64,000 bases of DNA, taken from positions 24,570 to 88,569 of the forward strand of contig JAHDES010000017.1 in the NCBI GenBank assembly GCA_020628645.1, written 5' to 3'. Position numbers and translations under genes: made by a program. The DNA is from Saprospiraceae bacterium (GTDB lineage: Bacteria > Bacteroidota > Bacteroidia > Chitinophagales > Saprospiraceae). How positions within the stretch are numbered: position 1 is the stretch's first letter; each line of letters starts with the position of its first letter. The notes under the pieces were generated by a model that saw only the letters and a program-made list of their open reading frames with translations, had not been told where the DNA came from and made no database searches. Below are positions 1 to 64,000 of the stretch, one piece after another.

Positions 1-310
1 GAAGTCACCGAAGTATTAAAGTGGGTTTCTAATTGCATTTTTTTTGCACAATCTACGTAATAAGCAGCTAAATCTTCTCTAGGAATATATTGAGGAAAAC
101 TGTCATCAAAAGGGAAATGAGGTAAGGCAGAATATTCTTTTACCGTATGCAAGTGTAAACGATCATAATGCTGATGCCAAGTTGGTGCAACGGTGGAAGC
201 TTGCTCTATGATTTCGAAATCAATATTGGCTTGACGAAATCGACTTGCGACTGCCAATCCCGCTGGGCCAGCGCCAATAATCACATTTGGAGATTGAATG
301 ATGGGCATAT
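1..310 (-). CDS. FAD/NAD(P)-binding oxidoreductase (flavin monooxygenase-like), N-terminal fragment. The gene runs off the window start.
   Basis: The reverse strand reads MPIIQSPNVIIGAGPAGLAVASRF... with a GxGxxG dinucleotide-binding motif directly after the start codon. The ORF is still open at position 1. Confidence 0.5.
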
Positions 311-454
311 TTTTTCAAATCAAATAATAGAAAAATGAGTAATCATAAGACGACTGATAGTTGGCTCACGATAGTAATTTTAAAATACGAAAAGGGAAGA
401 AGATGATTCTCCTTCCCTTTCCAAAAATAGATAAAATTTATTATCTCAGATTGT

Positions 455-1906
455 TTAAAACCATTTAATACTGAGATCAATTAATTTTTGTTTGAGTCCT
501 GTATAAGGTGGCATCATCAATTCTAAAGCACTCATCGGTGACCATTGTTTCATGACTCCTTTAGAATCAGAAAATGCTTCAAATCCAAAAAAGCCATGAC
601 TATTTCCAATTCCACTATTATTAGCTCCACCAAATGGTAAATTACCGTTAAAGAAATGCACTGCACTGTGATTAATCACCGCCGCTCCTGATCGCGTTTC
701 GTCAATGACCTTTTTCTGATTTTTTCGGCTACTACTATACATGTATAAAGCGAGTGGTTTTTCACCAGCATTAATATAATCAATGACTTCTTGAATATTT
801 TTATAGGTCAAAATCGGAAGAATAGGACCAAAGATTTCGTTGGTCATTACTGCCGAATCTTTAGAAACATTCGTCAATAAAGTTGGTGCAATATAATCTT
901 GCGTATCATCTATTTTTCCACCCATTTCTACTTTCGCTCCTTTTTCAATAGCATCTTCCAAATAATTTTTTAATCGACCAAAATGACGGGTGTTGACAAT
1001 TCGACAATAGGCATCCGAATCGGCAGCATTAGAAGAATAAAACGCTTCTGTCGTTTCCTTAAATTTCTTTACAAACTCATCCAATTTACTTTCATGAACA
1101 AAAGCATAATCAGGTGCGATACAAATCTGCCCATTGTTTGCCATTTTTGCCCAAACGATTCGTTTTATGACTCGATTGATATTTGCAGTTTCATCAATAA
1201 TGGTTGGAGATTTACCACCTAATTCTAGTGTGACAGATGCCAAATGATTGGCGGCTGCACGCATTACAATTTTACCTATAGCAGGTGCTCCCGTGAAAAA
1301 TACATGATTAAAAGGCATTTCCAATAAAGCGGTAGAAGTTTCTACAGCACCTTCTACAACAGCTACTTCATTTTTATCGAATAATTGTTCAACTACTTTT
1401 TTAATTAAAGCAGAAGAATGTGGTGTGTTTTCAGAAGGTTTCACCATCACACAATTCCCCGCAGCAATGGCTGAAATTAATGGGCAAAAGGTCAAATTAA
1501 ATGGAAAATTCCAAGGCGAAATGATTAAAGCATTTCCTTTAGGCTCATATCGAATGTAAGAGCTTGAGCCTAACAAAGCCATAGGGGTACTCACTTTTCG
1601 ATCCCGCATCCAGTTGCGCAAGTGCGATATATTATGCTTAATCTCATTGGTAATAGCATAGGTTTCCGTTAAATCAACTTCACTCGGATTTTTTCTAAAA
1701 TCTTTATACGCTGCTTCTCGAATGGCTTCTTTATTCGCTAAAATGAGTTGATGTAGCTTTTTAAGCTTTGCAATACGTTGAGATGCCGTTGTATTAGCTA
1801 CAGCCTGAAGATTAGCTTTTTGTTGATTGAAAATTTGAGTGATCGTTTCGCGTTGTTGATTAATATCTAATGCAATTGCCGTCATGATGTAGAATTTAGT
1901 AGTCAA
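455..1906 (-). CDS. NAD(P)+ aldehyde dehydrogenase (ALDH superfamily, class-3-like)
   Basis: 483 aa. The ALDH catalytic Glu motif LELGGKSP and the Cys motif NNGQICIAPDY are present, with FGGANNSGIGNSHG near the C-terminus. Confidence 0.9.
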   Translation of the reverse strand: MTTKFYIMTAIALDINQQRETITQIFNQQKANLQAVANTTASQRIAKLKKLHQLILANKEAIREAAYKDFRKNPSEVDLTETYAITNEIKHNISHLRNWMRDRKVSTPMALLGSSSYIRYEPKGNALIISPWNFPFNLTFCPLISAIAAGNCVMVKPSENTPHSSALIKKVVEQLFDKNEVAVVEGAVETSTALLEMPFNHVFFTGAPAIGKIVMRAAANHLASVTLELGGKSPTIIDETANINRVIKRIVWAKMANNGQICIAPDYAFVHESKLDEFVKKFKETTEAFYSSNAADSDAYCRIVNTRHFGRLKNYLEDAIEKGAKVEMGGKIDDTQDYIAPTLLTNVSKDSAVMTNEIFGPILPILTYKNIQEVIDYINAGEKPLALYMYSSSRKNQKKVIDETRSGAAVINHSAVHFFNGNLPFGGANNSGIGNSHGFFGFEAFSDSKGVMKQWSPMSALELMMPPYTGLKQKLIDLSIKWF

Positions 1907-2144
1907 ATAAAGTCTTAGGTGAGCTTCTAGTTCTTAAAAATACGATTCTTATGGCGTATTTCAAAAAATATAGAATTTTGATCTTTTTAATACTTGTCAA
2001 AAAGTAACTTCCCTCACAAAATTTCTCCAATTAGTTTAAGAAAACTCATTACCCTCGACCTATCGGTTTCCCTTCCTCTGGACTAGCAATCGTTTATCTT
2101 CTCACTATTTGAAGAAAATCGGAAAGTAATTATTTGACGGTTAA

Positions 2145-2870
2145 TTAACGTCCGTTCATAAACAATTGTTTAATCGAAAATAAGTGAATCGCTACTGCAA
2201 AGGGGACAATAAATCCAGGAATCCAAATAAATGGGAAATCTCCGATTATAGCAGTACTTGGCTCATTATGAAAATAGCGGAGCGGAGATGGGGTAGAAAC
2301 AGTAGCGATTAATACCACATTAAGTAGTAACGCTAATCCTGAGATATTCCAAAGAATGGCTGCTTTTTGCTGTCGTCGCCCTTTCCAAAAGAAAAAATAA
2401 CCTGCCATCAAAGCTGTAATTCCTATTAAAATATCCATGTTCAATCCCTCAAAAGTCATTTGAAAGGGAAGAAACCCTCCTAGAAAACACATCCATAAAT
2501 ACAACTCCATAGGAATGCGAAATACCTGCACTACAATCAGCCATTTCTCAGGTATTGCTTTCAATAACAACTGAAAGACTCGGTTTCGCATTAAAATAAC
2601 ACTCAATACAATAGGAGGAAGCATCGCGAGCGCAATACGAGGAGGTAATACATCAAAATTGCTAAAGAAACCTCGGACGGCTAATAATCCAATAATTAAC
2701 AACCAACAAAGCAAGCCTAAGCCTGTAAATTTTACGATAATTCGGCGTTGTTCTTCAATAATACGAATTCGGCGGAGAGCATAATTTAAGCCCAAAAGGG
2801 TGAGAAGAATTAAACCAATAACTATACCCGTTGTAGCTAATTGCGCGAGGATATAGATGGTGTTATTCAT
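2145..2870 (-). CDS. Polytopic membrane protein, unknown function
   Basis: 241 aa, with six or seven hydrophobic segments, and no catalytic motif I can recognise. Confidence 0.45.
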   Translation of the reverse strand: MNNTIYILAQLATTGIVIGLILLTLLGLNYALRRIRIIEEQRRIIVKFTGLGLLCWLLIIGLLAVRGFFSNFDVLPPRIALAMLPPIVLSVILMRNRVFQLLLKAIPEKWLIVVQVFRIPMELYLWMCFLGGFLPFQMTFEGLNMDILIGITALMAGYFFFWKGRRQQKAAILWNISGLALLLNVVLIATVSTPSPLRYFHNEPSTAIIGDFPFIWIPGFIVPFAVAIHLFSIKQLFMNGR

Positions 2871-3071
2871 TTAAATTATTTGTATCATCGGACGATTCCA
2901 AGTCGTACTATGATTAGATTGATTATTTTTAAAGGCTACATGAACGGACATATAGACTTGGGGACTTATTACTTAGGACTTTATTTCCTTTGAATCTGAA
3001 TTATAGCTTTTTTTGTCCCTAAATTAATGTGTCTATTCAGCTACATTTTAGCTGTTGATACAGTTTTATTT

Positions 3072-5144
3072 TCAATAGTTTAATAAATTTTCTATTGCGT
3101 TTTTGACTTTTTCCGTAGAAGGAATCATAGTTTTTTCTAGCGTTTCATGCAATGGAATGGCTGGCATATTTTCTGCTCCCATGGTTCGAACAGGTGCATC
3201 CAAATAGCGGAAACAGTTTTCTTGAATACGAGCCGCTACGCTTTGTGCAAAACTGCTATTGACCGACTCTTCTGTTACCACCAAACATCGTCCATGTTTT
3301 TGTACAACTTCGTATATCAATGCTTCATCTAACGGATAAAGCGTTCGTAAATCTACAATTTCTATTTGACCTTCAAAGGATTTTGCGGCATTTAATGCCC
3401 AATGAACTCCCATTCCATAGGTGACTACTGCTAAAGAAGTTCCTTTACGAATTCCTTCTTCATTTGCAGAAAGTGCTATTCGCCCTTTTCCAAAAGGCAA
3501 AATATAATCTTCACTTGGTTCTATTGTACGAGCTGCATCAGTTCCTTTAACTTTTGACCAATATAAACCTTTGTGTTCAAAAATGACTACAGGATTTGGA
3601 TCGTAATAAGCTGCCTTCATCAAGCCTTTTAAATCTGCACCATTACTTGGATATGCAATTTTAATTCCTCGAATATTCGTCACCACTGATTCTACACTGG
3701 AAGAATGGTAAGGACCACCACTTCCATAAGCACCAATTGGCACTCTTAAAATCATACTCACAGGGAATTTCCCATTGGACAAATAACAAGAGCGACTTAC
3801 TTCTGTAAATAACTGATTTAAACCTGGCCAGATATAATCTGCAAATTGTACTTCCACAATTGGTTTTAAGCCCACAGCACTCATTCCTACTGTACTTCCA
3901 ATAATAAACGCTTCTTGAATAGGTGTATTGAAGACACGTTCGTCTCCAAACTTCTGTGCCAATGTAGCTGCTTCTCGAAATACGCCTCCTAAACGTCCAC
4001 CTACATCTTGTCCATAAAACAAACATTCTGGGTGTTTACGCATAATTTCTTCTACTGCTAATAAAGCACAATCGACCATGACTTTTTCATCCTTATCAGA
4101 AGGGCTTCGCTCTCCTTCTTCAGTGATAACTGGAGTAGGAGCAAAATCATGCGTAAATAAATCTTCTGGTGTAGGTTCCTCAGCTTTTAAAGCACGTTCA
4201 AAATCGGTTCGAACGATTTTTCTGGCTTCTTTTTCTATTTTCTTGATTTCTTTTTCAGAAAACCCATTATCTAATAATTGCTTTCGTAGAACAGGATATG
4301 GATCACGAGATTGATGTTCTTCTAAGTCATCTCGATACCATTCTTTTCGTACCCCAGATGTATGATGATTTAAAAGGGGGACTTTGGCGTGTACTAAAAA
4401 TGGACGGCGTTCTTTTCGGATGATTTGAATCACCTTTTGGAGACTTAAATACGATTGGATAAAATTACTCCCATCTATTGTAATAGCTTCCAGTCCCTTG
4501 AAACCTTCTGCATATTCCGCTGCATTTTGTGCTCGAATTTCGTCTGCACTTGCTGAAATATCCCATTCATTATCCTGCACCAAATATAAAATTGGTAATT
4601 GTTTTAAGGCTGCTATTTGAAAAGCCTCTGCAACTTCTCCTTCTGTAATGGAAGCATCTCCGAGTGAACAAACAACTACTGGATGATCTTCGCTATAATC
4701 TTCTATCAAACCCATTTTCTCTTTGTATTGAATGCCCATCGCTAAACCTGTCATTGGGATAGCTTGCATTCCCGTAGCACTTGATTGATGCGGAATTTTT
4801 GGTTTATCATCATCTCTTAAAGAAGGGTGAGCATAATAAGAGCGTCCGCCCGAAAAAGGATCATCACGTTTGGCTAATAATTGAAGCATTAAATGATAAG
4901 GTTCCATTCCAATCCCTAAGATCATCGCATCATCCCGATAATAAGGCCCTACCCAATCTTGAGGCAATAATTGCATCCCGAGCGCTAACTGAATGGCTTC
5001 ATGTCCCCGAGAAGTAGCGTGTACATATTTAGAGACTACTTTGAAATTATCCTCGTATAATTCCGTCATCGACTTTGCCATCACCATTTTCTGGAAGGCA
5101 GTAGCTAGAATGGTTTTGGCAATCATGGCAGGCGCATCTATCAT
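3072..5144 (-). CDS. Thiamine-diphosphate-dependent 2-oxoacid dehydrogenase E1 component, fused alpha/beta subunits
   Basis: 690 aa. The N-terminal half carries the TPP-binding GDASITEGEVAEAFQIAALKQLPILYLVQDNEW motif (E1 alpha). The C-terminal half resembles the transketolase-like E1 beta subunit. Fused E1 genes of this size are typical of Bacteroidetes. Confidence 0.85.
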   Translation of the reverse strand: MIDAPAMIAKTILATAFQKMVMAKSMTELYEDNFKVVSKYVHATSRGHEAIQLALGMQLLPQDWVGPYYRDDAMILGIGMEPYHLMLQLLAKRDDPFSGGRSYYAHPSLRDDDKPKIPHQSSATGMQAIPMTGLAMGIQYKEKMGLIEDYSEDHPVVVCSLGDASITEGEVAEAFQIAALKQLPILYLVQDNEWDISASADEIRAQNAAEYAEGFKGLEAITIDGSNFIQSYLSLQKVIQIIRKERRPFLVHAKVPLLNHHTSGVRKEWYRDDLEEHQSRDPYPVLRKQLLDNGFSEKEIKKIEKEARKIVRTDFERALKAEEPTPEDLFTHDFAPTPVITEEGERSPSDKDEKVMVDCALLAVEEIMRKHPECLFYGQDVGGRLGGVFREAATLAQKFGDERVFNTPIQEAFIIGSTVGMSAVGLKPIVEVQFADYIWPGLNQLFTEVSRSCYLSNGKFPVSMILRVPIGAYGSGGPYHSSSVESVVTNIRGIKIAYPSNGADLKGLMKAAYYDPNPVVIFEHKGLYWSKVKGTDAARTIEPSEDYILPFGKGRIALSANEEGIRKGTSLAVVTYGMGVHWALNAAKSFEGQIEIVDLRTLYPLDEALIYEVVQKHGRCLVVTEESVNSSFAQSVAARIQENCFRYLDAPVRTMGAENMPAIPLHETLEKTMIPSTEKVKNAIENLLNY

Positions 5145-5280
5145 AGAAAAATTGGTTAGGTATAGGAGTTTTATTGGAATTGCCGTTTCTCATAAAAAAC
5201 GAACGATTGTTCGTAAAGTTCGTCATTTTTAAGGAGGATTAAAAGGTTATGAAGTAGAGATTTCTAATTATATTCTAGGA

Positions 5281-6270
5281 TTAAGCTAATTCTGCTGGAA
5301 TAATGTTCACCTTTCCTAGTTTCCCTGCACGAAGTATACTTAATTTTGCTTCTTTCCCTATTGTCGTCTCATCTAAAATACGATGTAAATCATCAATAGA
5401 ATGTATGGCTTGATCGTTAAATTGGATGATAATATCTCCTTTTTGTAAAGCCGTATTATAAGCTGCTCCATCTGGTTCTACTCCTTGAATTAAAACAGCA
5501 GAGCGTTTTGCCAATTGATATTTTTGTTGAGTTCTAGGGTTTAAAGGAATGGTTTGTCCACTGATCCCGATATAAGCACGTTTCACCTTACCATCCATAA
5601 TTAATTTGCTGACGACATATTCCGCCAAATTAGAAGCTACTGCAAAACAAATTCCCTGAGCAGTTTGAATAATAGCTGTATTGACGCCAATGACTTCGCC
5701 ATGAGAATTCACCAATGGCCCACCAGAATTTCCAGGATTGAGGGCTGCATCTGTTTGAATTACATTATCAATTAAACGTCCAGAATTAGAGCGAAGGGTA
5801 CGTCCTAAAGCACTCACCACTCCCGCTGTTACGGAATATTGAAAGCCATAAGGATTTCCTACAGCAACGGCAATTTGTCCAACTTGCAAGGTATCTGAGT
5901 TGCCAAAACTTATGGTGGATAGATGGTCTGAATCTATTTGAATGACTGCTAAATCTGTTGCAGGGTCATCTCCGATCAAACGCGCTAGAAATTGTCTCCC
6001 ATCCTGAAGCATCACTTCGATCTTATTCGCTTGATGAATTACATGACTATTTGTTACGATAAAACCATCTGTGGAGATAATGAAGCCAGAACCCGTACCG
6101 AATGCTTGTTGAGAGCGACGATTTCGGCTTCTTCTATTTTGTTGTTGCTTACTTGCTTTTATTTGTACAACGGCATCACTTACTTTTTTTGCAACACCAA
6201 CTATCGTTTTAGAATAGGCATCTAATAAAGGAGCTTCTTGTTCGATTATATTATTATTTGGATGATCCAT
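5281..6270 (-). CDS. HtrA/DegP-family trypsin-like serine protease with a C-terminal PDZ domain
   Basis: Catalytic triad contexts TNSHVI (His), DLAVIQI (Asp) and GNSGGPLVN (Ser) are present. A PDZ-like C-terminal region follows. Confidence 0.85.
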   Translation of the reverse strand: MDHPNNNIIEQEAPLLDAYSKTIVGVAKKVSDAVVQIKASKQQQNRRSRNRRSQQAFGTGSGFIISTDGFIVTNSHVIHQANKIEVMLQDGRQFLARLIGDDPATDLAVIQIDSDHLSTISFGNSDTLQVGQIAVAVGNPYGFQYSVTAGVVSALGRTLRSNSGRLIDNVIQTDAALNPGNSGGPLVNSHGEVIGVNTAIIQTAQGICFAVASNLAEYVVSKLIMDGKVKRAYIGISGQTIPLNPRTQQKYQLAKRSAVLIQGVEPDGAAYNTALQKGDIIIQFNDQAIHSIDDLHRILDETTIGKEAKLSILRAGKLGKVNIIPAELA

Positions 6271-6458
6271 ATTTTTTTAAAATTTATATGATGTGATAGT
6301 ATCAATGCCATTTTTGTTCCAATTTATGAGATAAGTCGTTTCGGCATAAGTTGTGAAAAAGGGCTAGCAATTTGGCAGTTAAAAGGTTAATTATTTTATA
6401 AATGATAGAGTAGTCTTGTGAAATTTTAGCTAGTTTGGCAGATCAATCAATCTAACAA

Positions 6459-7589
6459 ATGAAGCAATTTATTTTATTCATAGGGATATTTACTGCATTT
6501 CATATTGCACTTTTTGCACAAACAGATAGCCTTCCTACTATAGATTTATTATTTGTGGGCGATATTATGGGACATGGGCCACAGATTCGATCTGCTGAGA
6601 TTGTTAAAGACAAAGTGTATGATTATGATCCTTGTTTTAAATACGTAAAATCCATCATTCAAGAAGCAGATTTAGCTATTGGAAATCTAGAAGTTACGCT
6701 CCCAGGCAAAGCTCCCTATCAAGGCTATCCTCAATTTCGTTCTCCCGATGATTTAGCTACAGCACTTTATCATGCTGGTTTCGATCTATTAGTTACGGCT
6801 AATAATCATTCAAATGATGCTCGAAAAGAAGGCGTTTTGAATACTATCGCAACCTTGGAAGCGAATGGCTTTTATCAAACAGGTACTTTTCGAAATCAAG
6901 CTGAACGGGATTTGTATTATCCCCTTTTGGTATATAAGAACGGATTTAAACTCGCTTTTTTGAATTATACTTATGATACCAATAAAATTCCTACCACTCC
7001 TCCAACAATTGTCAATGAGATTGACGAAGATTTAATTGAAAAAGACATGAAATTGGCAAAAGACCTAAATCCTGATGCCATCATTGTATTGATGCATTGG
7101 GGGAGTGAATATCATTTAGAAGAAAGTAAAAAACAACAACGATTAGCAGATAAGATTTTTCGTTGGGGAGCAGATTTAATCGTTGGAGCTCATCCACATG
7201 TGATTCAGCCTATCAAAGAGTATACTTATCCTACATCAGATACCACTTCTAGAGCTGTTGTGATTCCTTATTCTTTGGGAAATTTCATTTCCAATCAAAA
7301 GAAACCAAATACAGATGGAGGACTCATTTTTGAAGTAACATTACGAAAGAAAAAAGAGGGAGGAATTGAAATTCAAGATCATCATTATATTCCTGTTTGG
7401 AGATATATTCACCGACCCAAAAAAGGAAAAAGAACCTATTATTGTTTGCCTATATCCGTATTTGAACAAGATAATTCTATTCTTGAATTACCAGAAGAAG
7501 ATCGAGATAAAATGAATGATTTTGCAAAACGAATGCGGAAGCACCTCAATAAATATAAAGGAATAGAAAGAAAGGTAAGTTTACAATAA
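6459..7589 (+). CDS. CapA/PgsA-family metallophosphoesterase (capsule / poly-gamma-glutamate-type biosynthesis protein)
   Basis: Signal peptide, then the LLFVGDIMGHG and TANNHSND metallophosphatase motifs characteristic of CapA. Confidence 0.7.
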   Translation: MKQFILFIGIFTAFHIALFAQTDSLPTIDLLFVGDIMGHGPQIRSAEIVKDKVYDYDPCFKYVKSIIQEADLAIGNLEVTLPGKAPYQGYPQFRSPDDLATALYHAGFDLLVTANNHSNDARKEGVLNTIATLEANGFYQTGTFRNQAERDLYYPLLVYKNGFKLAFLNYTYDTNKIPTTPPTIVNEIDEDLIEKDMKLAKDLNPDAIIVLMHWGSEYHLEESKKQQRLADKIFRWGADLIVGAHPHVIQPIKEYTYPTSDTTSRAVVIPYSLGNFISNQKKPNTDGGLIFEVTLRKKKEGGIEIQDHHYIPVWRYIHRPKKGKRTYYCLPISVFEQDNSILELPEEDRDKMNDFAKRMRKHLNKYKGIERKVSLQ

Positions 7590-7638
7590 AAAATGTTACT
7601 AATCGTCGGACGACTTCAAGTCGTGCAACGATCCAATA

Positions 7639-8862
7639 CTATTTGAATGATTGTTTAGCAGCTTTCATCGGGATACCAATACATTGTTTTTCCATGTAGG
7701 AGAGCATACGATCTACTAATTGACGGGTATCATCATCTAGCAATTCTACTTCTTTTTTGAAGATTTCATTCATTGCTTTTGATTTAACCGCTTTTATCTG
7801 GATAGGCACCTCTTTCATTGCACGTTCGATGAGACGTTCTTGATATAATTCCTTAAAGGTCTCCAATCTTATATGTAGCAATTCTTTTACCCGTGCTACT
7901 TCTCGCTCTCGGAACGCTTTATTTTCGTCTGCCAATGTTCGTAAACCTTCAATTTCAATATAGTGCATCGAATTTGCTGCTACAACCTCTAAAGCAACAT
8001 TATTTGGAAGAGATAAGTCTACCACTACTTTTTTATCGGTATCACCGCCTAGTAGTTTTTGATATAAATCGGGTGTGATAATTGCCGAAGTTGCGCCTGT
8101 ACAAACGATGAGTCCATCAAATCCTTTTTGATAATTTTGAAGGGCATCAAGGGTGTAGGCTTCTCCTTCTAAAAGATTGGCTAATTGCTGCGCACGCCCT
8201 ATACTTCGATTGAAGATGTTTACATTGGTAAATTGATGCTTCTTTAAAAATTTAGCGACAAGACTATTAGTTTGCCCTGCCCCAATCATCAAAATACGAG
8301 CATCTTTCGGAAGATTCGTTTTTAACAATTGTTGAATAGCAAGAGAAACAACTGAAACTGGTTTTTCTCCAATACGCGTATTGGCATAAGCTTCTTTAGC
8401 AGCTTCAACGGTTAATTTGATGGCAAGACGAATATTATCTCCTGTTAATTTCCAATCTAAACTTTGTTGATAGGCTTCTCGTATTTGACGAAGAATTTCT
8501 CGTTCTCCTATCACCATAGAATCAGTCGAAGCAGCCACCTCAAAGAGATGCTGAATCGCTTGTTCATTTTCATATTGTGAAATGGTAGAAGGGAGATTCT
8601 GTGCTTCAAGTTCCAGCGCAGGATTAATACAATTGAAAAAATCGGCAGTAAAAGAAGTATCTACATCTTGCTTAGTATACAATAAATACATTGCTCGATT
8701 GCAAGTAGAAAGATACATTAACTCATCTATCTGAAATTGCTTTTTTAGCTCTAAAAGCTGTTGCTGTACATCATGCGTTCCATCTTTTACTACATAATGA
8801 CTAATCTCTTTAAGAGAAGCATTCTTATGTGTGATGGTTAATATTTTATATCCTTTTAGCAT
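7639..8862 (-). CDS. hemA: Glutamyl-tRNA reductase. The start was moved to the internal Met (MLKGYKILTITHKNASLKEI); the 22-codon upstream extension in the ORF track is not conserved HemA sequence.
   Basis: Conserved active-site LSTCNR motif and the NADPH-binding MIGAGQT motif. Typical HemA length of about 407 aa from the internal Met. Confidence 0.85.
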   Translation of the reverse strand: MLKGYKILTITHKNASLKEISHYVVKDGTHDVQQQLLELKKQFQIDELMYLSTCNRAMYLLYTKQDVDTSFTADFFNCINPALELEAQNLPSTISQYENEQAIQHLFEVAASTDSMVIGEREILRQIREAYQQSLDWKLTGDNIRLAIKLTVEAAKEAYANTRIGEKPVSVVSLAIQQLLKTNLPKDARILMIGAGQTNSLVAKFLKKHQFTNVNIFNRSIGRAQQLANLLEGEAYTLDALQNYQKGFDGLIVCTGATSAIITPDLYQKLLGGDTDKKVVVDLSLPNNVALEVVAANSMHYIEIEGLRTLADENKAFREREVARVKELLHIRLETFKELYQERLIERAMKEVPIQIKAVKSKAMNEIFKKEVELLDDDTRQLVDRMLSYMEKQCIGIPMKAAKQSFK

Positions 8863-9186
8863 GAATTGACAGTAGGTAGAAAATGTATTTGTTTGTTTAA
8901 AAAAAAGATGTAGTTTAATACTAACCACAAAATTAGCTCTTAAAGTCTGTTATTATGTCAAAATTCTGTAAACAAGAAATTTAAAAGAAATTTGATTAGC
9001 CTTAACGAGAAAAAGAATACAAATTTTAGGTGAATGCCATCAAATTGACAATTTTTACGTATAAAAAAGGAGAACTTACCGTTTTGAGTATATCAATTTT
9101 GACTGCTTTGAATTATATGATTTTATAAATGTAGAACACATTTTGGCTAAATGCTGTTTATTGTTCTTTATCCTAACTCAATCTCA

Positions 9187-11382
9187 ATGAAATTTAAGAC
9201 TTCCATTTTAAGTTGTTTTTGCCTTTTTGTTTTTTTGAATATAAATGCTCAATCTATTTGGAAAGATGTTGTTTCTCCCAATGAGGAAAACATTAAATCT
9301 ACTCGTTTAACTGATTTTAGAGTTTTACAACTGGATAAAAACACCTTAGTTCAACAACTCCAAAAAGCACCCCTTGAATTTACTCAAGAGTCTCAAAAAT
9401 CCTTAGTTGAAATTAGCTTACCGCTTGCCAATGGAGAAAATCAACGATTTAGAATAGTAGAATCCACAATTTTAGAACCAAAATTAGCGGCTCGTTATCC
9501 TCATTTAAAAACCTATACCGCTCAAGGTATTGACGATCCAACTATAATGGGGCGTTTACAATATAATGGAGAAACTTTCGGAGGATATTTATTAACACAA
9601 GATGGGGTTTGTGTGATCGATCCTGTTGAAAAAAAGAATGCTAATACCAATTATTTAAGTTATTATAAACATAAGCGTATTCAAAAGGTCGAATTTTCTT
9701 GTGAACATGAAGGACATGACCATCAATCTTCTGTTTCTTACCTGAAAAATGGTTTTTATGGTGAGGAATTAAGAACATATCGACTAGCTGTTTCTGCTAC
9801 TGCTGAATATACTGCCCATCATGGCGGTACAGTAGAAGATGGTCTTGAAGCTATTATGTTTGCAGTCAATCGTATTAATGCTGTTTATGAACGTGATTTA
9901 GCGATTCGATTCATTTTAGTTAATGACAACGACCAAATTATTTTCACCAATCCATCAACGGATCCATTTAATAATAATAGTGCAGGACAAATGTTGAATG
10001 CCAATCGCAATGTAATTAATAATGCTATTGGTGCTGGAAATTATGATATTGGGCATGTATTTGCAACGGGAGGTTCAGGACTAGCTAGTCTAGCAGTTGT
10101 ATGTAGAGGTGATAAAGCAGAAGGTACAACAGGGATCAACCCTCCTTCAGGTGATGATTTTATCATTGACTATGTAGCGCATGAGATAGGTCATCAATTT
10201 GGTGCAGAACATACCTTTAATAATTGTGGAGGAAATGAAAGTTTTAGTACTGCTTATGAACCGGGGAGTGGTAGTACCATTATGGCTTATGCAGGTTTAT
10301 GTGGTTCTAATAATGTACAAAATGGAAGTGATGATTATTTTCATGGGATTAGTTTACAACAAATTTTAAATTATTCAGATGGTACTGGTGGTAATTGTCC
10401 TTCTATAACACCGACGGGTAATACACCTCCAACTGTAGATGCAGGACAAGGAGGCTTTTTTATACCAATTGAAACGCCTTTTGTCTTAATAGCAGAAGGT
10501 AATGATGCCGATGGAGATGAATTGACCTATTGTTGGGAACAATTTAATAATGGCCCTGTCAGTACACTGGGGGCACCAAGTGGAAGTGCTCCAAGCTTTC
10601 GTTCTTGGAATCCTACTGATAGTCCAGTACGTTATTGTCCTAATTTACAAGCTATTGTAGCGGGCTCCAGTCCTAATAAAGAAGTATTACCCACCTATAG
10701 TCGCCCCTTAACCTTCAATGTGGTGGCTAGAGACAATCGAGCTGGCGGTGGTGGAGTAGCATGGGATGCTATTACATTTCAATCTACTGCAGATGCTGGA
10801 CCATTTGTGGTCACCTCTCAAACTTCTTCATCTGAAACTTGGGAAACAGGAACGGATGTTACCATTACTTGGGATGTCGCTAACACAAATCAACCTCCTG
10901 TCAATTGTATGGCAGTTGATATTTTCTTATCTAAAAATCTTGGATTTAACTTTCCAATTACATTAGGAACTAATTTACCCAATACAGGAAGTGCGGTGAT
11001 AACTGTTCCACAAGACGCTATTACTAATTTTGCACGGGTGATGGTAAAAGCTGCGGATAATATTTTTTTAGATGTAAATCCTGCTAATTTTAAAATCATA
11101 CAAGGGCCACCAACAGCTACAACAGATTTAAAAGCTGAAGGAATCAGCATTCGCCCTAATCCTGTAGATGCATTTTTAAGTATTGAATTAGAGGAAACTG
11201 TAGATGAATATACACCTATTCAAGTATACAATACAGCAGGGCAACTTATGACAGAAAACAAACTCGCTAAGGGGCAAAGAAAAATACAACTTGCAACAGA
11301 TCAATGGATAGATGGTCTTTATTTTGTGCGTCTATGGAAGAAAGAGAAATGGGTAAGTACTAAAATAGTGGTGCAGCATTAA
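9187..11382 (+). CDS. Secreted zinc metalloprotease (metzincin, HExxHxxGxxH) with a T9SS C-terminal sorting domain
   Basis: The start was moved to MKFKTS, which begins a signal peptide. HEIGHQFGAEH zinc-binding motif. The C-terminus ...LYFVRLWKKEKWVSTKIVVQH matches a Por/T9SS sorting domain. Confidence 0.8.
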   Translation: MKFKTSILSCFCLFVFLNINAQSIWKDVVSPNEENIKSTRLTDFRVLQLDKNTLVQQLQKAPLEFTQESQKSLVEISLPLANGENQRFRIVESTILEPKLAARYPHLKTYTAQGIDDPTIMGRLQYNGETFGGYLLTQDGVCVIDPVEKKNANTNYLSYYKHKRIQKVEFSCEHEGHDHQSSVSYLKNGFYGEELRTYRLAVSATAEYTAHHGGTVEDGLEAIMFAVNRINAVYERDLAIRFILVNDNDQIIFTNPSTDPFNNNSAGQMLNANRNVINNAIGAGNYDIGHVFATGGSGLASLAVVCRGDKAEGTTGINPPSGDDFIIDYVAHEIGHQFGAEHTFNNCGGNESFSTAYEPGSGSTIMAYAGLCGSNNVQNGSDDYFHGISLQQILNYSDGTGGNCPSITPTGNTPPTVDAGQGGFFIPIETPFVLIAEGNDADGDELTYCWEQFNNGPVSTLGAPSGSAPSFRSWNPTDSPVRYCPNLQAIVAGSSPNKEVLPTYSRPLTFNVVARDNRAGGGGVAWDAITFQSTADAGPFVVTSQTSSSETWETGTDVTITWDVANTNQPPVNCMAVDIFLSKNLGFNFPITLGTNLPNTGSAVITVPQDAITNFARVMVKAADNIFLDVNPANFKIIQGPPTATTDLKAEGISIRPNPVDAFLSIELEETVDEYTPIQVYNTAGQLMTENKLAKGQRKIQLATDQWIDGLYFVRLWKKEKWVSTKIVVQH

Positions 11383-11481
11383 AATAGAAGGTATCTTTAT
11401 GATCTTGGTGCTTTGAAAAATCCAAGATTGAACTATTCGTAAGACGACTTGTCGTCGGCTCTCGAAAATAATTTAAAAAAG

Positions 11482-12030
11482 ATGAAGAAAAGCGTTCTAC
11501 TTTTTTTAATGCTATTTCATTTAACTACTTATGGTCAAATAGAAAAGACGCTTAGTTTTCAGGCATTATTAGATTCAGCTTCTATTTCAACTGTCAAAAT
11601 TCTGGAAAGTACCTATAAAACCTACAAACCGATCATATCTGAAGAAATACCCTATCGACATGCTATTCGTTCAAAAAAAGAAAATATGGCTATTCGATAC
11701 GATATTATACCTTCCAGCTTAAATAAAATTATTGATGAAGTCCCTCAAGGATTCTCATTTACACGTATTATTAATGCTGCATCTAATGAAGAAGGTGCAG
11801 ATGGTATTAGTGTGCATTCTATCCGCCAATCTGATTTAAAGACCTTTAATGCAGAATGGGGATTAGTGGCGTATTTTAAGCCCAAAGAACATTTGACAAA
11901 TTATAAACACTGCAAATTATTGACCTTGTTTAAAACAGGACACGGCATCGCTTATATTTATTTTTTCTTCGATGATGTGAATAATCCTTATCTAGACATG
12001 CGCCATCATGCAATATGGTTTGAAGAATAA
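11482..12030 (+). CDS. Hypothetical secreted protein
   Basis: The start was moved to MKKSVLLFLMLF, a signal peptide. No recognisable domain. Confidence 0.4.
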   Translation: MKKSVLLFLMLFHLTTYGQIEKTLSFQALLDSASISTVKILESTYKTYKPIISEEIPYRHAIRSKKENMAIRYDIIPSSLNKIIDEVPQGFSFTRIINAASNEEGADGISVHSIRQSDLKTFNAEWGLVAYFKPKEHLTNYKHCKLLTLFKTGHGIAYIYFFFDDVNNPYLDMRHHAIWFEE

Positions 12031-12034
12031 TAAT

Positions 12035-14353
12035 TTAAAATCGAATTCGATAACTTAAATTCGGAATCAATCCTAGTTGATTTTTGACAAGAATGGCATC
12101 TTGTTGTACGTCATAATATTGAAAAGCTATATTTTTTTGATTTGTCGCATTTTGTAAATCAAGTGCCAATTGGCTACTATACTTTTCTTTATTTCGACGA
12201 AGATAAATACGAACATCTATTTTGAAATAATCTTTAAAGGATATAGTATTAGCATTCAGCTCATCAAAAATAGTATATCCAGCATTTTGAGAAGCTACAA
12301 CATTAATGGGGCTAGTTTTAAAACCACCTAAATACGTTCCTCTTACATTAAAGCCCCATGTGCGAGATTTTAAATCTTTTTCCTTTGTCCATTCTTTTCC
12401 AACAATTCCATTAAAGATGTATTTCCCATCAAAACGGGTGGAACGTTCTATACCATCGCCTGCTGTATACAACGAACGATACCACGTGGCATTAGCTAAG
12501 TAATACCAGCCATTTTGAACTGATTGTTGTAAGCTCATTTCTACACCATAGTTTCGTCCTGTACCTTCATTTTCAAGCACCTCCGCAAATAAAAAATTAG
12601 TTTCATTAATAATAGAATAGGAGCGATTGGGCTCGTTAACAATAGGAATATCAAATAGCTGCTGATAAAAACCCTCTATTTGTAAATGCGTACTACGACT
12701 AAATTGATGATGGTATCCCAATACAAGGTGATGCGCTTTGCTAAAATCTAAGTCTTGATTTGCTGATAAGACCGTAATTGCAGTAGATGGCGCTTGTATT
12801 TGCAAACTATACGCCAATGCAATATAATTGGCATTTTGAAGATTGTATTTAACAGAAAAACGGGGCTCAGGATAAGCTGTAGAACTTAAGCTAGAGCTAG
12901 AGTATTGTAACCCAACATTGCTCGTAAATCGAGTATTGGGTGTCCATTGCCAATTGATATAAGGTTGAAAAAGTGTACCAGATTGATCTCCTTCTACTTG
13001 ATAAAATGCTAATAAATTGGTGCTTGAGCGATAATCATTTGTGCTTAAAATATGTGCTCCTATTCTAAGACGATTTTTCGTATTCAATTTATGTTGAATA
13101 AATGGATGAATACTGATTTTTTGAGTTCTTATACTATCAAATTCAAATCTTTCTACCAACGAAAGATCATCATTTAAGTAATCACTTTGCCTAGTTGTAT
13201 TCAAGGCTGAAAAAATAGCAGTTGCTTCAAAACGCGTTCGATCTCCTAAAGAGTATTTAACATTCGCACCCAAAGCACCCATTTTATTTTGATAGACGAT
13301 ATCTTGTCGGTCTTTTTGTTGTATCCAATTTTCTGTGCTACGATCTGCTTCAAAAATATTACTACTTAATCCTCCCATGCCAAAGAAACGAAGTTCTCCC
13401 TTTTTGATTGGAGTAGCAATATGGAAAGCAGCATCTTGATATGTGATCGCTTCATCACCCAATTCTACGCCCATCGCATCCAATACACCTATCGTAGCAT
13501 AACGATAATTGAATAGATAAGAAGATTGATCTTTTTTAATAGGGCCTTCCGTGGATAAATCAATCCCTATTAATCCTGCCTGAAGCGTAAACTCTTGTTG
13601 ATGTGGATTTCCTTTTCGTAAACGAAAATCCATTGCCCCAGAAAGCGCATTACTGTAACCTATTGGTAATGCTCCTGATAAAAAAGTGGCATTATCCATC
13701 AGTTGTGCACTAAGAATGGTTACGCCGCCACTATTGGCTGTTGCTCGATCATTGAATGTTCCTGCATTGGACGTATGATTAGGGTTGACAATCTCTGCAT
13801 GCTCCAATCGCCAAGTCATATTGTTGGGAGAATTTCCACGTATTGCAATACCATTTGCTTGATCGTTTTCACTAACGACTCCTGCTTGTGTGGTTGCTAG
13901 GCGCATAGGATCATCAAAGGTGGCTGGAAATCGAAGTACTTGTTCAAGCGAAAACGTTTTTACACTCAAGGGTGCAGCTTGACGTGTGATAGGAGGGGCA
14001 GTAGCTGTGACAAGGGTTGTACTTATGTCTGTAGGAAGCGCACGAAGGGCTATTGTTAAAATCGTTTCTTTACCTGATTCGATGCTTACTTCGGTTAGTT
14101 CAAGCGTTTCATAACCAACATAGCTTAATTGCATTTGATAGCGTCCAACAGGAATATCTTTCAAAATAAAATCTCCATTCGTCCCTGTTGCTGTACCAAT
14201 ATTAGGTGCTGTATTTAATAAAACAACCGTTACTCCAACTAATGGTGCTTGGGTATCGGCATCAACTACTTTTCCTCGAAGATTTTGAGTTTGTGCAAGA
14301 GAAATAGTATTATTTCCTATAATGAACAAAAATAATAGTACAATTATCCGCAT
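12035..14353 (-). CDS. TonB-dependent outer-membrane receptor with an N-terminal carboxypeptidase-regulatory-like domain
   Basis: Signal peptide. CarbopepD_reg-like N-terminus (GKVVDADTQAPLVGVTVVLL...GDFILKDIPVGRY), a plug-like region, a long beta-rich body, and a terminal ...SYRIRF aromatic residue. Confidence 0.75.
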   Translation of the reverse strand: MRIIVLLFLFIIGNNTISLAQTQNLRGKVVDADTQAPLVGVTVVLLNTAPNIGTATGTNGDFILKDIPVGRYQMQLSYVGYETLELTEVSIESGKETILTIALRALPTDISTTLVTATAPPITRQAAPLSVKTFSLEQVLRFPATFDDPMRLATTQAGVVSENDQANGIAIRGNSPNNMTWRLEHAEIVNPNHTSNAGTFNDRATANSGGVTILSAQLMDNATFLSGALPIGYSNALSGAMDFRLRKGNPHQQEFTLQAGLIGIDLSTEGPIKKDQSSYLFNYRYATIGVLDAMGVELGDEAITYQDAAFHIATPIKKGELRFFGMGGLSSNIFEADRSTENWIQQKDRQDIVYQNKMGALGANVKYSLGDRTRFEATAIFSALNTTRQSDYLNDDLSLVERFEFDSIRTQKISIHPFIQHKLNTKNRLRIGAHILSTNDYRSSTNLLAFYQVEGDQSGTLFQPYINWQWTPNTRFTSNVGLQYSSSSLSSTAYPEPRFSVKYNLQNANYIALAYSLQIQAPSTAITVLSANQDLDFSKAHHLVLGYHHQFSRSTHLQIEGFYQQLFDIPIVNEPNRSYSIINETNFLFAEVLENEGTGRNYGVEMSLQQSVQNGWYYLANATWYRSLYTAGDGIERSTRFDGKYIFNGIVGKEWTKEKDLKSRTWGFNVRGTYLGGFKTSPINVVASQNAGYTIFDELNANTISFKDYFKIDVRIYLRRNKEKYSSQLALDLQNATNQKNIAFQYYDVQQDAILVKNQLGLIPNLSYRIRF

Positions 14354-14524
14354 ATCAAATCATTTTTGCAAAGGTCTTTAATTCTAGACTTGCAAAAAAT
14401 TCTATTTCCTCTTTTTTTGTCAAATTCTTATTTAAAGAGGTGTTTTTTTAGAAAGAATAGTGTTAAAACGAGGCATTTTTCAGAAAGAAGACTTATATTT
14501 AGAATTATAAAAATATGTTTAGAT

Positions 14525-15319
14525 ATGAAGATTTTCCTACCTCTTTTAGTTTTTCTTAGTTTTTTTATTGCTAATTTATTTAGTCAATCGAAGGCGTCCT
14601 ATAGTATAGAACTTGGCTATTTTCAATCTGGTCAATTTGATTTGAATACAATTGCTGAAGAAAATTTATTAGGAAGTACATTTATTTCAAAACAAAATCC
14701 AGCTGGACAATTACTATTCAAAAGAAATGATTTTATATCTAAAAAAGTGGGTTGGTATGCTGGTGTAGGTTATGTTGTAGGCGGAATTCGCTATGAATTT
14801 ATACCTACAGTTGAATATAATGAAGCGATAGGAAGTAATCGTCCATCATCGGTGTATTCTCCGTATTATATTGCTTCTCATATCTATGATTTTGTAGGTC
14901 TTTCAGTAGGAGTAAATTATTATCCAATCTATTCGGAACGATCACAGTTATTTATAAGTCTTGGTCCAAGATATGCTTATACGATTCCAAGTTTAGGGAG
15001 TTCTCGCGCTACCTCTTCAAGAGGTGGAGAAAGAGTCATTTTTACAAGTACTCAATTGATGATAAATCAACAAGAAGATATTCAGTTTTTGTTGGAAGGA
15101 AGTCTTAATTACTGTTATAAATTTAAAAAATCAAGAGTCGGCATTTTCGCTAGTATTAATGGTGTTTACCAGCTTTCTAAACCTGTACTAAAAGGTGAAT
15201 TTAGTTTTATTGGAGATACAAATGATGCTTTTTACCAAGCAAATTTCAATGAAAAATCATCTTTAGTAGGGGCATCAATAGGGGTAGTGTTTTTCTCAAA
15301 AGAAAAGAAAAAAGAGTAA
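14525..15319 (+). CDS. Hypothetical outer-membrane (beta-barrel-like) protein
   Basis: The start was moved to MKIFLPLLVFLSFF, a signal peptide; the longer ORF from 14366 lacks one. The body shows alternating hydrophobic residues and is Gly/Tyr rich. Confidence 0.4.
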   Translation: MKIFLPLLVFLSFFIANLFSQSKASYSIELGYFQSGQFDLNTIAEENLLGSTFISKQNPAGQLLFKRNDFISKKVGWYAGVGYVVGGIRYEFIPTVEYNEAIGSNRPSSVYSPYYIASHIYDFVGLSVGVNYYPIYSERSQLFISLGPRYAYTIPSLGSSRATSSRGGERVIFTSTQLMINQQEDIQFLLEGSLNYCYKFKKSRVGIFASINGVYQLSKPVLKGEFSFIGDTNDAFYQANFNEKSSLVGASIGVVFFSKEKKKE

Positions 15320-15326
15320 GTTAAAT

Positions 15327-16565
15327 CTATTCATATCGTAAGGACTCGATAGGATCAAGTTGGGCTGCTTTTAAAGCAGGGTATAAGCCAGATACTAGTC
15401 CTACAAAAAAACAAACACTAAACCCAAGAAAGATCCATGCCCAGGGAATTACAAAACTCCCGCCCAGAAAAAGCGATAAGGCAAACCCAATTAATACACC
15501 CAAGATAATTCCAACTATTCCACCTAACTGACAAATAACGATTGCTTCTGTAAGAAACTGTACTAAAATATTGCGTTTCGTTGCACCTAATGCTTTTACT
15601 ATGCCAATTTCTCGAGTCCGCTCTGTAACGGAAACCAGCATAATGTTCATCAAACCAATAGCTGCACCAAGGAGGGTCATCAAACCAATAGCTATCGTTC
15701 CTAAACGAAGTTCAAGGGTGTTTTCTTTGAGAATATCAATTAGTCCATCACTTTTACGAATTTCAAAATCATTTTTCTGGCTCGTTTTCAAACGGCGAAC
15801 ATTACGAAATAGACCCGTAGCTACTCCTACCGCTTGCTCCATATCTTCTGCATTGCGCACCCCTACATTGACTCGATAGCTTGTATTTGCCGTTCCATAA
15901 TATCGTTTGGCATCAAGCAAAGGAATATACACTCGATTGTCTTGGCTCATCCCCATAGTAGAACCTTTTTCGGCTAAGACACCAATAATTTTGTATTTCA
16001 AATTTCCAACGGTGAGAATTTCACCAAGGGCTTTTTCTGGTTTTTTATTAAATAATTTATTGACGACATCTTTTCCAATAATGGCTTTTCGTGCGCCATT
16101 TTCTGCTTCTAAACGAGTGAAGTTTCTCCCCAAACTTAATTCATAACCATTGACATCCATATTATTTTCATCCCAACCTTCTACTCGAACATTGGGATTG
16201 GTTTTTTCATCGGCATATTTTAATGTAGCATTATTGGTACAATACATGCTCACGGCTACTTTTGCAGGAAAATTATAGCGTTCTTTGAAATTTAAGGCTT
16301 CATCAAAACTTATGGGTTCTCCTCGAACAGAACGACCATTTCGATTTCCTCTTGGGCCATCTTCACGTGCAGGTCGAATATTAAAAGAATTAGCCCCCAT
16401 ACGAGAAAAATTATCACTCATAGAATAAATGATACTATCAATGGCAGTTAAAATCCCAACCAATGCCATAATACCAAATGCGATGATGAGTAACGTTAGT
16501 ACTGATCGTAGTAAGTTGGATCGTACATTTGATAAGGCTTGTCGTATGGTTTCTTGTAATCCCAT
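15327..16565 (-). CDS. ABC transporter permease, FtsX/MacB family
   Basis: N-terminal TM segment, large periplasmic domain, and a C-terminal four-TM FtsX domain (TERTREIGIVKALGA...). Confidence 0.85.
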   Translation of the reverse strand: MGLQETIRQALSNVRSNLLRSVLTLLIIAFGIMALVGILTAIDSIIYSMSDNFSRMGANSFNIRPAREDGPRGNRNGRSVRGEPISFDEALNFKERYNFPAKVAVSMYCTNNATLKYADEKTNPNVRVEGWDENNMDVNGYELSLGRNFTRLEAENGARKAIIGKDVVNKLFNKKPEKALGEILTVGNLKYKIIGVLAEKGSTMGMSQDNRVYIPLLDAKRYYGTANTSYRVNVGVRNAEDMEQAVGVATGLFRNVRRLKTSQKNDFEIRKSDGLIDILKENTLELRLGTIAIGLMTLLGAAIGLMNIMLVSVTERTREIGIVKALGATKRNILVQFLTEAIVICQLGGIVGIILGVLIGFALSLFLGGSFVIPWAWIFLGFSVCFFVGLVSGLYPALKAAQLDPIESLRYE

Positions 16566-16740
16566 GAGAATGAAATATTGATAATAGAAGAAAACAGATT
16601 AAAAGTACAAAAAGCGATTCTTCTAAATAGAATAAATCGAAATAAGCAATGATTCTTTCGATGAAACGAGCTTTAACTTAATTTAATAGACTTAATCCAA
16701 TGCTTTTTTTACTTTTGTAAGAGTTACTAAAAAGATGCAT

Positions 16741-16908
16741 ATGGCCTATCAAAGTAGAAAAAGAAATTATGTAAGTCGTCGAGAAAAAATGGCGCAACAT
16801 GGACGAAATATTCGATTGTTTTTGATTTTTTTGGTGGTAGGACTAGTTGTTTTAGTTTATAAAAATCGACACGATCTTTGGTTTCATATCCAAAATTGGT
16901 TTCGATAA
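16741..16908 (+). CDS. Possible small membrane protein (55 aa). It is not in the supplied ORF track.
   Basis: MAYQSRKRNYVSRREKMAQHGRNIRLFLIFLVVGLVVLVYKNRHDLWFHIQNWFR: a basic N-terminus and one TM helix, lying in an otherwise empty 450-bp gap. Confidence 0.2.
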   Translation: MAYQSRKRNYVSRREKMAQHGRNIRLFLIFLVVGLVVLVYKNRHDLWFHIQNWFR

Positions 16909-17014
16909 GCCCCCTTCTTGTCTACTAATTAGCATACCGATTCTTTTCTTGTATCCTATCTCATAATTACCGTTATATTCGTGTACTAATTAAAAACATG
17001 ATAATTCATAAACT

Positions 17015-18232
17015 ATGGTAAAAAGATTTACGCTTTTCATTTTTCTTTTTTTATCGGTAACTATTTTATGGGCACAAGAGAATTGGGAACAAGTCAGTTC
17101 ACTTCCTGAAGAGTTTCATACCCATCATTCTTTCGCATTTGCACTTGATGGAAAAGGTTATATTACTACAGGAAGTACGGACTTTGGATTAACAAACGAT
17201 TTTTACCAATATGACTCCAATACTGATGAGTGGACAAAACTAGATGATTTTCCTGGTGGTAGTCGTTCATTTGCTATTGGAGATACTTATAATGGTAAAG
17301 CTTACTTTGGTTTTGGAGTTGGAACTTTTGTTCGATATAATGATTTATGGGTTTTTGATCCTGCTACAATGGAATGGGAAGAACTTGCCAGTTGCCCTTG
17401 TGATAGACGTACACATCCTGCTTTTGTAGCGCATCAAGGTAAAGTTTATGTAGGCTTAGGTGGTGGAAGTAGCCAAAATTTAAAAGATTGGTGGCAATAT
17501 GATATTGCAACAGATACTTGGGAAGAAAAAGCTGAATTTCCATCTTCTCGTCGCCATCACCCTTATCAGTTTGCTCTTGGTGATTATGTATACGTTGGTT
17601 TTGGTCATGGAGCAAGTATTTATAATGAATGGTATCGCTATGACCCTTCTACAGATACGTGGACTGAAGTGGCTGAATTGCCTGCTGAAGGGCGAGTAGC
17701 TGGTACGCAGTTTTCTCATGGCGGAAAGGGATATGCTTTGAGTGGTGATGGAAGCGATCATTATGTCATGGATGATGGAGAATTTTGGGAATATGACCCC
17801 GAAAATGATGCTTGGACACAACTACCGTCACATCCCGGATTATCGCGTTGGGCTCCTTCTTCTTTTGTATTAAATAATCAAGTCTATTTAATTAATGGGC
17901 AAACGGCACCTAATGGTGGTGGTTATGAATATATTTCAACGATTTACAGATATACCTTAGATGAACCTTTGTCTAGTACAACGCTTGAAAATAATATTGC
18001 TGTAGATGTTTTTCCAAATCCCTTTGAAGCAAGCCTTCAATTAAATGTGGACTTTTCCACTTTAGAAGGAGATGATTTTGAAACAAAATTGTATACCATC
18101 AATGGACAAGTTGTTTATCAAGCTAAAGGAATTGTCAATGAAATTCATGTACCTAAACTGACTTCTGGAATGTATTGGGTAGAAATTATTAGTAAAGAAC
18201 AACAATTTAGAACTTTAGTGATAAAAAAATAA
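17015..18232 (+). CDS. Kelch-repeat (galactose-oxidase-like beta-propeller) protein with a T9SS C-terminal sorting domain
   Basis: Signal peptide. Repeated G-x-YxxGG / W-Y-D Kelch motifs. The C-terminus ...SGMYWVEIISKEQQFRTLVIKK resembles a T9SS sorting domain. Confidence 0.7.
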   Translation: MVKRFTLFIFLFLSVTILWAQENWEQVSSLPEEFHTHHSFAFALDGKGYITTGSTDFGLTNDFYQYDSNTDEWTKLDDFPGGSRSFAIGDTYNGKAYFGFGVGTFVRYNDLWVFDPATMEWEELASCPCDRRTHPAFVAHQGKVYVGLGGGSSQNLKDWWQYDIATDTWEEKAEFPSSRRHHPYQFALGDYVYVGFGHGASIYNEWYRYDPSTDTWTEVAELPAEGRVAGTQFSHGGKGYALSGDGSDHYVMDDGEFWEYDPENDAWTQLPSHPGLSRWAPSSFVLNNQVYLINGQTAPNGGGYEYISTIYRYTLDEPLSSTTLENNIAVDVFPNPFEASLQLNVDFSTLEGDDFETKLYTINGQVVYQAKGIVNEIHVPKLTSGMYWVEIISKEQQFRTLVIKK

Positions 18233-18251
18233 AATAATCACTCACTCAACT

Positions 18252-18294
18252 AAAAAAGCCAGCATAGATGATTCAAAATCTAGCTGGCTTTTTT
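18252..18294. terminator. Bidirectional Rho-independent terminator between convergent genes
   Basis: AAAAAAGCCAGC...GCTGGCTTTTTT forms a 12-bp stem with an inner TAGAT/ATCTA stem. It is flanked by A and T runs on both sides. Confidence 0.6.
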
Positions 18295-18309
18295 CATTGG
18301 ATTAGTTGA

Positions 18310-18741
18310 CTATTGTCGTCGTCTGGGACGATTTTTAATTTCTGTTAATAATTGTTGTTTAAAATTGCGTTCTACCTGTCGTAATTTTACAATTTTTCTC
18401 AAGGGAACTACATTTTTCAATCGATCAACATAATTTCTTTTCAACAATAATTCTTTTTCCTCCAACTCAAAAGATGCTTCGATTATTTCAGCAGCTTCTT
18501 CTTCAGTAACTGCTTCCATATTTTTTGTTGGACGATATTGTTGACGTAATTTTTTTTGCTCTGCTTGATATTCATTATACACTGGCCAGAAGTTTTGCGA
18601 TTCTTCAGGCGTAAGCTGAAGTTGGTCAGTAATAAATGCTACGCGCATAGCTTTGATGCGCTCTTCTCTGTCTTGTGGCTGAGCATAACTAATAGTAGCG
18701 AATAAGGCTAATAGTAGGGTACTTAAAACTAGTTTTTTCAT
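18310..18741 (-). CDS. Periplasmic LTXXQ-motif (Spy/CpxP-like) protein
   Basis: Signal peptide and an LTPEESQNFWPVYNEYQAEQKKLRQ motif. It is the last gene of the ECF sigma operon. Confidence 0.5.
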   Translation of the reverse strand: MKKLVLSTLLLALFATISYAQPQDREERIKAMRVAFITDQLQLTPEESQNFWPVYNEYQAEQKKLRQQYRPTKNMEAVTEEEAAEIIEASFELEEKELLLKRNYVDRLKNVVPLRKIVKLRQVERNFKQQLLTEIKNRPRRRQ

Positions 18742-18770
18742 TTCTTTTATAGTGGTTGATTTTTTGATCG

Positions 18771-19319
18771 TTATAATAATTCTTCTAAGGTTTCTAGGTC
18801 AGTATCTTCTAAAAGTTCATCTAAATATTCATCCAAATCTGCATCTTCAGAATTCTGAAAAAGTCCATCCAAAGTCACATTTTCGTCTAATATTTCATAT
18901 AAATCGCTTTCTTCTATATCATCTATATTAGCATCAACATACATTTGGATGTCCTCTAATGCTAGTTCTTGAATTTCTATTTCTGATCCATCTGCCATTT
19001 GATCGCTATTTTCACTTGTATTCGTCTGTAACCAAAAAAAGGCAGCTATTAATACCACAACAGATGCTAAAGCAAGTGCATAAGATGGCTGAAATAAAGA
19101 TTGAATAAAAACAATTATCTGATCTGGCCAAGAAGCCGAATGGGTAGTCGCCGTATTAACTTCTTTTTGTGGTGGGGTAATCTTATTCCACACCTCGTCT
19201 TCCAAATTATCAAAATAATTGACAGGTACATCTTCCCATTGTTTTTCTTCCTTTTTTAAGGAAGCTAACAAAGGAGAAAGTTCTTCTAATTCTTCTTGTA
19301 TGGCTTTTTTATTTTCCAT
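18771..19319 (-). CDS. Putative anti-sigma factor (single-pass membrane protein)
   Basis: Sits immediately downstream of the ECF sigma gene. Cytoplasmic N-terminus, one TM helix (YALALASVVVLIAAFFWL), acidic C-terminal domain. Confidence 0.45.
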   Translation of the reverse strand: MENKKAIQEELEELSPLLASLKKEEKQWEDVPVNYFDNLEDEVWNKITPPQKEVNTATTHSASWPDQIIVFIQSLFQPSYALALASVVVLIAAFFWLQTNTSENSDQMADGSEIEIQELALEDIQMYVDANIDDIEESDLYEILDENVTLDGLFQNSEDADLDEYLDELLEDTDLETLEELL

Positions 19320-19331
19320 AATGTTAAATTT

Positions 19332-19895
19332 CTATCCAACGCCTTGTTCTTTAAAAAAGGCTTCAATTTTTTTTACAGCATGATGATAAGAAGCTTTTAA
19401 GGCTCCCACTGAAGTCTCCAGCATATCTGAAATTTCTTGATAAGACAATTCATCATAATAGCGCATATTAAATACGGTTCGTTGTTTATCTGGCAAAGTA
19501 GTTAATGCATTTTGTAGATGTTGTTGAGCTGCATTCGCATCAAAATAACTATCTGCAAATAGTCGATTTTGTAAACCTACCTCTTCATCATCAATTGAAC
19601 TCGTCGTTTGCCGTTTTTGTTTTTTTAAATGTGTAATGGCTTCATTGCTTGCAATACGATACAACCAAGTGTACAATTGGGACTTTCCTTCAAACCGATC
19701 AATACTTCGAAATACTTTGACCAATACATTTTGCAATACATCATTGGTATCTTCATGTGTACCAACCATCCGTCGAATCTGACGATACAAGCGTTCTTGA
19801 TATTTTTGCATCAACAAACGGAAGCCTTTTTCCTGTTGTGTGCCATTTTGTAATAAAGTCAGTATTGTATCGTCTGAGATTGAATTCACGTGCAA
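19332..19895 (-). CDS. RNA polymerase ECF-type sigma-70 factor
   Basis: Sigma-70 region 2 (YRIASNEAITHL...) and region 4 (QRTVFNMRYYDELSYQEISDMLETSVGALKASYHHAVKKI). Confidence 0.85.
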   Translation of the reverse strand: MHVNSISDDTILTLLQNGTQQEKGFRLLMQKYQERLYRQIRRMVGTHEDTNDVLQNVLVKVFRSIDRFEGKSQLYTWLYRIASNEAITHLKKQKRQTTSSIDDEEVGLQNRLFADSYFDANAAQQHLQNALTTLPDKQRTVFNMRYYDELSYQEISDMLETSVGALKASYHHAVKKIEAFFKEQGVG

Positions 19896-19977
19896 TCGTC
19901 GGTTTTCTTTGAAGATAAGACTAAGTAAATGAGAAATGGTTTAATTTTGTAAAAAAAATAATTTTAGTAATTGCCAA

Positions 19978-21489
19978 ATGAAGTATTCATTCCTTTCTTT
20001 TTTTTGCTTGATTTCGTTTTTAGGATTTTCACAAACTAAAATAGATACCAGCTTAGCAACACCTTATTCTACTATCTTCACCCACTTACATTTTTTACAA
20101 GTAGAAACCTATATTCCTTCTATTGCTGCAAAAACAATACCTCCCCCAAATCCAAGAGCAGAACAACTCATCATACAACTCAAACAAATTTTGGACGGAA
20201 AAGGCTTGTATGTTCGTATGAATATGTTACCTCAAAATGCAGATTACCTAGATAGTCTTTCACAAAATGCATACTATACTCCTTTTCCAGAACTTTTACC
20301 TGAAGTTTATCTCGAAAAAATAAATAACAAATGGTATTACTCCTCAGAAACGGTAAATGCAATTCCTCAGTTACACCGAAAAGTATATCCCTTTGGTTCA
20401 GATGTATTATTGAATATTCTTCCACAAATGGGGCAACAAAAAATTGGAGGACTCGCCACCTGGCAATATTTAGGTATCCTATTTTTATTGATTTTTGCAT
20501 TTATTCTTTACCTCATTTTTAGTCGTATTATTCGACCTATTATTGATCGTTTAATTCATCTTCGGAACAATCCTATTGAAGGTGACCAAATGATTATTCG
20601 AAAAATCAGTCGTTATACCACCTTATTCTTGCTGGTTTACTTACTAAAAATGATGCTTCCCATTTTACAATTACCTCCTTTGTTAGCAACCTATGTTATT
20701 ACGAGTTTACGAATTATTCAAACGGTTTTTGGTATTTTACTTTTTCTACGTATTGGTGATTTAGGTGTTTTATATTTAACTCGCCTATCGCAACAAACTT
20801 CTAATCGTTTAGATGAGCAGATAATGCCCATATTAAAACGCATATTTCAGTTGGTGATCGTCTTAGGTGGTATTATTCATATTTTGAATCTCTTAGATAT
20901 TAATGTAACGGCACTCATTGCAGGTGTATCCATTGGTGGCTTGGCATTGGCTTTAGCGGCACAAGATACCGTTAAGAATTTGATTGGTTCTATTATGATT
21001 TTTATTGATCGTCCTTTTCAAATTGGCGATTACATTGAATGGGGAGTTTTTTCGGGAGTGGTAAATGAAGTGGGCTTTCGGACTACACGCATTCAATTAG
21101 CAGATTCTTCCATTATTTCTGTACCCAATGGTACGATAGCTAATGTAGCCGTTACTAATAAAGGAGTACGAGTTTATCGCTTGTTTAAAATAATTCTTAA
21201 TCTAACCTATACTACTCCTCCAGATAAAATTGAACATTTTATTCACCAACTAGAACAATTGATTCTCAATCATCCTTTGACGGCCAAAGAAAATTATTAT
21301 GTTCGTTTAGTAGAATTATCTGCTTCTTCTATAGATATATTATTTAGAGCCAATTTATTGGTAGATAGTTATGCGATAGAATTAGAAAGTAAACAAGAAT
21401 TTTTGTTGGCTATTTTACGTTTAGCACAACAAGAAGGAATTAATTTTGCGTATCCTTCGTCTACTATTTATCTAGAAAATGGAGATTGA
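19978..21489 (+). CDS. Mechanosensitive ion channel, MscS family
   Basis: Multiple TM helices, followed by the MscS beta-domain DRPFQIGDYIEWGVFSGVVNEVGFRTTRIQLADSSIISVPNGTIANVAVTN. Confidence 0.85.
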   Translation: MKYSFLSFFCLISFLGFSQTKIDTSLATPYSTIFTHLHFLQVETYIPSIAAKTIPPPNPRAEQLIIQLKQILDGKGLYVRMNMLPQNADYLDSLSQNAYYTPFPELLPEVYLEKINNKWYYSSETVNAIPQLHRKVYPFGSDVLLNILPQMGQQKIGGLATWQYLGILFLLIFAFILYLIFSRIIRPIIDRLIHLRNNPIEGDQMIIRKISRYTTLFLLVYLLKMMLPILQLPPLLATYVITSLRIIQTVFGILLFLRIGDLGVLYLTRLSQQTSNRLDEQIMPILKRIFQLVIVLGGIIHILNLLDINVTALIAGVSIGGLALALAAQDTVKNLIGSIMIFIDRPFQIGDYIEWGVFSGVVNEVGFRTTRIQLADSSIISVPNGTIANVAVTNKGVRVYRLFKIILNLTYTTPPDKIEHFIHQLEQLILNHPLTAKENYYVRLVELSASSIDILFRANLLVDSYAIELESKQEFLLAILRLAQQEGINFAYPSSTIYLENGD

Positions 21490-21600
21490 TTTTTTACATC
21501 GGAAAAAGAAAAATCTTAAATTTTAAATAAAATTTATTTTTCGATAGGGGGGATAGCATTTTTTTAGCGTCTACTACTTGGAACTACTAAGCCTTGTTTT

Positions 21601-22614
21601 ATGGAAGTATCTCGACAATATGAATTAATTGCCAAATATCTTGCAGGAGAATTGCAAGAAAAAGAGGAAGAAAATTTTCTCGAATGGGTACAGCAAGACG
21701 CTGCGCACCAACAATTATTGGAAGAAAGTAGGCAAATCTGGGAAGATGCAAATTTGCCTCAAGCCACTATAGAAGTTGATACTTCAATGGCATGGGATGA
21801 TTTTGAAGCAGCAATTGCTCCTGAAGAAAAAAATGCTGAAACAGCAAAAGTAGTTGCCATGCGCCCACGTAAACAACTTTGGCGTATTGCTGCTGTCCTT
21901 TTAGTATTGTTGGGGGCGAGTTTCTGGTGGTATCAAAATAGTCGAATAACAAGTGATGAATGGATACAAGTAGCTACCAATGAAAAACAACGCGATCAAA
22001 TAGAATTACCTGATGGCAGTATAATTTGGTTAAATACGAATTCGTCTATTAGCTATGCGAATAACTTTGAAACAAATCGAACTGTACGCTTAGAAGGAGA
22101 AGCTTTTTTCGATGTAGCACGAGATGAAAATCATCCATTTCGAATTTATAGCAAAGACACTAAAACGGAGGTTTTGGGTACGTCTTTTAATATACGGGCA
22201 TATCCAAATGAAGAAGAAGTACAAGTAAGTGTATCAAGTGGTAAAGTGGCTTTTTCTGAAACGCTAAATAATAAAACTCCTTTACTGTTGACGAAAGGGA
22301 TGCAAGGAAAACTAGAAAAGAAAAATTGGCAATTAGAACAAGCAGTGCTTGAGAATGAAAATGATATAGCATGGAAAACGGGAGCACTTGATTTTAAAGA
22401 AACGCCTTTAAGAGAAGCGCTAACCGCCATTAATCATTATGCGAATATTGATATACAAGTAGAAAATGAAGCAATTTATAATTGTACCCTTAAATCTAAT
22501 TTTAAAGATGATTCTGTGGAAGATATTATCAAAACCATAGAATTTATGCTCAACCTAACAAGTACACAAGATGGCAACACTTTTATCCTTTCGGGAAAAG
22601 GGTGTGAAGAATAA
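21601..22614 (+). CDS. FecR-family anti-sigma / transmembrane signal transducer
   Basis: TM helix about 100 aa in (LWRIAAVLLVLLGASFWW), then the FecR domain (WLNTNSSISYANNFETNRTVRLEGEAFFDV) and a DUF4974-like C-terminus. Confidence 0.8.
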   Translation: MEVSRQYELIAKYLAGELQEKEEENFLEWVQQDAAHQQLLEESRQIWEDANLPQATIEVDTSMAWDDFEAAIAPEEKNAETAKVVAMRPRKQLWRIAAVLLVLLGASFWWYQNSRITSDEWIQVATNEKQRDQIELPDGSIIWLNTNSSISYANNFETNRTVRLEGEAFFDVARDENHPFRIYSKDTKTEVLGTSFNIRAYPNEEEVQVSVSSGKVAFSETLNNKTPLLLTKGMQGKLEKKNWQLEQAVLENENDIAWKTGALDFKETPLREALTAINHYANIDIQVENEAIYNCTLKSNFKDDSVEDIIKTIEFMLNLTSTQDGNTFILSGKGCEE

Positions 22615-22642
22615 TTGAATTTTTATCCTTTATTTTTTAAAC

Positions 22643-24367
22643 ATGCGCATTTTTCTTATTCTTTTTTTATCCACTTTTTTTCTTGTTCAAATAGCAGGAC
22701 AGAATGCGCAATTCGTCAAACGTGCTAGTTTCCAATTTCAAGACCAACCATTAGAATATGTATTAGAGCAGTTGAGTGATGAATTCAATATCCAGTTTGC
22801 TTACAGTAAAGAAATAGTAGATGTCGATCAATTGGTAAGTCTTTCTATTAATGATGAAGCTTTATCTGAGGTGTTAGATCAACTCTTTGCACAAACAAAA
22901 ATTGTGTATGCTTCTATTGGCGGACAAATTGTTTTAAAGACAGATGAAAAAAAAATCCCAATCCCAATAGGGGGGGGGGATGAAAATGATCGTCTTAGTA
23001 GTGGAAGGACGCATCCAAAAGAGGATAAGACCTACAAAATAGAAGGCATGAAAACAGATAGTCCCCTTCAAAAGAGGAGGGAATTAGCCAAGGGAGAATG
23101 GATAACCCTAGAACCCAAAGCTCTAGACGGTGGGCAAATGCCTTCCTTTGAAATAGATTATAGCGAATTGTCTTTTGGAAAAGTAGTAGAACTAGATGCA
23201 ATTTTAGACACCTTATGGTCTAATATACGGATGGAGTGGGAAGAAAAAATTAATCAAGCAGAACAAAATATAACAATTAATCTACCCAATTTAGATTCTA
23301 CTGCTGTTCAAATTGGACTCAATCCTGATGTGGAACTTACCACAAAAGAGATAGAAACTAAAAATGTAGCCTTCCATCTTTTTTGGGGAAAAACGCCTGC
23401 CATAGAAGGTATTGCCATAGGAGGTTTAGGTAGCCGAGTTGAACGCGATATTGAAGGGCTTCAATTATCCTCATTACGAAATGTAGTAGAAGGAAATTTA
23501 TACGGTTCTCAAATTAGTTTGCTTTTTAATCGTGTGCGAGGTGAAGTAATAGGCTCTCAAATAGGTGGTTTGAGAAATGTTGCCCAACGAATGGTGGGCG
23601 TGCAAGCAGCAGGATTGAGTAATAAAACAAAAGGAAGTTTTGGAGGCGTGCAAATTGCAAGTTTAAGTAATCGTGCTAATGAAGCTGTTGGTGGTAGTCA
23701 GTTTGCAGGATTGTACAATCGAGCAAAAGGTAAAATTAATACTCAAGTAGGATTGATTAATCATGCAGACTCATTAAGGGGCGTACAGATTGGCTTGATT
23801 AACTTTGCTAATGATGTAAAAGGAGCTCCAATTGGTTTGATTTCTTTTGTGAAAAATGGTTACAATCGAATGGAATTAAGTTATAGCCCACAATTGGGCT
23901 ATCAAATGGGGATTAAATTAGGGGCAAAAGGATTCTATAATATTTTTCAAGGAACAATTGATCGTTCCAATAAAATAATAAACAACTGGGGACTAGGATA
24001 TGGAATCGGAACGTATATCTCCAATGAAAAACGATGGGGGCTAAATTTTGAATTATTAGGTATTCATGTGAATGAGTCTGAGGAGTGGACAACTGATTTA
24101 AATCTTTTGACCAAATTGAGAATGACGCTCGATCTTCGGTTAGGAAAACGCTTTAGTTTATTTGTAGGGCCAGACATGAATCTGATGATTTCAAGAGTTT
24201 TCGATGCTGATACAATGACCTATGGTTCTAGTATTGCACCAGAAAATCTATTATACGAATATACAAATACCGTAACAAACATAAGTCCACTTCCTATATC
24301 TGTTACCACTACAACTATTACCGATTTTAAAGGTTGGATCAGCTTAAATGCTGGTATCCGCTTCTAA
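22643..24367 (+). CDS. STN-domain protein with about nine tandem ~16-aa Gly/Gln-rich repeats and a C-terminal beta-barrel-like domain. Atypical: it is not a full TonB-dependent receptor.
   Basis: Signal peptide. N-terminal STN (secretin/TonB N-terminal) signalling domain (FQFQDQPLEYVLEQLSDEFNIQFAYS...). Central repeats of the form GxQIxGLxNxxxxxxx. The C-terminus ends ...SLNAGIRF. The start lies 28 bp after FecR. Confidence 0.6.
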   Translation: MRIFLILFLSTFFLVQIAGQNAQFVKRASFQFQDQPLEYVLEQLSDEFNIQFAYSKEIVDVDQLVSLSINDEALSEVLDQLFAQTKIVYASIGGQIVLKTDEKKIPIPIGGGDENDRLSSGRTHPKEDKTYKIEGMKTDSPLQKRRELAKGEWITLEPKALDGGQMPSFEIDYSELSFGKVVELDAILDTLWSNIRMEWEEKINQAEQNITINLPNLDSTAVQIGLNPDVELTTKEIETKNVAFHLFWGKTPAIEGIAIGGLGSRVERDIEGLQLSSLRNVVEGNLYGSQISLLFNRVRGEVIGSQIGGLRNVAQRMVGVQAAGLSNKTKGSFGGVQIASLSNRANEAVGGSQFAGLYNRAKGKINTQVGLINHADSLRGVQIGLINFANDVKGAPIGLISFVKNGYNRMELSYSPQLGYQMGIKLGAKGFYNIFQGTIDRSNKIINNWGLGYGIGTYISNEKRWGLNFELLGIHVNESEEWTTDLNLLTKLRMTLDLRLGKRFSLFVGPDMNLMISRVFDADTMTYGSSIAPENLLYEYTNTVTNISPLPISVTTTTITDFKGWISLNAGIRF

Positions 24368-24494
24368 AATTTGTAAAAAATAAACCATTAAAAGTTTAAA
24401 AACCATTACTCGAACTTTGTTCGAATAGCCCTAGCTATGTCTTGTGGCAACTAGAATTAGAAAATAATTTTATTAAAGAAAAACATCTATTACA

Positions 24495-25121
24495 ATGAAA
24501 AACGTATTAATGATTTGTCTCCTTTTTGGAACACTACAATTAGCAGCTCAGCAGGAAACCTTATTTAGCAAAGCTCGCCTTAAAGGCGTATGGGGTGGCC
24601 CACTTATCGAATGGAATAACCTTGGAGATAATTTCACCTACTCTTATGGAGGCGGTGGTGGATTAGTATTCAGCAACTTTTTCTTGGGAGCTTATGGTTT
24701 AGGTAGTACTGATTTTGATCGTTTGATTGATGGTGATGATATCAATTTAGATATTGCTCATGGTGGATTATGGTTAGGTTATACGTATCGTCCTTACAAA
24801 GTAGTCCATCCTTATGCAAGTGTACGTATGGGATGGGGAGCGGTAGGCATTGATGACCTCGATGATATTCATCATTTTAGAGATATTGATCGCATTTTTG
24901 CCGTAACGCCTGAAATAGGCTTAGAACTCAATGTTACTAAATTTTTCCACATTGCTGCAACAGCAGGTTATCGCTGGGTAGATGGTGTCAATAATTCAGT
25001 TGATTTAACTAATGAAGATTTTAGAGGGTTTAATGCTGCCTTAAACTTCCGTTTTGGATGGTTTGGTAATCGTTGGGATAGAGAAAAAGAAAAGATGCGT
25101 TCTAAAATTACAGAAGAATAA
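24495..25121 (+). CDS. Hypothetical outer-membrane beta-barrel protein
   Basis: Signal peptide; Gly/Tyr/Trp-rich alternating pattern; the sequence ends FRFGWFGNRW... Confidence 0.4.
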   Translation: MKNVLMICLLFGTLQLAAQQETLFSKARLKGVWGGPLIEWNNLGDNFTYSYGGGGGLVFSNFFLGAYGLGSTDFDRLIDGDDINLDIAHGGLWLGYTYRPYKVVHPYASVRMGWGAVGIDDLDDIHHFRDIDRIFAVTPEIGLELNVTKFFHIAATAGYRWVDGVNNSVDLTNEDFRGFNAALNFRFGWFGNRWDREKEKMRSKITEE

Positions 25122-25266
25122 AATACAAATAAATAGGTCGTGGCACGATTACTTGAGTCTAGGATAATAACCTACTTCCTATAAAAGATGACACTTGATA
25201 ATCGTGCAACGACTAAAAACACCCTTAAATCCAAATGAAACTTTTAACCACTAAAAAAGAAATATC

Positions 25267-26010
25267 ATGACGACTAAAAAAATGAATCTAAGTTTAAGCA
25301 CGTTACTAGGACTTTGTCTCCTCCTAATGACCAGTTGTGGCTGGGATGATGATGGTTATTTCAATTGTGAAAAAGGAGAAGGTGATATTATTTCAGCTAG
25401 TTTTGAATTTGATAATTTCTCAGGAATTGAGTTAGATATTGCAGCAGATGTGGTGCTTTCTCAAGGCGATAATTTTGAGGTGATTGCTGAAGGGCAGGAG
25501 AATATTATTGATCTTTTAGAATTTGATATCCGCAATAATAATTTACGAATTGATTTTGAAAATTGTGCAAGAGATTATAATCCATTAACCTTTTTTATTA
25601 CGATGCCTGATTTAGAATATGTAAGCATCGACGGATCTGGAGAAGTACGTGGAGAAACTTTTTTTGTAGTCAATGATTTAGAGTTAGATATTTCAGGATC
25701 AGGAGATATTGATTTGGGAATTGAAAATGCAGATGATGTCGATGCTAAAATTTCAGGTTCTGGTAAACTATTCTTAGAAGGAGATGCAGATAAATTAGAT
25801 TTTAGAGTGAGTGGGTCGGGAGATTTATGTGCCTTCAAATTAGAAGCTCGAAAAGCAGATATAAACATCAGTGGAAGTGGTAATGTAGAAGTTTTTGCAA
25901 CGAATGATTTAGATATTCGAATCTCAGGAAGTGGAGATGTATTCTATATCGGAAATCCTTCCATTTCAGTAGATATTAGTGGCTCAGGAGAAGTTGTAGA
26001 TGCAAATTAA
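25267..26010 (+). CDS. Lipoprotein with GIN/DUF2807-type repeats (putative adhesin-head domain)
   Basis: Lipoprotein signal (LLMTSCG), followed by six evenly spaced (I/V)SGSG(D/K/N) repeats. Confidence 0.55.
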   Translation: MTTKKMNLSLSTLLGLCLLLMTSCGWDDDGYFNCEKGEGDIISASFEFDNFSGIELDIAADVVLSQGDNFEVIAEGQENIIDLLEFDIRNNNLRIDFENCARDYNPLTFFITMPDLEYVSIDGSGEVRGETFFVVNDLELDISGSGDIDLGIENADDVDAKISGSGKLFLEGDADKLDFRVSGSGDLCAFKLEARKADINISGSGNVEVFATNDLDIRISGSGDVFYIGNPSISVDISGSGEVVDAN

Positions 26011-26052
26011 TACTCTAAAGTTAAAGTACTAATCCAATTTTTATAAAAAAAG

Positions 26053-26078
26053 ACGCTCAAGGTATACACCTTGAGCGT
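26053..26078. terminator. Bidirectional Rho-independent terminator
   Basis: ACGCTCAAGGT-ATAC-ACCTTGAGCGT: an 11-bp perfect stem, preceded by an A-run and followed by a T-rich stretch, between convergent genes. Confidence 0.6.
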
Positions 26079-26183
26079 TATTGTAATCTCTAATTGACTT
26101 TATGTTTCAAATTAGAAAGCACAAAGGTAGCTAATAATCTAGTTTTCAGCAATTTAACAAAAAACTTCCACCATAAACGCTGC

Positions 26184-26747
26184 CTATTCTGCGAAATAAC
26201 GTGGTATTCCTTCCATTTTTGCTAAACTTTCCGTCGGAGAAAACCGAAATACATAGTCTAAAACAAGCTGAAAATCATCGGCAAACTCCATAAAATAGTC
26301 TTCATGAAGTTTTTCTGTTTTCTTAAAAAGCTGTTTTATTCGTGTGATAACATATTTAGTAAAAGTACGTGAACGATAAGCAGGAAAGTTTTCCAACATA
26401 GATAGATGGTTATCAAATGCCGTCTTCAACATTAAAATAGTCAAGTTGACCTCCCCTAGTTTGTCCTTGGTCACTTTTACATGTTCCGTAATCCGTACAT
26501 TGCAACTACTCAAATCCATTCGCAAATAACCAGGCGTATTATAATCTACTGGACGAAGTGTATGTAGAATAAATTTTTGAATCTCTTCCACGCGTTCATC
26601 TACCGACATCGCGGCTTCCATCAGTTGAAAATTCAATTTTTTGACCAACAACTCATCTTTTGCAATCAATCGAAGCAATAATTTATCCTTCTCTTTTATA
26701 GGCATAGCCTTGATAGCCATCTTTAAATCATCAGGTATTTTTACCAT
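26184..26747 (-). CDS. Hypothetical protein
   Basis: 187-aa ORF with typical codon usage; no domain I can recognise. Confidence 0.4.
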   Translation of the reverse strand: MVKIPDDLKMAIKAMPIKEKDKLLLRLIAKDELLVKKLNFQLMEAAMSVDERVEEIQKFILHTLRPVDYNTPGYLRMDLSSCNVRITEHVKVTKDKLGEVNLTILMLKTAFDNHLSMLENFPAYRSRTFTKYVITRIKQLFKKTEKLHEDYFMEFADDFQLVLDYVFRFSPTESLAKMEGIPRYFAE

Positions 26748-26789
26748 AGAATACTTTTTTTAACAAACTTAAGCATCAATTTTTATACC

Positions 26790-27449
26790 TCAAAGCACTT
26801 CTTCTATCAAACGCTCTACAACAGCATTTTCTAATACTTCTTGATTTATTTTAGTAAACCCACTTTTTCTAAATTCGTCAAAAGCAGGATGCATTCTAAG
26901 ATATGCAAGATGATCCTCCTCTAGAATCCGATTTTGATTCGCTAATTGGTATCCTACCGCTTTTTGAAGTGCTATAAACCCTTTCTCCTCACGCTCCATA
27001 ATGGAATAGATACAAGCCATATAAAAATACACTTCTGAATCAATTGTTCCACTATCAATTGCTAAATGAAACTGCTCTAATGCCTTTTCTAGATCGTAGT
27101 CATCTAGTAATTGAATTCCTTTTTCTTTCGCTGACTTTTTAGGTTTCTTAGGCATACTTCCAAACCCAACAGGAACATTCTGACGAACTAATTTTCCGTT
27201 TCGTTTTATATCAATGCTCACTTGCCAATTCATATCTACTTTAGTCGTAACAATATAATTTGCAGTGATACCATTTTCCATTAGTTCAAAAGGATGATCG
27301 ATTCCCATAATGGAGAATTTCTTAGAGACCAATTGTCCATTCACGTAAATAAACTCCTCCCCCAACCAATTATTGAAAAACTCAATCTTTTTTCGTTCTA
27401 ACTCAATCTTTTTGTAGTACATAATCACAAATTTATATTGGAAAATCAT
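26790..27449 (-). CDS. Hypothetical protein (helical, TPR-like C-terminal region). The start is uncertain.
   Basis: 219-aa ORF. The C-terminal part is helical-repeat-like (ALEQFHLAIDSGTIDSEVYFYMACIYSIMEREEKGFIALQKAVGYQL). Confidence 0.4.
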   Translation of the reverse strand: MIFQYKFVIMYYKKIELERKKIEFFNNWLGEEFIYVNGQLVSKKFSIMGIDHPFELMENGITANYIVTTKVDMNWQVSIDIKRNGKLVRQNVPVGFGSMPKKPKKSAKEKGIQLLDDYDLEKALEQFHLAIDSGTIDSEVYFYMACIYSIMEREEKGFIALQKAVGYQLANQNRILEEDHLAYLRMHPAFDEFRKSGFTKINQEVLENAVVERLIEEVL

Positions 27450-27620
27450 TTTTACTAGTATCGTCTAAACCATTACAAGACAAGTCCTATTTATTTACTG
27501 TATCTTTGTCTTTAAGAGATACTACACTTTTTTGTAAAATCCTATTTTCTTCGATCAAGCAAGAAGAAATCACGATTTTTGAAAAAGCACAAACAAAAAA
27601 CATGTTCTCATTCAAAAAAC

Positions 27621-27700
27621 TCTAAGAGCGAAGCGATCTAAAGTCTAATCGTCTAAAAACGAAGTGGTCTAAAAAAGCTTAGCGATCTAAAAATAAAAAA
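27621..27700. repeat. Intergenic TCTAA-repeat tract containing the 21-nt core GCGAAGCGATCTAAAGTCTAA. Copy A lies upstream of the YgiQ gene.
   Basis: Five TCTAA copies at 8-14-nt spacing, plus sub-repeats GAAGCGATCTAAA / GAAGTGGTCTAAAA / TAGCGATCTAAAA. The core occupies 27628-27648. Confidence 0.45.
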
Positions 27701-27702
27701 AC

Positions 27703-29625
27703 ATGTTTGACGACCTACGACCTTTATCCGATTGGTTGCCGATTACAAAGAAAGAAGTGGAGGCACGAGGCTGGGAAGAATTGGATGTAATTCTGATTTC
27801 AGGGGATGCCTATGTAGATCACCCTGCCTTTGGTACGGCTGTAATTGGGCGTATATTAGAAGATGAAGGATTGAAAATAGCGATTGTACCACAACCCAAC
27901 TGGAAAGACGATCTTCGTGATTTTAAAAAACTGGGTCAACCCAAATACTTCTTTGGCATCACATCTGGATGTATGGATCCAATGGTCAATCATTATACTG
28001 CTGGAAAAAGAAAACGTTCTACGGATGCCTACACTCCTGGGGGCAAGTCAGGTTTCCGACCCGATTATGCAACGAATGTTTATTCTAAAATATTAAAACA
28101 GCTTTATCCAGAGACCCCTATTTTGATTGGTGGAATTGAGGCTTCGCTCCGTCGCGTAACGCATTATGATTATTGGGAAGATGAATTATTCCCCAATATC
28201 TTACAAATGAGTGGAGCCGATATGTTGGTGTATGGAATGGGGGAACTTCCTTTGCGGGAAATTTTACGCTTACTAAAAAAAGGAGTGCCTTTTAATTCCT
28301 TAAAAACAATTCCACAAACAGCCGTTTTACTAGATCAAGAAGAAAAAATACCTGTCAATAAAAATTGGGAAGACCTTTGGCTCAATTCTCACGAAAAATG
28401 TTTGCGAGATAAACGTTCTTTCGCTCAAAATTTTAAGCACATTGAGCAAGAATCAAACAAAGTACAAGCCAGACGTTTACTTCAAAAAACGGGCGACTAC
28501 AATTTAGTAGTCAATCCGCCATACCCACCCATGTCAGAGAACGAAATTGACCGTTCGTTTGATTTACCTTATACTCGTCTTCCGCATCCAAAATATAAAA
28601 AACGCGGCTCGATTCCTGCTTATGAAATGATTCGTTTCTCGGTCAATATGCATCGCGGTTGTTTTGGAGGCTGTAGCTTTTGTACCATTTCAGCGCATCA
28701 AGGAAAATTTATAGCCAGTCGTTCAGAAGAGTCCATCTTAAAAGAAGTGGATAAAGTAACAAAAATGCCTGACTTCAAAGGCTATATCAGCGACTTAGGT
28801 GGACCATCTGCGAATATGTATAAAATGAAAGGTAAGGTACAATCTATTTGTGATCGTTGTGTCGCACCTTCCTGTATTCACCCAGTCGTTTGTAGTAATC
28901 TAGATACGAGCCACAAACCAATGACTGAACTTTATAAAAAAGTAGATGCACATCCAGAAGTAAAAAAGGCATTTGTGGGGAGCGGTATCCGTTATGATTT
29001 ATTAGTTGATTCGTACAACAAGAAAAATGATGGTAGTCTAGATGAATACATGGAACAAGTCGTTACTTGTCATGTCAGCGGTCGCTTAAAAGTAGCACCT
29101 GAACATACCTCTGATAATACACTCAAAGTAATGCGAAAGCCATCTTTCAAGCATTTCCATGAGTTCAAAAAGAAATATGACGCCATTAATAAAAAACATG
29201 GATTGAATCAGCCATTAATTCCTTATTTTATATCGAGTCACCCTGGTTCGCAAGCAGAAGACATGGCAAATCTCGCTGCTGAAACGAAAGATATGGGCTT
29301 CAAGCTCGAGCAAGTCCAAGACTTTACGCCTACTCCCATGACGGTGGCTACTATTATTTATTATACAGGATTACATCCATATACACTTCGGCCAATTTAC
29401 ACTGCCAAATCTCCCAAAGAGAAAAAGCAACAACACATGTTCTTCTTTTGGCATAAAAAAGAAAATTATCAACAAATCAGAGACAAACTCACCAGCATTG
29501 GTCGAGAAGATCTAATTGAAAAACTCATTGGCGACAAAAAACGCCATCAAAAACAATCATTCATCAAAGACAAACGTAAATCAAGACAAAACGGCAACAA
29601 AAAGAAATTTCGTCGAAGAAAATAA
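27703..29625 (+). CDS. ygiQ: YgiQ-family (UPF0313) radical SAM protein
   Basis: 640 aa. N-terminal YgiQ-specific domain. Radical-SAM cysteine motif CFGGCSFCTISAHQG. Basic Lys/Arg-rich C-terminal tail, typical of this family. Confidence 0.88.
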   Translation: MFDDLRPLSDWLPITKKEVEARGWEELDVILISGDAYVDHPAFGTAVIGRILEDEGLKIAIVPQPNWKDDLRDFKKLGQPKYFFGITSGCMDPMVNHYTAGKRKRSTDAYTPGGKSGFRPDYATNVYSKILKQLYPETPILIGGIEASLRRVTHYDYWEDELFPNILQMSGADMLVYGMGELPLREILRLLKKGVPFNSLKTIPQTAVLLDQEEKIPVNKNWEDLWLNSHEKCLRDKRSFAQNFKHIEQESNKVQARRLLQKTGDYNLVVNPPYPPMSENEIDRSFDLPYTRLPHPKYKKRGSIPAYEMIRFSVNMHRGCFGGCSFCTISAHQGKFIASRSEESILKEVDKVTKMPDFKGYISDLGGPSANMYKMKGKVQSICDRCVAPSCIHPVVCSNLDTSHKPMTELYKKVDAHPEVKKAFVGSGIRYDLLVDSYNKKNDGSLDEYMEQVVTCHVSGRLKVAPEHTSDNTLKVMRKPSFKHFHEFKKKYDAINKKHGLNQPLIPYFISSHPGSQAEDMANLAAETKDMGFKLEQVQDFTPTPMTVATIIYYTGLHPYTLRPIYTAKSPKEKKQQHMFFFWHKKENYQQIRDKLTSIGREDLIEKLIGDKKRHQKQSFIKDKRKSRQNGNKKKFRRRK

Positions 29626-29630
29626 AACGT

Positions 29631-29725
29631 CACATAGTCTAACAGCGAAGCGATCTCGCAATCCACGAAGTGGATGATCTCTCAACGAAGTGGTCTCACA
29701 TCTCACAGCCGAGTAATCTCATGCC
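29631..29725. repeat. Degenerate copy B of the CGAAG(C/T)G(A/G)TCT-type repeat tract, downstream of ygiQ
   Basis: Three direct ~20-nt units: CGAAGCGATCTCGCAATCCA / CGAAGTGGATGATCTCTCAA / CGAAGTGGTCTCACATCTCACAG. Confidence 0.4.
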
Positions 29726-29933
29726 CAATCCTCTTTTTTTAAGAAAATCTTAACAGTTTATCGAATATTCCAAGAAGCTAACCGAAATAAATCGTTTTTT
29801 ATCGACAAAAAGAGCAATTTAGTAGTGTAATTAAGCTAGAAAACAAAAAAAAATACAGGAAAATGTAAAACTAGAAATCTAACGATTAATATAAAGCTAG
29901 AAAACAGAATAAAGCAGAAGACACCCTGTATTT

Positions 29934-29966
29934 GTGCATGGACAAAATTTGTTTTTGTCCATGCAC
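29934..29966. promoter_or_regulatory. Perfect 14-bp-arm palindrome (GTGCATGGACAAAA-TTTGT-TTTTGTCCATGCAC). Candidate operator or structured RNA element.
   Basis: Seen directly in the sequence. It lies about 210 bp upstream of the YqiJ-like gene. No flanking T-run, so it is unlikely to be a terminator. Confidence 0.4.
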
Positions 29967-30175
29967 CCCTAACCAAATCGCCCAATTTATACTAGCATTA
30001 AAGTATAAAGCTATCAACCAATGAAAACGGGTGGCCACCATTTTTATGGAAAAAAATATGTCTTGAAATATTATGACTATATTTAGTACTTTAAAAGCAA
30101 ATTTAAGTCAAGAACGAAGCTATTAAAATCATTTCTTTCTTGTTCAATATTTATTAATTTCTTAACCCAAAGCCT

Positions 30176-30820
30176 ATGTATGAGTTATTGCAAGTTGCTG
30201 TAAGTCCAGTCAATATCGTGTATACGACCCTACTCATTCTGGTACTTTTGTATTGGTGTACCGTCTTGATTGGTCTACTGGACTTTAGTTCATTTGACCT
30301 TGATCTAGACCTCGATGCTGATGTAGATGTGGACGCTGACATTGACGTGGATGCGGATGCCGATATAGATAGCGGTGGGTTCATTATCGGAGCATTACAG
30401 TTTTTCCACTTTGGTAAAATGCCCTTCATGATCATCATGAGTTTTGTAATTCTCTTCGCTTGGGTCTTGAATATCTATGCTAATTTCTATCTTGGAAAAG
30501 GGGAAATAGGCTTTGCCTTAGCGATGGCGATTCCTCTTTTATTTGTGAGTTTGATCTTAACGAAGATTATTACCATGCCTTTATTACCTGTTTTTAAAGG
30601 TATGAATGAGGGAGAAGAAAAAATTGATATGATTGGATTGACTTGTAAAGTTTTATCGAATATTACACCAAATAAATTAGGGCAAGGAGAACTAACCTAC
30701 AATCATAGCGTATTGAAAATAAATATTATAGCTGAGGAATCTACACCTCAAATAAATAGAAATACTGAAGCGATTATCATTGACCAAACAGATAAATATT
30801 ATATTGTAAAACCAATTTAA
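30176..30820 (+). CDS. YqiJ-like (DUF1449 / NfeD-like) inner-membrane protein with an acidic (Asp-X)n repeat
   Basis: About four TM helices plus a C-terminal beta-rich, OB-fold-like soluble tail. An N-proximal loop reads DLDLDLDADVDVDADIDVDADADID. It lies immediately upstream of a flotillin gene, as in yqiJ-yqiK. Confidence 0.65.
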   Translation: MYELLQVAVSPVNIVYTTLLILVLLYWCTVLIGLLDFSSFDLDLDLDADVDVDADIDVDADADIDSGGFIIGALQFFHFGKMPFMIIMSFVILFAWVLNIYANFYLGKGEIGFALAMAIPLLFVSLILTKIITMPLLPVFKGMNEGEEKIDMIGLTCKVLSNITPNKLGQGELTYNHSVLKINIIAEESTPQINRNTEAIIIDQTDKYYIVKPI

Positions 30821-30923
30821 TAAATTCGATAGGGCTAGTTTCCTAACTAGACCATAATTTATAACGCGAGATTCCTATCTCGCAAAAAATACACTCTTTA
30901 CAACTAAAAAAAATCAACTGATT

Positions 30924-33077
30924 ATGACAGAACCTATTTTTTTAATTGGATTAGGCCCTTTACTCATCGCAAGTGTAATAATTGCTGTTATTCTTCTTTT
31001 GGCTGTAATTTTAGCCGCTACGTGGTATAATAAAGTACCTCAAGGACAAGCCTTAGTCCGAACTGGTCGTGGTGGATCAAAAGTAGCTTATGATAAAGGA
31101 ATGTTTGTAGTTCCTATCATACACATGGTAGAAAGAATGGATTTATCTGTAAAAACGATAGAAATTACGCGTTCAAAAGAAGATGGATTGGTATGTAAAG
31201 ACAATCTTAGAGCGGATATTAAAGTAGTATTTTTTGTACGAGTCAATAAGAAAGATGATGATATTATAAACGTAGCTCAAACAATTGGTTGTGCTAGAGC
31301 ATCTGATCCTCAAACTTTACGAAATCTATTTGAGGCAAAATTTTCAGAAGCCTTAAAAACAGTAGGGAAACGTTTTGATTTTGTAGAACTATACGATTCA
31401 CGAAAAGAGTTTAAAGATGAAATTATTGCAACGATTGGTACTGATTTGAATGGATATGTCGTAGATGATGCTGCAATTGATTACTTAGAACAAACTCCTT
31501 TAGAGTTTTTAAGTGAAAATAATATCCTTGACTCAGAAGGTATCAAAAAAATTACCGAATTAACCGCTGCTCAAAAGATCAAAGCGAATTTCCACCGTAG
31601 AGAAGAAGAAAAAACGATTAAAGAACAAAATGTAGAAGCGCAAGAAGCCATCTTGGAGTATGAGCGTCAATTAGCAGAAAAGGTAGCCCGTCAAAAACGG
31701 GAGATTGCCAATATCGAAGCACGTGAAGAAGCGGAAATTGCTAAAATCAACGAAGAAGAACGACTTCGTTCAGAAATGGTTCGTATTCGTACAGAAGAAG
31801 AATTACAAATTGCGGAAGAAAATAAATTGCGTCAAGTGATTGTCGCAGCTAAAAATAAAGAACGTACAGAAGCAGTCGAAAATGAGCGTGTAGATAAAGA
31901 ACGATTACTTGAACTCACCGAAAAAGAGAAAATTGTTACACTCGCAGAAATTGAAAAAGAAAGAGCGATAGAATTAGAGCGCAAGAATATTCAGGATGTG
32001 ATCAAAGATCGGATCATGGTTGAGAAAAAAGTAGTCGAAGAAGAAGAGAAAATTAAAGATACCAAAGAATTGGCTACTGCTGAACGTGCGCGCCAAGTAG
32101 CGATTATCAAAGCCGAAGAGGAAGGTCAAGCAACGATTATTCTTCATCAAAAAACCGCAGAAGCGGAAAAATTAGCGGCAGAAATTCAAGCACAGAAAAT
32201 CAATATTGATGCAGAAGCTGAAATGAATGCAGCATCGAAAGAAGCGGAAGCTCGTAAGATTCGTGCAGAAGCAAAAGCAGCGGAAGAAGCAACCATCGGA
32301 TTATCGGAAGCACAAGTCATTGAAGCGAAAGCACAGGCGAAAGAGCGCGAAGGGACACTCGAAGCTGTTGTACTTGAAAAGAAAGCCATCGCCGAAGCTA
32401 AAGGTATCGAAGTAAAAGCAGAAGCTTTGAAAAAGCAAGGATTGGCAGAAGCTGAAATTCTTCAAGAAAAAGGAATCGCAGAAGCAAAAGCAACTTCTGA
32501 ACTAGGGTCAGCGGAAGCAAAAGTACTCGAAGAAAAATTAGTTGCCGAAGCTAAAGGCGTAGAGATGAAAGCAAATGCCATGAAGAAATTGGATGGCGTA
32601 GGCAAAGAACATGAAGAGTTCAAATTGAAATTGGAGAAAGAGAAGGAAGTCGAATTAGCGAATATTGATATTCAAGCGAAAATCGCTGAAGCACAAGCTC
32701 TCGTCTTGGCAGAGGCATTCAAGCAAGCGAATATTGACATCGTAGGCGGCGAACAAACTTTTGTCGATAACATCATGAAAGCCATCAATCGCGGTAAATC
32801 AGTCGATCGAATGCTAGACAATAGTAACCATTTGACGGATATCAAAAATGGCTTTATGAATGGCAATGGTGGAGGAGGCTTATTCTCCAAAATCAAGCAT
32901 ATCGCAAATCAGTCAGGAATTACCACCAACGATTTGAAAAATTTAACGATCTCAGCCCTTTTACTCAAATTATACAATGAAACTGCCGACGATGGACAAA
33001 AAGACGTAATTAACAGCTTAATGAAATCTGTCAAAAAATTGCGTATCGGAGAACAACTCGCAGAAGGATTATTGTAA
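30924..33077 (+). CDS. Flotillin-like SPFH/Band-7 protein (YqiK type) with a long Ala/Glu/Lys-rich coiled-coil repeat region
   Basis: N-terminal TM helix. SPFH domain (VRTGRGGSKVAYDKGMFVVPIIHMVERMDLSVKTIEI...). About 350 aa of AEAKx-type heptad-like repeats follow. Confidence 0.85.
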   Translation: MTEPIFLIGLGPLLIASVIIAVILLLAVILAATWYNKVPQGQALVRTGRGGSKVAYDKGMFVVPIIHMVERMDLSVKTIEITRSKEDGLVCKDNLRADIKVVFFVRVNKKDDDIINVAQTIGCARASDPQTLRNLFEAKFSEALKTVGKRFDFVELYDSRKEFKDEIIATIGTDLNGYVVDDAAIDYLEQTPLEFLSENNILDSEGIKKITELTAAQKIKANFHRREEEKTIKEQNVEAQEAILEYERQLAEKVARQKREIANIEAREEAEIAKINEEERLRSEMVRIRTEEELQIAEENKLRQVIVAAKNKERTEAVENERVDKERLLELTEKEKIVTLAEIEKERAIELERKNIQDVIKDRIMVEKKVVEEEEKIKDTKELATAERARQVAIIKAEEEGQATIILHQKTAEAEKLAAEIQAQKINIDAEAEMNAASKEAEARKIRAEAKAAEEATIGLSEAQVIEAKAQAKEREGTLEAVVLEKKAIAEAKGIEVKAEALKKQGLAEAEILQEKGIAEAKATSELGSAEAKVLEEKLVAEAKGVEMKANAMKKLDGVGKEHEEFKLKLEKEKEVELANIDIQAKIAEAQALVLAEAFKQANIDIVGGEQTFVDNIMKAINRGKSVDRMLDNSNHLTDIKNGFMNGNGGGGLFSKIKHIANQSGITTNDLKNLTISALLLKLYNETADDGQKDVINSLMKSVKKLRIGEQLAEGLL

Positions 33078-33169
33078 GCAATAGCCTTTAAAAACGCTGT
33101 GGAATAGGATATCACTATTTCACAGCCTTACAAAGAGACACACGGAGTTTATTAGATATAAGGAAAAAA

Positions 33170-33273
33170 CATCTAATCTAGAAGTCCTACGTCCAATAGT
33201 CCTACGTCAAGAAGGTCTAAATATCTAAAAGCGAAGCGATTCAAAGTCTAACAATCTAAAATCTAGTATCTAA
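33170..33273. repeat. Copy C of the intergenic repeat tract, with core GCGAAGCGATTCAAAGTCTAA. It lies immediately upstream of the 1620-aa gene.
   Basis: Core at 33231-33251, identical to copy A at 20 of 21 positions. AGTCCTACGTC occurs twice (33182-33207). There are several TCTAA units. The tract ends at the start codon. Confidence 0.45.
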
Positions 33274-36200
33274 ATGTCTGAAATAAAACTAGAAGGCGGC
33301 ACCTATGAAATCATCCGTAATCGACTTTCCAAGCAAGCGGAGGAATTGCGCGCACGACTAGGGCAACTTAATGTAGCTCGAAAAGAAGTCTTCGGTGCAA
33401 TAGAAACACAGTTGATTGCCAATGATCGGATCAACACTCAAAACTACTGTACGGCACGAGATATTACCTCGATTGGCGACTACTGTCTTTTTGGCTATAA
33501 TGTGCAGATTGGATTGCGATCGGGCATCAAACTGGAAGACGTTTTTAGTGTTTATCAGTTTCAAAATAATAGTTTTCAAGAAGCAAAAATTTCCTTGCTG
33601 ACAGATGAAAAATTTGAGACGGATTTTCAGAATTTATATCGCTATTACAAGAATGCGTATTTTGCTCGTTTTGTAAGCATCGGATCGTATTTATACATGG
33701 TTTTTCATTTGAATAAAGATTCTGAAGATTTCAAATCATTCAAATGGTTAGTAACAGATGATGGACTCAAATATGTAGGCAATCGTTTCGACCATGAGGT
33801 GGTTTTTCCTACCCAACATGAATTTAAATGGCAACGTGCACACCGCGATTTTCACCGTTCTGGAACGCATCCACATGTCTCTATTATGGATCGAGTATTT
33901 GTGGAAACTGTAGGTGGTGATTTAACCATTAAAATAGAAGACAATACCGAAGATGGTTTAGGAATTTATCGAGAAGAAGTAGAATACAAAGAGCAAACCC
34001 TCGATGATGCAGAATATTTATATGCAGATTTGGGCAATTTGATTGTTCTAAAAATCCGACCCTATCAAGAAGAATTTCGCTATTTTGTATTTAATGAAAA
34101 AATGCAAGAGGTACAGCGTATTGATACCCTCGAAGATTCAGGTGTATTGCTCCCCGATCAGCATGGACTCATTTTTGCGAATGGCTATTACCTCCAAATG
34201 GGAGAATACAAGATATTCGATCCTGATATGCGAAATAAGCTTTTTAAGAAGCGAATCGTATCCCCGAATGGAGAAGATTATTTGTATGTTTTTTACAATA
34301 ATCAAAAAGGCACCTATGTCTTAATGCATTATAATGTCATTGAGCAAACCATTCATACGCCTATCATTTGTCATGGATTTACGCATTTTCCAAATGGAGA
34401 ATTATGCTATTTCCGTGCGGAAGATGAGCCGACTAAACATCATGTCGTACAAATTTGGCAAACACCTTTTGTCGCAGGAGATGTTGCGCCATCCAACCAA
34501 ACCGATAGTTATTTATACAAAGTAGGGAACAAAGATATTGTCAAAGCAATGGCAGAATCACAGGAGATTTTGACCTTGGTTGGAAAAGAAGATACCTATT
34601 CTGGCTTATACATTGACTTGGCTAAAAAATGTACGGATGTACTCGATTCATATTATTGGATTGATAAAGAAGGAGCTTTTCTCATCAATCAACCCATACA
34701 AGAAATAAAAGCGACGGCAACTTCTGCCATTGAAGAATATGAGAAGAAAGTTCGTATCCAAAAAAATACAGCGGCAGAAATCAAACGCGTACAAACTAAT
34801 GCCGAAGAACTTTTTGAAGCGATCCGAAAAAACACTTTTGATGCAGTTGATCTTTTTGTAGAAAAACTAGCGGCTATTCGTGTGCTACGAGGAGAAATTA
34901 TTTCCTTAAAAGAATTGCGCTATACGGATCTGCCTTTGATTGAACAATTAGAAACTTCAGCTACGGAGTACAATGACCAATTGTCCAATGATTGCGTTCG
35001 CTTTCTTTTAGATAAAGATGCTTTAGTGCCATACATTAAGAAAATTGAGGAGCAAGCAAAGCAATTAGAAAGTATTGAAACAGCGAAACAAGGACAAGAA
35101 GTTGAAGAAACTATCGACCAAACAGGAAAAGAACTAGAGTTGTTGATTGACATTGTAAGTAATCTCAAAATTGATGATGCAACTCAAACCACACGCATTA
35201 TTGATAATATTTCTGCCATGTACGCCCAACTGAATCAAGTTAAAGCAGCAGTCAAGAAGAAGCAGAAAGAATTGATGGGTACGGAAGCCATTGCGGAATT
35301 CAATGCACAACTCAAATTACTCGATCAAGGGATTATCAACTATCTTGATCTGGCTGATAGTACACAAAAATGCGATGAGTACCTTACTAAACTAATGGTA
35401 CAACTCGAAGAGTTAGAAGGAAAATTTGCCGAATTTGATGAGTTTATTTTGACGATTACAGAGAAGCGCGAGGAAATTTATGCGGCTTTTGAAAGTCGTA
35501 AAAACACCTTGATTGAATCTCGAAATAATCGTACGTCTGCCCTTCAATCTGCGGCAGATCGTATTTTAAATGGGATTCAAAACAGAGCTAAATCCTTTAA
35601 AGAAGTCAACGAAATTAATGGCTTTTTTGCATCTGATTTGATGATTGATAAAGTGCGTGATATTGTCCAGCAATTAATTGATCTGGAGGATAGCAATAAA
35701 GCGGGGATGGTTCAATCGCGTTTAAAAAGCTTAAAAGAAGAAGCCGTTCGCCAATTGCGAGATCGCCAAGATTTATTGGTGGATGGACAAAATATTATTC
35801 AATTTGGTCGCCATAAATTTGCAGTGAATGTTCAGCCGCTTGATTTAACCGTTGTTAATGAAGGTGGACAAATGAAATTCCATTTGACGGGAACAGATTT
35901 TTATGAGCCGATTACCAATACCGATTTTTTATCTACAAAATCAGTTTGGAATCAACGTTTACCTTCAGAGAATGAAAGTGTCTATCGTTCGGAATTTTTA
36001 GCCTATCAACTGTTTAAAAGTAATCCTCAATCACAGTTATTACAAGCGAATGGACAATTGTTAACACTCGTTCAAAAAGAAGCGACTCTTCGTTATCAAG
36101 AGGGGTATACAAAAGGCATTCACGATGAAGATGCGGCAGATATTCTTCGCGCATTAGTGCAATTATCGGATAAAATTGATCTCTTACGTTTCACACCTGA

Positions 36201-38136
36201 TGTACGTGCCTGCGCGAATATTTGGTGGCACCGTTTTCTATCGGAAGAAGATAAAAATTTGTTTAGCAATCAACTGAAAAGTGCAGGAGTGATCTTGCAA
36301 GTTTTCCCAGAAACACATGAGTTTGATTATTTAATTGAAGATTTAGAACTAGTTGTTAATAGCTTCTTAGAAGAGCAAACCATTTTCTCACAAGAAGAGG
36401 TGAATCGTAGAAAAATTGCCGAATACATTTTTCAAGAATTATCAAAAGGTGATCAGTTTATCATCTCGAAGGAAGCCGCTGAACTCTATACCGAATTTAA
36501 AAACTACCTCAAAAAACGAAAATCACAAGGGGCATTTGATACCTCCACTTTTGAATTAAGAGATAATCCTGCTGAGCAGTTCCAATTAATGCGTAAGTGG
36601 GTACATGCCTTCATTGAGCAATTGAAAGTCGATCATTATTTGTCTTTTATCAATGAAGCGGCGAGTTTGCTGTTTTTGGATAATTTCAATAAGAAACAAG
36701 TCATTCAAACGAAGACTTCTGTGGAGGTGGGTAAACTACATGGTACGCATAAAAGTTTTGAGGAAATCTATCATTTAGATTATACCGCTTTTATGAAGAA
36801 AATGGAGGCCTACGAAACCGAAACGCTTCCTGCTTATCAGCAATTTGTACAACAAAAGAAAGATTTAGCGATCCAATTCAGAAAAGAATTACGCTTGGAT
36901 GAATTTAAGCCGCGTGTACTCAGTTCGTTTGTACGAAATAAATTGATTGACCAAGTTTATTTACCAATTATTGGAGATAATTTAGCCAAACAAATGGGAA
37001 CGGCTGGTGAAAATACCCGTACGGATTTGATGGGCATGTTGCTCTTGATTTCGCCTCCAGGTTATGGTAAAACAACCTTGATGGAATACATTGCCAATCA
37101 ATTGGGCTTGATCTTTATGAAAATCAATGGGCCAGCCATCGGTCATCAAGTGACTTCGCTCGATCCTGCGGATGCGCCCAATATGGCAGCCCGTCAGGAA
37201 GTACAAAAATTGAATCTGTCCTTGGAGATGGGCAATAATGTGATGTTGTATGTCGATGATATTCAGCATTGTCACCCTGAGTTTTTACAGAAATTTATCT
37301 CCCTTTGTGATGCCCAACGTAAGATTGAAGGGGTGTATAAAGGCGAAAGTAAAACATACGATTTAAAAGGTAAACGCTTTTGTGTCGTCATGGCTGGAAA
37401 TCCATACACCGAAAGTGGCGATAAATTCCAGATACCTGATATGTTGGCGAATCGTGCTGATATTTATAATCTAGGAGATATTATTGGTGACACCGAAACG
37501 GTTTTCAAATTGAGTTATATTGAAAATGCGATGACTTCCAATCCTGTTTTACAAAAATTGTCGAATAAGAGTTGGAAAGATGTCTATACGGTGCTGAAAA
37601 TGGCAGAAACAGGCAGTCGTGAAGGACTAGAATTTGAAGCGAATCATAGTCCAGAAGAACTCAATGAATATGTAAGTATTCTCGAAAAAATGTTGGTGGT
37701 ACGAGATGTTGTACTCAAAGTGAATCAAGAATATATTCGCTCTGCGGCGATGGCAGAAGATTATCGTACTGAGCCTGCATTCAAGTTACAAGGCTCGTAT
37801 CGAAATATGAATAAGTTAGCGGAAAAACTCGTTCCCATCATGAACGAACAGGAATTGGATACCTTGATCCTTTCCCATTATGAAGGTGAATCACAAACCC
37901 TAACGAATGGAGCAGAAGCCAATTTTCTAAAACTAAAAGAACTTTTAGACGGTCAAAGCGAAGAAGAACAAAACCGTTGGACAGCTATCAAAAAGACCTT
38001 CAATAAAAACAAAATCTTCCGTAATACGGATGAAAATAATCCGATGAGTCAAGTGCTTGCCCAATTAGCTGCTTTTACGGATGGAATTGATGGTATTAAA
38101 GATGTATTGGAGCAGGCAGTGAAAGGGAAAGGATAG
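33274..38136 (+). CDS. Giant (1620-aa) cytoplasmic protein with a C-terminal AAA+ ATPase module (MoxR/AAA_5-like). The N-terminal ~1200 aa have no recognisable domain.
   Basis: Walker A LLISPPGYGKTTLMEY (aa 1263-1268; nt 37060-37077). Walker B MLYVDDIQH (nt ~37243-37263). Sensor-1-like VVMAGNPYTE. No signal peptide and no TM segment. The region around aa 430-820 is E/K/L/Q-rich and looks like coiled-coil. Confidence 0.7.
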   Translation: MSEIKLEGGTYEIIRNRLSKQAEELRARLGQLNVARKEVFGAIETQLIANDRINTQNYCTARDITSIGDYCLFGYNVQIGLRSGIKLEDVFSVYQFQNNSFQEAKISLLTDEKFETDFQNLYRYYKNAYFARFVSIGSYLYMVFHLNKDSEDFKSFKWLVTDDGLKYVGNRFDHEVVFPTQHEFKWQRAHRDFHRSGTHPHVSIMDRVFVETVGGDLTIKIEDNTEDGLGIYREEVEYKEQTLDDAEYLYADLGNLIVLKIRPYQEEFRYFVFNEKMQEVQRIDTLEDSGVLLPDQHGLIFANGYYLQMGEYKIFDPDMRNKLFKKRIVSPNGEDYLYVFYNNQKGTYVLMHYNVIEQTIHTPIICHGFTHFPNGELCYFRAEDEPTKHHVVQIWQTPFVAGDVAPSNQTDSYLYKVGNKDIVKAMAESQEILTLVGKEDTYSGLYIDLAKKCTDVLDSYYWIDKEGAFLINQPIQEIKATATSAIEEYEKKVRIQKNTAAEIKRVQTNAEELFEAIRKNTFDAVDLFVEKLAAIRVLRGEIISLKELRYTDLPLIEQLETSATEYNDQLSNDCVRFLLDKDALVPYIKKIEEQAKQLESIETAKQGQEVEETIDQTGKELELLIDIVSNLKIDDATQTTRIIDNISAMYAQLNQVKAAVKKKQKELMGTEAIAEFNAQLKLLDQGIINYLDLADSTQKCDEYLTKLMVQLEELEGKFAEFDEFILTITEKREEIYAAFESRKNTLIESRNNRTSALQSAADRILNGIQNRAKSFKEVNEINGFFASDLMIDKVRDIVQQLIDLEDSNKAGMVQSRLKSLKEEAVRQLRDRQDLLVDGQNIIQFGRHKFAVNVQPLDLTVVNEGGQMKFHLTGTDFYEPITNTDFLSTKSVWNQRLPSENESVYRSEFLAYQLFKSNPQSQLLQANGQLLTLVQKEATLRYQEGYTKGIHDEDAADILRALVQLSDKIDLLRFTPDVRACANIWWHRFLSEEDKNLFSNQLKSAGVILQVFPETHEFDYLIEDLELVVNSFLEEQTIFSQEEVNRRKIAEYIFQELSKGDQFIISKEAAELYTEFKNYLKKRKSQGAFDTSTFELRDNPAEQFQLMRKWVHAFIEQLKVDHYLSFINEAASLLFLDNFNKKQVIQTKTSVEVGKLHGTHKSFEEIYHLDYTAFMKKMEAYETETLPAYQQFVQQKKDLAIQFRKELRLDEFKPRVLSSFVRNKLIDQVYLPIIGDNLAKQMGTAGENTRTDLMGMLLLISPPGYGKTTLMEYIANQLGLIFMKINGPAIGHQVTSLDPADAPNMAARQEVQKLNLSLEMGNNVMLYVDDIQHCHPEFLQKFISLCDAQRKIEGVYKGESKTYDLKGKRFCVVMAGNPYTESGDKFQIPDMLANRADIYNLGDIIGDTETVFKLSYIENAMTSNPVLQKLSNKSWKDVYTVLKMAETGSREGLEFEANHSPEELNEYVSILEKMLVVRDVVLKVNQEYIRSAAMAEDYRTEPAFKLQGSYRNMNKLAEKLVPIMNEQELDTLILSHYEGESQTLTNGAEANFLKLKELLDGQSEEEQNRWTAIKKTFNKNKIFRNTDENNPMSQVLAQLAAFTDGIDGIKDVLEQAVKGKG

Positions 38137-38500
38137 ACGAACGATAAGACGGAATTAGACTAGCAAAACTGTTTTTTTACAAGAAAGTATAAAAATCACA
38201 GATGTGAATAATGTAACAATAAGGAGAAAAAATTTATATCTACTTTTTGTATTCATCCTTATTTTGATACTTAATTCTTGTGGAATTGATAGGACGTTAA
38301 AGGTTATAGATAATATTTATTGGCTCATATAAACAACTAGGTGGATGCTAATTTTAGCGTTAAAAATGGCTCTAAATTTGATGAAATCAATAGATTTTCA
38401 CCCTTTTCAGGTAGTTTTTAGAGCTTTGTTTAATTTTCCACCTGATTCTTAATAAGAGCCTATTTATTTATATAATCCTGAATCTTCAGGAGCTTGGTCT

Positions 38501-38755
38501 TTGATACAAAAAAGTAAAGATAACTTGTTCAAAGGATTACTTCATGCTAGTATTTTAGAATTAAAAGGAAATAAAAGTTTCTTTTATGTAAAACAATACA
38601 CAAATAAAGATTATTACTATCTCTTTATTGAAATAGATACAGTGACACATAATCATGTAATTACGGGAGTTACGAAAGAAGCATTTAATTCTTTTGATGA
38701 GGTTTCATATCATTATAAAATTAATGATTTTGATATTAACTTTTTCACAAAATAG
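38501..38755 (+). CDS. Possible small protein (84 aa) inside an AT-rich island. Doubtful.
   Basis: An ORF in a region of about 27% GC. Its Lys/Asn/Tyr/Phe-rich composition is what AT-rich DNA would give by chance. Confidence 0.2.
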   Translation: MIQKSKDNLFKGLLHASILELKGNKSFFYVKQYTNKDYYYLFIEIDTVTHNHVITGVTKEAFNSFDEVSYHYKINDFDINFFTK

Positions 38756-38852
38756 TTCAGTTTGATTACTATAAGGATAGTATAGATAATTAGAACAAGA
38801 TTATCAAAAAGAATATTTAATTATCTTGTTTTTATCCCAATAGCTAAATTAC

Positions 38853-39554
38853 TTACTTCCTTGTCTTCTCCCAAAAACTCTCCTGATACGTCTTCGAAAT
38901 AGGTAAATATCGCTCTTTAATCACGACTCGATTACGCTCGATAAAGTCAATTTTAGATAAAGCCACAATATAGGAACGATGGATACGGACGAACTGCTCG
39001 GAGAGTAAAACTTCTTCAAAAAAGCGCATATTTTCTAAGGTTAGGGTTTTTCCAGCAGGAGTATGGACTGCCACATAATCGCCTAAGGCTTCTAGATAAA
39101 GGATGTCATCAAAATTCAAACGAATAGTTTTGTAGCCACTTTTGATGAATATGTAGGAAGGAGGATTAGATATTATGTTTTCTTCTTTTGAAATTCGTTT
39201 TTCAACGTGTTTTTTAATTTTTTGCACGCACAATAAAAAACGTTCAAAACTGATCGGTTTTAATAAATAATCAATGGCATCCATTTCATAACTATCTACG
39301 GCATATTGATCGTAAGCAGTAGTAAATACCACTTCATACTTATTTTGGGTAAGTTTAAGGAGCTGTATACCCGTCAATTCTGGCATTTGAATGTCTAAAA
39401 ACAGTAAATCGACTTCCTGTTTATTTAAAAAATGGAAGGCTTCTATAGGATTAGTAAAGGAATCGATCAACTCCAAATCGGGGGACTGTCGGACATAATC
39501 TGCCAATAATTGAATGGCTAAGGGTTCATCATCTATAATAAGACATCGAATCAT
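38853..39554 (-). CDS. LytTR-family two-component response regulator
   Basis: Receiver domain (LIIDDEPLA...FLDIQMPELTG) plus a C-terminal LytTR DNA-binding domain. Confidence 0.85.
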   Translation of the reverse strand: MIRCLIIDDEPLAIQLLADYVRQSPDLELIDSFTNPIEAFHFLNKQEVDLLFLDIQMPELTGIQLLKLTQNKYEVVFTTAYDQYAVDSYEMDAIDYLLKPISFERFLLCVQKIKKHVEKRISKEENIISNPPSYIFIKSGYKTIRLNFDDILYLEALGDYVAVHTPAGKTLTLENMRFFEEVLLSEQFVRIHRSYIVALSKIDFIERNRVVIKERYLPISKTYQESFWEKTRK

Positions 39555-40579
39555 CGTTGATCGTTTAAAGGAATTGATAAATGTACACGAAAGAAAGCCG
39601 CTTTTTCTTCGATGCGTAATTTATGTTGATCGCCATACATCAAGTTCAGTCTTTTTTTGATATTATTCAAACCGATTCCTCCTACTTTATCTTTTTGTTT
39701 GGCGGCAACAGCATTGCTTATTTCAATTGTTAATTCATTTTCTTTGGCTTGAATAGTCATCTCGATAAGCTGTTTTATGTCTCCATGTTTAAAGGCGTTT
39801 TCAACAAAAGGAAATAAAATAAAAGGTGGAATTTGAACATCCGCGGTAGCTCCTTTTTGTTGTAAATGAAATTGAATCGGATAATCAAAACGCATTCGTT
39901 CCAACTCCACAAATCGTTGGATGGTCACGATTTCTTCTTGAAGTGGAATATATTCCTTTTTGCCATACAAACTAGATCGTAAAATCGCGCTTAATTTTTC
40001 AATAGCGGGAAGTGCATGCTCCGATTTTTGGTATACCAAACTATAGATATTATTCAAGGTGTTAAACAAAAAATGCGGATTAAATTGAGAACGTAAAAAA
40101 GATAATTGTGTTTGTTGGTTTTCAATAATCAAGGCATGACGCTGCTGTTCTTTAAAATTAGAATATTGAATAAAAAAGAAAATAAATCCCACACTAAAAT
40201 GGACGAACGCAAAATAGATGTTGTTTAAAACGTATTGAATTCCCACAATATCATCTCTAAAATTATCAAAGCCAAATAGCTGTAAAAAGATGATTTCTTC
40301 AAGAGCATATCGAATGCAGCAAACAAGAATTAATACGATAATAATGCCTATTACCAATTCCTTTTTTCGTTTGGGATAAAAGTGAAATGAAACTAAATAG
40401 GCGCCTAAGCTAAATAGAAAAAAACAGATAAGCGAGGACAAATTAAGCATCCCTGAAGAAAAAATTCCCCAATCCAATAAAGCATTCCAACTTTGATCTA
40501 AAGCGACATTCCTTAAATCATAGAATACCAAATACACGAGTGTATGCCAAAGGAATAATTGTCCAATTTTCTGTTGCAT
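39551..40579 (-). CDS. LytS/YehU-type sensor histidine kinase
   Basis: Multi-TM N-terminus; His-kinase region (LRSQFNPHFLFNTLNNI) and an HATPase_c-like C-terminus. Its end overlaps the regulator gene by 4 bp (ATGA). Confidence 0.8.
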   Translation of the reverse strand: MQQKIGQLFLWHTLVYLVFYDLRNVALDQSWNALLDWGIFSSGMLNLSSLICFFLFSLGAYLVSFHFYPKRKKELVIGIIIVLILVCCIRYALEEIIFLQLFGFDNFRDDIVGIQYVLNNIYFAFVHFSVGFIFFFIQYSNFKEQQRHALIIENQQTQLSFLRSQFNPHFLFNTLNNIYSLVYQKSEHALPAIEKLSAILRSSLYGKKEYIPLQEEIVTIQRFVELERMRFDYPIQFHLQQKGATADVQIPPFILFPFVENAFKHGDIKQLIEMTIQAKENELTIEISNAVAAKQKDKVGGIGLNNIKKRLNLMYGDQHKLRIEEKAAFFRVHLSIPLNDQR

Positions 40580-40816
40580 TTAAAGTGACTTGATTCAATA
40601 ATTATACGCTTCTAAAATAGGTTAATTTTAAGGAAATGAGCGCATTTATAGTTGAGGAATAGCATTTTTTCGGTGAAATCAGTGATTCATTCGGTGAATG
40701 AATAATTGTAGTTTCAACTTTCTACCGATTAGATCATGGAGTTGACCGATTTCTATTTTTGAAGATTTAAAGGGACATTAAATTTGAAGTATTATTCATT
40801 CCAAAAAAGTCATCTT

Positions 40817-42052
40817 ATGAAAAATTTATTTCTTTTAATTACTACGCTAATTATACAAACTATCGTATTCGCTCAAGATACGATTACTGCCGATCATATT
40901 AAGCAATACACAAAATACTTTGAAATTAAACAAGATCAATTTGTGGGCGAAGGAGCTGAAGTTTTAAAACTAGCCATTGCCGAATCTCAATTTACTTTAC
41001 TAGGCGAATATCATGATGATGCGCAAACGTCCTTATTTACTACCGCACTTTTAAAAGAAGCTGCACAAAACGGCTATCAATATTTTGGAGTAGAAACGGG
41101 GCCTCATTCAGCAAAGAAATTAATGGAATTGGCTACGCCTTCTGAGCAAACGATAACTTCTCTAAATAATTTTTATTCCCATTATTTTCCAAAAGGAAAT
41201 GATATTGCGATTCCTTTTTTTAGTGGAAAAGAAGATGCTCTTTTCTTACAAACGGCAATGGAAGAAGGCTATCAATTATTTGGGATCGACCAAGAATATT
41301 ATTCAGCTTGTTTTTTCTTATTTGATGATATGTTGAAAAGTACAAAGCAAAAAATCAATGATAAAATTATAAAGGATATGTATGCATTTATCAAAGAAGA
41401 ATTTAGAAAGGATACGCTAGAAAAGAATTATCCCTTACATCAAAATTTATTGCAATCAAAAGAAATAAAAGCCTTTTGCAATGCAGTTAGTAAAGACAAT
41501 GAAACCAATCAAGTTATTATTAAAGATTTACGGTATTCTTGGGAGATTTATGCAAATTATCGCTCAAATTTGAATAAAAATTTGGAACAACGTGCGGCGT
41601 ATATGAAACAGCAGTTCGTAAAAAACTATAAAACATTTCAAACAACAAAAGAATTACCTAAAGTCATTTTAAAAATGGGAGCAGGGCATACGCAGCGGGG
41701 CTTTACGTTTAATGCTATTTATGACGTAGGAAATTTAGTACATGAATTGGCAACTATCAATGGAACTAAAGTGGCGAATTTAAGAATGGATTTCCGTTAT
41801 TTCTTAGAAGAAGATGGCACGTATACCGATAATCTAGATTGGTCATCAGATTGGATGAATGAAATGCGTCCACTTCTAGAACAAGGTCAAAAAGATAAAT
41901 GGACAATCATTGATCTTCGCCCCATCAAAGCAGATTGGATCAACCGAAAAATTAAATTAACTAAAGAAATTAAAAATCGAATCAAGTGGCATGATTACAT
42001 CATAATTCCACCGGCTACATTTGATATACAACCTAATTATTCCTCCAAATAG
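40817..42052 (+). CDS. Secreted TIKI/TraB/EreA-superfamily-like protein (putative)
   Basis: The start was moved to MKNLFLLITTLIIQ, a signal peptide. An N-terminal LLGEYHDD (GxxH-type) motif and a C-terminal KMGAGHTQRG motif resemble the paired GxxH motifs of this superfamily. Confidence 0.4.
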   Translation: MKNLFLLITTLIIQTIVFAQDTITADHIKQYTKYFEIKQDQFVGEGAEVLKLAIAESQFTLLGEYHDDAQTSLFTTALLKEAAQNGYQYFGVETGPHSAKKLMELATPSEQTITSLNNFYSHYFPKGNDIAIPFFSGKEDALFLQTAMEEGYQLFGIDQEYYSACFFLFDDMLKSTKQKINDKIIKDMYAFIKEEFRKDTLEKNYPLHQNLLQSKEIKAFCNAVSKDNETNQVIIKDLRYSWEIYANYRSNLNKNLEQRAAYMKQQFVKNYKTFQTTKELPKVILKMGAGHTQRGFTFNAIYDVGNLVHELATINGTKVANLRMDFRYFLEEDGTYTDNLDWSSDWMNEMRPLLEQGQKDKWTIIDLRPIKADWINRKIKLTKEIKNRIKWHDYIIIPPATFDIQPNYSSK

Positions 42053-42151
42053 AATTAGTATATCTAATTGAATAACATTTTTTACATTTCTATCAATCTT
42101 CATATACCAAACTTCTTTTACCTTTGTAGAAAAAATAACCGCATTTTAATT

Positions 42152-43549
42152 ATGGCAAAATATCGCAAAGAAAAAGACAGTATCGGGATTATCAAAGTAC
42201 CCGCAGATAAATATTGGGCCGCACAAACCCAACGTTCTAAAGAAAACTTCAAAATTGGAGGACAACAAATGCCCATTGAAGTGATTCAGGCATACGCCAT
42301 CCTCAAAAAAGCAGCTGCACAAACGAATGCTGAATTAGGCGTTTTAGCAAAAAACAAAGCTAAATTAATCGGCAAAGTCTGCGATGAAATTTTAGCTGGA
42401 AAATTAGACGATCAATTTCCATTAGTAGTTTGGCAAACGGGCTCTGGTACACAAACCAATATGAACGTCAACGAAGTGATTGCCAATCGTGGACATGTCG
42501 TCAAAGGAGGAAAACTTGATGACAAAGAAAAAACGCTCCATCCAAATGACGATGTCAATAAATCCCAATCTTCTAATGATACCTTCCCAACGGCGATGCA
42601 CATTGCAGCTTATAAAGCCGTTGTGGAAGTAACTATTCCTGGCTTAGAAGCACTTCGTGATACCCTAAAAGATAAATCGAAGAAATTAATGAAGGTGGTG
42701 AAAATTGGACGAACGCACTTCATGGATGCCACACCTGTTACCGTTGGACAAGAATTATCGGGTTATGTTTCTCAATTGGATCATGGAATCGCTGCGATTA
42801 AAAATACCTTAAAGCATTTATCAGAACTGGCTCTTGGAGGTACAGCAGTAGGAACAGGCTTGAATACACCAAAAGGTTATGCGAAAAATGTAGCGGAAAA
42901 GATCGCAGAGCTATCTGGTTTACCATTCGTAACGGCAAAAAATAAATTTGAAGCCCTTGCTGCGCATGATGCGATTGTAGAATCACATGGCGCATTGAAA
43001 ACAGTAGCTTGTTCTTTGATGAAAATCGGTAATGATATTCGAATGTTAGCTTCTGGACCTCGTTGTGGAATTGGCGAATTAATTATTCCTGCCAATGAAC
43101 CCGGTTCTTCTATCATGCCGGGAAAAGTTAATCCCACTCAAGCTGAAGCCCTCACCATGGCAATGGCGCAAGTGGTAGGAAATGATGTCGCCATTAATGT
43201 AGGAGGCATGACAGGTCATTTTGAGTTGAATGTTTTCAAACCCATGATGATTTATAATTTTTTAAATTCGGCTCGTTTAATTGGAGATGCCTGTGTAAGT
43301 TTTAATGAAAATTGCGCGAAAGGAATTGAAGCGAATCAAGAACGCATTACCGAGAATTTAAATAATTCATTAATGTTAGTTACGGCTTTGAATACTAAAA
43401 TCGGTTATGATAATGCTGCCGCTATCGCTAAAAAAGCGTATAAAGAAGGGACTACTCTCAAGCAAGCTGCTTTAGCATTAAAATTACTAACTGAAGAAGA
43501 ATTCGATGCGTGGGTACGCCCAGAAGATATGATTGGAGGAATGAAATAA
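42152..43549 (+). CDS. fumC: Fumarate hydratase class II
   Basis: The start was moved to [12 protein letters not shown]. Lyase-1 signature [13 protein letters not shown], and the characteristic [13 protein letters not shown] motif. Confidence 0.92.
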
Positions 43550-43575
43550 GGAATTTTTTTTCTAAAAAATAAACC

Positions 43576-43598
43576 AGAACGAGCTTTAGGCTCGTTCT
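43576..43598. terminator. Bidirectional hairpin terminator between the convergent fumC and kinase-like genes
   Basis: AGAACGAGC-TTTAG-GCTCGTTCT: a 9-bp stem. The stop codon of the minus-strand gene sits in the loop. Confidence 0.5.
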
Positions 43599-45016
43599 CC
43601 AGTTTGAAGTACTGATTGTAAACTTGCCTCCCACGCGTCCATTAACCAATGTGCTTGTAGGTGTAAATCTTCCTGTTGAAGATAAAGCGGTACATAATAA
43701 CTAATGGTATACAAAAGATAAAATTGATACACTTGCTCAAAATTAATCTCAAATTCCTTTTGCATTGCTTGTACAATAGGTTCTTTAGATAAAGCTCTTA
43801 TTTTATCTTGAATCCGTGTGAAATTTGCCTGTTGTACTAAAATATTCGATTGGAAAATAAAATGAAAGGCGTCAAATAAAAGCGGCATTTCAGCTTCTGC
43901 CAATTCCCAATCATAAACGTGTATTTTATCTGCTCCAACATACATGTTCCAAGGAGTAAAATCGCCATGGGCCATTCCTACTGTTAAGGTTTGATTGGCA
44001 TCAAATCGTTGATTGAGTTGCTGTAATAATAATTTAAACGAGGCTAAGCGACTTTTGCTAATTTCATTTTTACTTTCAAAAATTAAATCTAACTGTTTCA
44101 GATTTGTTTGCACAAGTTGCCATGCTTGTATCTTCTCTAATGGCTTTTGCTTTACCGTACGATTATATAATTCATATAGAGCATCTAAATGACGACGTTC
44201 AATATTGACAATGTTAGAAGAAGTGTTTGGTCGAACATTACTTTGTATGACCCCTGCCGCAATACGTGTAGCTGATGGCAATGCAATTTTTTTCAAGGAT
44301 AAATTGCCGACTCGTTGAAGTATTTCATATTCTGTATCAACAATATCTTCTGCTTTATGTCCTAAAGGAAGTTTTACAAAATGGCTGGATTTTCCTTTTT
44401 GGCTACATTCTATAATGGCTTTTCTATTTTCTCCAACTGTTCCTGTAAATATAGAATAATCATCAAATTGATAATCCGAAATCCAATTTTCAACAGGCAA
44501 TTGATGGCGATGCCATACGGTGAATTGACCAGAATTAAGCAATCCTTGTAATTTAAATTGAAATGCTTTTTTTAAGGCAAATTTATACATCTTGGCTTTC
44601 CAGCCTGAGCTATTGTATAAATTCAAAAAGCTGGCTTTTTTATTTTTAGAAGGGTAAATCCATCGAATACTTTTATCTGGATTGTTGATGTAAGAAAAAC
44701 GCGTTCGTCTAATTTGTTGTTTAGATTGTAGCCATTTAAGCGAAGCTTTCATTGTGCAATCTATGATAGTATAGACATTACTTTCTTGTGCTATAAGAGA
44801 TAAATCTTCTACACTTGTATTAATAATAACTACAGGATATGGGGCGGCTTGCTGAATGTGAGAAAGCATTTCTTGCGCCGAATAATAAGGAGAAAAAATA
44901 GTTTGTTCCTTTGATTTAAAATCATTTTGATCAGTAAGAAGAAAAGTCTTAAAATTTGCGCCTCCAAATAATTTATCTAAAATGATCAAATCTGATCGTA
45001 AAAATGTGTTAGCCAT
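43586..45016 (-). CDS. APH/CotS-like phosphotransferase-fold protein (kinase-like) encoded in the polysaccharide locus
   Basis: HGDFTPWNMYV...VYDWELA matches the catalytic HGDxxxxN...D motifs of aminoglycoside/choline-kinase-type phosphotransferases. It overlaps the upstream gene by 8 bp. Confidence 0.5.
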   Translation of the reverse strand: MANTFLRSDLIILDKLFGGANFKTFLLTDQNDFKSKEQTIFSPYYSAQEMLSHIQQAAPYPVVIINTSVEDLSLIAQESNVYTIIDCTMKASLKWLQSKQQIRRTRFSYINNPDKSIRWIYPSKNKKASFLNLYNSSGWKAKMYKFALKKAFQFKLQGLLNSGQFTVWHRHQLPVENWISDYQFDDYSIFTGTVGENRKAIIECSQKGKSSHFVKLPLGHKAEDIVDTEYEILQRVGNLSLKKIALPSATRIAAGVIQSNVRPNTSSNIVNIERRHLDALYELYNRTVKQKPLEKIQAWQLVQTNLKQLDLIFESKNEISKSRLASFKLLLQQLNQRFDANQTLTVGMAHGDFTPWNMYVGADKIHVYDWELAEAEMPLLFDAFHFIFQSNILVQQANFTRIQDKIRALSKEPIVQAMQKEFEINFEQVYQFYLLYTISYYVPLYLQQEDLHLQAHWLMDAWEASLQSVLQTGERA

Positions 45017-46292
45017 ACGCGTATTGATGGTCAGTCCGAAAATAGTTTTTGGTTATAACAAGGGGTTTCTTTTTTGCATGGATCACATAGAAGAGGATGA
45101 TAAGGTGGTAGAATAAAATTCCATAATTCATCTCTCCAAATATGCCAAACTCTGTTGCCGAATTTATCATCACAGGAATGAGCATACTCAAACCCATTAA
45201 TTTTAAATCTTTAAGTTTACTCGTAAAAGCAGCATAAAATGTAGCGATCATTTGAAAAAGTACAATAAACATGCCGACCAGCCCCAAATTGATTAATACT
45301 TGTACAAAAGTATTGTGCGTCATGGAGGCAGCATACGAATGAATACTGTCAAATTTATTCGTAAAAGGAGAGGGACTAATACTCATAAATCCATAGCCAA
45401 GAATAGGTCGATCAGGAAATCCATGTGTGATTAAGTCCGACCAAAAAGGCAAACGCCCTGTCATACTCATCACCTCTCCTACATCTCCATCTTTAATAAT
45501 AATCGTTTGAACTAAGATTGGTAGTACAATAATTCCAGCTACTACTGTTCCCATTTGTAGTTTGATATTTCCAGAAATGAGAACAAAAATGAGTGTTACC
45601 AACAAAAAAGCACCAAGCGAAGAACGCGATTGGGTTAATAATAAAACAGCAACATTGATGGCCCAAGCCAAAGTGATAGGAACTTTTCGTCCTCCATTTT
45701 TCAGTTGTACATAATTCATCGTTGCACCAATAACAGCCAGCATTCCCAACTCATTAGGATTGATGATAAAACCACCTAACCTAGAAACTGCCCCACCATG
45801 TGTATCTCTATAGAAGGTAGAAGGATCAACATACAAGCCTATTAAAAATCCAATCGAAATTAAGGTGATTGAAAACCCTAGAATCAAACTCATTGGGCAA
45901 TGCCCATTGGTAGCCGTATCGTATAAAATCTGCAATTTGTAATAAAAGCAAATAAAAACAATGCACTCAAATAACATCAAAAGCTGTAGTATAGTAAAGT
46001 GGACTTCCGTTGACCATAAAATGGACAGCATTCCCAAAAGAAAATAGCAGAGATATAGCATCACCGCCATTGAATTGGTATAGTGAAAGATGTATTCTTT
46101 GAGTTTTTTTTGAACGACCCATAAGAGCGCGAATGAAATACCAGTCATCATAAAACGAAGACCAATTTTTACAACCCTTGTTACACCAACTGAATCTGGA
46201 AATAAGGTGAAATAACTACAAATACGAATAGCCATAATCAGGATAAGCGCCCAATAGATGAGATTCGATCGGTTTGTCGTAGTTATTTCCAT
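45009..46292 (-). CDS. O-antigen ligase / Wzy-like polysaccharide polymerase family membrane protein
   Basis: 427 aa, about ten TM segments, with a larger loop near the C-terminal third. Encoded in the exopolysaccharide locus. Confidence 0.55.
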   Translation of the reverse strand: MEITTTNRSNLIYWALILIMAIRICSYFTLFPDSVGVTRVVKIGLRFMMTGISFALLWVVQKKLKEYIFHYTNSMAVMLYLCYFLLGMLSILWSTEVHFTILQLLMLFECIVFICFYYKLQILYDTATNGHCPMSLILGFSITLISIGFLIGLYVDPSTFYRDTHGGAVSRLGGFIINPNELGMLAVIGATMNYVQLKNGGRKVPITLAWAINVAVLLLTQSRSSLGAFLLVTLIFVLISGNIKLQMGTVVAGIIVLPILVQTIIIKDGDVGEVMSMTGRLPFWSDLITHGFPDRPILGYGFMSISPSPFTNKFDSIHSYAASMTHNTFVQVLINLGLVGMFIVLFQMIATFYAAFTSKLKDLKLMGLSMLIPVMINSATEFGIFGEMNYGILFYHLIILFYVIHAKKKPLVITKNYFRTDHQYAYG

Positions 46293-46311
46293 GGGATGAA
46301 TATTGAATTAA

Positions 46312-47451
46312 TTAGCTTGGCTGATATTGTGGGACTCCATTCTGATAAACACGCACTAATTTTTGGGTAATTGTCTCCCAATTAAATTCTTGCTGTACCA
46401 TTTCAAAGGCATAATAACCTATTTGTGAAAGTTCTTTGGCTTGAAATGCAGCATGTGCTTTTTCTAATTGAAGGGCTAAATTTTCGGGCGTATTTTCGGT
46501 ATAGGTAAAGCCTGCGCCATATTCTTCAATATATGAATTGACACTTGTAGCATAGCTAGTTAAACAAGGCTTACCAATTCCTGCTGCTTCCAACACTGCT
46601 GTTGGAAATCCCTCCATTCGAGAAGTATGCAAAAAGACATCTACATTTGCAAGACGATCAAATTTTTCTGACCCAAATCGCTTTCCATGAAAAGTAACCT
46701 CTTTAGTTAGTTTTAATTTTTTTGCTAAAGCTTCCAATTTAGGTCGATCTACCCCATCTCCTATTAGCTCTAATTGGCCTTTAAAACCTTTATCTAAATA
46801 TTGACGAAAGCCTTTTAACATGATATCTAACCCTTTGTGATACATATCAAGACGACCGCAAAAGCCAAAAATTGGGTGGTCAAATATTTGGTTTACACCA
46901 ACAAAACCAGGTAAATCAGACATATTTTGTCCGTTAGGAATCAAAACATGGTTTGTATCAGCAATAAGCTGTTTAGCATGAGACATTTCACCTACACCTA
47001 GCAATTGAAGTGCTCGCGCATTTTCTATTATTTTTGTTTCAAAGAGTTTAAAATACCACTCTTTAAGTCGTTTGTTTTTTATCATTGCACCTTCTGCAAA
47101 AGCTCCATGAGGGGTATAGATATAGGGAATAGATTGCTGTTGCAAAAGACGAGCGATTCGATAAAAAACAGGAATGAAAGCACCATGTATGTGTACGACT
47201 GTATCTTTCGATAACAGCTTTATGGCTTGAACTAGATTTTTATCTAGCTGGAAAGGATTTTTATATTGTTGAAATAATTGTGTTTTATAAACACGAGGGG
47301 GATAATTCACGCTAAGCGTATTAGCTATTCCCCACAGGGAGACATTATAGCCTAAATTGGTTTGTGTTGTAGCTAATTGATGCGCCACTTTATTAACGCC
47401 ATTCATCCGTTCAGGATTCGCCTTTCCAAGTACAAGCTGAATTATACGCAT
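46312..47451 (-). CDS. Glycosyltransferase, family GT4
   Basis: C-terminal EGFPTAVLEAAGIGKPCLTS (EX7E motif) and a GT-B fold N-terminal domain. Confidence 0.85.
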   Translation of the reverse strand: MRIIQLVLGKANPERMNGVNKVAHQLATTQTNLGYNVSLWGIANTLSVNYPPRVYKTQLFQQYKNPFQLDKNLVQAIKLLSKDTVVHIHGAFIPVFYRIARLLQQQSIPYIYTPHGAFAEGAMIKNKRLKEWYFKLFETKIIENARALQLLGVGEMSHAKQLIADTNHVLIPNGQNMSDLPGFVGVNQIFDHPIFGFCGRLDMYHKGLDIMLKGFRQYLDKGFKGQLELIGDGVDRPKLEALAKKLKLTKEVTFHGKRFGSEKFDRLANVDVFLHTSRMEGFPTAVLEAAGIGKPCLTSYATSVNSYIEEYGAGFTYTENTPENLALQLEKAHAAFQAKELSQIGYYAFEMVQQEFNWETITQKLVRVYQNGVPQYQPS

Positions 47452-47613
47452 AAGTTATTAATAGTGTTTTTTAAGGTAATGTAGATGTTAAGTGCTAAAC
47501 GAAATTTGCTTGTCAAATAACTGCATCTGACTGCGCAATCAGGTTCATCATAAAAAGAATAAAGAACTGACTATTTATCTCGCAAAAGGGAAACTGACCT
47601 TACAGGCACGGGA

Positions 47614-48870
47614 TTAGGCAGTACTACTTACAAATTGAGATTGTTTTTTACTTAATAAAGGTTTTAGATAATACCAATAAGCAAGTAAGCTTAATACTTG
47701 ACAAATTGCCATTCCCAAAATAAGCCCTTGAATTTCCCATTTGCTAATCATCCACTTTGCAAACAATATACTAAACAAGGTACTCAAAAGGTATCCGATA
47801 AAAATAGGTTTTGTGACTTCCAAAGTTCTCAATGCAAAGCGCAGTGGGTATCCTGCATAAACCAACAAATACATTACACAAAATCCCCAGATGATATAAG
47901 CATAGGGTACATAAGCTGCGCCATACAATACATCGAGTAAAAAAGTTGCGAAAATACTGATTAGACTAAGCAAACCAACAATTAACACACCCATTTGAAT
48001 ACTAATACTTTGCAGATATTTTTTCAAGGAATTCATCCCACCTGAAGCATATTGTTGTGCAGCTTCTACAGGAACAATATTTTCCATAACTTGGAAGAAA
48101 ATATGACATAATCCCATAATGTTTTGAGCAATACGAACGGCTCCTACCGCGATAGGCCCTAAAACTCCTGCACTAACGATGATAAAAAAGTTGCCTGATA
48201 ACCATTGTAAGACTGCTGTTCCCAACAACCACTTAGAAAAATCAAAATGTCGATTAAACACTACGGGCAGCTCATTCCAGTTAAATTGTCTATGCGTAGA
48301 TAAGATAAATCCAACAATACAACTGATTATACTCACGATAAGTAAGCTAATAAATACTGTTTGTAATGTTAATATCTCTAAATAAAACAAGACGATTAAA
48401 GCAATCAACTGACCACCGTATAAAATACAATCTAAGCATAAGGCGGCTATTAGTTTTTTCTGACTAAAGAAATATTTTCTATAAAAATCATGTAACAGAA
48501 ATGTCCCAATTAACAAACATAAAAGCGGAATCCAAGAAAAATCAAATAATTCTATTTCCCACCAATATCCTATTTGTGCAATAAGTCCACTTAATAAAAC
48601 GACTCCAGTAACAAAACAAATTTGTAACAGATGTACGGTAGATAAATAAACATTAGTATTTTGTTCCTTTCCACTTATCGTCAACATTGGTTTAGTGACA
48701 CAAGCTTGATTTATACTCAAGGCAAATAAAACGACCATCCAAGCCAAGGTATAAACTCCATAATGATCCAAGCCCAGCCAGCGTGCTAGCAATACGCCTA
48801 AGACAAAATTGCTACCACTGACTACAGCCTGATCGAATAAGCCAATAATTTTTAGTTGCTTTGATGACAT
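47614..48870 (-). CDS. wzx: Polysaccharide biosynthesis protein / oligosaccharide flippase (Wzx-like, MOP superfamily)
   Basis: 418 aa with about 12 TM helices. The Wzx-typical N-terminus MSSKQLKIIGLFDQAVVSGSNF. Confidence 0.65.
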   Translation of the reverse strand: MSSKQLKIIGLFDQAVVSGSNFVLGVLLARWLGLDHYGVYTLAWMVVLFALSINQACVTKPMLTISGKEQNTNVYLSTVHLLQICFVTGVVLLSGLIAQIGYWWEIELFDFSWIPLLCLLIGTFLLHDFYRKYFFSQKKLIAALCLDCILYGGQLIALIVLFYLEILTLQTVFISLLIVSIISCIVGFILSTHRQFNWNELPVVFNRHFDFSKWLLGTAVLQWLSGNFFIIVSAGVLGPIAVGAVRIAQNIMGLCHIFFQVMENIVPVEAAQQYASGGMNSLKKYLQSISIQMGVLIVGLLSLISIFATFLLDVLYGAAYVPYAYIIWGFCVMYLLVYAGYPLRFALRTLEVTKPIFIGYLLSTLFSILFAKWMISKWEIQGLILGMAICQVLSLLAYWYYLKPLLSKKQSQFVSSTA

Positions 48871-48900
48871 AAAATTATGCTTTGGTGATCTTTTTTTACT

Positions 48901-51195
48901 TTAAGCGCTTTCTAATGCACGTAATCGTAATTCAGGATTGTAATAGGCATCATCATATCCATAGTAGCGTTCTGATCGGCGTTTGACATCATTTAAAACG
49001 AGGTATAAATTAGGAATGGCAAATTCTTCGATAAGATCAGAAGTTGATCTAAAATTGCGAATTTTTGATTGTTCCGAACGTACCACCAAAAGATTGAGAT
49101 CTGCTTGATGCATTAATGGTACAGCATCTACCACCATGCCTAGAGGAGGAGTATCAATGATAATCAAATCATAACTTTCTTTTAGGCTATGAATGAAAGC
49201 AATATTCTGTAAAGAAAAAATGATTGGAGATGTAGCTGTATCAAATTTTCCACCAGGAATAACTTGTAAATTTTTCATTTTCGTGCGAACAATTGCTCGT
49301 TTGGGTTTTAATTTTTTCTCAATGATGGCTGCCATACCACGATTATTATTGATATCAAATGCATTGTGAACACTAGGTTTACGTAAGTCCATGTCAATCA
49401 GTAATACTTTTTTTCCTGTCATGCTCATTAACTTCGCCAAATTCGTTGCTGTAAACGTTTTTCCTTCATTGGGAAGCATAGAGGTAATGGTAATGATTGG
49501 TGTTTCACCTTTTAATTGATTACGTTGAAGGATTTCAATATTAGTATACAAATTAGTCAAGGCATCTACTTCTAAACGCTTATCTCTCACTCGATTTACA
49601 AATCCAATAATGGGGTAGTTACTCATCTCGGTAAGATCTTTTTTATTCTTAATTTTTGCCGTCATAAAATGCTTCAAGAAGGAGAATCCAATTCCTCCTA
49701 ACAAGGCAAAAAAGACAGCTACACCATAATACAAAGGTTTGTTTGGAGAGATGGGCGTACTGGCAATTGTAGCTGGATCAAGTACTTTATGAAAGGTATG
49801 ATTTGATCGTCGTGCAATAGCTAATTCGGTACGTTTTTCTGCAAGCAAATTATACATCTGTTCATTAAGCATTACTTCTCGTTGCAAAAAGGCGGTTTCT
49901 CGTTCTTTGTTTGGATATTTTTTAATTTTTTCATCAATTTTAGCAATCGCTTGTTCGAGTTCTGTACGTTTTGTCCCAATATTTTCAAGTGTATTTTTAA
50001 CACTTTCATTAATAAAGACACGAAGACTACTAATTTTATTTTCGATATTGACAATGATATCACTCTCTGGTTGATACTTGAGTAATAAATCTTGTTTTTC
50101 GAGTTCTAAATTTTGTGCTTTTAAATAAGAATCTTTAAATACAGGTTCTAATAAAGACTCAAAATTAGGAGAAAATCCTTGCAGGCTATTTCCAGTAGCG
50201 AGATATTCAAACAGTCGATTAAGTTCTGCTTCTTGAATATCATAATTAACGATTCTAGTATTAAACTCGGAAAGTTGTTTTATGGTAGCATCGGTTTCTT
50301 GTATAGCGTTTACGATACCATTTTGCGCTTTATAATTAGCCAAATTGGCTTCCGATTCTTTTAGTTTTACTTCTACAGAGGCTAATTGCTGATTTACAAA
50401 TTGAAGAATGCCATCCATATTATTTTCTTTATTGGATTGGTAATCTTCAACATAAGTTTGCATTAAAGCATTTAGAAATAGTGCTGCTTTTGCAGGTACT
50501 TCATGTTGATAATATAATTTTACGATAGATACATCCTTGTCTACAGGTCGAACATAAAAATTATCTGCATTGACATTTTTAGCTAATTTTTCAAAGGAAT
50601 TAAATTGTATCCCAAATAAATCATCTATTTGGAGTGCTTGCATTTTCTTCGTTAAAAGAGCCTCATTCTTTTTAATCGTAAATGAGATATGCTCATCTTT
50701 CCAAAGGCTATCTACAGTGATACGGCTACCTGATGCAGCTTCTTTATTAGGCAGTAATTCAAATATATTATTGCCTTGATATCGTAGATAAAAGAGTTTG
50801 TCTTGTGCTTGAGGAGATAATAGTTTATACGAAATCGTAAATGGACTTTCTTTATACATTTCAGTTGTTCTAATATCTCCAATACGATAGTAAGACACGT
50901 CAAAATCTAATTTTTCAAAGGCTTTTTGGATAAGGTTTTTAGATTTAAATACTTCAATTTCTGTCATTACATCATTGGCAATATTGCTAAAGCCTTGGCT
51001 ATCAAAAATATTAATCGTTGATGTACTAAAATCGCGATTATCCAATTTTAATGCGGCACTACTTTGGTATTCAGGAGTAGTATATTTTATCACACGGCGC
51101 GTGAATAAGATAGATAACATAACCAGCGCAACAATGATTGGTAAGCCTTTTATGATGGGGATAATTAATGTTTGTAATTCTTTTTGGAAGTTCAT
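48901..51195 (-). CDS. wzc: Polysaccharide co-polymerase / BY-kinase (Wzc/GumC-type chain-length determinant with C-terminal tyrosine kinase)
   Basis: N-terminal TM, a long coiled periplasmic domain and a second TM. Walker A ITSMLPNEGKTFTATNLA, Walker B DLIIIDTPP, and a C-terminal Tyr cluster YYGYDDAYY. Confidence 0.8.
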   Translation of the reverse strand: MNFQKELQTLIIPIIKGLPIIVALVMLSILFTRRVIKYTTPEYQSSAALKLDNRDFSTSTINIFDSQGFSNIANDVMTEIEVFKSKNLIQKAFEKLDFDVSYYRIGDIRTTEMYKESPFTISYKLLSPQAQDKLFYLRYQGNNIFELLPNKEAASGSRITVDSLWKDEHISFTIKKNEALLTKKMQALQIDDLFGIQFNSFEKLAKNVNADNFYVRPVDKDVSIVKLYYQHEVPAKAALFLNALMQTYVEDYQSNKENNMDGILQFVNQQLASVEVKLKESEANLANYKAQNGIVNAIQETDATIKQLSEFNTRIVNYDIQEAELNRLFEYLATGNSLQGFSPNFESLLEPVFKDSYLKAQNLELEKQDLLLKYQPESDIIVNIENKISSLRVFINESVKNTLENIGTKRTELEQAIAKIDEKIKKYPNKERETAFLQREVMLNEQMYNLLAEKRTELAIARRSNHTFHKVLDPATIASTPISPNKPLYYGVAVFFALLGGIGFSFLKHFMTAKIKNKKDLTEMSNYPIIGFVNRVRDKRLEVDALTNLYTNIEILQRNQLKGETPIITITSMLPNEGKTFTATNLAKLMSMTGKKVLLIDMDLRKPSVHNAFDINNNRGMAAIIEKKLKPKRAIVRTKMKNLQVIPGGKFDTATSPIIFSLQNIAFIHSLKESYDLIIIDTPPLGMVVDAVPLMHQADLNLLVVRSEQSKIRNFRSTSDLIEEFAIPNLYLVLNDVKRRSERYYGYDDAYYNPELRLRALESA

Positions 51196-51228
51196 AATCC
51201 TAAGTTTTGGTTGATTTGTTTGGAATGA

Positions 51229-51972
51229 TTACTTGATAAAAACAGAAACTAGTACAGCTACACCTGTAAGGATACTTACTACGGGTACGGCTTTGCTTAA
51301 TCCTTCGTCTCGATTTTTTTCTTTGGTAGGTGGGATATAAACCACATCATCTGGAAATAAAGCAATATTACTTTCTTTAAACTTGCTAAAATCGGTTAAA
51401 TCAACCGTTAGTTTTTGTGAAAGGGTATCTTTGGTACGGATTATATCTACTGCTGTATTTTTGGCATATTTGGTCATCCCTCCTGCTTCGGCGAGTAATT
51501 CTACCAATTCCATGGCGCTATTTTCCAGGGTATATTTTCCTGGATTGTTGACTTCTCCTAGAACCGTTACATAATGATTGAGAACTTTTACATTGATGAT
51601 TGGGTTTTGAATGTGTTTTTCGTAAGCTTGTTCCAATAAATAATTGACTTCCTTTACACTATAATCGGCTAGTTTAATTCTTCCAAGTTTAGGTAAATTA
51701 ACTTCACCTTCTTTATCTATGACGACCCATTTACCTGTTGATTCATTGGAGTTGAAAACGGTATTGACGGAGCCAATACTAAGATCGTCATGTCCCCATA
51801 TACTGATGGTTAATTTATCGCCTGCTTTTAATTTTGGATCAGTAGTAGAATCAAAAAAAGAAGTGCCTTTATCAGAAGAAGTGGTATTTTCAAAAAGATG
51901 TGCTGTGGTACTACAAGAGCTGAGTACACATATCATTAGAATCGCTGATACGATAACTTTCATGTCTGGCAT
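51229..51972 (-). CDS. wza: Polysaccharide export outer-membrane protein (Wza-like; Poly_export + SLBB domains)
   Basis: Lipoprotein-like signal peptide. Poly_export motif (KLKAGDKLTISIWGHDDLS) and an SLBB-like region (VTVLGEVNNPGKYTL). Confidence 0.8.
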   Translation of the reverse strand: MPDMKVIVSAILMICVLSSCSTTAHLFENTTSSDKGTSFFDSTTDPKLKAGDKLTISIWGHDDLSIGSVNTVFNSNESTGKWVVIDKEGEVNLPKLGRIKLADYSVKEVNYLLEQAYEKHIQNPIINVKVLNHYVTVLGEVNNPGKYTLENSAMELVELLAEAGGMTKYAKNTAVDIIRTKDTLSQKLTVDLTDFSKFKESNIALFPDDVVYIPPTKEKNRDEGLSKAVPVVSILTGVAVLVSVFIK

Positions 51973-52077
51973 TTTGTAGTAAGTTCAATACAAATGTTGG
52001 GTAAACTACTTTTTTGCAAAAGCTGTATCGTCTTACTTAATTCTGGAATTTTTTATTAACGTTTGCACTACAAATGA

Positions 52078-52093
52078 TGCTAGAAAGATGCCA
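52078..52093 (-). promoter_or_regulatory. Candidate sigma54 (-24/-12) promoter for the wza-wzc-... operon
   Basis: The minus strand reads TGGCAT-CTTTC-TAGCA, against the consensus TGGCAC-N5-TTGCW. GG and GC are at the correct 10-nt spacing. It lies about 105 bp upstream of the wza start. A GAFTGA-type sigma54 activator gene lies divergently 400 bp away. Confidence 0.3.
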
Positions 52094-52493
52094 CACCTCC
52101 TATTTTAGATTATCATTCTATGAATCAAATCTTTATATATTGTTTCAAAATCTATGTATTCTAAAAATGGGAAATTGCAGTTTCAAAACTAGAAATGGCA
52201 TGATATTCGTTCTTTTTTTGTTAAAAAAGGAGAACAGAAGTCTACCCATCTTAACACACCTATACCCCTACACACTAATTATTATTCAAACTCCTTTGAC
52301 CAAAAAACACCCAAGAGTTACCATCAAATAATTAATACCCCCTTACTTATTTTGATTTCTTGTAATCAAATTACTAAGAAGTTTGTACCTTCATAAAACA
52401 TTAAGAGACCCAACAACATAAACTAGAGAGAAAGATTTGAAGGAGAATATTATTAAATTTATGCCTAGATATAGTTTAAAGTGGAGCTAACCA

Positions 52494-53867
52494 ATGGAAA
52501 AAAAATTTGATCCTGTACGAATATTTGTGGTTGAAGATGATCCTATGTATCAACGTATGGTCAAATATATCATGGAACTCAATCCCGATCATGAGGTTCA
52601 TCTTTTTAATAATGGAAAAGCCTGCCTTAAACAACTCCACCTCAACCCTAGTATTATCTCTTTAGATTATACCTTACCTGATTTTACAGGAGAAGAAATT
52701 CTCAAAAAAATCAAGGAATTTAATAGCGATATTGGTGTCATCATTCTTTCTGGGCAGCAAGATGTTTCTACTGCTGTCAATTTATTAAAAGAAGGGGCCT
52801 ATGATTACATTACCAAGGATACGGAAACCAAAGAGCGTTTATTAAACTCTTTGACCAATATTAAGAAACACATTGCTCTTCAAAATGAAGTAGAAACGTT
52901 AAAAACTGAACTACAACAAACGTATAGCTTCGAGAAATCAATTGTCGGAAATAGTAAGCCGATGCAGCGTATTTTTAGGTTGCTCGAAAAGGCGGTAAAG
53001 ACGAATATTACGGTCTCTGTTACAGGAGAAACAGGAACAGGAAAAGAAGTCATTGCTAAAAGCATCCATTATAATTCTCCAAAACGAAAAGCCCCATTTA
53101 TAGCCGTCAATATGAGTGCCATTCCAAAAGAACTACTAGAAAGTGAGTTGTTTGGTTATGAAAAAGGTGCATTTACAGGAGCTAATGCTCGAAAGAAAGG
53201 GAAATTTGAATTAGCAGATGGCGGTACGCTATTTTTAGATGAAATCGCTGAGATGGACATTAATATGCAAGCTAAAGTCTTGCGTGCGATCCAAGAACGT
53301 GAAATCACACGATTAGGCGGAGAAAAACCCATTAAATTTGACGCAAGAATCATTGTTGCTACGCATCAAAATTTAGCCGATCAAATTGAAAAGGGTAATT
53401 TCCGTGAAGACTTATATTATCGTTTATTGGGATTGCCTATTCATTTGCCCCCACTTCGTGAACGTGGCAATGATATTATTTTGCTGGCGCAATATTTTCT
53501 CAAAGAGTTTGTCAAACAAAATGGGATGTCGCCTCTAGAAATTAGTAAAGATGCCAAGAAAAAATTGATGGCATACAGCTATCCCGGTAATGTACGTGAA
53601 CTCAAAGCTATAATTGATTTAGCAGCCGTAATGTCTGATGGCGAACAAATTTTGGCAGAAGATATTACCTTCAATGGCACAAAAAAAGCGGGCTCATTTC
53701 TTACCCAAGAAATGACCTTTGAAGAATATAAACGCAATATCATTTTCCACTATCTGGAAAAATACGATAATGATATAATTTTAGTCGCTCAAAAATTAGA
53801 TATTGGTAAATCGACCATTTATCGCCTTTTACAAAACGAAAAATCGCAACAGCGATCCATGAATTAG
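52494..53867 (+). CDS. Sigma54-dependent response regulator (NtrC family)
   Basis: Receiver domain; AAA+ sigma54-interaction domain with VSVTGETGTGKE and ESELFGYEKGAFTGA (GAFTGA); C-terminal Fis-type HTH. Confidence 0.85.
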   Translation: MEKKFDPVRIFVVEDDPMYQRMVKYIMELNPDHEVHLFNNGKACLKQLHLNPSIISLDYTLPDFTGEEILKKIKEFNSDIGVIILSGQQDVSTAVNLLKEGAYDYITKDTETKERLLNSLTNIKKHIALQNEVETLKTELQQTYSFEKSIVGNSKPMQRIFRLLEKAVKTNITVSVTGETGTGKEVIAKSIHYNSPKRKAPFIAVNMSAIPKELLESELFGYEKGAFTGANARKKGKFELADGGTLFLDEIAEMDINMQAKVLRAIQEREITRLGGEKPIKFDARIIVATHQNLADQIEKGNFREDLYYRLLGLPIHLPPLRERGNDIILLAQYFLKEFVKQNGMSPLEISKDAKKKLMAYSYPGNVRELKAIIDLAAVMSDGEQILAEDITFNGTKKAGSFLTQEMTFEEYKRNIIFHYLEKYDNDIILVAQKLDIGKSTIYRLLQNEKSQQRSMN

Positions 53868-54192
53868 ATTACACGGACTTAAATGGGATATTCCCTTTTT
53901 ACTACTGGTATTCTACTTTTTTAGAATAAAAAAGTATCACTTGCAATAAACGTCCCCCCTTCACATTGATAATCATATAGTTCTTATTTCAAACAAGAAA
54001 AGCATATTTCGTATCCGTCTTTGAATTGACCAAAACCATTTGTTAGGCTTTCCCTCCAATTCCTTTTTCTTATTTGATCAAACACTGATATATCTACCCT
54101 ATAGATATACCTTATTTAGTGAATCTTACGCCGTATTGAATTAAGGAAATTTTAATTCAGGGCAATACGAAAAAACTTTTTAACCAAACGTC

Positions 54193-56688
54193 ATGCAAGG
54201 AAAAGAGCAGATAATTCAAGACTTATCGCTACTTTATCAACTTTCATTAGCAGCAGGTAAGTCTATTCATGTTTTAGAAAATTGTGAGCAGTTTATTCAG
54301 GTTCTTTTAAATAAGAAACCCATTTCATATGCTGCAGTATGGATCAGTGAACAGGAAATTACTGATAACCAAACAGACGACTATATCCTATTATATTCCA
54401 ATCCTGAATTTCGATCGAAAGAACGCACTATTAATAATCGCCATTTTATTCTCAAACGACTTTGGGAACATCCTTTCTTTCAAATCAATCAAACTGATAA
54501 AAAATTTCATCAAGTTGTACAAGAAGAAGCAATTCAAGGAGGAAGCTATACCATTTTTAAATTAGGTAAGCTAGGATTTCTAAAATTGTATAGTACCGAA
54601 GCAACAGATCTTTTTAGTCCAAAAGAACTCATACAATTAAGTACAGTAGTAGATAAATTTGCTGTTTCGCTCAAAGGTTCATTAGCCCATGAACGACTAG
54701 TCAATGAAACCTATAAACGTCAACGTGCTCAAGAAGAACTAAATCGTAGTCATACTGCTTATCAAAGTCTTTTTGAAGAAATGTATGATTCCTTGATTAC
54801 TCTAGATCGTTTTGGGAATATCATAAATGCCAATAAAGCTGCCAAAAAATTATTGGGATTAGAGCAGCCTACAAACAGAAGTATCAATTTTTGGAAAATG
54901 ATCCATCCAGAAGATGCCAAAGAATTGGCAGCTTATACCCATGAACTCATCACAGAAGGTTACTATAGTAATTATGAATGTCGAATTATCACTGCTGATA
55001 AAACGATTAAATATGTTCAGATTAATTCGAATGCCGTGACCGAAAATGGAGAATATTTAGGTTCTCGAGATTTAATTCGTGATATTTCAGATCAAAAATT
55101 AGCCGAGCAAGAACTCATTCGGGCCAAACAAGCTGCTGAACAAGCGAGATTAGCCGAGCAGCAGTTTTTAGCGAATATGAGTCATGAAATCCGCACACCA
55201 ATGAATGCGGTGATTGGTATGACCCACCTTCTATATGAAGCTAATCCTAGTATTTCGCAACTTGAATATTTGGATTCCTTAAAATTTTCGGCAGATAGTT
55301 TATTAGGGATTATCAATGATATTCTTGATTTATCAAAAATTGAGGCGGGAGAATTAGAATTTGAAGAAAAAGAATTTGATTTGTATGCCTTGGCAAAAGG
55401 TTTACAACAAACCTTTCAATTTAAATTACGAGATAAATCCGTAAATGTCTACCTCAATTTTGACGATCGAATTAATAATTTAATAATAGGTGATCCAAAT
55501 CGATTGCGCCAAATTTTAACCAATATTCTTGGTAATGCTAGTAAATTTACTCAAGAAGGAAGTATTAATCTAATTATAAAAATTGCGAAATCGACCGATA
55601 ATCAGCACATCATTCAATTCATGATTAAGGATACAGGTATTGGTATTCCACAAGATAAAATCAATCATATTTTTAAAAGTTTTAAACAGGTGGATAAATC
55701 TACCGCCCGAAAATATGGAGGTACAGGACTGGGTTTAGCGATTGTTAAGCAATTAGTAGAATTACAAAATGGTTCTATTAGTGTTTATAGCAATGTAGGT
55801 AAAGGCTCTACGTTTATTATCAATTTACCTTTTGAGCAAACACAGAAAAAAGCGGAAGAAATTATTCAACAAGAAGAGCAACAAGAAAATAGTGCGGCTA
55901 TTTTAGCCACTCATGAATTATTAGTGGTAGAAGACAATCCTATGAATCAGAAATTAATCGCTAAAATCCTTGATCTGTGGAACTGCTCCTATTCGATTGC
56001 CGATAATGGAAAACATGCTTTAAAGTTGTTAGAAGATAAAGAATTTGATCTCATTTTAATGGATTTGCACATGCCTATTATGGATGGCGAAGTTTGTACA
56101 AAAGCCATTCGTCAACTCAATAATCATCCTAACCAAAAACGTCCAATTATTGCGTTGACGGCTGCCGCGTTATTAGATGAAAAAAATAGAGCCTTAGCAG
56201 CAGGTATGAATGATTTTACAACTAAGCCTTTTTCTCCAAAACAATTACAAAAAACATTGTTAAAATGGTTACCCAAGCTGGCAAAAGAAACAACTATTTC
56301 TACTCAAAAAACACAAAACAATTCAAGAGAACCAGAGGTCAATTTGGGATATTTATTAGAGCTTAGTAAAAATGATCCCATTTTTGTGATGGAAATTATT
56401 GAGATTTTTTTGCAAGAAATTCCTAATGCTCTCGAAATATTAGATCAGGCTTTTATGCAAAAAGACTGGGAAACTCTAAGCGTTACGGCACATCGTATCA
56501 AATCAAATTATATGATGGTTGGAATGGTGAGCCAACAAGAAGCGGCGCTTCAATTAGAATTGATGACAAAAACAGAAGATTTAGATATAGCTAGAATGGC
56601 AAAATTAGTAGATCAACTCAAACGAGACACCAAAATGTGCTATCCTATTATGAAGGAAAAATTAGAATTAGTAAAAATTATTGGTTAA
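54193..56688 (+). CDS. Hybrid sensor histidine kinase / response regulator with a C-terminal HPt domain
   Basis: GAF/PAS-like N-terminus; H-box MSHEIRTPMNAVIGM; HATPase (DTGIGIP, GGTGLGLAIV); receiver (LLVVEDNPMNQ...DLILMDLHMP); HPt (HRIKSNYMMVG). Confidence 0.85.
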   Translation: MQGKEQIIQDLSLLYQLSLAAGKSIHVLENCEQFIQVLLNKKPISYAAVWISEQEITDNQTDDYILLYSNPEFRSKERTINNRHFILKRLWEHPFFQINQTDKKFHQVVQEEAIQGGSYTIFKLGKLGFLKLYSTEATDLFSPKELIQLSTVVDKFAVSLKGSLAHERLVNETYKRQRAQEELNRSHTAYQSLFEEMYDSLITLDRFGNIINANKAAKKLLGLEQPTNRSINFWKMIHPEDAKELAAYTHELITEGYYSNYECRIITADKTIKYVQINSNAVTENGEYLGSRDLIRDISDQKLAEQELIRAKQAAEQARLAEQQFLANMSHEIRTPMNAVIGMTHLLYEANPSISQLEYLDSLKFSADSLLGIINDILDLSKIEAGELEFEEKEFDLYALAKGLQQTFQFKLRDKSVNVYLNFDDRINNLIIGDPNRLRQILTNILGNASKFTQEGSINLIIKIAKSTDNQHIIQFMIKDTGIGIPQDKINHIFKSFKQVDKSTARKYGGTGLGLAIVKQLVELQNGSISVYSNVGKGSTFIINLPFEQTQKKAEEIIQQEEQQENSAAILATHELLVVEDNPMNQKLIAKILDLWNCSYSIADNGKHALKLLEDKEFDLILMDLHMPIMDGEVCTKAIRQLNNHPNQKRPIIALTAAALLDEKNRALAAGMNDFTTKPFSPKQLQKTLLKWLPKLAKETTISTQKTQNNSREPEVNLGYLLELSKNDPIFVMEIIEIFLQEIPNALEILDQAFMQKDWETLSVTAHRIKSNYMMVGMVSQQEAALQLELMTKTEDLDIARMAKLVDQLKRDTKMCYPIMKEKLELVKIIG

Positions 56689-57066
56689 TCAACTTCTCTT
56701 TTTCTTTTTACTGGCTTTTGCTTGTGGATTAAAATCAAGGCACAATTGTACCCAATGTTCCAAATATTCATCCATATCCGTCCCTTCTGGTGCCACAAAA
56801 ACATAACCTTTCATAGGACGTTTGGTGAAATCCATCGGACGGCAACCTTTGCGCTGAAGGGCAGTTTCTTGCGCTGTTTCGCCGATTCGAGCCATTAAAT
56901 CTTCTTTGACGATACCAACACACATTTTATTATCGACCATAAAACATAAACCGCCAAACATTTTTTTCTCTTCTACAGCTAATTTTACGGGAGCCAAAAT
57001 TTGTCGAATACGATCTGCTAATAATTCATTATATGCCATTGTTCGTTCTTTAGTAAATCCATCCAA
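56689..57066 (-). CDS. TfoX N-terminal-domain family protein (small). The start is possibly at MAYNELL.
   Basis: About 115-125 aa. The MAYNELLADRIRQIL...KKMFGGLCFMVDNKMCVGIVKEDLMAR pattern is typical of TfoX_N. Confidence 0.5.
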   Translation of the reverse strand: MDGFTKERTMAYNELLADRIRQILAPVKLAVEEKKMFGGLCFMVDNKMCVGIVKEDLMARIGETAQETALQRKGCRPMDFTKRPMKGYVFVAPEGTDMDEYLEHWVQLCLDFNPQAKASKKKKRS

Positions 57067-57110
57067 ATATACTCAAAAATAGATACTTTTGTAGGTATAA
57101 AATTTCCATT

Positions 57111-57914
57111 ATGCCTTCATATAATTTAAAAACGCTTTGCCTTCAAACTACTGAAATCGTAAAAGAAGTAGGCTTGTTCATCAAGCAAGAACTTGGTAAA
57201 GTTAATTCTTCAGCTATTGAAACAAAAAGTAAAAATAGTTTAGTAAGCTATGTCGATCAAGAAGCCGAACAACGACTCGTTCAAGAACTTTCAAAACTGA
57301 CGCCAGAAGCCGTTTTTCTCACCGAAGAAGAAACGATTGCTACACAAAAGGGAGCACTTCGCTGGATTATTGATCCTTTAGATGGCACAACGAATTTTTT
57401 GCATCAACTCCCTTTTTTCTCAATTAGTGTGGCATTGCAAGAAAATGATGAAACCATTTTAGGTGTTGTTCTTGAAGTCAATCGAGAAGAATGTTTTTAT
57501 GCATGGAAGGATGGTGGCGCTTATTTAAATAAAGATCCTATTCAAGTTTCTCAAAATCCAAATTTAGCGGATGCCCTTATCGCAACGGGATTTCCTTATT
57601 ACGACTATTCACGCACCAAAAATTATTTGGCGGTATTAGAATATTTCATGGAACATACACGCGGTATCCGTCGATTTGGATCGGCAGCTTTAGATTTGGC
57701 GTATGTCGCCTGTGGGCGATTCGATGCTTTTTATGAATACAGTTTGAATGCTTGGGATGTAGCTGCTGGGGCATTTATCGTTCAAGAAGCAGGTGGAAAA
57801 GTGACCGATTTTAAAGGAGGAGATGATTATTTGTTTGGAAAAGAAATTGTAGCAAGTTCGAGTTTATTAGCAGCGGAGATTCAAGAAGTGATAAAGAAGG
57901 AGATGATAGTATAA
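57111..57914 (+). CDS. suhB: Inositol monophosphatase family protein
   Basis: IMPase signature WIIDPLDGTTNF and the C-terminal WDVAAGAFIVQEAGG motif. Confidence 0.85.
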   Translation: MPSYNLKTLCLQTTEIVKEVGLFIKQELGKVNSSAIETKSKNSLVSYVDQEAEQRLVQELSKLTPEAVFLTEEETIATQKGALRWIIDPLDGTTNFLHQLPFFSISVALQENDETILGVVLEVNREECFYAWKDGGAYLNKDPIQVSQNPNLADALIATGFPYYDYSRTKNYLAVLEYFMEHTRGIRRFGSAALDLAYVACGRFDAFYEYSLNAWDVAAGAFIVQEAGGKVTDFKGGDDYLFGKEIVASSSLLAAEIQEVIKKEMIV

Positions 57915-57965
57915 GTTTTATAATTGCTACAGCCATCGAGGCTTTGCAATTATTTTGGTGGTATT

Positions 57966-58021
57966 AGGAGGGGAAGTGAATTGAAATAACAATATTGTTA
58001 TTTCAATTCACTTCCCCTCCT
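57966..58021. terminator. 56-nt perfect palindrome (two 28-nt arms), a presumed bidirectional terminator between suhB and carB
   Basis: AGGAGGGGAAGTGAATTGAAATAACAAT|ATTGTTATTTCAATTCACTTCCCCTCCT. The arms are perfectly complementary. It lies in the 160-bp gap between convergent genes. Confidence 0.55.
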
Positions 58022-58077
58022 AAAAACCTCTACTTCGTTGTCGAGGCTCGACGCCGATGACAACGAAAACATGTTAT

Positions 58078-60897
58078 CTACATCGTCAAATACATCGACC
58101 GTTTCTTGTCCAATTCTCTAAAGTAAGGATCATTTAAATCATCAATAAAACGAATCGCCTCTCCCGTGGATTTCATTTCTGGTCCTAAGTTTTTATCAAC
58201 ATTCGGAAATTTATTAAAAGAAAAGACGGGCACTTTAATCGCAAAACCATCTAAATGCGGTTTAACATCAAAGTCTTTCAGTTTCTTTGCGCCAATCATA
58301 ACTTGCGTAGCAATTTTCAAGAAAGGAACACCATAAGCTTTAGCGATAAAAGGCGTCGTACGCGAAGCACGAGGATTCGCTTCAATTACATAAACTTCTT
58401 CATCTTTGATAGCAAACTGAATATTAATCAAGCCTTTTACACCAAGCGCAAAAGCTAATTTCTCGGTATAGGCTTTCATTTTTTCAACAACTGCATCCGA
58501 AAGACTATAAGTAGGCAATACCGCAGAACTATCACCCGAATGAATGCCCGCTGGCTCAATATGTTCCATAATACCCATAATCATCACTTCATCTCCATCA
58601 CAAATCGCATCAATTTCGGCTTCTTTTGCTCTGTCCAAGAATTGATCAATTAAGACTTTATTACCTGGTAAGTGTTTAAAAATCCCAAGCACATGACGCT
58701 CTAACTCTTCATCATTAATTACAATTCGCATACGCTGTCCTCCTAAGACATAAGAGGGGCGAACCAAAACAGGATAGGTCACTTTATTGGCAATTGCTAA
58801 GGCTTCATCAGTATCTTCCGCCGCACCATATCTAGGATAAGGGATTTCTAATTCTTTTAATAAATCAGAAAAGCGACCTCGATCTTCCGCTAAATCAAGG
58901 GTATTGTAACTACTTCCAAAGATTTTAATACCTCTTTTATCAAATTCTTCTGCCAATTTCAAGGCTGTTTGACCACCTAATTGTACAATAACACCTTCAG
59001 GTTGTTCTAGTTCTAATATCTCATCGATGTGTTCCCAGAAAATTGGTTCAAAATAGAGTTTATCAGCTACATCAAAATCAGTAGATACCGTCTCAGGATT
59101 ACAATTAATCATAATAGATTCATAGCCTGATTCTTTGATTGCTAGTAAGCCGTGTACACAACAATAATCAAACTCAATTCCTTGACCAATTCGATTGGGT
59201 CCAGAACCTAAAACAACAATTTTCTTTTTATCGGTAGAAGGAATACTTTCGTTTTCGTCATCAAAAGTTGAATAGAAATAAGGCGTTTGTGCTTCAAATT
59301 CTGCCGCACACGTATCCACCATTTTATAGGTGCGACGAATGCCTAGTTTCTTTCTGTAGCGCGTTACTTCCTTTTCGGTAATTCTTAACAACCAAGCAAT
59401 TTGAGCGTCAGAATACCCCACTTGCTTTAAATCACGCATGAATTCTTCTGGAATATCTTCTGCTACATTATAGCGCATCAATTGCTCCTCCATCTGCACC
59501 AAACGCTTAATTTGTTGGATGTACCAAGGATCAATTTTAGTTAATTTTTGAATTGTTTTAGAAGGTACACCCAATCGAAGGGCATCTTTTAAACGATAAA
59601 TACGGTCATCACTTACCATTTCTAAACGTTCTAAAATATCGGTTGTTCGTATCCACTCTTTCTTATCTGCGCCTAAGCCCATTCGTCCATTCTCTTGTGA
59701 CTGACACGCTTTTTGTAAAGCTTCTAAGAAAGTTCGACCAATCGCCATTACTTCTCCTACTGATTTCATTTGTAAGCCAAGACGGTGATCCGCTCCGTAG
59801 AATTTATCGAAATTCCAACGAGGCATTTTAACAATCACATAATCTAAGGTAGGTTCAAAATAAGCAGAAGTCGTTTTAGTAATTTGATTTTTTAACTCAT
59901 CTAAAGTATATCCAATGGCTAATTTCGCTGCAATTTTTGCGATAGGATAACCCGTTGCTTTACTTGCCAAAGCAGAAGAACGCGATACACGAGGATTAAT
60001 TTCAATGACGATTAATTCTTCCGTATCTGGATTTTGAGAAAACTGAATATTACATCCACCTGCAAAATTTCCAAGCGAACGCATCGCTAGAATCGCTTGA
60101 TCGCGCATTTCTTGATAAGCCGTATCGGAAAGGGTCATCGCAGGAGCAACAGTAATACTATCTCCTGTATGAATTCCCATAGGATCTAAATTTTCTACGG
60201 TACAAATAATAACGACATTATCATTTGCATCTCGTAACAGCTCTAATTCATATTCTTTCCAACCTAAAACAGCTTTATCAATCATCACTTCATGGGTTGG
60301 CGATGCATTTAAACCATTTCGAAGCGCCTCGTCAAAATTTTCTTTTTTATACACAAAGCCAGCTCCCGTTCCACCCAAAGTATAAGAAGGACGAATCACC
60401 AAAGGAAAGCCAATCTTTTGAGCAGCTTCTTTTCCTTCTAAAAAGGAATTGGCAATGTATGAAGGGGCACAACTCAAGCCTTTTTCAATCATTAATTTCT
60501 TAAACGCTTCTCGATTTTCTGTTACCTCAATTGCATCTAAATCTACCCCGATTAAGCGTACGCCATATTTTTCCCATACACCTTGCTCTCCAGCTTCAAT
60601 CGCCAAGTTTAAAGCCGTTTGTCCTCCCATTGTGGGTAGTACTGCATCAATTTGTCGTTCTTCGAGAACTTTTTCAACACTTTCAACTGTTAATGGAAGC
60701 AAGTAAATGTGATCCGCTGTTACAGGATCGGTCATAATGGTCGCTGGATTGGAGTTGATTAAGGTTACTTCAATCCCTTCTTCGCGTAAAGAGCGAGAGG
60801 CTTGTGTACCTGAATAATCAAACTCACAGGCTTGACCAATAATAATAGGACCACTTCCAATAATAAGAACGGATTTGATAGAATTGTCTCTAGGCAT
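58078..60897 (-). CDS. carB: Carbamoyl-phosphate synthase large subunit
   Basis: 939 aa with duplicated ATP-grasp halves (two ...CNPETV(S/A)TD... and ...IE(I/A)NPR(V/A)SRS... motifs) and the conserved N-terminus [30 protein letters not shown]. Confidence 0.95.
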
Positions 60898-61320
60898 GAG
60901 CGATGCAAATTTTTTAGGGAGTGTAAGCTAAGGGGTATAAATTATAGAGTTAAAAATTTTGAGATCAATAAGAAAGCTGAATTAGCGACAATATGAAGCG
61001 TTTGAAGCTTTATTTTGATCTCTTCTAAAAAAATTTTTTAACTATATAATCCCCTAAAACTACTAAAGTGTTTTCCCTGTAGCGTTTCAAAAAATTTGCA
61101 CGCAAAGATAGATATATAATCTTCAAATTAAAGTCAAAAAGCAGATTTCACCATTACTTTTTTGTTAATTTTTTAATCTTAATCTTGATAGAATAAAGAT
61201 GATGATTCTAACACAATAAAGTGATAGCATTTTCGTACTTTTGCTGTTTTTCAAGATTGAACTATTTACGCAAAAAGACGTATTTCAATCAAAAAATAAT
61301 AGAATACAAATCATACAGAC

Positions 61321-64000
61321 TATGTATCCCTTATATAAATCATTAAATCTTTCAAAGATTGACGAATCCATCCGCGAATTTTGGGAGGAACACAACATCT
61401 TTGAAAAAAGTATCGAGCAACGTCCCGTTGAAAATAGCTTCGTCTTTTATGAAGGCCCTCCATCTGCTAATGGAAAGCCAGGGATTCACCACGTGATGGC
61501 TCGTACTGTGAAAGATATGTTTTGCCGCTATCAATCCATGAAAGGGAAACGAGTAGAACGAAAAGGAGGATGGGATACTCACGGTTTGCCAATTGAACTT
61601 GCCGTTGAAAAAGAATTAGGGATCACGAAAGAGGATATTGGTAAAAAAGTCTCTGTTGATGAATATAATAAGGCATGCCGCGAAACGGTGATGCGCTATA
61701 AAGATATGTGGGATGACCTCACTCGAAAAATGGCATATTGGGTCGATCTAGAAAAACCATACATCACTTTTGAAAATACTTATATTGAATCCGTTTGGTA
61801 TTTATTGAAGCGTTTGTATGATAAAGATTTATTGTATAAAGGATATACTATCCAGCCTTATTCTCCAAAAGCAGGAACAGGATTAAGTTCACACGAATTG
61901 AATATGCCTGGTGCATACAAAGATGTGACCGACACCACAGTCGTTGCACAATTCAAAGCCATTCCTGATACTTTACCCGATTTCTTAGTAGGCGAAGAAC
62001 ATCTTCATTTTCTAGCTTGGACGACGACGCCTTGGACATTACCTTCTAATACAGCATTGACGGTAGGCCCTAAGATTGATTATGTTTTAGTACAAACCTA
62101 TAATCAATATACTTTTCAGCCTGTTCAATTAATTTTGGCAAAAGCTTTAGTGGGGAAACAATTTAGTGGTAAATACGAAGCGGTTGAAGATGCAGCAGAT
62201 TTAGCCAATTATGAAGCTGGGGCGAAAAAAATTCCATATTTCATCAAAAAAGAATGTAAAGGTGCTGATCTAGTTGGTATTCGATACGAGCAATTATTGC
62301 CTTTTGCTTTACCCGCAGAAAATCCAGAAAACGCCTTCCGTGTCATTGCTGGAGATTTTGTTACTACGGAAGATGGTACAGGAATCGTACATACCGCGCC
62401 TACCTTCGGTGCGGATGATGCTATGGTAGCTAAAAAGGCGAATCCTCCTGTGCCACCCCTTTTGGTAAAAGATCAACAAGATAATCTTGTTCCCCTAGTG
62501 GATTTACAAGGAAAATTTCGTCCTGAAATGGGAGAATTTGGTGGTCAATATGTGAAGAATGAATATTATATGAATGATGATGCACCTGATAAATCCATCG
62601 ACGTTCAATTAGCGATTAAATTAAAAACAGAAAATAAAGCCTTTAAAGTTGAAAAATACGTCCATAATTATCCGCATTGCTGGCGGACTGACAAACCTGT
62701 TTTATATTATCCTTTAGATAGTTGGTTTGTGCGCTCCACGGCGATGAAAGATCGTATGGTAGAACTCAATAAAACCATCAATTGGAAACCCAAGCATACA
62801 GGAGAAGGGCGATTTGGAAAGTGGCTGGAGAATCTGCAAGATTGGAATTTATCGCGTTCTCGTTATTGGGGAATTCCATTACCGATCTGGCGAAATGAAG
62901 ATGGGACAAAAGAAATTTGTATTGGTTCATTGGAGCAATTACAAACAGAAATTGACAAAGCAAATGCGGCTTTAGGAAAAACACAAGAGGTTCCTAAAGA
63001 TTTACACCGTCCTTATATTGATGATATCGTTTTAGTAACAGAAGATGGAGAACCCATGCATCGGGAATTAGACTTAATTGATGTATGGTTTGATTCAGGT
63101 TCAATGCCCTACGCACAATGGCACTATCCTTTTGAAAATCAAGAAAAATTTAAAACAAATTATCCTGCCGATTTTATCGCAGAAGGTGTTGATCAAACGC
63201 GTGGTTGGTTCTTTACGCTACATGCAATTGGTGTAATGGCTTTTGATAGTGTTGCCTTTAAAAATGTAGTATCCAATGGTTTGGTGCAAGATAAGCACGG
63301 GCAGAAAATGTCAAAAAGTAAAGGAAATGCCGTCGAGCCATTTGAGACACTTGCAACTTATGGCTTAGATGCAACGCGATGGTATATGATTTCGAATGCA
63401 CAACCCTGGGATAATCTTAAATTTGATGCCGATGGTATAGGAGAAGTCAGTAGAAAATTTTTCGGTACATTATATCAAACCTACAATGGAATCTTTGCAC
63501 AATATGCAAATATCGTTGACTTTAATTATAAAGAAGATTATGTGCCTTTAGCGGAGCGAAAAAGTATTGATCGTTGGATTATCTCTAAACTAAATTCTTT
63601 AATCAAAGACGTTAATGCCGATTATGCCGATTATGAACCTACGAATGCGGCTCGTCGAGTGCAAAATTTTGTGGATCGTGATTTAAGTAACTGGTATATC
63701 CGTCTGAATCGGAAGCGATTCTGGAGTCAATCCTATGGCAAAGATGAAATTACGGCTTTCCAAACTTTATATGATTGTTTGGTAACGGTGGCTAAATTAA
63801 TGGCACCTATTTCGCCTTGTTTTGCAGATTGGTTATTTAGAAATTTAAATGATGCCAGTCAGAAAGAAGGTGCTGAATCCGTACATTTAGCTGATTTCCC
63901 CGAAGCCGATGAAAGTGCTATTGACACCGCATTGGAAGAACGCATGAATTATGCGCAACGCATTTCTTCTTTGATTTTATCACTTCGTAAAAAAGAAAAT
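61321..64000 (+). CDS. ileS: Isoleucine--tRNA ligase, N-terminal ~890 aa. The gene continues beyond the window end.
   Basis: Starts MYPLYKSLNLSKI. Class-I HIGH region PSANGKPGIHHV. KMSKS motif GQKMSKSKGN at ~63300. No stop codon before 64000. Absent from the ORF track because it is still open at the window end. Confidence 0.9.

Follow-up and report, generated by a model that had tools for sequence, protein, structure and literature searches.

A YgiQ-type radical-SAM gene, a YqiJ-like gene, a flotillin gene and a gene for a 1620-residue AAA+ protein stand in a row in the genome of a Saprospiraceae bacterium, and the question that this locus raises is whether they make up one system. The original prediction was that the four genes are united by a shared upstream element and form an undescribed flotillin-associated machine. 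Here we report an analysis of the 64-kb stretch of DNA that carries them (the window) and of related loci in other genomes, in which computation established the order and conservation of the genes, the domain folds of their products, the homology to YqiJ and YqiK, and the linkage to PspA and CesT that other genomes show.

Gene order and conservation

All four predicted genes were recovered as open reading frames on the plus strand, and a strong hairpin lies in the spacer that follows the first of them:

27703..29625, + strand: ygiQ, a radical-SAM neighbour gene outside the cassette, 640 aa (TIGR03904)
29934..29966, + strand: 14-bp perfect hairpin in the ygiQ-yqiJ spacer, -22 kcal/mol, z -6.9, with no U-tract
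30176..30820, + strand: gene for a YqiJ/YuaF-type (NfeD2-like) membrane protein, 214 aa
30924..33077, + strand: gene for a YqiK-type flotillin (SPFH), 717 aa
33274..38136, + strand: gene for the giant AAA+ protein, soluble, 1620 aa (NCBI name "DNA repair ATPase")

Reverse reading frames between 27621 and 38136 are shadow frames within coding regions, and no credible reverse gene separates the four. The yqiJ-like and flotillin genes are 103 bp apart and the flotillin and giant genes 196 bp apart. The ygiQ-yqiJ spacer measures 550 bp, and its hairpin may be a terminator or a transcription-unit boundary.

Species-representative loci were counted where the flanking sequence sufficed: 64 of 67 have a flotillin gene immediately before the giant gene on the same strand, at a median gap of 160 bp, and 58 of 65 have the YqiJ-like gene before the flotillin gene. 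The cassette loci span at least six phyla (Bacteroidota, Planctomycetota, Verrucomicrobiota, Desulfobacterota, Clostridia and Kiritimatiellota), and the pair of flotillin/SPFH and giant genes is also annotated on the Pseudomonas fluorescens plasmid pQBR103 and on one Streptomyces plasmid. The YqiJ-like protein, the flotillin and the giant AAA+ protein thus make up one genuine and strongly conserved functional unit. The pairing is not obligatory in either direction, since E. coli has yqiJK without the ATPase gene and three loci (L020, L028, L029) have the giant gene without a detectable flotillin.

The same survey of neighbourhoods, which had been expected to hold for YgiQ as well, does not extend to it. 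The enzyme itself is securely identified (TIGR03904 at E 1.6e-241, scoring 803 bits where the cutoff is 462), and it was found near the cassette in none of 80 species-representative loci. In the closest relative, L082, whose giant protein is 76% identical, ygiQ adjoins the cassette but reads from the other strand, and the flotillin and giant genes have a glycosyltransferase gene between them; L083 lacks YgiQ. Together with the long, hairpin-bearing spacer in the window, these observations remove ygiQ from the proposed system.

The remaining three-gene association is not new. Ravi et al. (mSystems 2024, PMC11237479; preprint 2020) described an operon of CesT/Tir, PspA, YqiJ/YuaF, Band-7/flotillin and a beta-propeller/coiled-coil AAA+ protein, and they mention explicitly abbreviated operons without the CesT/Tir-PspA dyad (YqiJ-flotillin-AAA+). 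Their description is purely computational, with Dokdonia donghaensis ANH61663.1 as an example in Table S3. The window matches the last three genes of that operon in order, orientation and domain architectures and differs in having the abbreviated three-gene form only, so the claim of an undescribed association does not survive. About 22-25 Bacteroidota loci in our survey carry the full set, with a divergent HTH_XRE plus Peptidase_S24 gene followed by CesT_Tir_1, PspA, YqiJ, flotillin and giant genes, in agreement with the Dokdonia example and the text of that paper (PMC11237479).

Repeat arrays at the locus

The case for co-regulation had been built on repeat tracts beside the genes, of which the window contains three:

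27622..27690, + strand: Array A, a tandem repeat of TCTAA and mini-hairpin units that ends 13 nt before the ygiQ ATG; motif copy GCGAAGCGATCTAAAGTCTAA at 27628-27648
29638..29722, + strand: Array B, degenerate, with TCTCA-type spacers, beginning 13 nt past the ygiQ stop codon
33172..33273, + strand: Array C, TCTAA-type heptamer/octamer units and one GCGAAGC hairpin unit, abutting the giant-gene ATG; motif copy GCGAAGCGATTCAAAGTCTAA at 33231-33251

A near-identical 21-nt element is indeed present before the first and last genes, at an identity of 19/21 and not the 20/21 first counted, because the copies differ at two positions. The degenerate copy foreseen between ygiQ and the flotillin pair corresponds to Array B, where GCGAAGCGAT occurs for a third time at 29645, just past the ygiQ stop codon. 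Matches to the 21-nt motif appeared in 0 of 100 shuffles, and tracts with at least four TCTAA per 100 bp occur within the 64 kb at 27561-27741 and 33151-33321 only. The motif pair is therefore real and non-random within the window; it is not specific to these genes.

The repeat unit is about 16 nt long and consists of TCTAAC, an A, a 2-5 bp stem with a GNA loop, and GG; the stem positions covary. Members of this family were found in at least 120 metagenome stretches, as intergenic tandem arrays on Bacteroidota-like contigs, beside genes for GlmM, HisF, GpsA, Dus, an S13 carboxypeptidase, a RecD-like helicase, transporters and others. The arrays occur in either orientation relative to genes: of 107 intergenic arrays, 24 precede a same-strand ORF start by no more than 100 nt, and 42 are oppositely oriented and come within 100 nt of the 3' end of a gene. 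No TCTAA array precedes the giant gene in L082, L083, L001 or L054. The family has no Rfam match and no description was found in the searchable literature, and folding of the window arrays gave no stable global structure (z about 0).

These results bear on two ways of reading the arrays as regulatory. That ygiQ, yqiJ, flotillin and giant genes form a four-gene system co-regulated by the shared 21-nt/TCTAA element is consistent with the common strand of all four, with the shuffling result and the confinement of TCTAA tracts to these places in 64 kb, and with the adjacency of ygiQ to the cassette in L082 too. Against it stand the absence of YgiQ from the 80 loci, its opposite strand in L082, where the glycosyltransferase gene splits flotillin from giant, the lack of an array before the giant gene in the four relatives, and the hairpin in the 550 bp spacer. 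The element moreover recurs beside unrelated housekeeping genes in either orientation, which is the outcome that had been set in advance as the refuting check on motif specificity: the motif belongs to a common repeat unrelated to these genes. A shared element with so wide a distribution does not point to common regulation, and we regard the four-gene system as largely refuted and extremely improbable. Alternatively, the arrays might act after transcription as a leader element, for example an unstructured A/U-rich translation enhancer or a platform for RNA-binding proteins, that tunes ygiQ and the giant gene alike in this species with no shared pathway implied. Arrays A and C are in sense orientation, with 0-13 nt between their ends and a start codon, many family members sit just upstream of an ATG, 24 of the 107 intergenic arrays precede a same-strand ORF start as counted above, an open leader would suit the lack of a global fold, and the TAACTGA heptamers that precede start codons (PMC4679880) offer a published analogue. 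The 42 arrays in opposite orientation near gene 3' ends are better accommodated by a REP-like DNA repeat, though, no Rfam family matches, and array position is not conserved in relatives, which makes such a leader unlikely.

The TAACTGA heptamer repeats, as described by MacGregor (2015, PMC4679880), precede start codons in Beggiatoaceae, Cyanobacteria and some Bacteroidetes. Like these heptamers and REP-like elements, the arrays of the window consist of short direct repeats, lie between genes and often abut start codons; they differ from the heptamers in their unit of about 16 nt with a GNA-loop stem.

Domain architecture of the three proteins

The YqiJ-like protein has three TM-like segments, an acidic loop of D-x repeats (aa about 36-65) and a C-terminal beta domain. 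It scores under the Pfam YqiJ_N cutoff (17.8 against 23 bits), and that family is matched by 7 of its 20 orthologues. A profile of the 20 orthologues aligns to E. coli YqiJ with an hhalign probability of 96% (E 1.9e-9), which bears out its designation as YqiJ-like.

The assignment of the second protein as a YqiK-type flotillin was likewise confirmed by hhalign, with a 25-orthologue profile matching E. coli YqiK at E 1.5e-43 and 34% identity over 382 columns. Its N-terminal TM helix (aa 4-34) leads into an SPFH domain (about aa 42-190), a long coiled coil (aa 204-601) and, at the C-terminus, a helical region. The protein has no Pfam or NCBIfam match, with Band_7 (PF01145) and Flot (PF15975) silent even at E 10; among the 25 orthologues Band_7 matches three and Flot none. 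An AF2 model of moderate confidence (mean pLDDT 64) was matched by Foldseek to cryo-EM chains of the flotillin complex 9bq2, prohibitin/PHB, HflK/C, stomatin, erlin and QmcA, with E from 7e-9 to 8e-7 (9bq2, 9o9z, 7vhq, 9z7u, 8z5g). The protein is accordingly predicted to carry a membrane anchor at its N-terminus, followed by an SPFH (Band 7) fold.

E. coli yqiJ-yqiK and B. subtilis yuaF-floT are NfeD2-SPFH2 flotillin pairs (Hinderhofer et al. 2009, PMC2636767). Both proteins of the window pair are homologous to those of E. coli, and the NfeD-like gene comes first in both; the E. coli pair has sibD/ibsD downstream and no giant AAA+ gene. The window flotillin is also longer than YqiK (717 against 553 aa), and since only its aa 28-434 align, its C-terminal part is distinct.

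The giant protein comprises an N-terminal helix, a beta-propeller, a coiled-coil/helical stalk, a helical middle domain, one AAA+ module and a C-terminal helical region. Two of these parts can be placed on the DNA:

33343..34656, + strand: DUF3686 region, beta-propeller (aa 24-461), Pfam PF12458, E 1.3e-181
37009..37473, + strand: AAA+ module (aa about 1246-1400), Pfam AAA 28.9 bits against a cutoff of 21.2

It had been held that only the C-terminal ~200 residues were recognisable. Pfam matches DUF3686 and, at aa 582-666, DUF7902, and the AAA+ core at aa about 1246-1400 is not at the extreme C-terminus. An AF2 model of aa 1-1200 (mean pLDDT 78.9) is beta-stranded over aa 46-396 and helical over aa 413-833, and its Foldseek matches are WD40, kelch and clathrin-terminal-domain propellers, at E 7e-6 or weaker. 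No TM segment is predicted, and no solved structural relatives were found beyond the Walker A region.

In the AAA+ module GYGKT (aa 1263-1267) is recognisable as Walker A, VDD (aa 1327-1329) as Walker B, N1376 as sensor-1 and R1394 as a candidate arginine finger. In an alignment of 14 homologues G1263-T1268, D1328/D1329, N1376 and R1394 are invariant; Walker B thus reads DD, not DE. Pfam AAA_5 falls marginally short on aa 1256-1379 (21.4 bits against a cutoff of 22). The DUF3686 domain is represented by 730 clusters at 50% identity, whose full-length members are mostly about 1600-1900 aa long. A search of the literature on DUF3686, and on "DNA repair ATPase" with flotillin, found no experiment on any member.

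A plausible envelope-stress role and a possible remodelling mechanism

A stress, defence or envelope-remodelling role had been proposed for the locus, and the conserved partners favour one part of this proposal. Envelope stress or remodelling is the most plausible role of the cassette, since the operon includes PspA and CesT/Tir in many Bacteroidota and on pQBR103, where DUF350 and glutathionylspermidine synthase accompany it too. By tblastn, the 64-kb window and the Saprospiraceae relatives contain none of the CesT/Tir, PspA and divergent HTH-S24 genes, so the link to PspA is indirect here. In B. subtilis the SPFH protein YdjI is reported to be needed for PspA to reach the membrane (PMC8581546).

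Two other functions have to be weighed against this one. As an anti-phage or conflict system, the cassette would use its flotillin scaffold and giant NTPase to detect infection and would respond by disrupting the membrane or by abortive infection. Defence systems commonly include large NTPases that bear propeller or repeat sensor domains, the family has a patchy distribution among phyla and is carried on plasmids in some cases, and the divergent XRE-HTH plus S24 peptidase repressor of the extended operon resembles a prophage-like control module. PADLOC nevertheless gave no significant match (the best, mad8 and TRIP13, had E about 0.008-0.01 and no significant matched stretch), which argues against the defence part of the proposal, and homologues were found on just 13 plasmid records, several of them really chromosomes or chromids. 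The conserved partners, including DUF350 and glutathionylspermidine synthase on pQBR103, are envelope-stress genes and not nucleases or toxins, and no recurrent defence genes are among the top conserved flanking clusters of the 80 loci; we consider a defence role very unlikely. We find it highly improbable that the giant protein is a DNA-repair ATPase whose linkage to flotillin tethers a DNA-processing activity to the membrane, as its names would suggest ("ATPase involved in DNA repair" for DUF3686 in Pfam, "DNA repair ATPase" for the NCBI family). The Walker A region is weakly similar to RuvB, the Walker B VDDIQH resembles, in our reading, DnaA-type DD motifs, and a LexA-like S24 repressor adjoins the extended operon. 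Yet the RuvB/p97 similarity spans only about 40 residues around the P-loop, Pfam and NCBIfam brought up neither a DNA-binding nor a nuclease domain, the proteins encoded invariably next door are those of the membrane, and no literature was found behind the database name.

Ravi et al. (PMC11237479) suggested that an AAA+ ATPase could take the part in polymer remodelling that Vps4 has. The reading that we favour, and hold to be probable, is that the three genes are the abbreviated form of their operon, that ygiQ is a chance neighbour, that the supposed cis-element is a widespread repeat, and that the cassette would be an envelope-stress module of the cytoplasmic face, whose AAA+ protein would remodel assemblies of flotillin, of PspA or of both. 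The flotillin would be anchored by its single N-terminal TM helix; the positive-inside rule, in our reading of the sequence, would put its SPFH domain and coiled coil in the cytoplasm. With its YqiJ/NfeD-type partner it may build a large ring or dome on the inner membrane face, as other SPFH proteins do. The soluble giant protein could dock there through its propeller, its stalk or both, and its single AAA+ module, presumably as a hexamer, would assemble, remodel or disassemble the flotillin scaffold. It might instead act on PspA (ESCRT-III-like) polymers, or on clients held at the flotillin, during envelope stress. In this scheme we infer the topology, oligomeric state, physical interaction, ATPase substrate and stress trigger.

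A more specific proposal, which we offer tentatively and think doubtful as a whole, is that the giant protein is a dedicated ATP-driven assembler or disassembler of flotillin cages or docked PspA/ESCRT-III polymers and that, separately, the TCTAA and GNA-loop arrays are an undescribed, widespread repeat class of Bacteroidota type. If so, the giant protein would be a bacterial functional counterpart of Vps4 or of the pairing of FtsH with HflK/C, and flotillin microdomains would gain an energy-dependent turnover cycle.

FtsH is an AAA+ protease anchored in the membrane and surrounded by SPFH cages of HflK/C, which face the periplasm. An SPFH scaffold coupled genetically and functionally to an AAA+ ATPase would be common to both systems, and HflK/C chains (7vhq, 7wi3, 9cz2) match the flotillin model, whereas the giant protein has no TM segment or protease domain and its AAA+ module is not FtsH-like; the likeness is an analogy of logic, not membership. 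With ESCRT-III/Vps4 and PspA/Vipp1 the cassette shares the presence of PspA, an ESCRT-III homologue, in the same operon in many genomes; it differs in that no MIT domain or Vps4-type AAA module was detected and the window lacks PspA. Among the conserved neighbours of the loci there is no VWA-containing gene. The giant protein departs from MoxR/AAA_5-type chaperone-like AAA+ ATPases in having no such VWA partner gene, in its DD Walker B, in the roughly 1240 residues that precede the AAA+ module and in its subthreshold AAA_5 score. Of the Pfam matches, AAA_5 spans the largest part of the ATPase core (aa 1256-1379), some homologues are labelled "MoxR-like ATPase" by JGI, and AGNPYTESGDKFQIPDMLANRA resembles, in our reading, the sensor-1/arginine-finger region of MoxR.

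A flotillin cassette of three genes

Four plus-strand ORFs span 27703-38136, and the original prediction treated them as one system in which a YgiQ radical-SAM protein joins a YqiJ-like protein, a flotillin and a giant AAA+ protein. Here we report that the functional unit is three genes, not four, and we hold the identity of this three-gene unit to be highly probable.

Features of the cassette region
27703-29625, + strand: ygiQ, radical-SAM (TIGR03904, E 1.6e-241; Pfam Radical_SAM_N and DUF3362)
29934-29966, in the ygiQ-yqiJ spacer: perfect 14-bp hairpin, TGCATGGACAAAA...TTTTGTCCATGCA (-22 kcal/mol, z -6.9, without a U-tract)
30176-30820, + strand: yqiJ-like gene
30924-33077, + strand: YqiK-type flotillin gene
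33274-38136, + strand: giant AAA+ gene

Each GTDB species was represented by a single genome in a scan for giant-protein relatives. The scan gave 80 loci, flanked by up to 10 kb, which were searched for the other three window proteins and whose ORFs were all clustered. Of these loci, 67 have more than 2.5 kb of sequence upstream, and in 64 of the 67 a flotillin orthologue directly precedes the giant gene, on the same strand and at a median gap of 160 bp; a YqiJ-like gene in turn lies upstream of the flotillin gene in 58 of 65. These loci come from at least six phyla (Bacteroidota, Planctomycetota, Verrucomicrobiota, Desulfobacterota, Clostridia, Kiritimatiellota), and plasmid records extend the flotillin-giant linkage to three more, with annotated plasmids of Pseudomonas fluorescens (pQBR103) and Streptomyces pairing SPFH/flotillin with a "DNA repair ATPase". 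Near-invariant co-occurrence of a membrane-anchored flotillin, its NfeD-type partner and a large, soluble AAA+ protein (propeller plus long helical stalk) is established by computation, as is the frequent addition of PspA and a CesT-like chaperone. In three loci (L020, L028, L029), 7.6 kb or more of sequence precedes the giant gene, but flotillin and YqiJ-like genes went undetected; these may be orphan copies, or their partners may have diverged.

Judged by its sequence, the first ORF is unambiguously assigned as YgiQ, and YgiQ occurs in 0/80 of the related loci. In the closest of the retrieved relatives (L082, GCA_020627565.1; giant protein 76% identical), ygiQ adjoins the cassette, but on the opposite strand, and an inserted GT4/GT1 glycosyltransferase gene separates the flotillin gene from the giant gene (L082 2652-9611), so that the neighborhood is rearranging even within the family. 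The next relative (giant protein 71% identical) has no ygiQ nearby. In the window, ygiQ and yqiJ are separated by a 550-bp spacer whose hairpin may serve as a terminator or represent some other palindromic element. The linkage counts, the absence of YgiQ from the 80 loci, the inversion in L082 and this hairpin-bearing spacer together place YgiQ outside the unit, correcting an attractive but wrong inference.

ORF clustering also identified three conserved neighbors in 22-25 Bacteroidota loci, directly upstream of yqiJ: a divergent HTH_XRE plus Peptidase_S24 gene, CesT_Tir_1 and PspA/IM30. The extended order is divergent HTH-S24, then CesT-PspA-YqiJ-flotillin-giant. The Peptidase_S24 regulator is of the LexA/CI-like, self-cleaving type, and its position beside the operon suggests that a stress signal of the cleavage type relieves repression of these genes.

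Position of the divergent regulator gene in related loci
About 3.5-6 kb upstream of the giant gene, divergent: XRE-HTH plus Peptidase_S24 gene (L008, L012, L016, L022, L024-L027, L030, L032, L034, L035, L041-L043, L046, L053, L061, L070, L076, L079, L080)

The association had been put forward as undescribed. Ravi et al. (mSystems 2024, PMC11237479; preprint 2020) already report a CesT/Tir-PspA operon with a YqiJ/YuaF 3-TM protein, and the Dokdonia entry in their Table S3 is the same gene string, corresponding exactly to the extended Bacteroidota loci found here. The window holds an abbreviated form of that operon: homologues of PspA, CesT and HTH-S24 are absent from all of its 64 kb, and from the Saprospiraceae relatives as well. 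The locus is a further member of an operon family already described and computationally defined, and it offers little beyond one more member of a family flagged by comparative genomics.

A dispersed repeat of covarying mini-hairpins

The genes had also been linked through a 21-nt motif, taken as a shared regulatory element, within TCTAA-repeat tracts.

Motif copies and arrays in the window
27628-27648 and 33231-33251: 21-mer copies, 19/21 identical
27622-27690: short tandem array A, before ygiQ
29638-29722: short tandem array B, after ygiQ
33172-33273: short tandem array C, before the giant gene

A third occurrence of GCGAAGCGAT lies at 29645, and TCTAA-dense tracts in the window are confined to 27561-27741 and 33151-33321. 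Array units are about 16 nt long, of the form TCTAA-RAR-CGAAGYGR; array C consists mostly of 7-8-nt TCTAA-type units. A sigma-70 promoter scan was uninformative (36 sites against 37.6 expected), and matches to the Bacteroidota-type TAnnTTTG motif were restricted to sequence upstream of ygiQ (27501) and sequence downstream of the giant gene; the gap from flotillin gene to giant gene has none.

The spread of the motif was gauged by a metagenome scan with the unit pattern TCTAANNNCGAAGYGRTCTAA. The scan returned at least 120 stretches on contigs of 29-57% G+C, many of them clear arrays (e.g., TCTAACAGCGAAGCGGTCTAACAGCGCAGCGGTCC...). Neighboring units within arrays, which the search pattern did not select, show compensatory variation (caGCgaaGCgg, caACgcaGTgg, caGTgcaACgg, caATgcaATgg), and longer stems such as GTCCgaaGGAC and GCACCtttaGGTGC are also present. 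Among 24 distinct units, standard pairing at the two central pairs accounts for 97.9% of cells, and 13 double changes occur; this pairing was reached in 0/500 shuffles and collapses in slid registers. The unit of about 16 nt can be written TCTAAC-A-[stem]-G(N)A-[stem]-GG, its stems covarying through GC/AT swaps and greater length, and recalls the d(GCGAAGC) mini-hairpin. Rfam holds no family for the window arrays or array-rich loci, and a literature search on the repeat sequence found nothing. Met while testing the motif, this mini-hairpin tandem repeat family may be previously undescribed and possibly new in its own right. With a single match among 2.9 million viral contigs, the repeat is not a phage element.

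Two readings would give the arrays a role in the cassette: that they are leader elements, or that they mark the four-gene regulon of the original prediction. Arrays are largely intergenic (107/121), often abut start or stop codons, and in 24 cases precede a same-strand ORF start by no more than 100 nt. Their orientation is mixed, with 42 that come within 100 nt of an opposite-strand ORF at its 3' end. Ten arrays have unrelated housekeeping genes downstream: S13 carboxypeptidase, RecD-like helicase, a phosphoglucomutase/phosphomannomutase-family enzyme, LMW-PTP, SSF symporter, Dus, FAA hydrolase, a His_biosynth-family protein, GpsA and Na/Pi cotransporter. No array precedes the giant gene in any of 83 related loci, closest relatives included. 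The 21-nt motif is real, but a dispersed repeat, common and unrelated to the cassette genes, and shared regulation is the second wrong inference that the window data correct. TCTAA-rich spots in three of the related loci (L024, L043, L082) were rejected as arrays, being chance clusters within coding sequence.

Architecture of the cassette proteins

The calls of "YqiJ-like" and "YqiK-type flotillin" were both borne out. Alone, the second ORF (214 aa) falls under the Pfam YqiJ_N cutoff; a profile of 20 orthologues matches E. coli YqiJ (probability 96%, E 1.9e-9), and the protein has three TM-like segments. The loop after the first of these (aa 36-65, window 30281-30370) is an acidic alternating repeat, DFSSFDLDLDLDADVDVDADIDVDADADID, with a D-x-D-x repeat consensus among orthologues, and may be cation-binding or length-variable. 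The third ORF (717 aa) alone has no Pfam or NCBIfam match and, against PDB sequences, reaches QmcA at best (E 0.03; with an orthologue profile, QmcA alone at E 0.0025). Its identity was settled by a 25-orthologue profile matching E. coli YqiK (hhalign, E 1.5e-43) and by a fold search with an AF2 model (mean pLDDT 64), which combines a TM helix with an alpha/beta domain and long helices totalling about 400 residues; it matches chains solved by cryo-EM from flotillin, prohibitin, HflK/C, stomatin, erlin and QmcA. Structure prediction used database homologues.

Pfam assigns three regions of the giant protein (1620 aa): DUF3686 (aa 24-461, E 1e-181), DUF7902 (aa 582-666) and, at about aa 1246-1400, an AAA module whose AAA_5 score is slightly below cutoff. 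Modelled with AF2 (mean pLDDT 78.9), aa 1-1200 run from an N-terminal helix through a beta-rich region (aa 46-396) and long helices (aa 413-833) to a small unit of beta structure and a helical domain; with Foldseek, the beta domain matches seven-bladed propellers, e.g., DCAF1, KLHDC3 and the clathrin terminal domain. TM-like segments were not predicted, and similarity to proteins of solved structure is limited to about 40 residues surrounding the P-loop. Homologues invariably carry Walker A (GYGKT), Walker B (VDD), N1376 and R1394.

Walker B of the giant protein
37252-37260 (giant aa 1327-1329): hhhVDD, D1328 and D1329 invariant, DD replacing the usual DE

By eye, the sensor-1/Arg-finger stretch AGNPYTESGDKFQIPDMLANRA looks MoxR-like.

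A possible ATP-driven remodeller and its neighbors

Bacterial flotillins are widely studied as membrane-microdomain organizers, and SPFH proteins assemble into large rings or cages, the assemblies that the flotillin model matches; HflK/C cages enclose the AAA+ protease FtsH. We know of no energy-consuming partner that builds or recycles flotillin assemblies and, to our knowledge, no Vps4-like remodeller has been recognized for PspA, the bacterial ESCRT-III homologue. Based on its linkage to flotillin and NfeD-like genes across phyla and plasmids, the giant AAA+ protein is a concrete candidate for either role. The flotillin N-terminus has no positive charges and the segment past its TM helix is K/R-rich, which would put both SPFH domain and coiled coil on the cytoplasmic side, within reach of the giant protein. 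The latter might dock on the flotillin scaffold via its propeller or stalk and spend ATP to assemble, remodel or recycle it under envelope stress; alternatively, its target may be PspA polymers or clients bound to the scaffold. An SPFH protein is reported to bring PspA to the membrane in B. subtilis (PMC8581546). We offer docking and ATP-driven remodelling of flotillin, PspA or clients tentatively, as possible rather than probable.

Two other functions can be set beside remodelling. The NCBI name of the giant protein, "DNA repair ATPase", would suggest a literal role in DNA repair; literature searches on DUF3686, or on this name with flotillin, found nothing relevant, and no experimental work on the protein was found. 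For an anti-phage defense system, PADLOC was negative. There is specific evidence against each of these two readings, as against the leader-element and regulon readings of the arrays.

On pQBR103 (L204, P. fluorescens SBW25, record 85.1-97.6 kb), one co-directional run encodes PspA, rhomboid protease, DUF2491, DUF350, DUF1190, glutathionylspermidine synthase, a hypothetical protein, SPFH and the giant ATPase, tying the cassette to polyamine-type PspA operons. The hypothetical protein occupies the yqiJ position.

A regulator pair also adjoins the cassette in the window.

Regulator pair beside the giant gene
38853-40579, - strand: LytTR response regulator and His_kinase/GHKL sensor pair, convergent to the giant gene

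Since a LytTR-type regulator homologue lies near the cassette in only 7/81 loci (the 80 related loci and the window), this proximity is probably coincidental.

Follow-up and report, generated by a model that had tools for sequence, protein, structure and literature searches.

A 1,620-residue DUF3686/DUF7902/AAA+ protein encoded behind YqiJ-like and flotillin genes in a Saprospiraceae bacterium: a candidate ATPase of a membrane-scaffold module

The closest described counterparts of the locus analysed here are the operons reported by Ravi et al. in 2024 (mSystems; PMC11237479), in which genes for CesT/Tir, PspA, YqiJ/YuaF and Band-7/flotillin proteins are accompanied by one whose product was described from its sequence as "Betapropeller + Coiled-coil + AAA-ATPase", the example locus being that of Dokdonia donghaensis, next to ANH61663.1. 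That study worked by comparative genomics alone and assigned the protein to neither a Pfam family nor an AAA+ clade; it reported that abbreviated operons (Band-7/flotillin plus YqiJ/YuaF, sometimes with the AAA+ gene) are widespread without an adjacent PspA, and it proposed ATP-dependent, chaperone-like membrane dynamics. Three reports (PMC12624060, PMC13000311, PMC13220708) describe SPFH proteins as building domes or cages, with the AAA+ protease FtsH enclosed by HflK/C. To judge from the last of these, the likeness to our locus is one of concept only, that of an SPFH scaffold at the inner membrane with an AAA+ ATPase as its partner: FtsH is a membrane-anchored AAA protease of the classical clade, whereas the ATPase described here is soluble and MoxR-like and has no protease domain. 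The Vps4/ESCRT-III system resembles it in the genetic link between an AAA+ ATPase and a polymer of the ESCRT-III superfamily, here PspA in the extended operons. The E. coli YqiJ-YqiK and B. subtilis YuaF-FloT pairs are homologous to the two upstream genes and keep the same order, but E. coli K-12 yqiJK, unlike our locus, has no AAA+ gene downstream. Finally, the MoxR proteins (CbbQ, NorQ and RavA; AAA_3/AAA_5) are 250 to 500 residues long and carry D-E in Walker B, whereas the protein considered here has about 1,600 residues, including an N-terminal extension of 1,250, and carries D-D. MoxR-type ATPases normally act with a VWA-domain partner.

The window, by which we mean the whole 64,000-nucleotide stretch analysed (contig JAHDES010000017.1 of assembly GCA_020628645.1, positions 24,570 to 88,569), contains a triad of genes with the core features of the published operon: a YqiJ/YuaF-type gene with 3 TM segments, a Band-7 gene and a propeller/coiled-coil AAA+ gene (Table 1). 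Domain order, both upstream partners and gene order are the same; the CesT-PspA dyad and the divergent HTH regulator of the extended operon are missing. In a tblastn search of the whole 64-kb window with the PspA, CesT and HTH proteins of two extended loci (L011 and L015), only noise was obtained (E ≥ 1.7), and the window therefore holds the abbreviated form of PMC11237479. Both forms were recovered independently among related loci. By architecture and context, the window protein is assigned to the family in that paper.

Table 1. Coordinates of the triad and of the parts of its AAA+ protein (positions are those of the window)
Feature	Residues	Position (nt)	Strand	Basis or remark
YqiJ/YuaF (NfeD-like) inner-membrane protein	214 aa	30176..30820	+	first gene of triad
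Flotillin-family SPFH protein, YqiK-like	717 aa	30924..33077	+	second gene of triad
DUF3686/DUF7902/AAA+ protein	1620 aa	33274..38136	+	soluble; third gene of triad
DUF3686 domain	24-461	33343..34656	+	Pfam and AF2 model
Predicted divergent propeller-like beta-rich core	46-396	33409-34461	+	AF2 model, pLDDT 90
E/K/L-rich helical, coiled-coil-like middle	413-830	34510..35763	+	composition, DUF7902
DUF7902, inside the helical middle	582-666	35017-35271	+	Pfam
Predicted small beta domain and following pre-AAA segments	841-879 (beta domain)	35794..36996	+	AF2 C-terminal model, pLDDT 83.5
Predicted all-helical domain	905-1135	within 35794..36996	+	AF2 C-terminal model
Predicted beta-hairpin and long helix	1149-1206	within 35794..36996	+	AF2 C-terminal model
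Predicted pre-AAA linker helix	1223-1241	within 35794..36996	+	AF2 C-terminal model
AAA+ alpha/beta core	1246-1399	37009..37470	+	motifs and AF2 model
Walker A, SPPGYGKTT	S1260-T1268	37051-37077	+	motif
Walker B, LYVDDIQH	L1325-H1332	37246-37269	+	D1328-D1329 replace usual D-E
Predicted pre-sensor-1 beta-hairpin	1350-1363	37321-37362	+	AF2 model
Sensor-1, MAGNP	N1376	37390-37404	+	motif
Candidate arginine finger	R1394	37453-37455	+	conservation
AAA+ lid and C-terminal helical bundle	1400-1620	37471..38133	+	conserved FKLQGSYRNMNK motif
Candidate sensor-2 arginine	R1510	37801-37803	+	invariant in 62 sequences

The third reading frame opens with an ATG, and this start is sound because the alignments of homologues begin at residues 2 to 6. 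A preliminary description, made from the sequence alone, took the product for an orphan architecture with an unannotatable N-terminus of about 1,200 residues and could not place it. None of this holds against the databases. PF12458 (DUF3686) matches with E = 1.3e-181 and 604.5 bits (cut-off 25) over its complete profile (positions 1 to 448 of 448), PF25472 (DUF7902) with E = 1e-27, and PF00004 with 28.9 bits against a cut-off of 21.2. Homologues number 5,327 at E ≤ 1e-10, and the family comprises 730 clusters at 50% identity. Among the best 120 of the 5,327, nearly all are 1,608 to 1,685 residues long (one labelled partial has 1,453), nearly all have the DUF3686/DUF7902/AAA trio in common, and for most the query coverage is 99 to 100%. 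At least 588 family stretches were confirmed across species-representative genomes, tblastn covered residues ~5 to 1,615 in 80 genomes, and the distribution extends over at least 8 phyla. Carriers include the culturable Proteus mirabilis, Vibrio campbellii and Flavobacterium and the Pseudomonas fluorescens plasmid pQBR103; plasmid matches are mostly to chromids, chromosome-sized records or megaplasmids. No NCBIfam family model spans the protein, and NCBI lists its relatives under "DNA repair ATPase". Neither "DUF3686" nor "PF12458" led to any paper in literature searches, and no experimental paper on the family was found under "DNA repair ATPase" combined with flotillin and PspA. The protein is thus a further member of a widespread family that Pfam has catalogued, and both the family and its operon, the latter described in 2024 (PMC11237479), are already on record. 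A match to a well-characterised family of settled function, which the preliminary description would have taken as its refutation, did not turn up.

The 214-residue product of the first gene of the triad has three hydrophobic TM-like segments, an acidic D-x repeat at residues 41 to 65 and a beta-rich C-terminal tail; searched by itself against Pfam YqiJ_N it reached 17.8 bits, below the cut-off of 23. Its 41 syntenic orthologues matched YqiJ_N in 16 cases (best E 3.6e-8) and NfeD in 2, and the family profile aligned with E. coli YqiJ over 186 columns (hhalign probability 96.8%, E 2e-10). In the flotillin, an N-terminal TM segment (residues ~1 to 40) precedes the Band-7/SPFH domain, and a long coiled coil rich in E, A and K leads on to a C-terminal region. 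A full-length search misses Band_7 because the coiled coil masks the match, which appears with E = 2e-15 when residues 1 to 250 are searched alone. BLASTP aligned the protein with E. coli YqiK at 31% identity over 443 residues (E 1e-51), the alignment ending at residue ~445; the window flotillin exceeds YqiK by 164 residues. It has no match to the Pfam "Flot" C-terminal model. Its C-terminal region (residues ~560 to 717) is conserved among AAA-linked loci, at 41 to 61% identity across phyla, and was not detected in pQBR103 when searched alone. A scan of 29.5 to 38.9 kb found no plus-strand terminator between the three genes; promoter-like sites in the same interval numbered 30 against a shuffle expectation of 30.2, for a sigma-70 consensus that is unsuited to Bacteroidota.

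Among 64 related loci with enough upstream sequence, a flotillin-like gene lies directly upstream of the AAA+ gene on the same strand in 61, and a YqiJ-like gene lies upstream of the flotillin gene in 53. Represented among these loci are Bacteroidota, Planctomycetota, Verrucomicrobiota, Desulfobacterota, Kiritimatiellota and Clostridia, and the same order recurs in Gammaproteobacteria, on the pQBR103 megaplasmid and in Vibrio campbellii. About 22 Bacteroidota loci have the longer arrangement of a divergent XRE-type HTH regulator followed by CesT_Tir_1, PspA, YqiJ, flotillin and the AAA+ gene, and the Pseudomonas megaplasmid pQBR103 reads YjfI, PspA, ..., SPFH, AAA+. The linkage of AAA+ and flotillin genes is near-obligate: only three loci (L023, L031 and L032) lack a flotillin gene within 8 kb, and their neighbours are unrelated and offer no alternative conserved partner. 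The only conserved neighbour clusters are flotillin, YqiJ-like, PspA, HTH and CesT. In some loci, genes for lipoproteins, small TM proteins, IS200-type transposase-like proteins or DUF559 proteins are inserted between flotillin and AAA+; these are heterogeneous and differ from locus to locus, and were rejected as parts of the system. Two apparent fusions, P0137 (NfeD1b_N plus DUF3686) and P0234 (flotillin C-terminus plus DUF3686), were likewise rejected as Rosetta-stone evidence; their linkers are R/P/A/G-rich or otherwise junk-like, and they are therefore taken as read-through gene calls that reflect adjacency only. Synteny across phyla thus strongly supports a functional tie to the adjacent flotillin, for which the preliminary description had suggested an interaction test, and shows a shared process, not who acts on whom.

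For the N-terminal domain, the AF2 model predicts that a long helix (residues 9 to 40) packs with C-terminal helices (residues 413 to 480) around the beta-rich core. The matches listed by Foldseek for this model were all propeller proteins, with low TM-scores. A propeller is a typical protein-binding platform. The middle of the protein is rich in E (11%), K (9%) and L (11%), and the helices at residues 413 to 480, on the edge of the N-terminal model, are the only part of it that was modelled; the label "Coiled-coil" for this region comes from PMC11237479. A PDB-chain search gave a non-significant match (E 0.017) of the DUF7902 region to the Habc domain of syntaxin-1A. The segments between the middle and the AAA+ core have no Pfam match, and residues 961 to 1,200 show the lowest conservation in the protein (majority-residue fraction 0.28 to 0.37). 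The highest Kyte-Doolittle mean over 19 residues is 1.18, in keeping with a protein that has no TM segment. On this point, and on the beta-rich N-terminal domain and the helical E/K/L-rich middle, the preliminary reading agrees with ours.

The nucleotide-binding motifs read by eye were also real, with adjustments of position: Walker A had been placed at 37060-37077, which covers only its GYGKTT part, and Walker B at about 37243-37263, slightly off its true span (Table 1), while the sensor-1-like MAGNP is present. All three are invariant or nearly so in 62 family members that are 31 to 52% identical to the window protein and are therefore not chance matches. The AAA+ core is the best-conserved region, K1266, D1328/D1329, N1376, R1394 and R1510 being conserved, the last at the start of a predicted helix (residues 1509 to 1517). 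Judged by these catalytic residues, the ATPase looks active. The closest solved structures to the AAA+ module are the MoxR-type remodellers CbbQ and NorQ, which score above dynein and midasin. A hairpin is predicted after the Walker B helix and before the sensor-1 strand; the loop from strand 2 to helix 2 (residues 1286 to 1303) has no hairpin in the AF2 model, i.e., no helix-2 insert is evident. AAA_5 scores 21.4 bits with the full protein and 23.6 with the C-terminal 620 residues alone (cut-off 22), a precomputed AAA_5 match exists for about half of the close homologues, and AAA_3 reaches 13.4 bits against a cut-off of 27. As to the classical AAA clade (Cdc48/p97, Vps4, FtsH), the protein shows no complete PF00004 match that takes in the second region of homology. 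In PDB-chain searches with the single sequence or the 62-sequence profile, the AAA+ matches were confined to the Walker A and linker region of p97, NVL, Rix7 and RuvB (E ≥ 1e-4), and these searches were dropped as a classifier.

Since the AAA+ gene almost always follows a flotillin gene, its product is most likely a remodeller of membrane scaffolds and not a DNA repair enzyme. Mechanochemical remodelling, one of two options raised in the preliminary description, stays the best functional guess. Specifically, we consider it rather probable that the protein serves a three-gene membrane module as its soluble ATPase subunit and, acting from the cytoplasm, remodels flotillin/PspA membrane assemblies. 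The module would consist of a YqiJ/NfeD-like 3-TM protein, a YqiK-like flotillin (SPFH) scaffold and the beta-propeller/coiled-coil/AAA+ protein, and in some lineages would be extended upstream by a CesT/YjfI-type chaperone and the ESCRT-III-like PspA. We infer the oligomeric state, binding partner and remodelling activity of the AAA+ protein as follows. The MoxR-like modules would form a ring in the cytoplasm, probably a hexamer, from which the helical spacer of ~400 residues would hold the N-terminal propeller away; the propeller may bind the cytoplasm-facing part of the flotillin assembly, PspA polymers or both, with the C-terminal region of AAA-linked flotillins as the candidate docking site; and ATP hydrolysis would remodel, disassemble or recycle the membrane scaffolds or their clients during envelope stress. 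We counted in favour of this explanation that the AAA+ protein has no TM segment and that both partners are membrane proteins. Counted against it were the D-D of Walker B where D-E is usual, the absence of a VWA gene from the conserved neighbours, the 3 of 64 loci without a nearby flotillin gene, the window's lack of PspA, and the failure to detect the flotillin C-terminal region by itself in pQBR103.

The same synteny would serve a scheme of client-directed quality control, in which the flotillin dome is a corral and damaged membrane proteins in or beside it are pulled out or unfolded by the AAA+ protein, which leaves the scaffold itself alone. There is precedent in the HflK/C-FtsH pairing of an SPFH cage with an AAA+ machine (PMC13220708) and in the S. 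aureus flotillin microdomains that confine and stabilise unfolded proteins (PMC11222466); moreover, the propeller could bind clients. However, the AAA+ protein has neither a protease domain nor a membrane anchor, no protease gene is found among the conserved partners, and no aromatic pore-loop motif is visible in the stretch from strand 2 to helix 2, which reads GPAIGHQVTSLDP. We regard this scheme as unlikely. The length of the helical spacer between binding domain and motor domain invites another comparison, with dynein and midasin: the coiled coil could be a stalk or ruler by which a motor- or tether-like organiser positions or moves flotillin microdomains without disassembling them. But each chain has a single AAA+ module, not six, no cytoskeletal partner occurs among the conserved neighbours, and the simple hexameric remodellers CbbQ and NorQ give the better structural scores, so that such an organiser is improbable.

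Defence systems often contain large AAA+/STAND-type proteins with repeat sensors, and the other option of the preliminary description was a defence effector. Spelled out for this protein, that would be a large NTPase bearing a sensor propeller and triggering membrane-directed abortive infection. Occasional Uma2, DUF559 or AbiEii-like neighbours and the copy on the pQBR103 megaplasmid could be read in this sense. Against it, the best PADLOC-DB 2.0 matches are noise in the P-loop region (mads_8, E 0.0077; TRIP13, E 0.0096; 13 to 14 bits), the flotillin and YqiJ-like partners are unmatched there, a search of IMG/VR viral contigs gave no relative, and no effector domain (nuclease, TIR, protease or pore-former) is present. 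The three-gene core is stable across phyla amid ordinary housekeeping genes, whereas the inserted genes are sporadic and vary by locus, and no defence gene is a conserved neighbour. An anti-phage or conflict role is thus very improbable. Hardly credible at all is a DNA repair ATPase, which apart from names (the Pfam text for DUF3686, "ATPase involved in DNA repair", and the NCBI product name) can point to a weak match of the Walker A region to RuvB (22.6 bits), when the RuvB equivalog models score 20 to 23 bits against cut-offs of 282 to 299 over only ~45 residues around the P-loop, the SMC, SbcC, RecN and Rad50 families are unmatched, no nucleic-acid-binding domain was detected, and the conserved neighbourhood consists of genes for membrane and envelope-stress proteins and includes no DNA-repair gene. 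The database name, probably the product of an old annotation transfer via coiled-coil similarity, is backed by neither sequence nor gene context and probably misleads.

What the remodelling of flotillin/PspA assemblies would mean can be put against the state of the field. Bacterial flotillins and PspA are under intense study for their parts in organising and repairing membranes; bacteria appear to be without a Vps4-like ATPase, according to a 2025 review (PMC7619361). In a bolder and tentative form of the preferred reading, which we put forward as a possibility, the family would be an ATP-driven machine that disassembles or recycles flotillin (SPFH) domes, PspA polymers or both: a functional counterpart of Vps4 built on a non-homologous, MoxR-like ring with propeller "hands" on coiled-coil arms. 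If true, this would explain how scaffolds are regulated in bacteria that have no Vps4 homologue. In any case, a large and apparently catalytically intact AAA+ protein is linked to a flotillin gene in hundreds of species, and it is therefore an obvious and testable candidate for the missing driver of flotillin and PspA assembly and turnover.

The ATPase gene begins with ATG and encodes 1620 aa, and the three motifs named in the preliminary description (SPPGYGKTT, LYVDDIQH, and MAGNP) are all found in its reading frame. When the protein is aligned with 61 family members at identities of only 31-52%, the motifs vary little or not at all; the same is true of R1394 and R1510, which occupy the positions expected for the arginine finger and sensor 2; conservation is highest in the AAA+ core. 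The protein is soluble. It has no TM-like segment (highest 19-residue hydropathy mean, 1.18), as had also been claimed. Since the reading frame, motifs, and absent TM segment are all borne out, the descriptive half of that account stands. The claim behind its exceptional look, an orphan architecture, is incorrect. A search of 5.8 billion proteins yielded 5327 homologues (E ≤ 1e-10). Of the best 120, almost every one has 1608-1685 aa (one, labelled partial, has 1453 aa) and almost every one shares this protein's three Pfam domains; those with names are annotated as “DNA repair ATPase” or “AAA family ATPase.” Nor is the N-terminus “unannotatable,” as it matches DUF3686 and DUF7902, while PF00004 scores above its threshold at the P-loop. 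With the DUF3686 domain alone as query, 730 clusters at 50% identity were recovered, with full-length members of 1600-1930 aa. At least 588 stretches were confirmed in species-representative genomes, from Bacteroidota, Planctomycetota, Verrucomicrobiota, Desulfobacterota, Kiritimatiellota, and Clostridia, and a plasmid/chromid collection holds further members from Proteus, Vibrio, Photobacterium, Halomonas, Pseudomonas (pQBR103), Streptomyces, Nonomuraea, and Deinococcus. The closest relatives among the matches listed are Saprospiraceae MAGs (67-76% identity), so the window probably derives from a Saprospiraceae-like Bacteroidota genome with a GC content of ~35%. The locus thus adds one member to a known, computationally described family.

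Features of the triad, the ATPase, and flanking genes (aa, residues of the named protein, or of the ATPase where none is named; other positions, nt of the window)
Feature	Location	Strand	Basis or description
YgiQ-type radical SAM gene	27703-29625	+	Radical_SAM_N + Radical_SAM + DUF3362
YqiJ-like gene	30176-30820	+	3-TM protein
YqiJ-like protein, acidic repeat	aa 41-65; 30296-30370		after first TM segment
Flotillin-like gene	30924-33077	+	TM + SPFH/Band-7 + coiled coil
Flotillin-like protein, C-terminal region	aa 560-717; 32601-33074		~160 residues
AAA+ gene	33274-38136	+	1620-aa ORF
Long N-terminal helix	aa 9-40	+	AF2 model of aa 1-480
DUF3686	aa 24-461	+	Pfam, E 1.3e-181, entire profile matched
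Beta-rich core	aa 46-396	+	AF2 model of aa 1-480
Helices packed beside N-terminal helix	aa 413-480	+	AF2 model of aa 1-480
E/K/L-rich region with DUF7902	aa 481-829	+	composition, Pfam
DUF7902	aa 582-666; 35017-35271	+	Pfam, E 1e-27
Small beta domain	aa 841-879	+	AF2 model of aa 830-1620
Helical domain, poorly conserved	aa 905-1135	+	AF2 model, alignment
Hairpin, long helix, linker helix	aa 1149-1241	+	AF2 model of aa 830-1620
Complete AAA+ module with lid and C-terminal helices	aa ~1246-1620	+	AF2 model of aa 830-1620
Walker A, SPPGYGKTT	37051-37077	+	motif location
Walker B, LYVDDIQH	37246-37269	+	motif location
MAGNP	37390-37404	+	motif location
LytTR response regulator and His_kinase-type sensor	38853-40579	-	just downstream of AAA+ gene

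AF2 models cover aa 1-480 (pLDDT 90, pTM 0.88) and aa 830-1620 (pLDDT 83.5). A long helical spacer separates the propeller-like N-terminal domain from the AAA+ module. DUF7902, within that stretch, gave a non-significant family-profile match to the syntaxin-1A Habc three-helix bundle (E 0.017-0.03), which is probably helical-bundle noise. A beta-hairpin, a feature of the MoxR group, is predicted after the Walker B helix and before the sensor-1 strand, and no clear helix-2 insert is seen in the model; the Walker B motif itself has D-D in place of D-E. The AAA+ fold is MoxR-like, and the likeness to MoxR/AAA_5 ATPases proposed earlier is reasonable as a resemblance, but membership is not established: AAA_5 scores just at its threshold, AAA_3 falls below its own, no VWA partner gene is among the conserved neighbors, and MoxR proteins are several times smaller.

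The gene context is where the information lies. Of the related loci, 64 include 3.5 kb or more of upstream sequence; the flotillin gene lies directly upstream of the AAA+ gene in 61 of these and a YqiJ-like gene precedes the flotillin gene in 53, with no further neighbor conserved across phyla; the flotillin gene is likewise upstream in Vibrio campbellii. The flotillin-like protein matches Band_7 (E 2e-15, N-terminus searched alone) and shares 31% identity with E. coli YqiK (E 1e-51), and the family profile of the YqiJ-like protein matches E. coli YqiJ at 96.8% probability. In E. coli K-12 the yqiJ-yqiK pair lacks the ATPase gene. In ~22 Bacteroidota loci the order extends to a divergent XRE-type HTH regulator, CesT_Tir_1, PspA, YqiJ, flotillin, and the AAA+ gene; neither PspA nor CesT has a homologue anywhere within the 64-kb window. 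On the P. fluorescens SBW25 megaplasmid pQBR103 (locus L083; NC_009444.1, 84.4-97.6 kb), the triad ends a YjfI-PspA-polyamine cluster: YjfI, PspA, rhomboid protease, DUF2491, DUF350, DUF1190, glutathionylspermidine synthase, a hypothetical protein, an SPFH protein, and a 1748-aa “DNA repair ATPase.” Because a polyamine-type PspA operon and the triad are joined there on a well-studied plasmid, pQBR103 is a convenient experimental system. The AAA+ gene is thus almost always coupled to the flotillin/YqiJ pair, and repeatedly to PspA.

Several loci vary this arrangement. Aureispira anguillae (L001, 4523-5197) has two SPFH paralogues, since a short Band_7 protein (224 aa) is added between the YqiJ-like and long flotillin genes. 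In L006, L008, L019, L034, L055, L058, and others, 1-2.4 kb of unrelated cargo (including lipoproteins, small TM proteins, an IS200-like transposase-type ORF, and an AbiEii-like ORF) separates the flotillin and AAA+ genes, with the flanking order intact; in L010 a DUF559 ORF lies just upstream of the AAA+ gene. In three loci (L023, L031, and L032) neither flotillin nor YqiJ is encoded within 8 kb, and the neighbors are unrelated (Uma2, TonB_C/TPR, DUF2147, DUF4258). In the window, a radical SAM gene is immediately upstream of the triad; it is not a conserved neighbor of the triad in other loci. A LytTR regulator lies within 8 kb downstream in L025, L027, L035, and L045, the last with a kinase as well; this proximity could be a loose regulatory link or coincidence. 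Two library entries, P0137 and P0234, seemingly join NfeD1b_N (or the flotillin C-terminus) to DUF3686; these were rejected as true fusions and are probably artefacts, since the linkers resemble out-of-frame or non-coding read-through, but they are evidence that the ATPase gene can directly follow a gene of the NfeD1b type.

The YqiJ-like protein carries a strict alternating acidic repeat, DLDLDLDADVDVDADIDVDADADID, whose D-x-D-x pattern is retained in the consensus of 41 syntenic orthologues; the version in E. coli YqiJ is short. The repeat may serve as a loop for cation binding or charge sensing. The flotillin C-terminal region, with no Pfam match, is 41-61% identical across phyla in loci where the flotillin gene neighbors the AAA+ gene, and is detectable in V. 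campbellii; it was not detected on its own in pQBR103. The BLAST alignment with YqiK, which has no AAA+ neighbor, stops short of it. Being conserved in AAA-linked loci and lying beyond that alignment, it is a candidate ATPase docking site.

Nothing in the locus itself is new: operon and architecture have been on record since the comparative genomics of Ravi et al. (2024, mSystems, PMC11237479; preprint 2020), who described a CesT/Tir-PspA dyad joined by three further genes (for a Band-7/flotillin protein, an AAA+ ATPase bearing a beta-propeller and a coiled coil, and a 3-TM YqiJ/YuaF protein), stated abbreviated operons without PspA, sometimes with the ATPase, to be more widespread, listed “Betapropeller+Coiled-coil+AAA-ATPase” for Dokdonia donghaensis (Table S3), and proposed ATP-dependent, chaperone-like membrane dynamics. 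Our literature search found no experimental work on the DUF3686 ATPase family. Three reports (PMC12624060, PMC13000311, PMC13220708) describe SPFH proteins forming membrane-attached domes or cages, and HflK/C cages enclosing the AAA+ protease FtsH. PspA is a member of the ESCRT-III superfamily, and a Vps4-like ATPase is apparently absent from bacteria (PMC7619361). That the AAA+ protein is, in general terms, an ATP-driven remodeller of flotillin/PspA membrane scaffolds seems reasonably likely; that it is a specific “disassembly machine” for them is doubtful. The AAA+ modules would assemble as a ring, the propellers would bind flotillin and/or PspA assemblies from the cytoplasmic side, perhaps at the flotillin C-terminal region, and ATP hydrolysis would drive remodelling or recycling of the scaffold.

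Client extraction or quality control inside flotillin domains agrees with the HflK/C-FtsH precedent but is unlikely for a protein without protease, membrane anchor, or obvious pore-loop motif. A motor or tether, suggested only by structural matches to dynein and midasin and by the long spacer, is quite improbable. Anti-phage defence, an option raised in the preliminary description, is very improbable, given that PADLOC matches are only noise, no relatives were found among IMG/VR viral contigs, and the locus lies outside any defence island. DNA repair, to which the database name alone points, is scarcely credible: RuvB models reach just 20-23 bits where the cut-offs are near 290, SMC-type families give no match, and the gene context is membrane-related. 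The family is a good experimental target for learning how bacteria regulate their flotillin and PspA assemblies.
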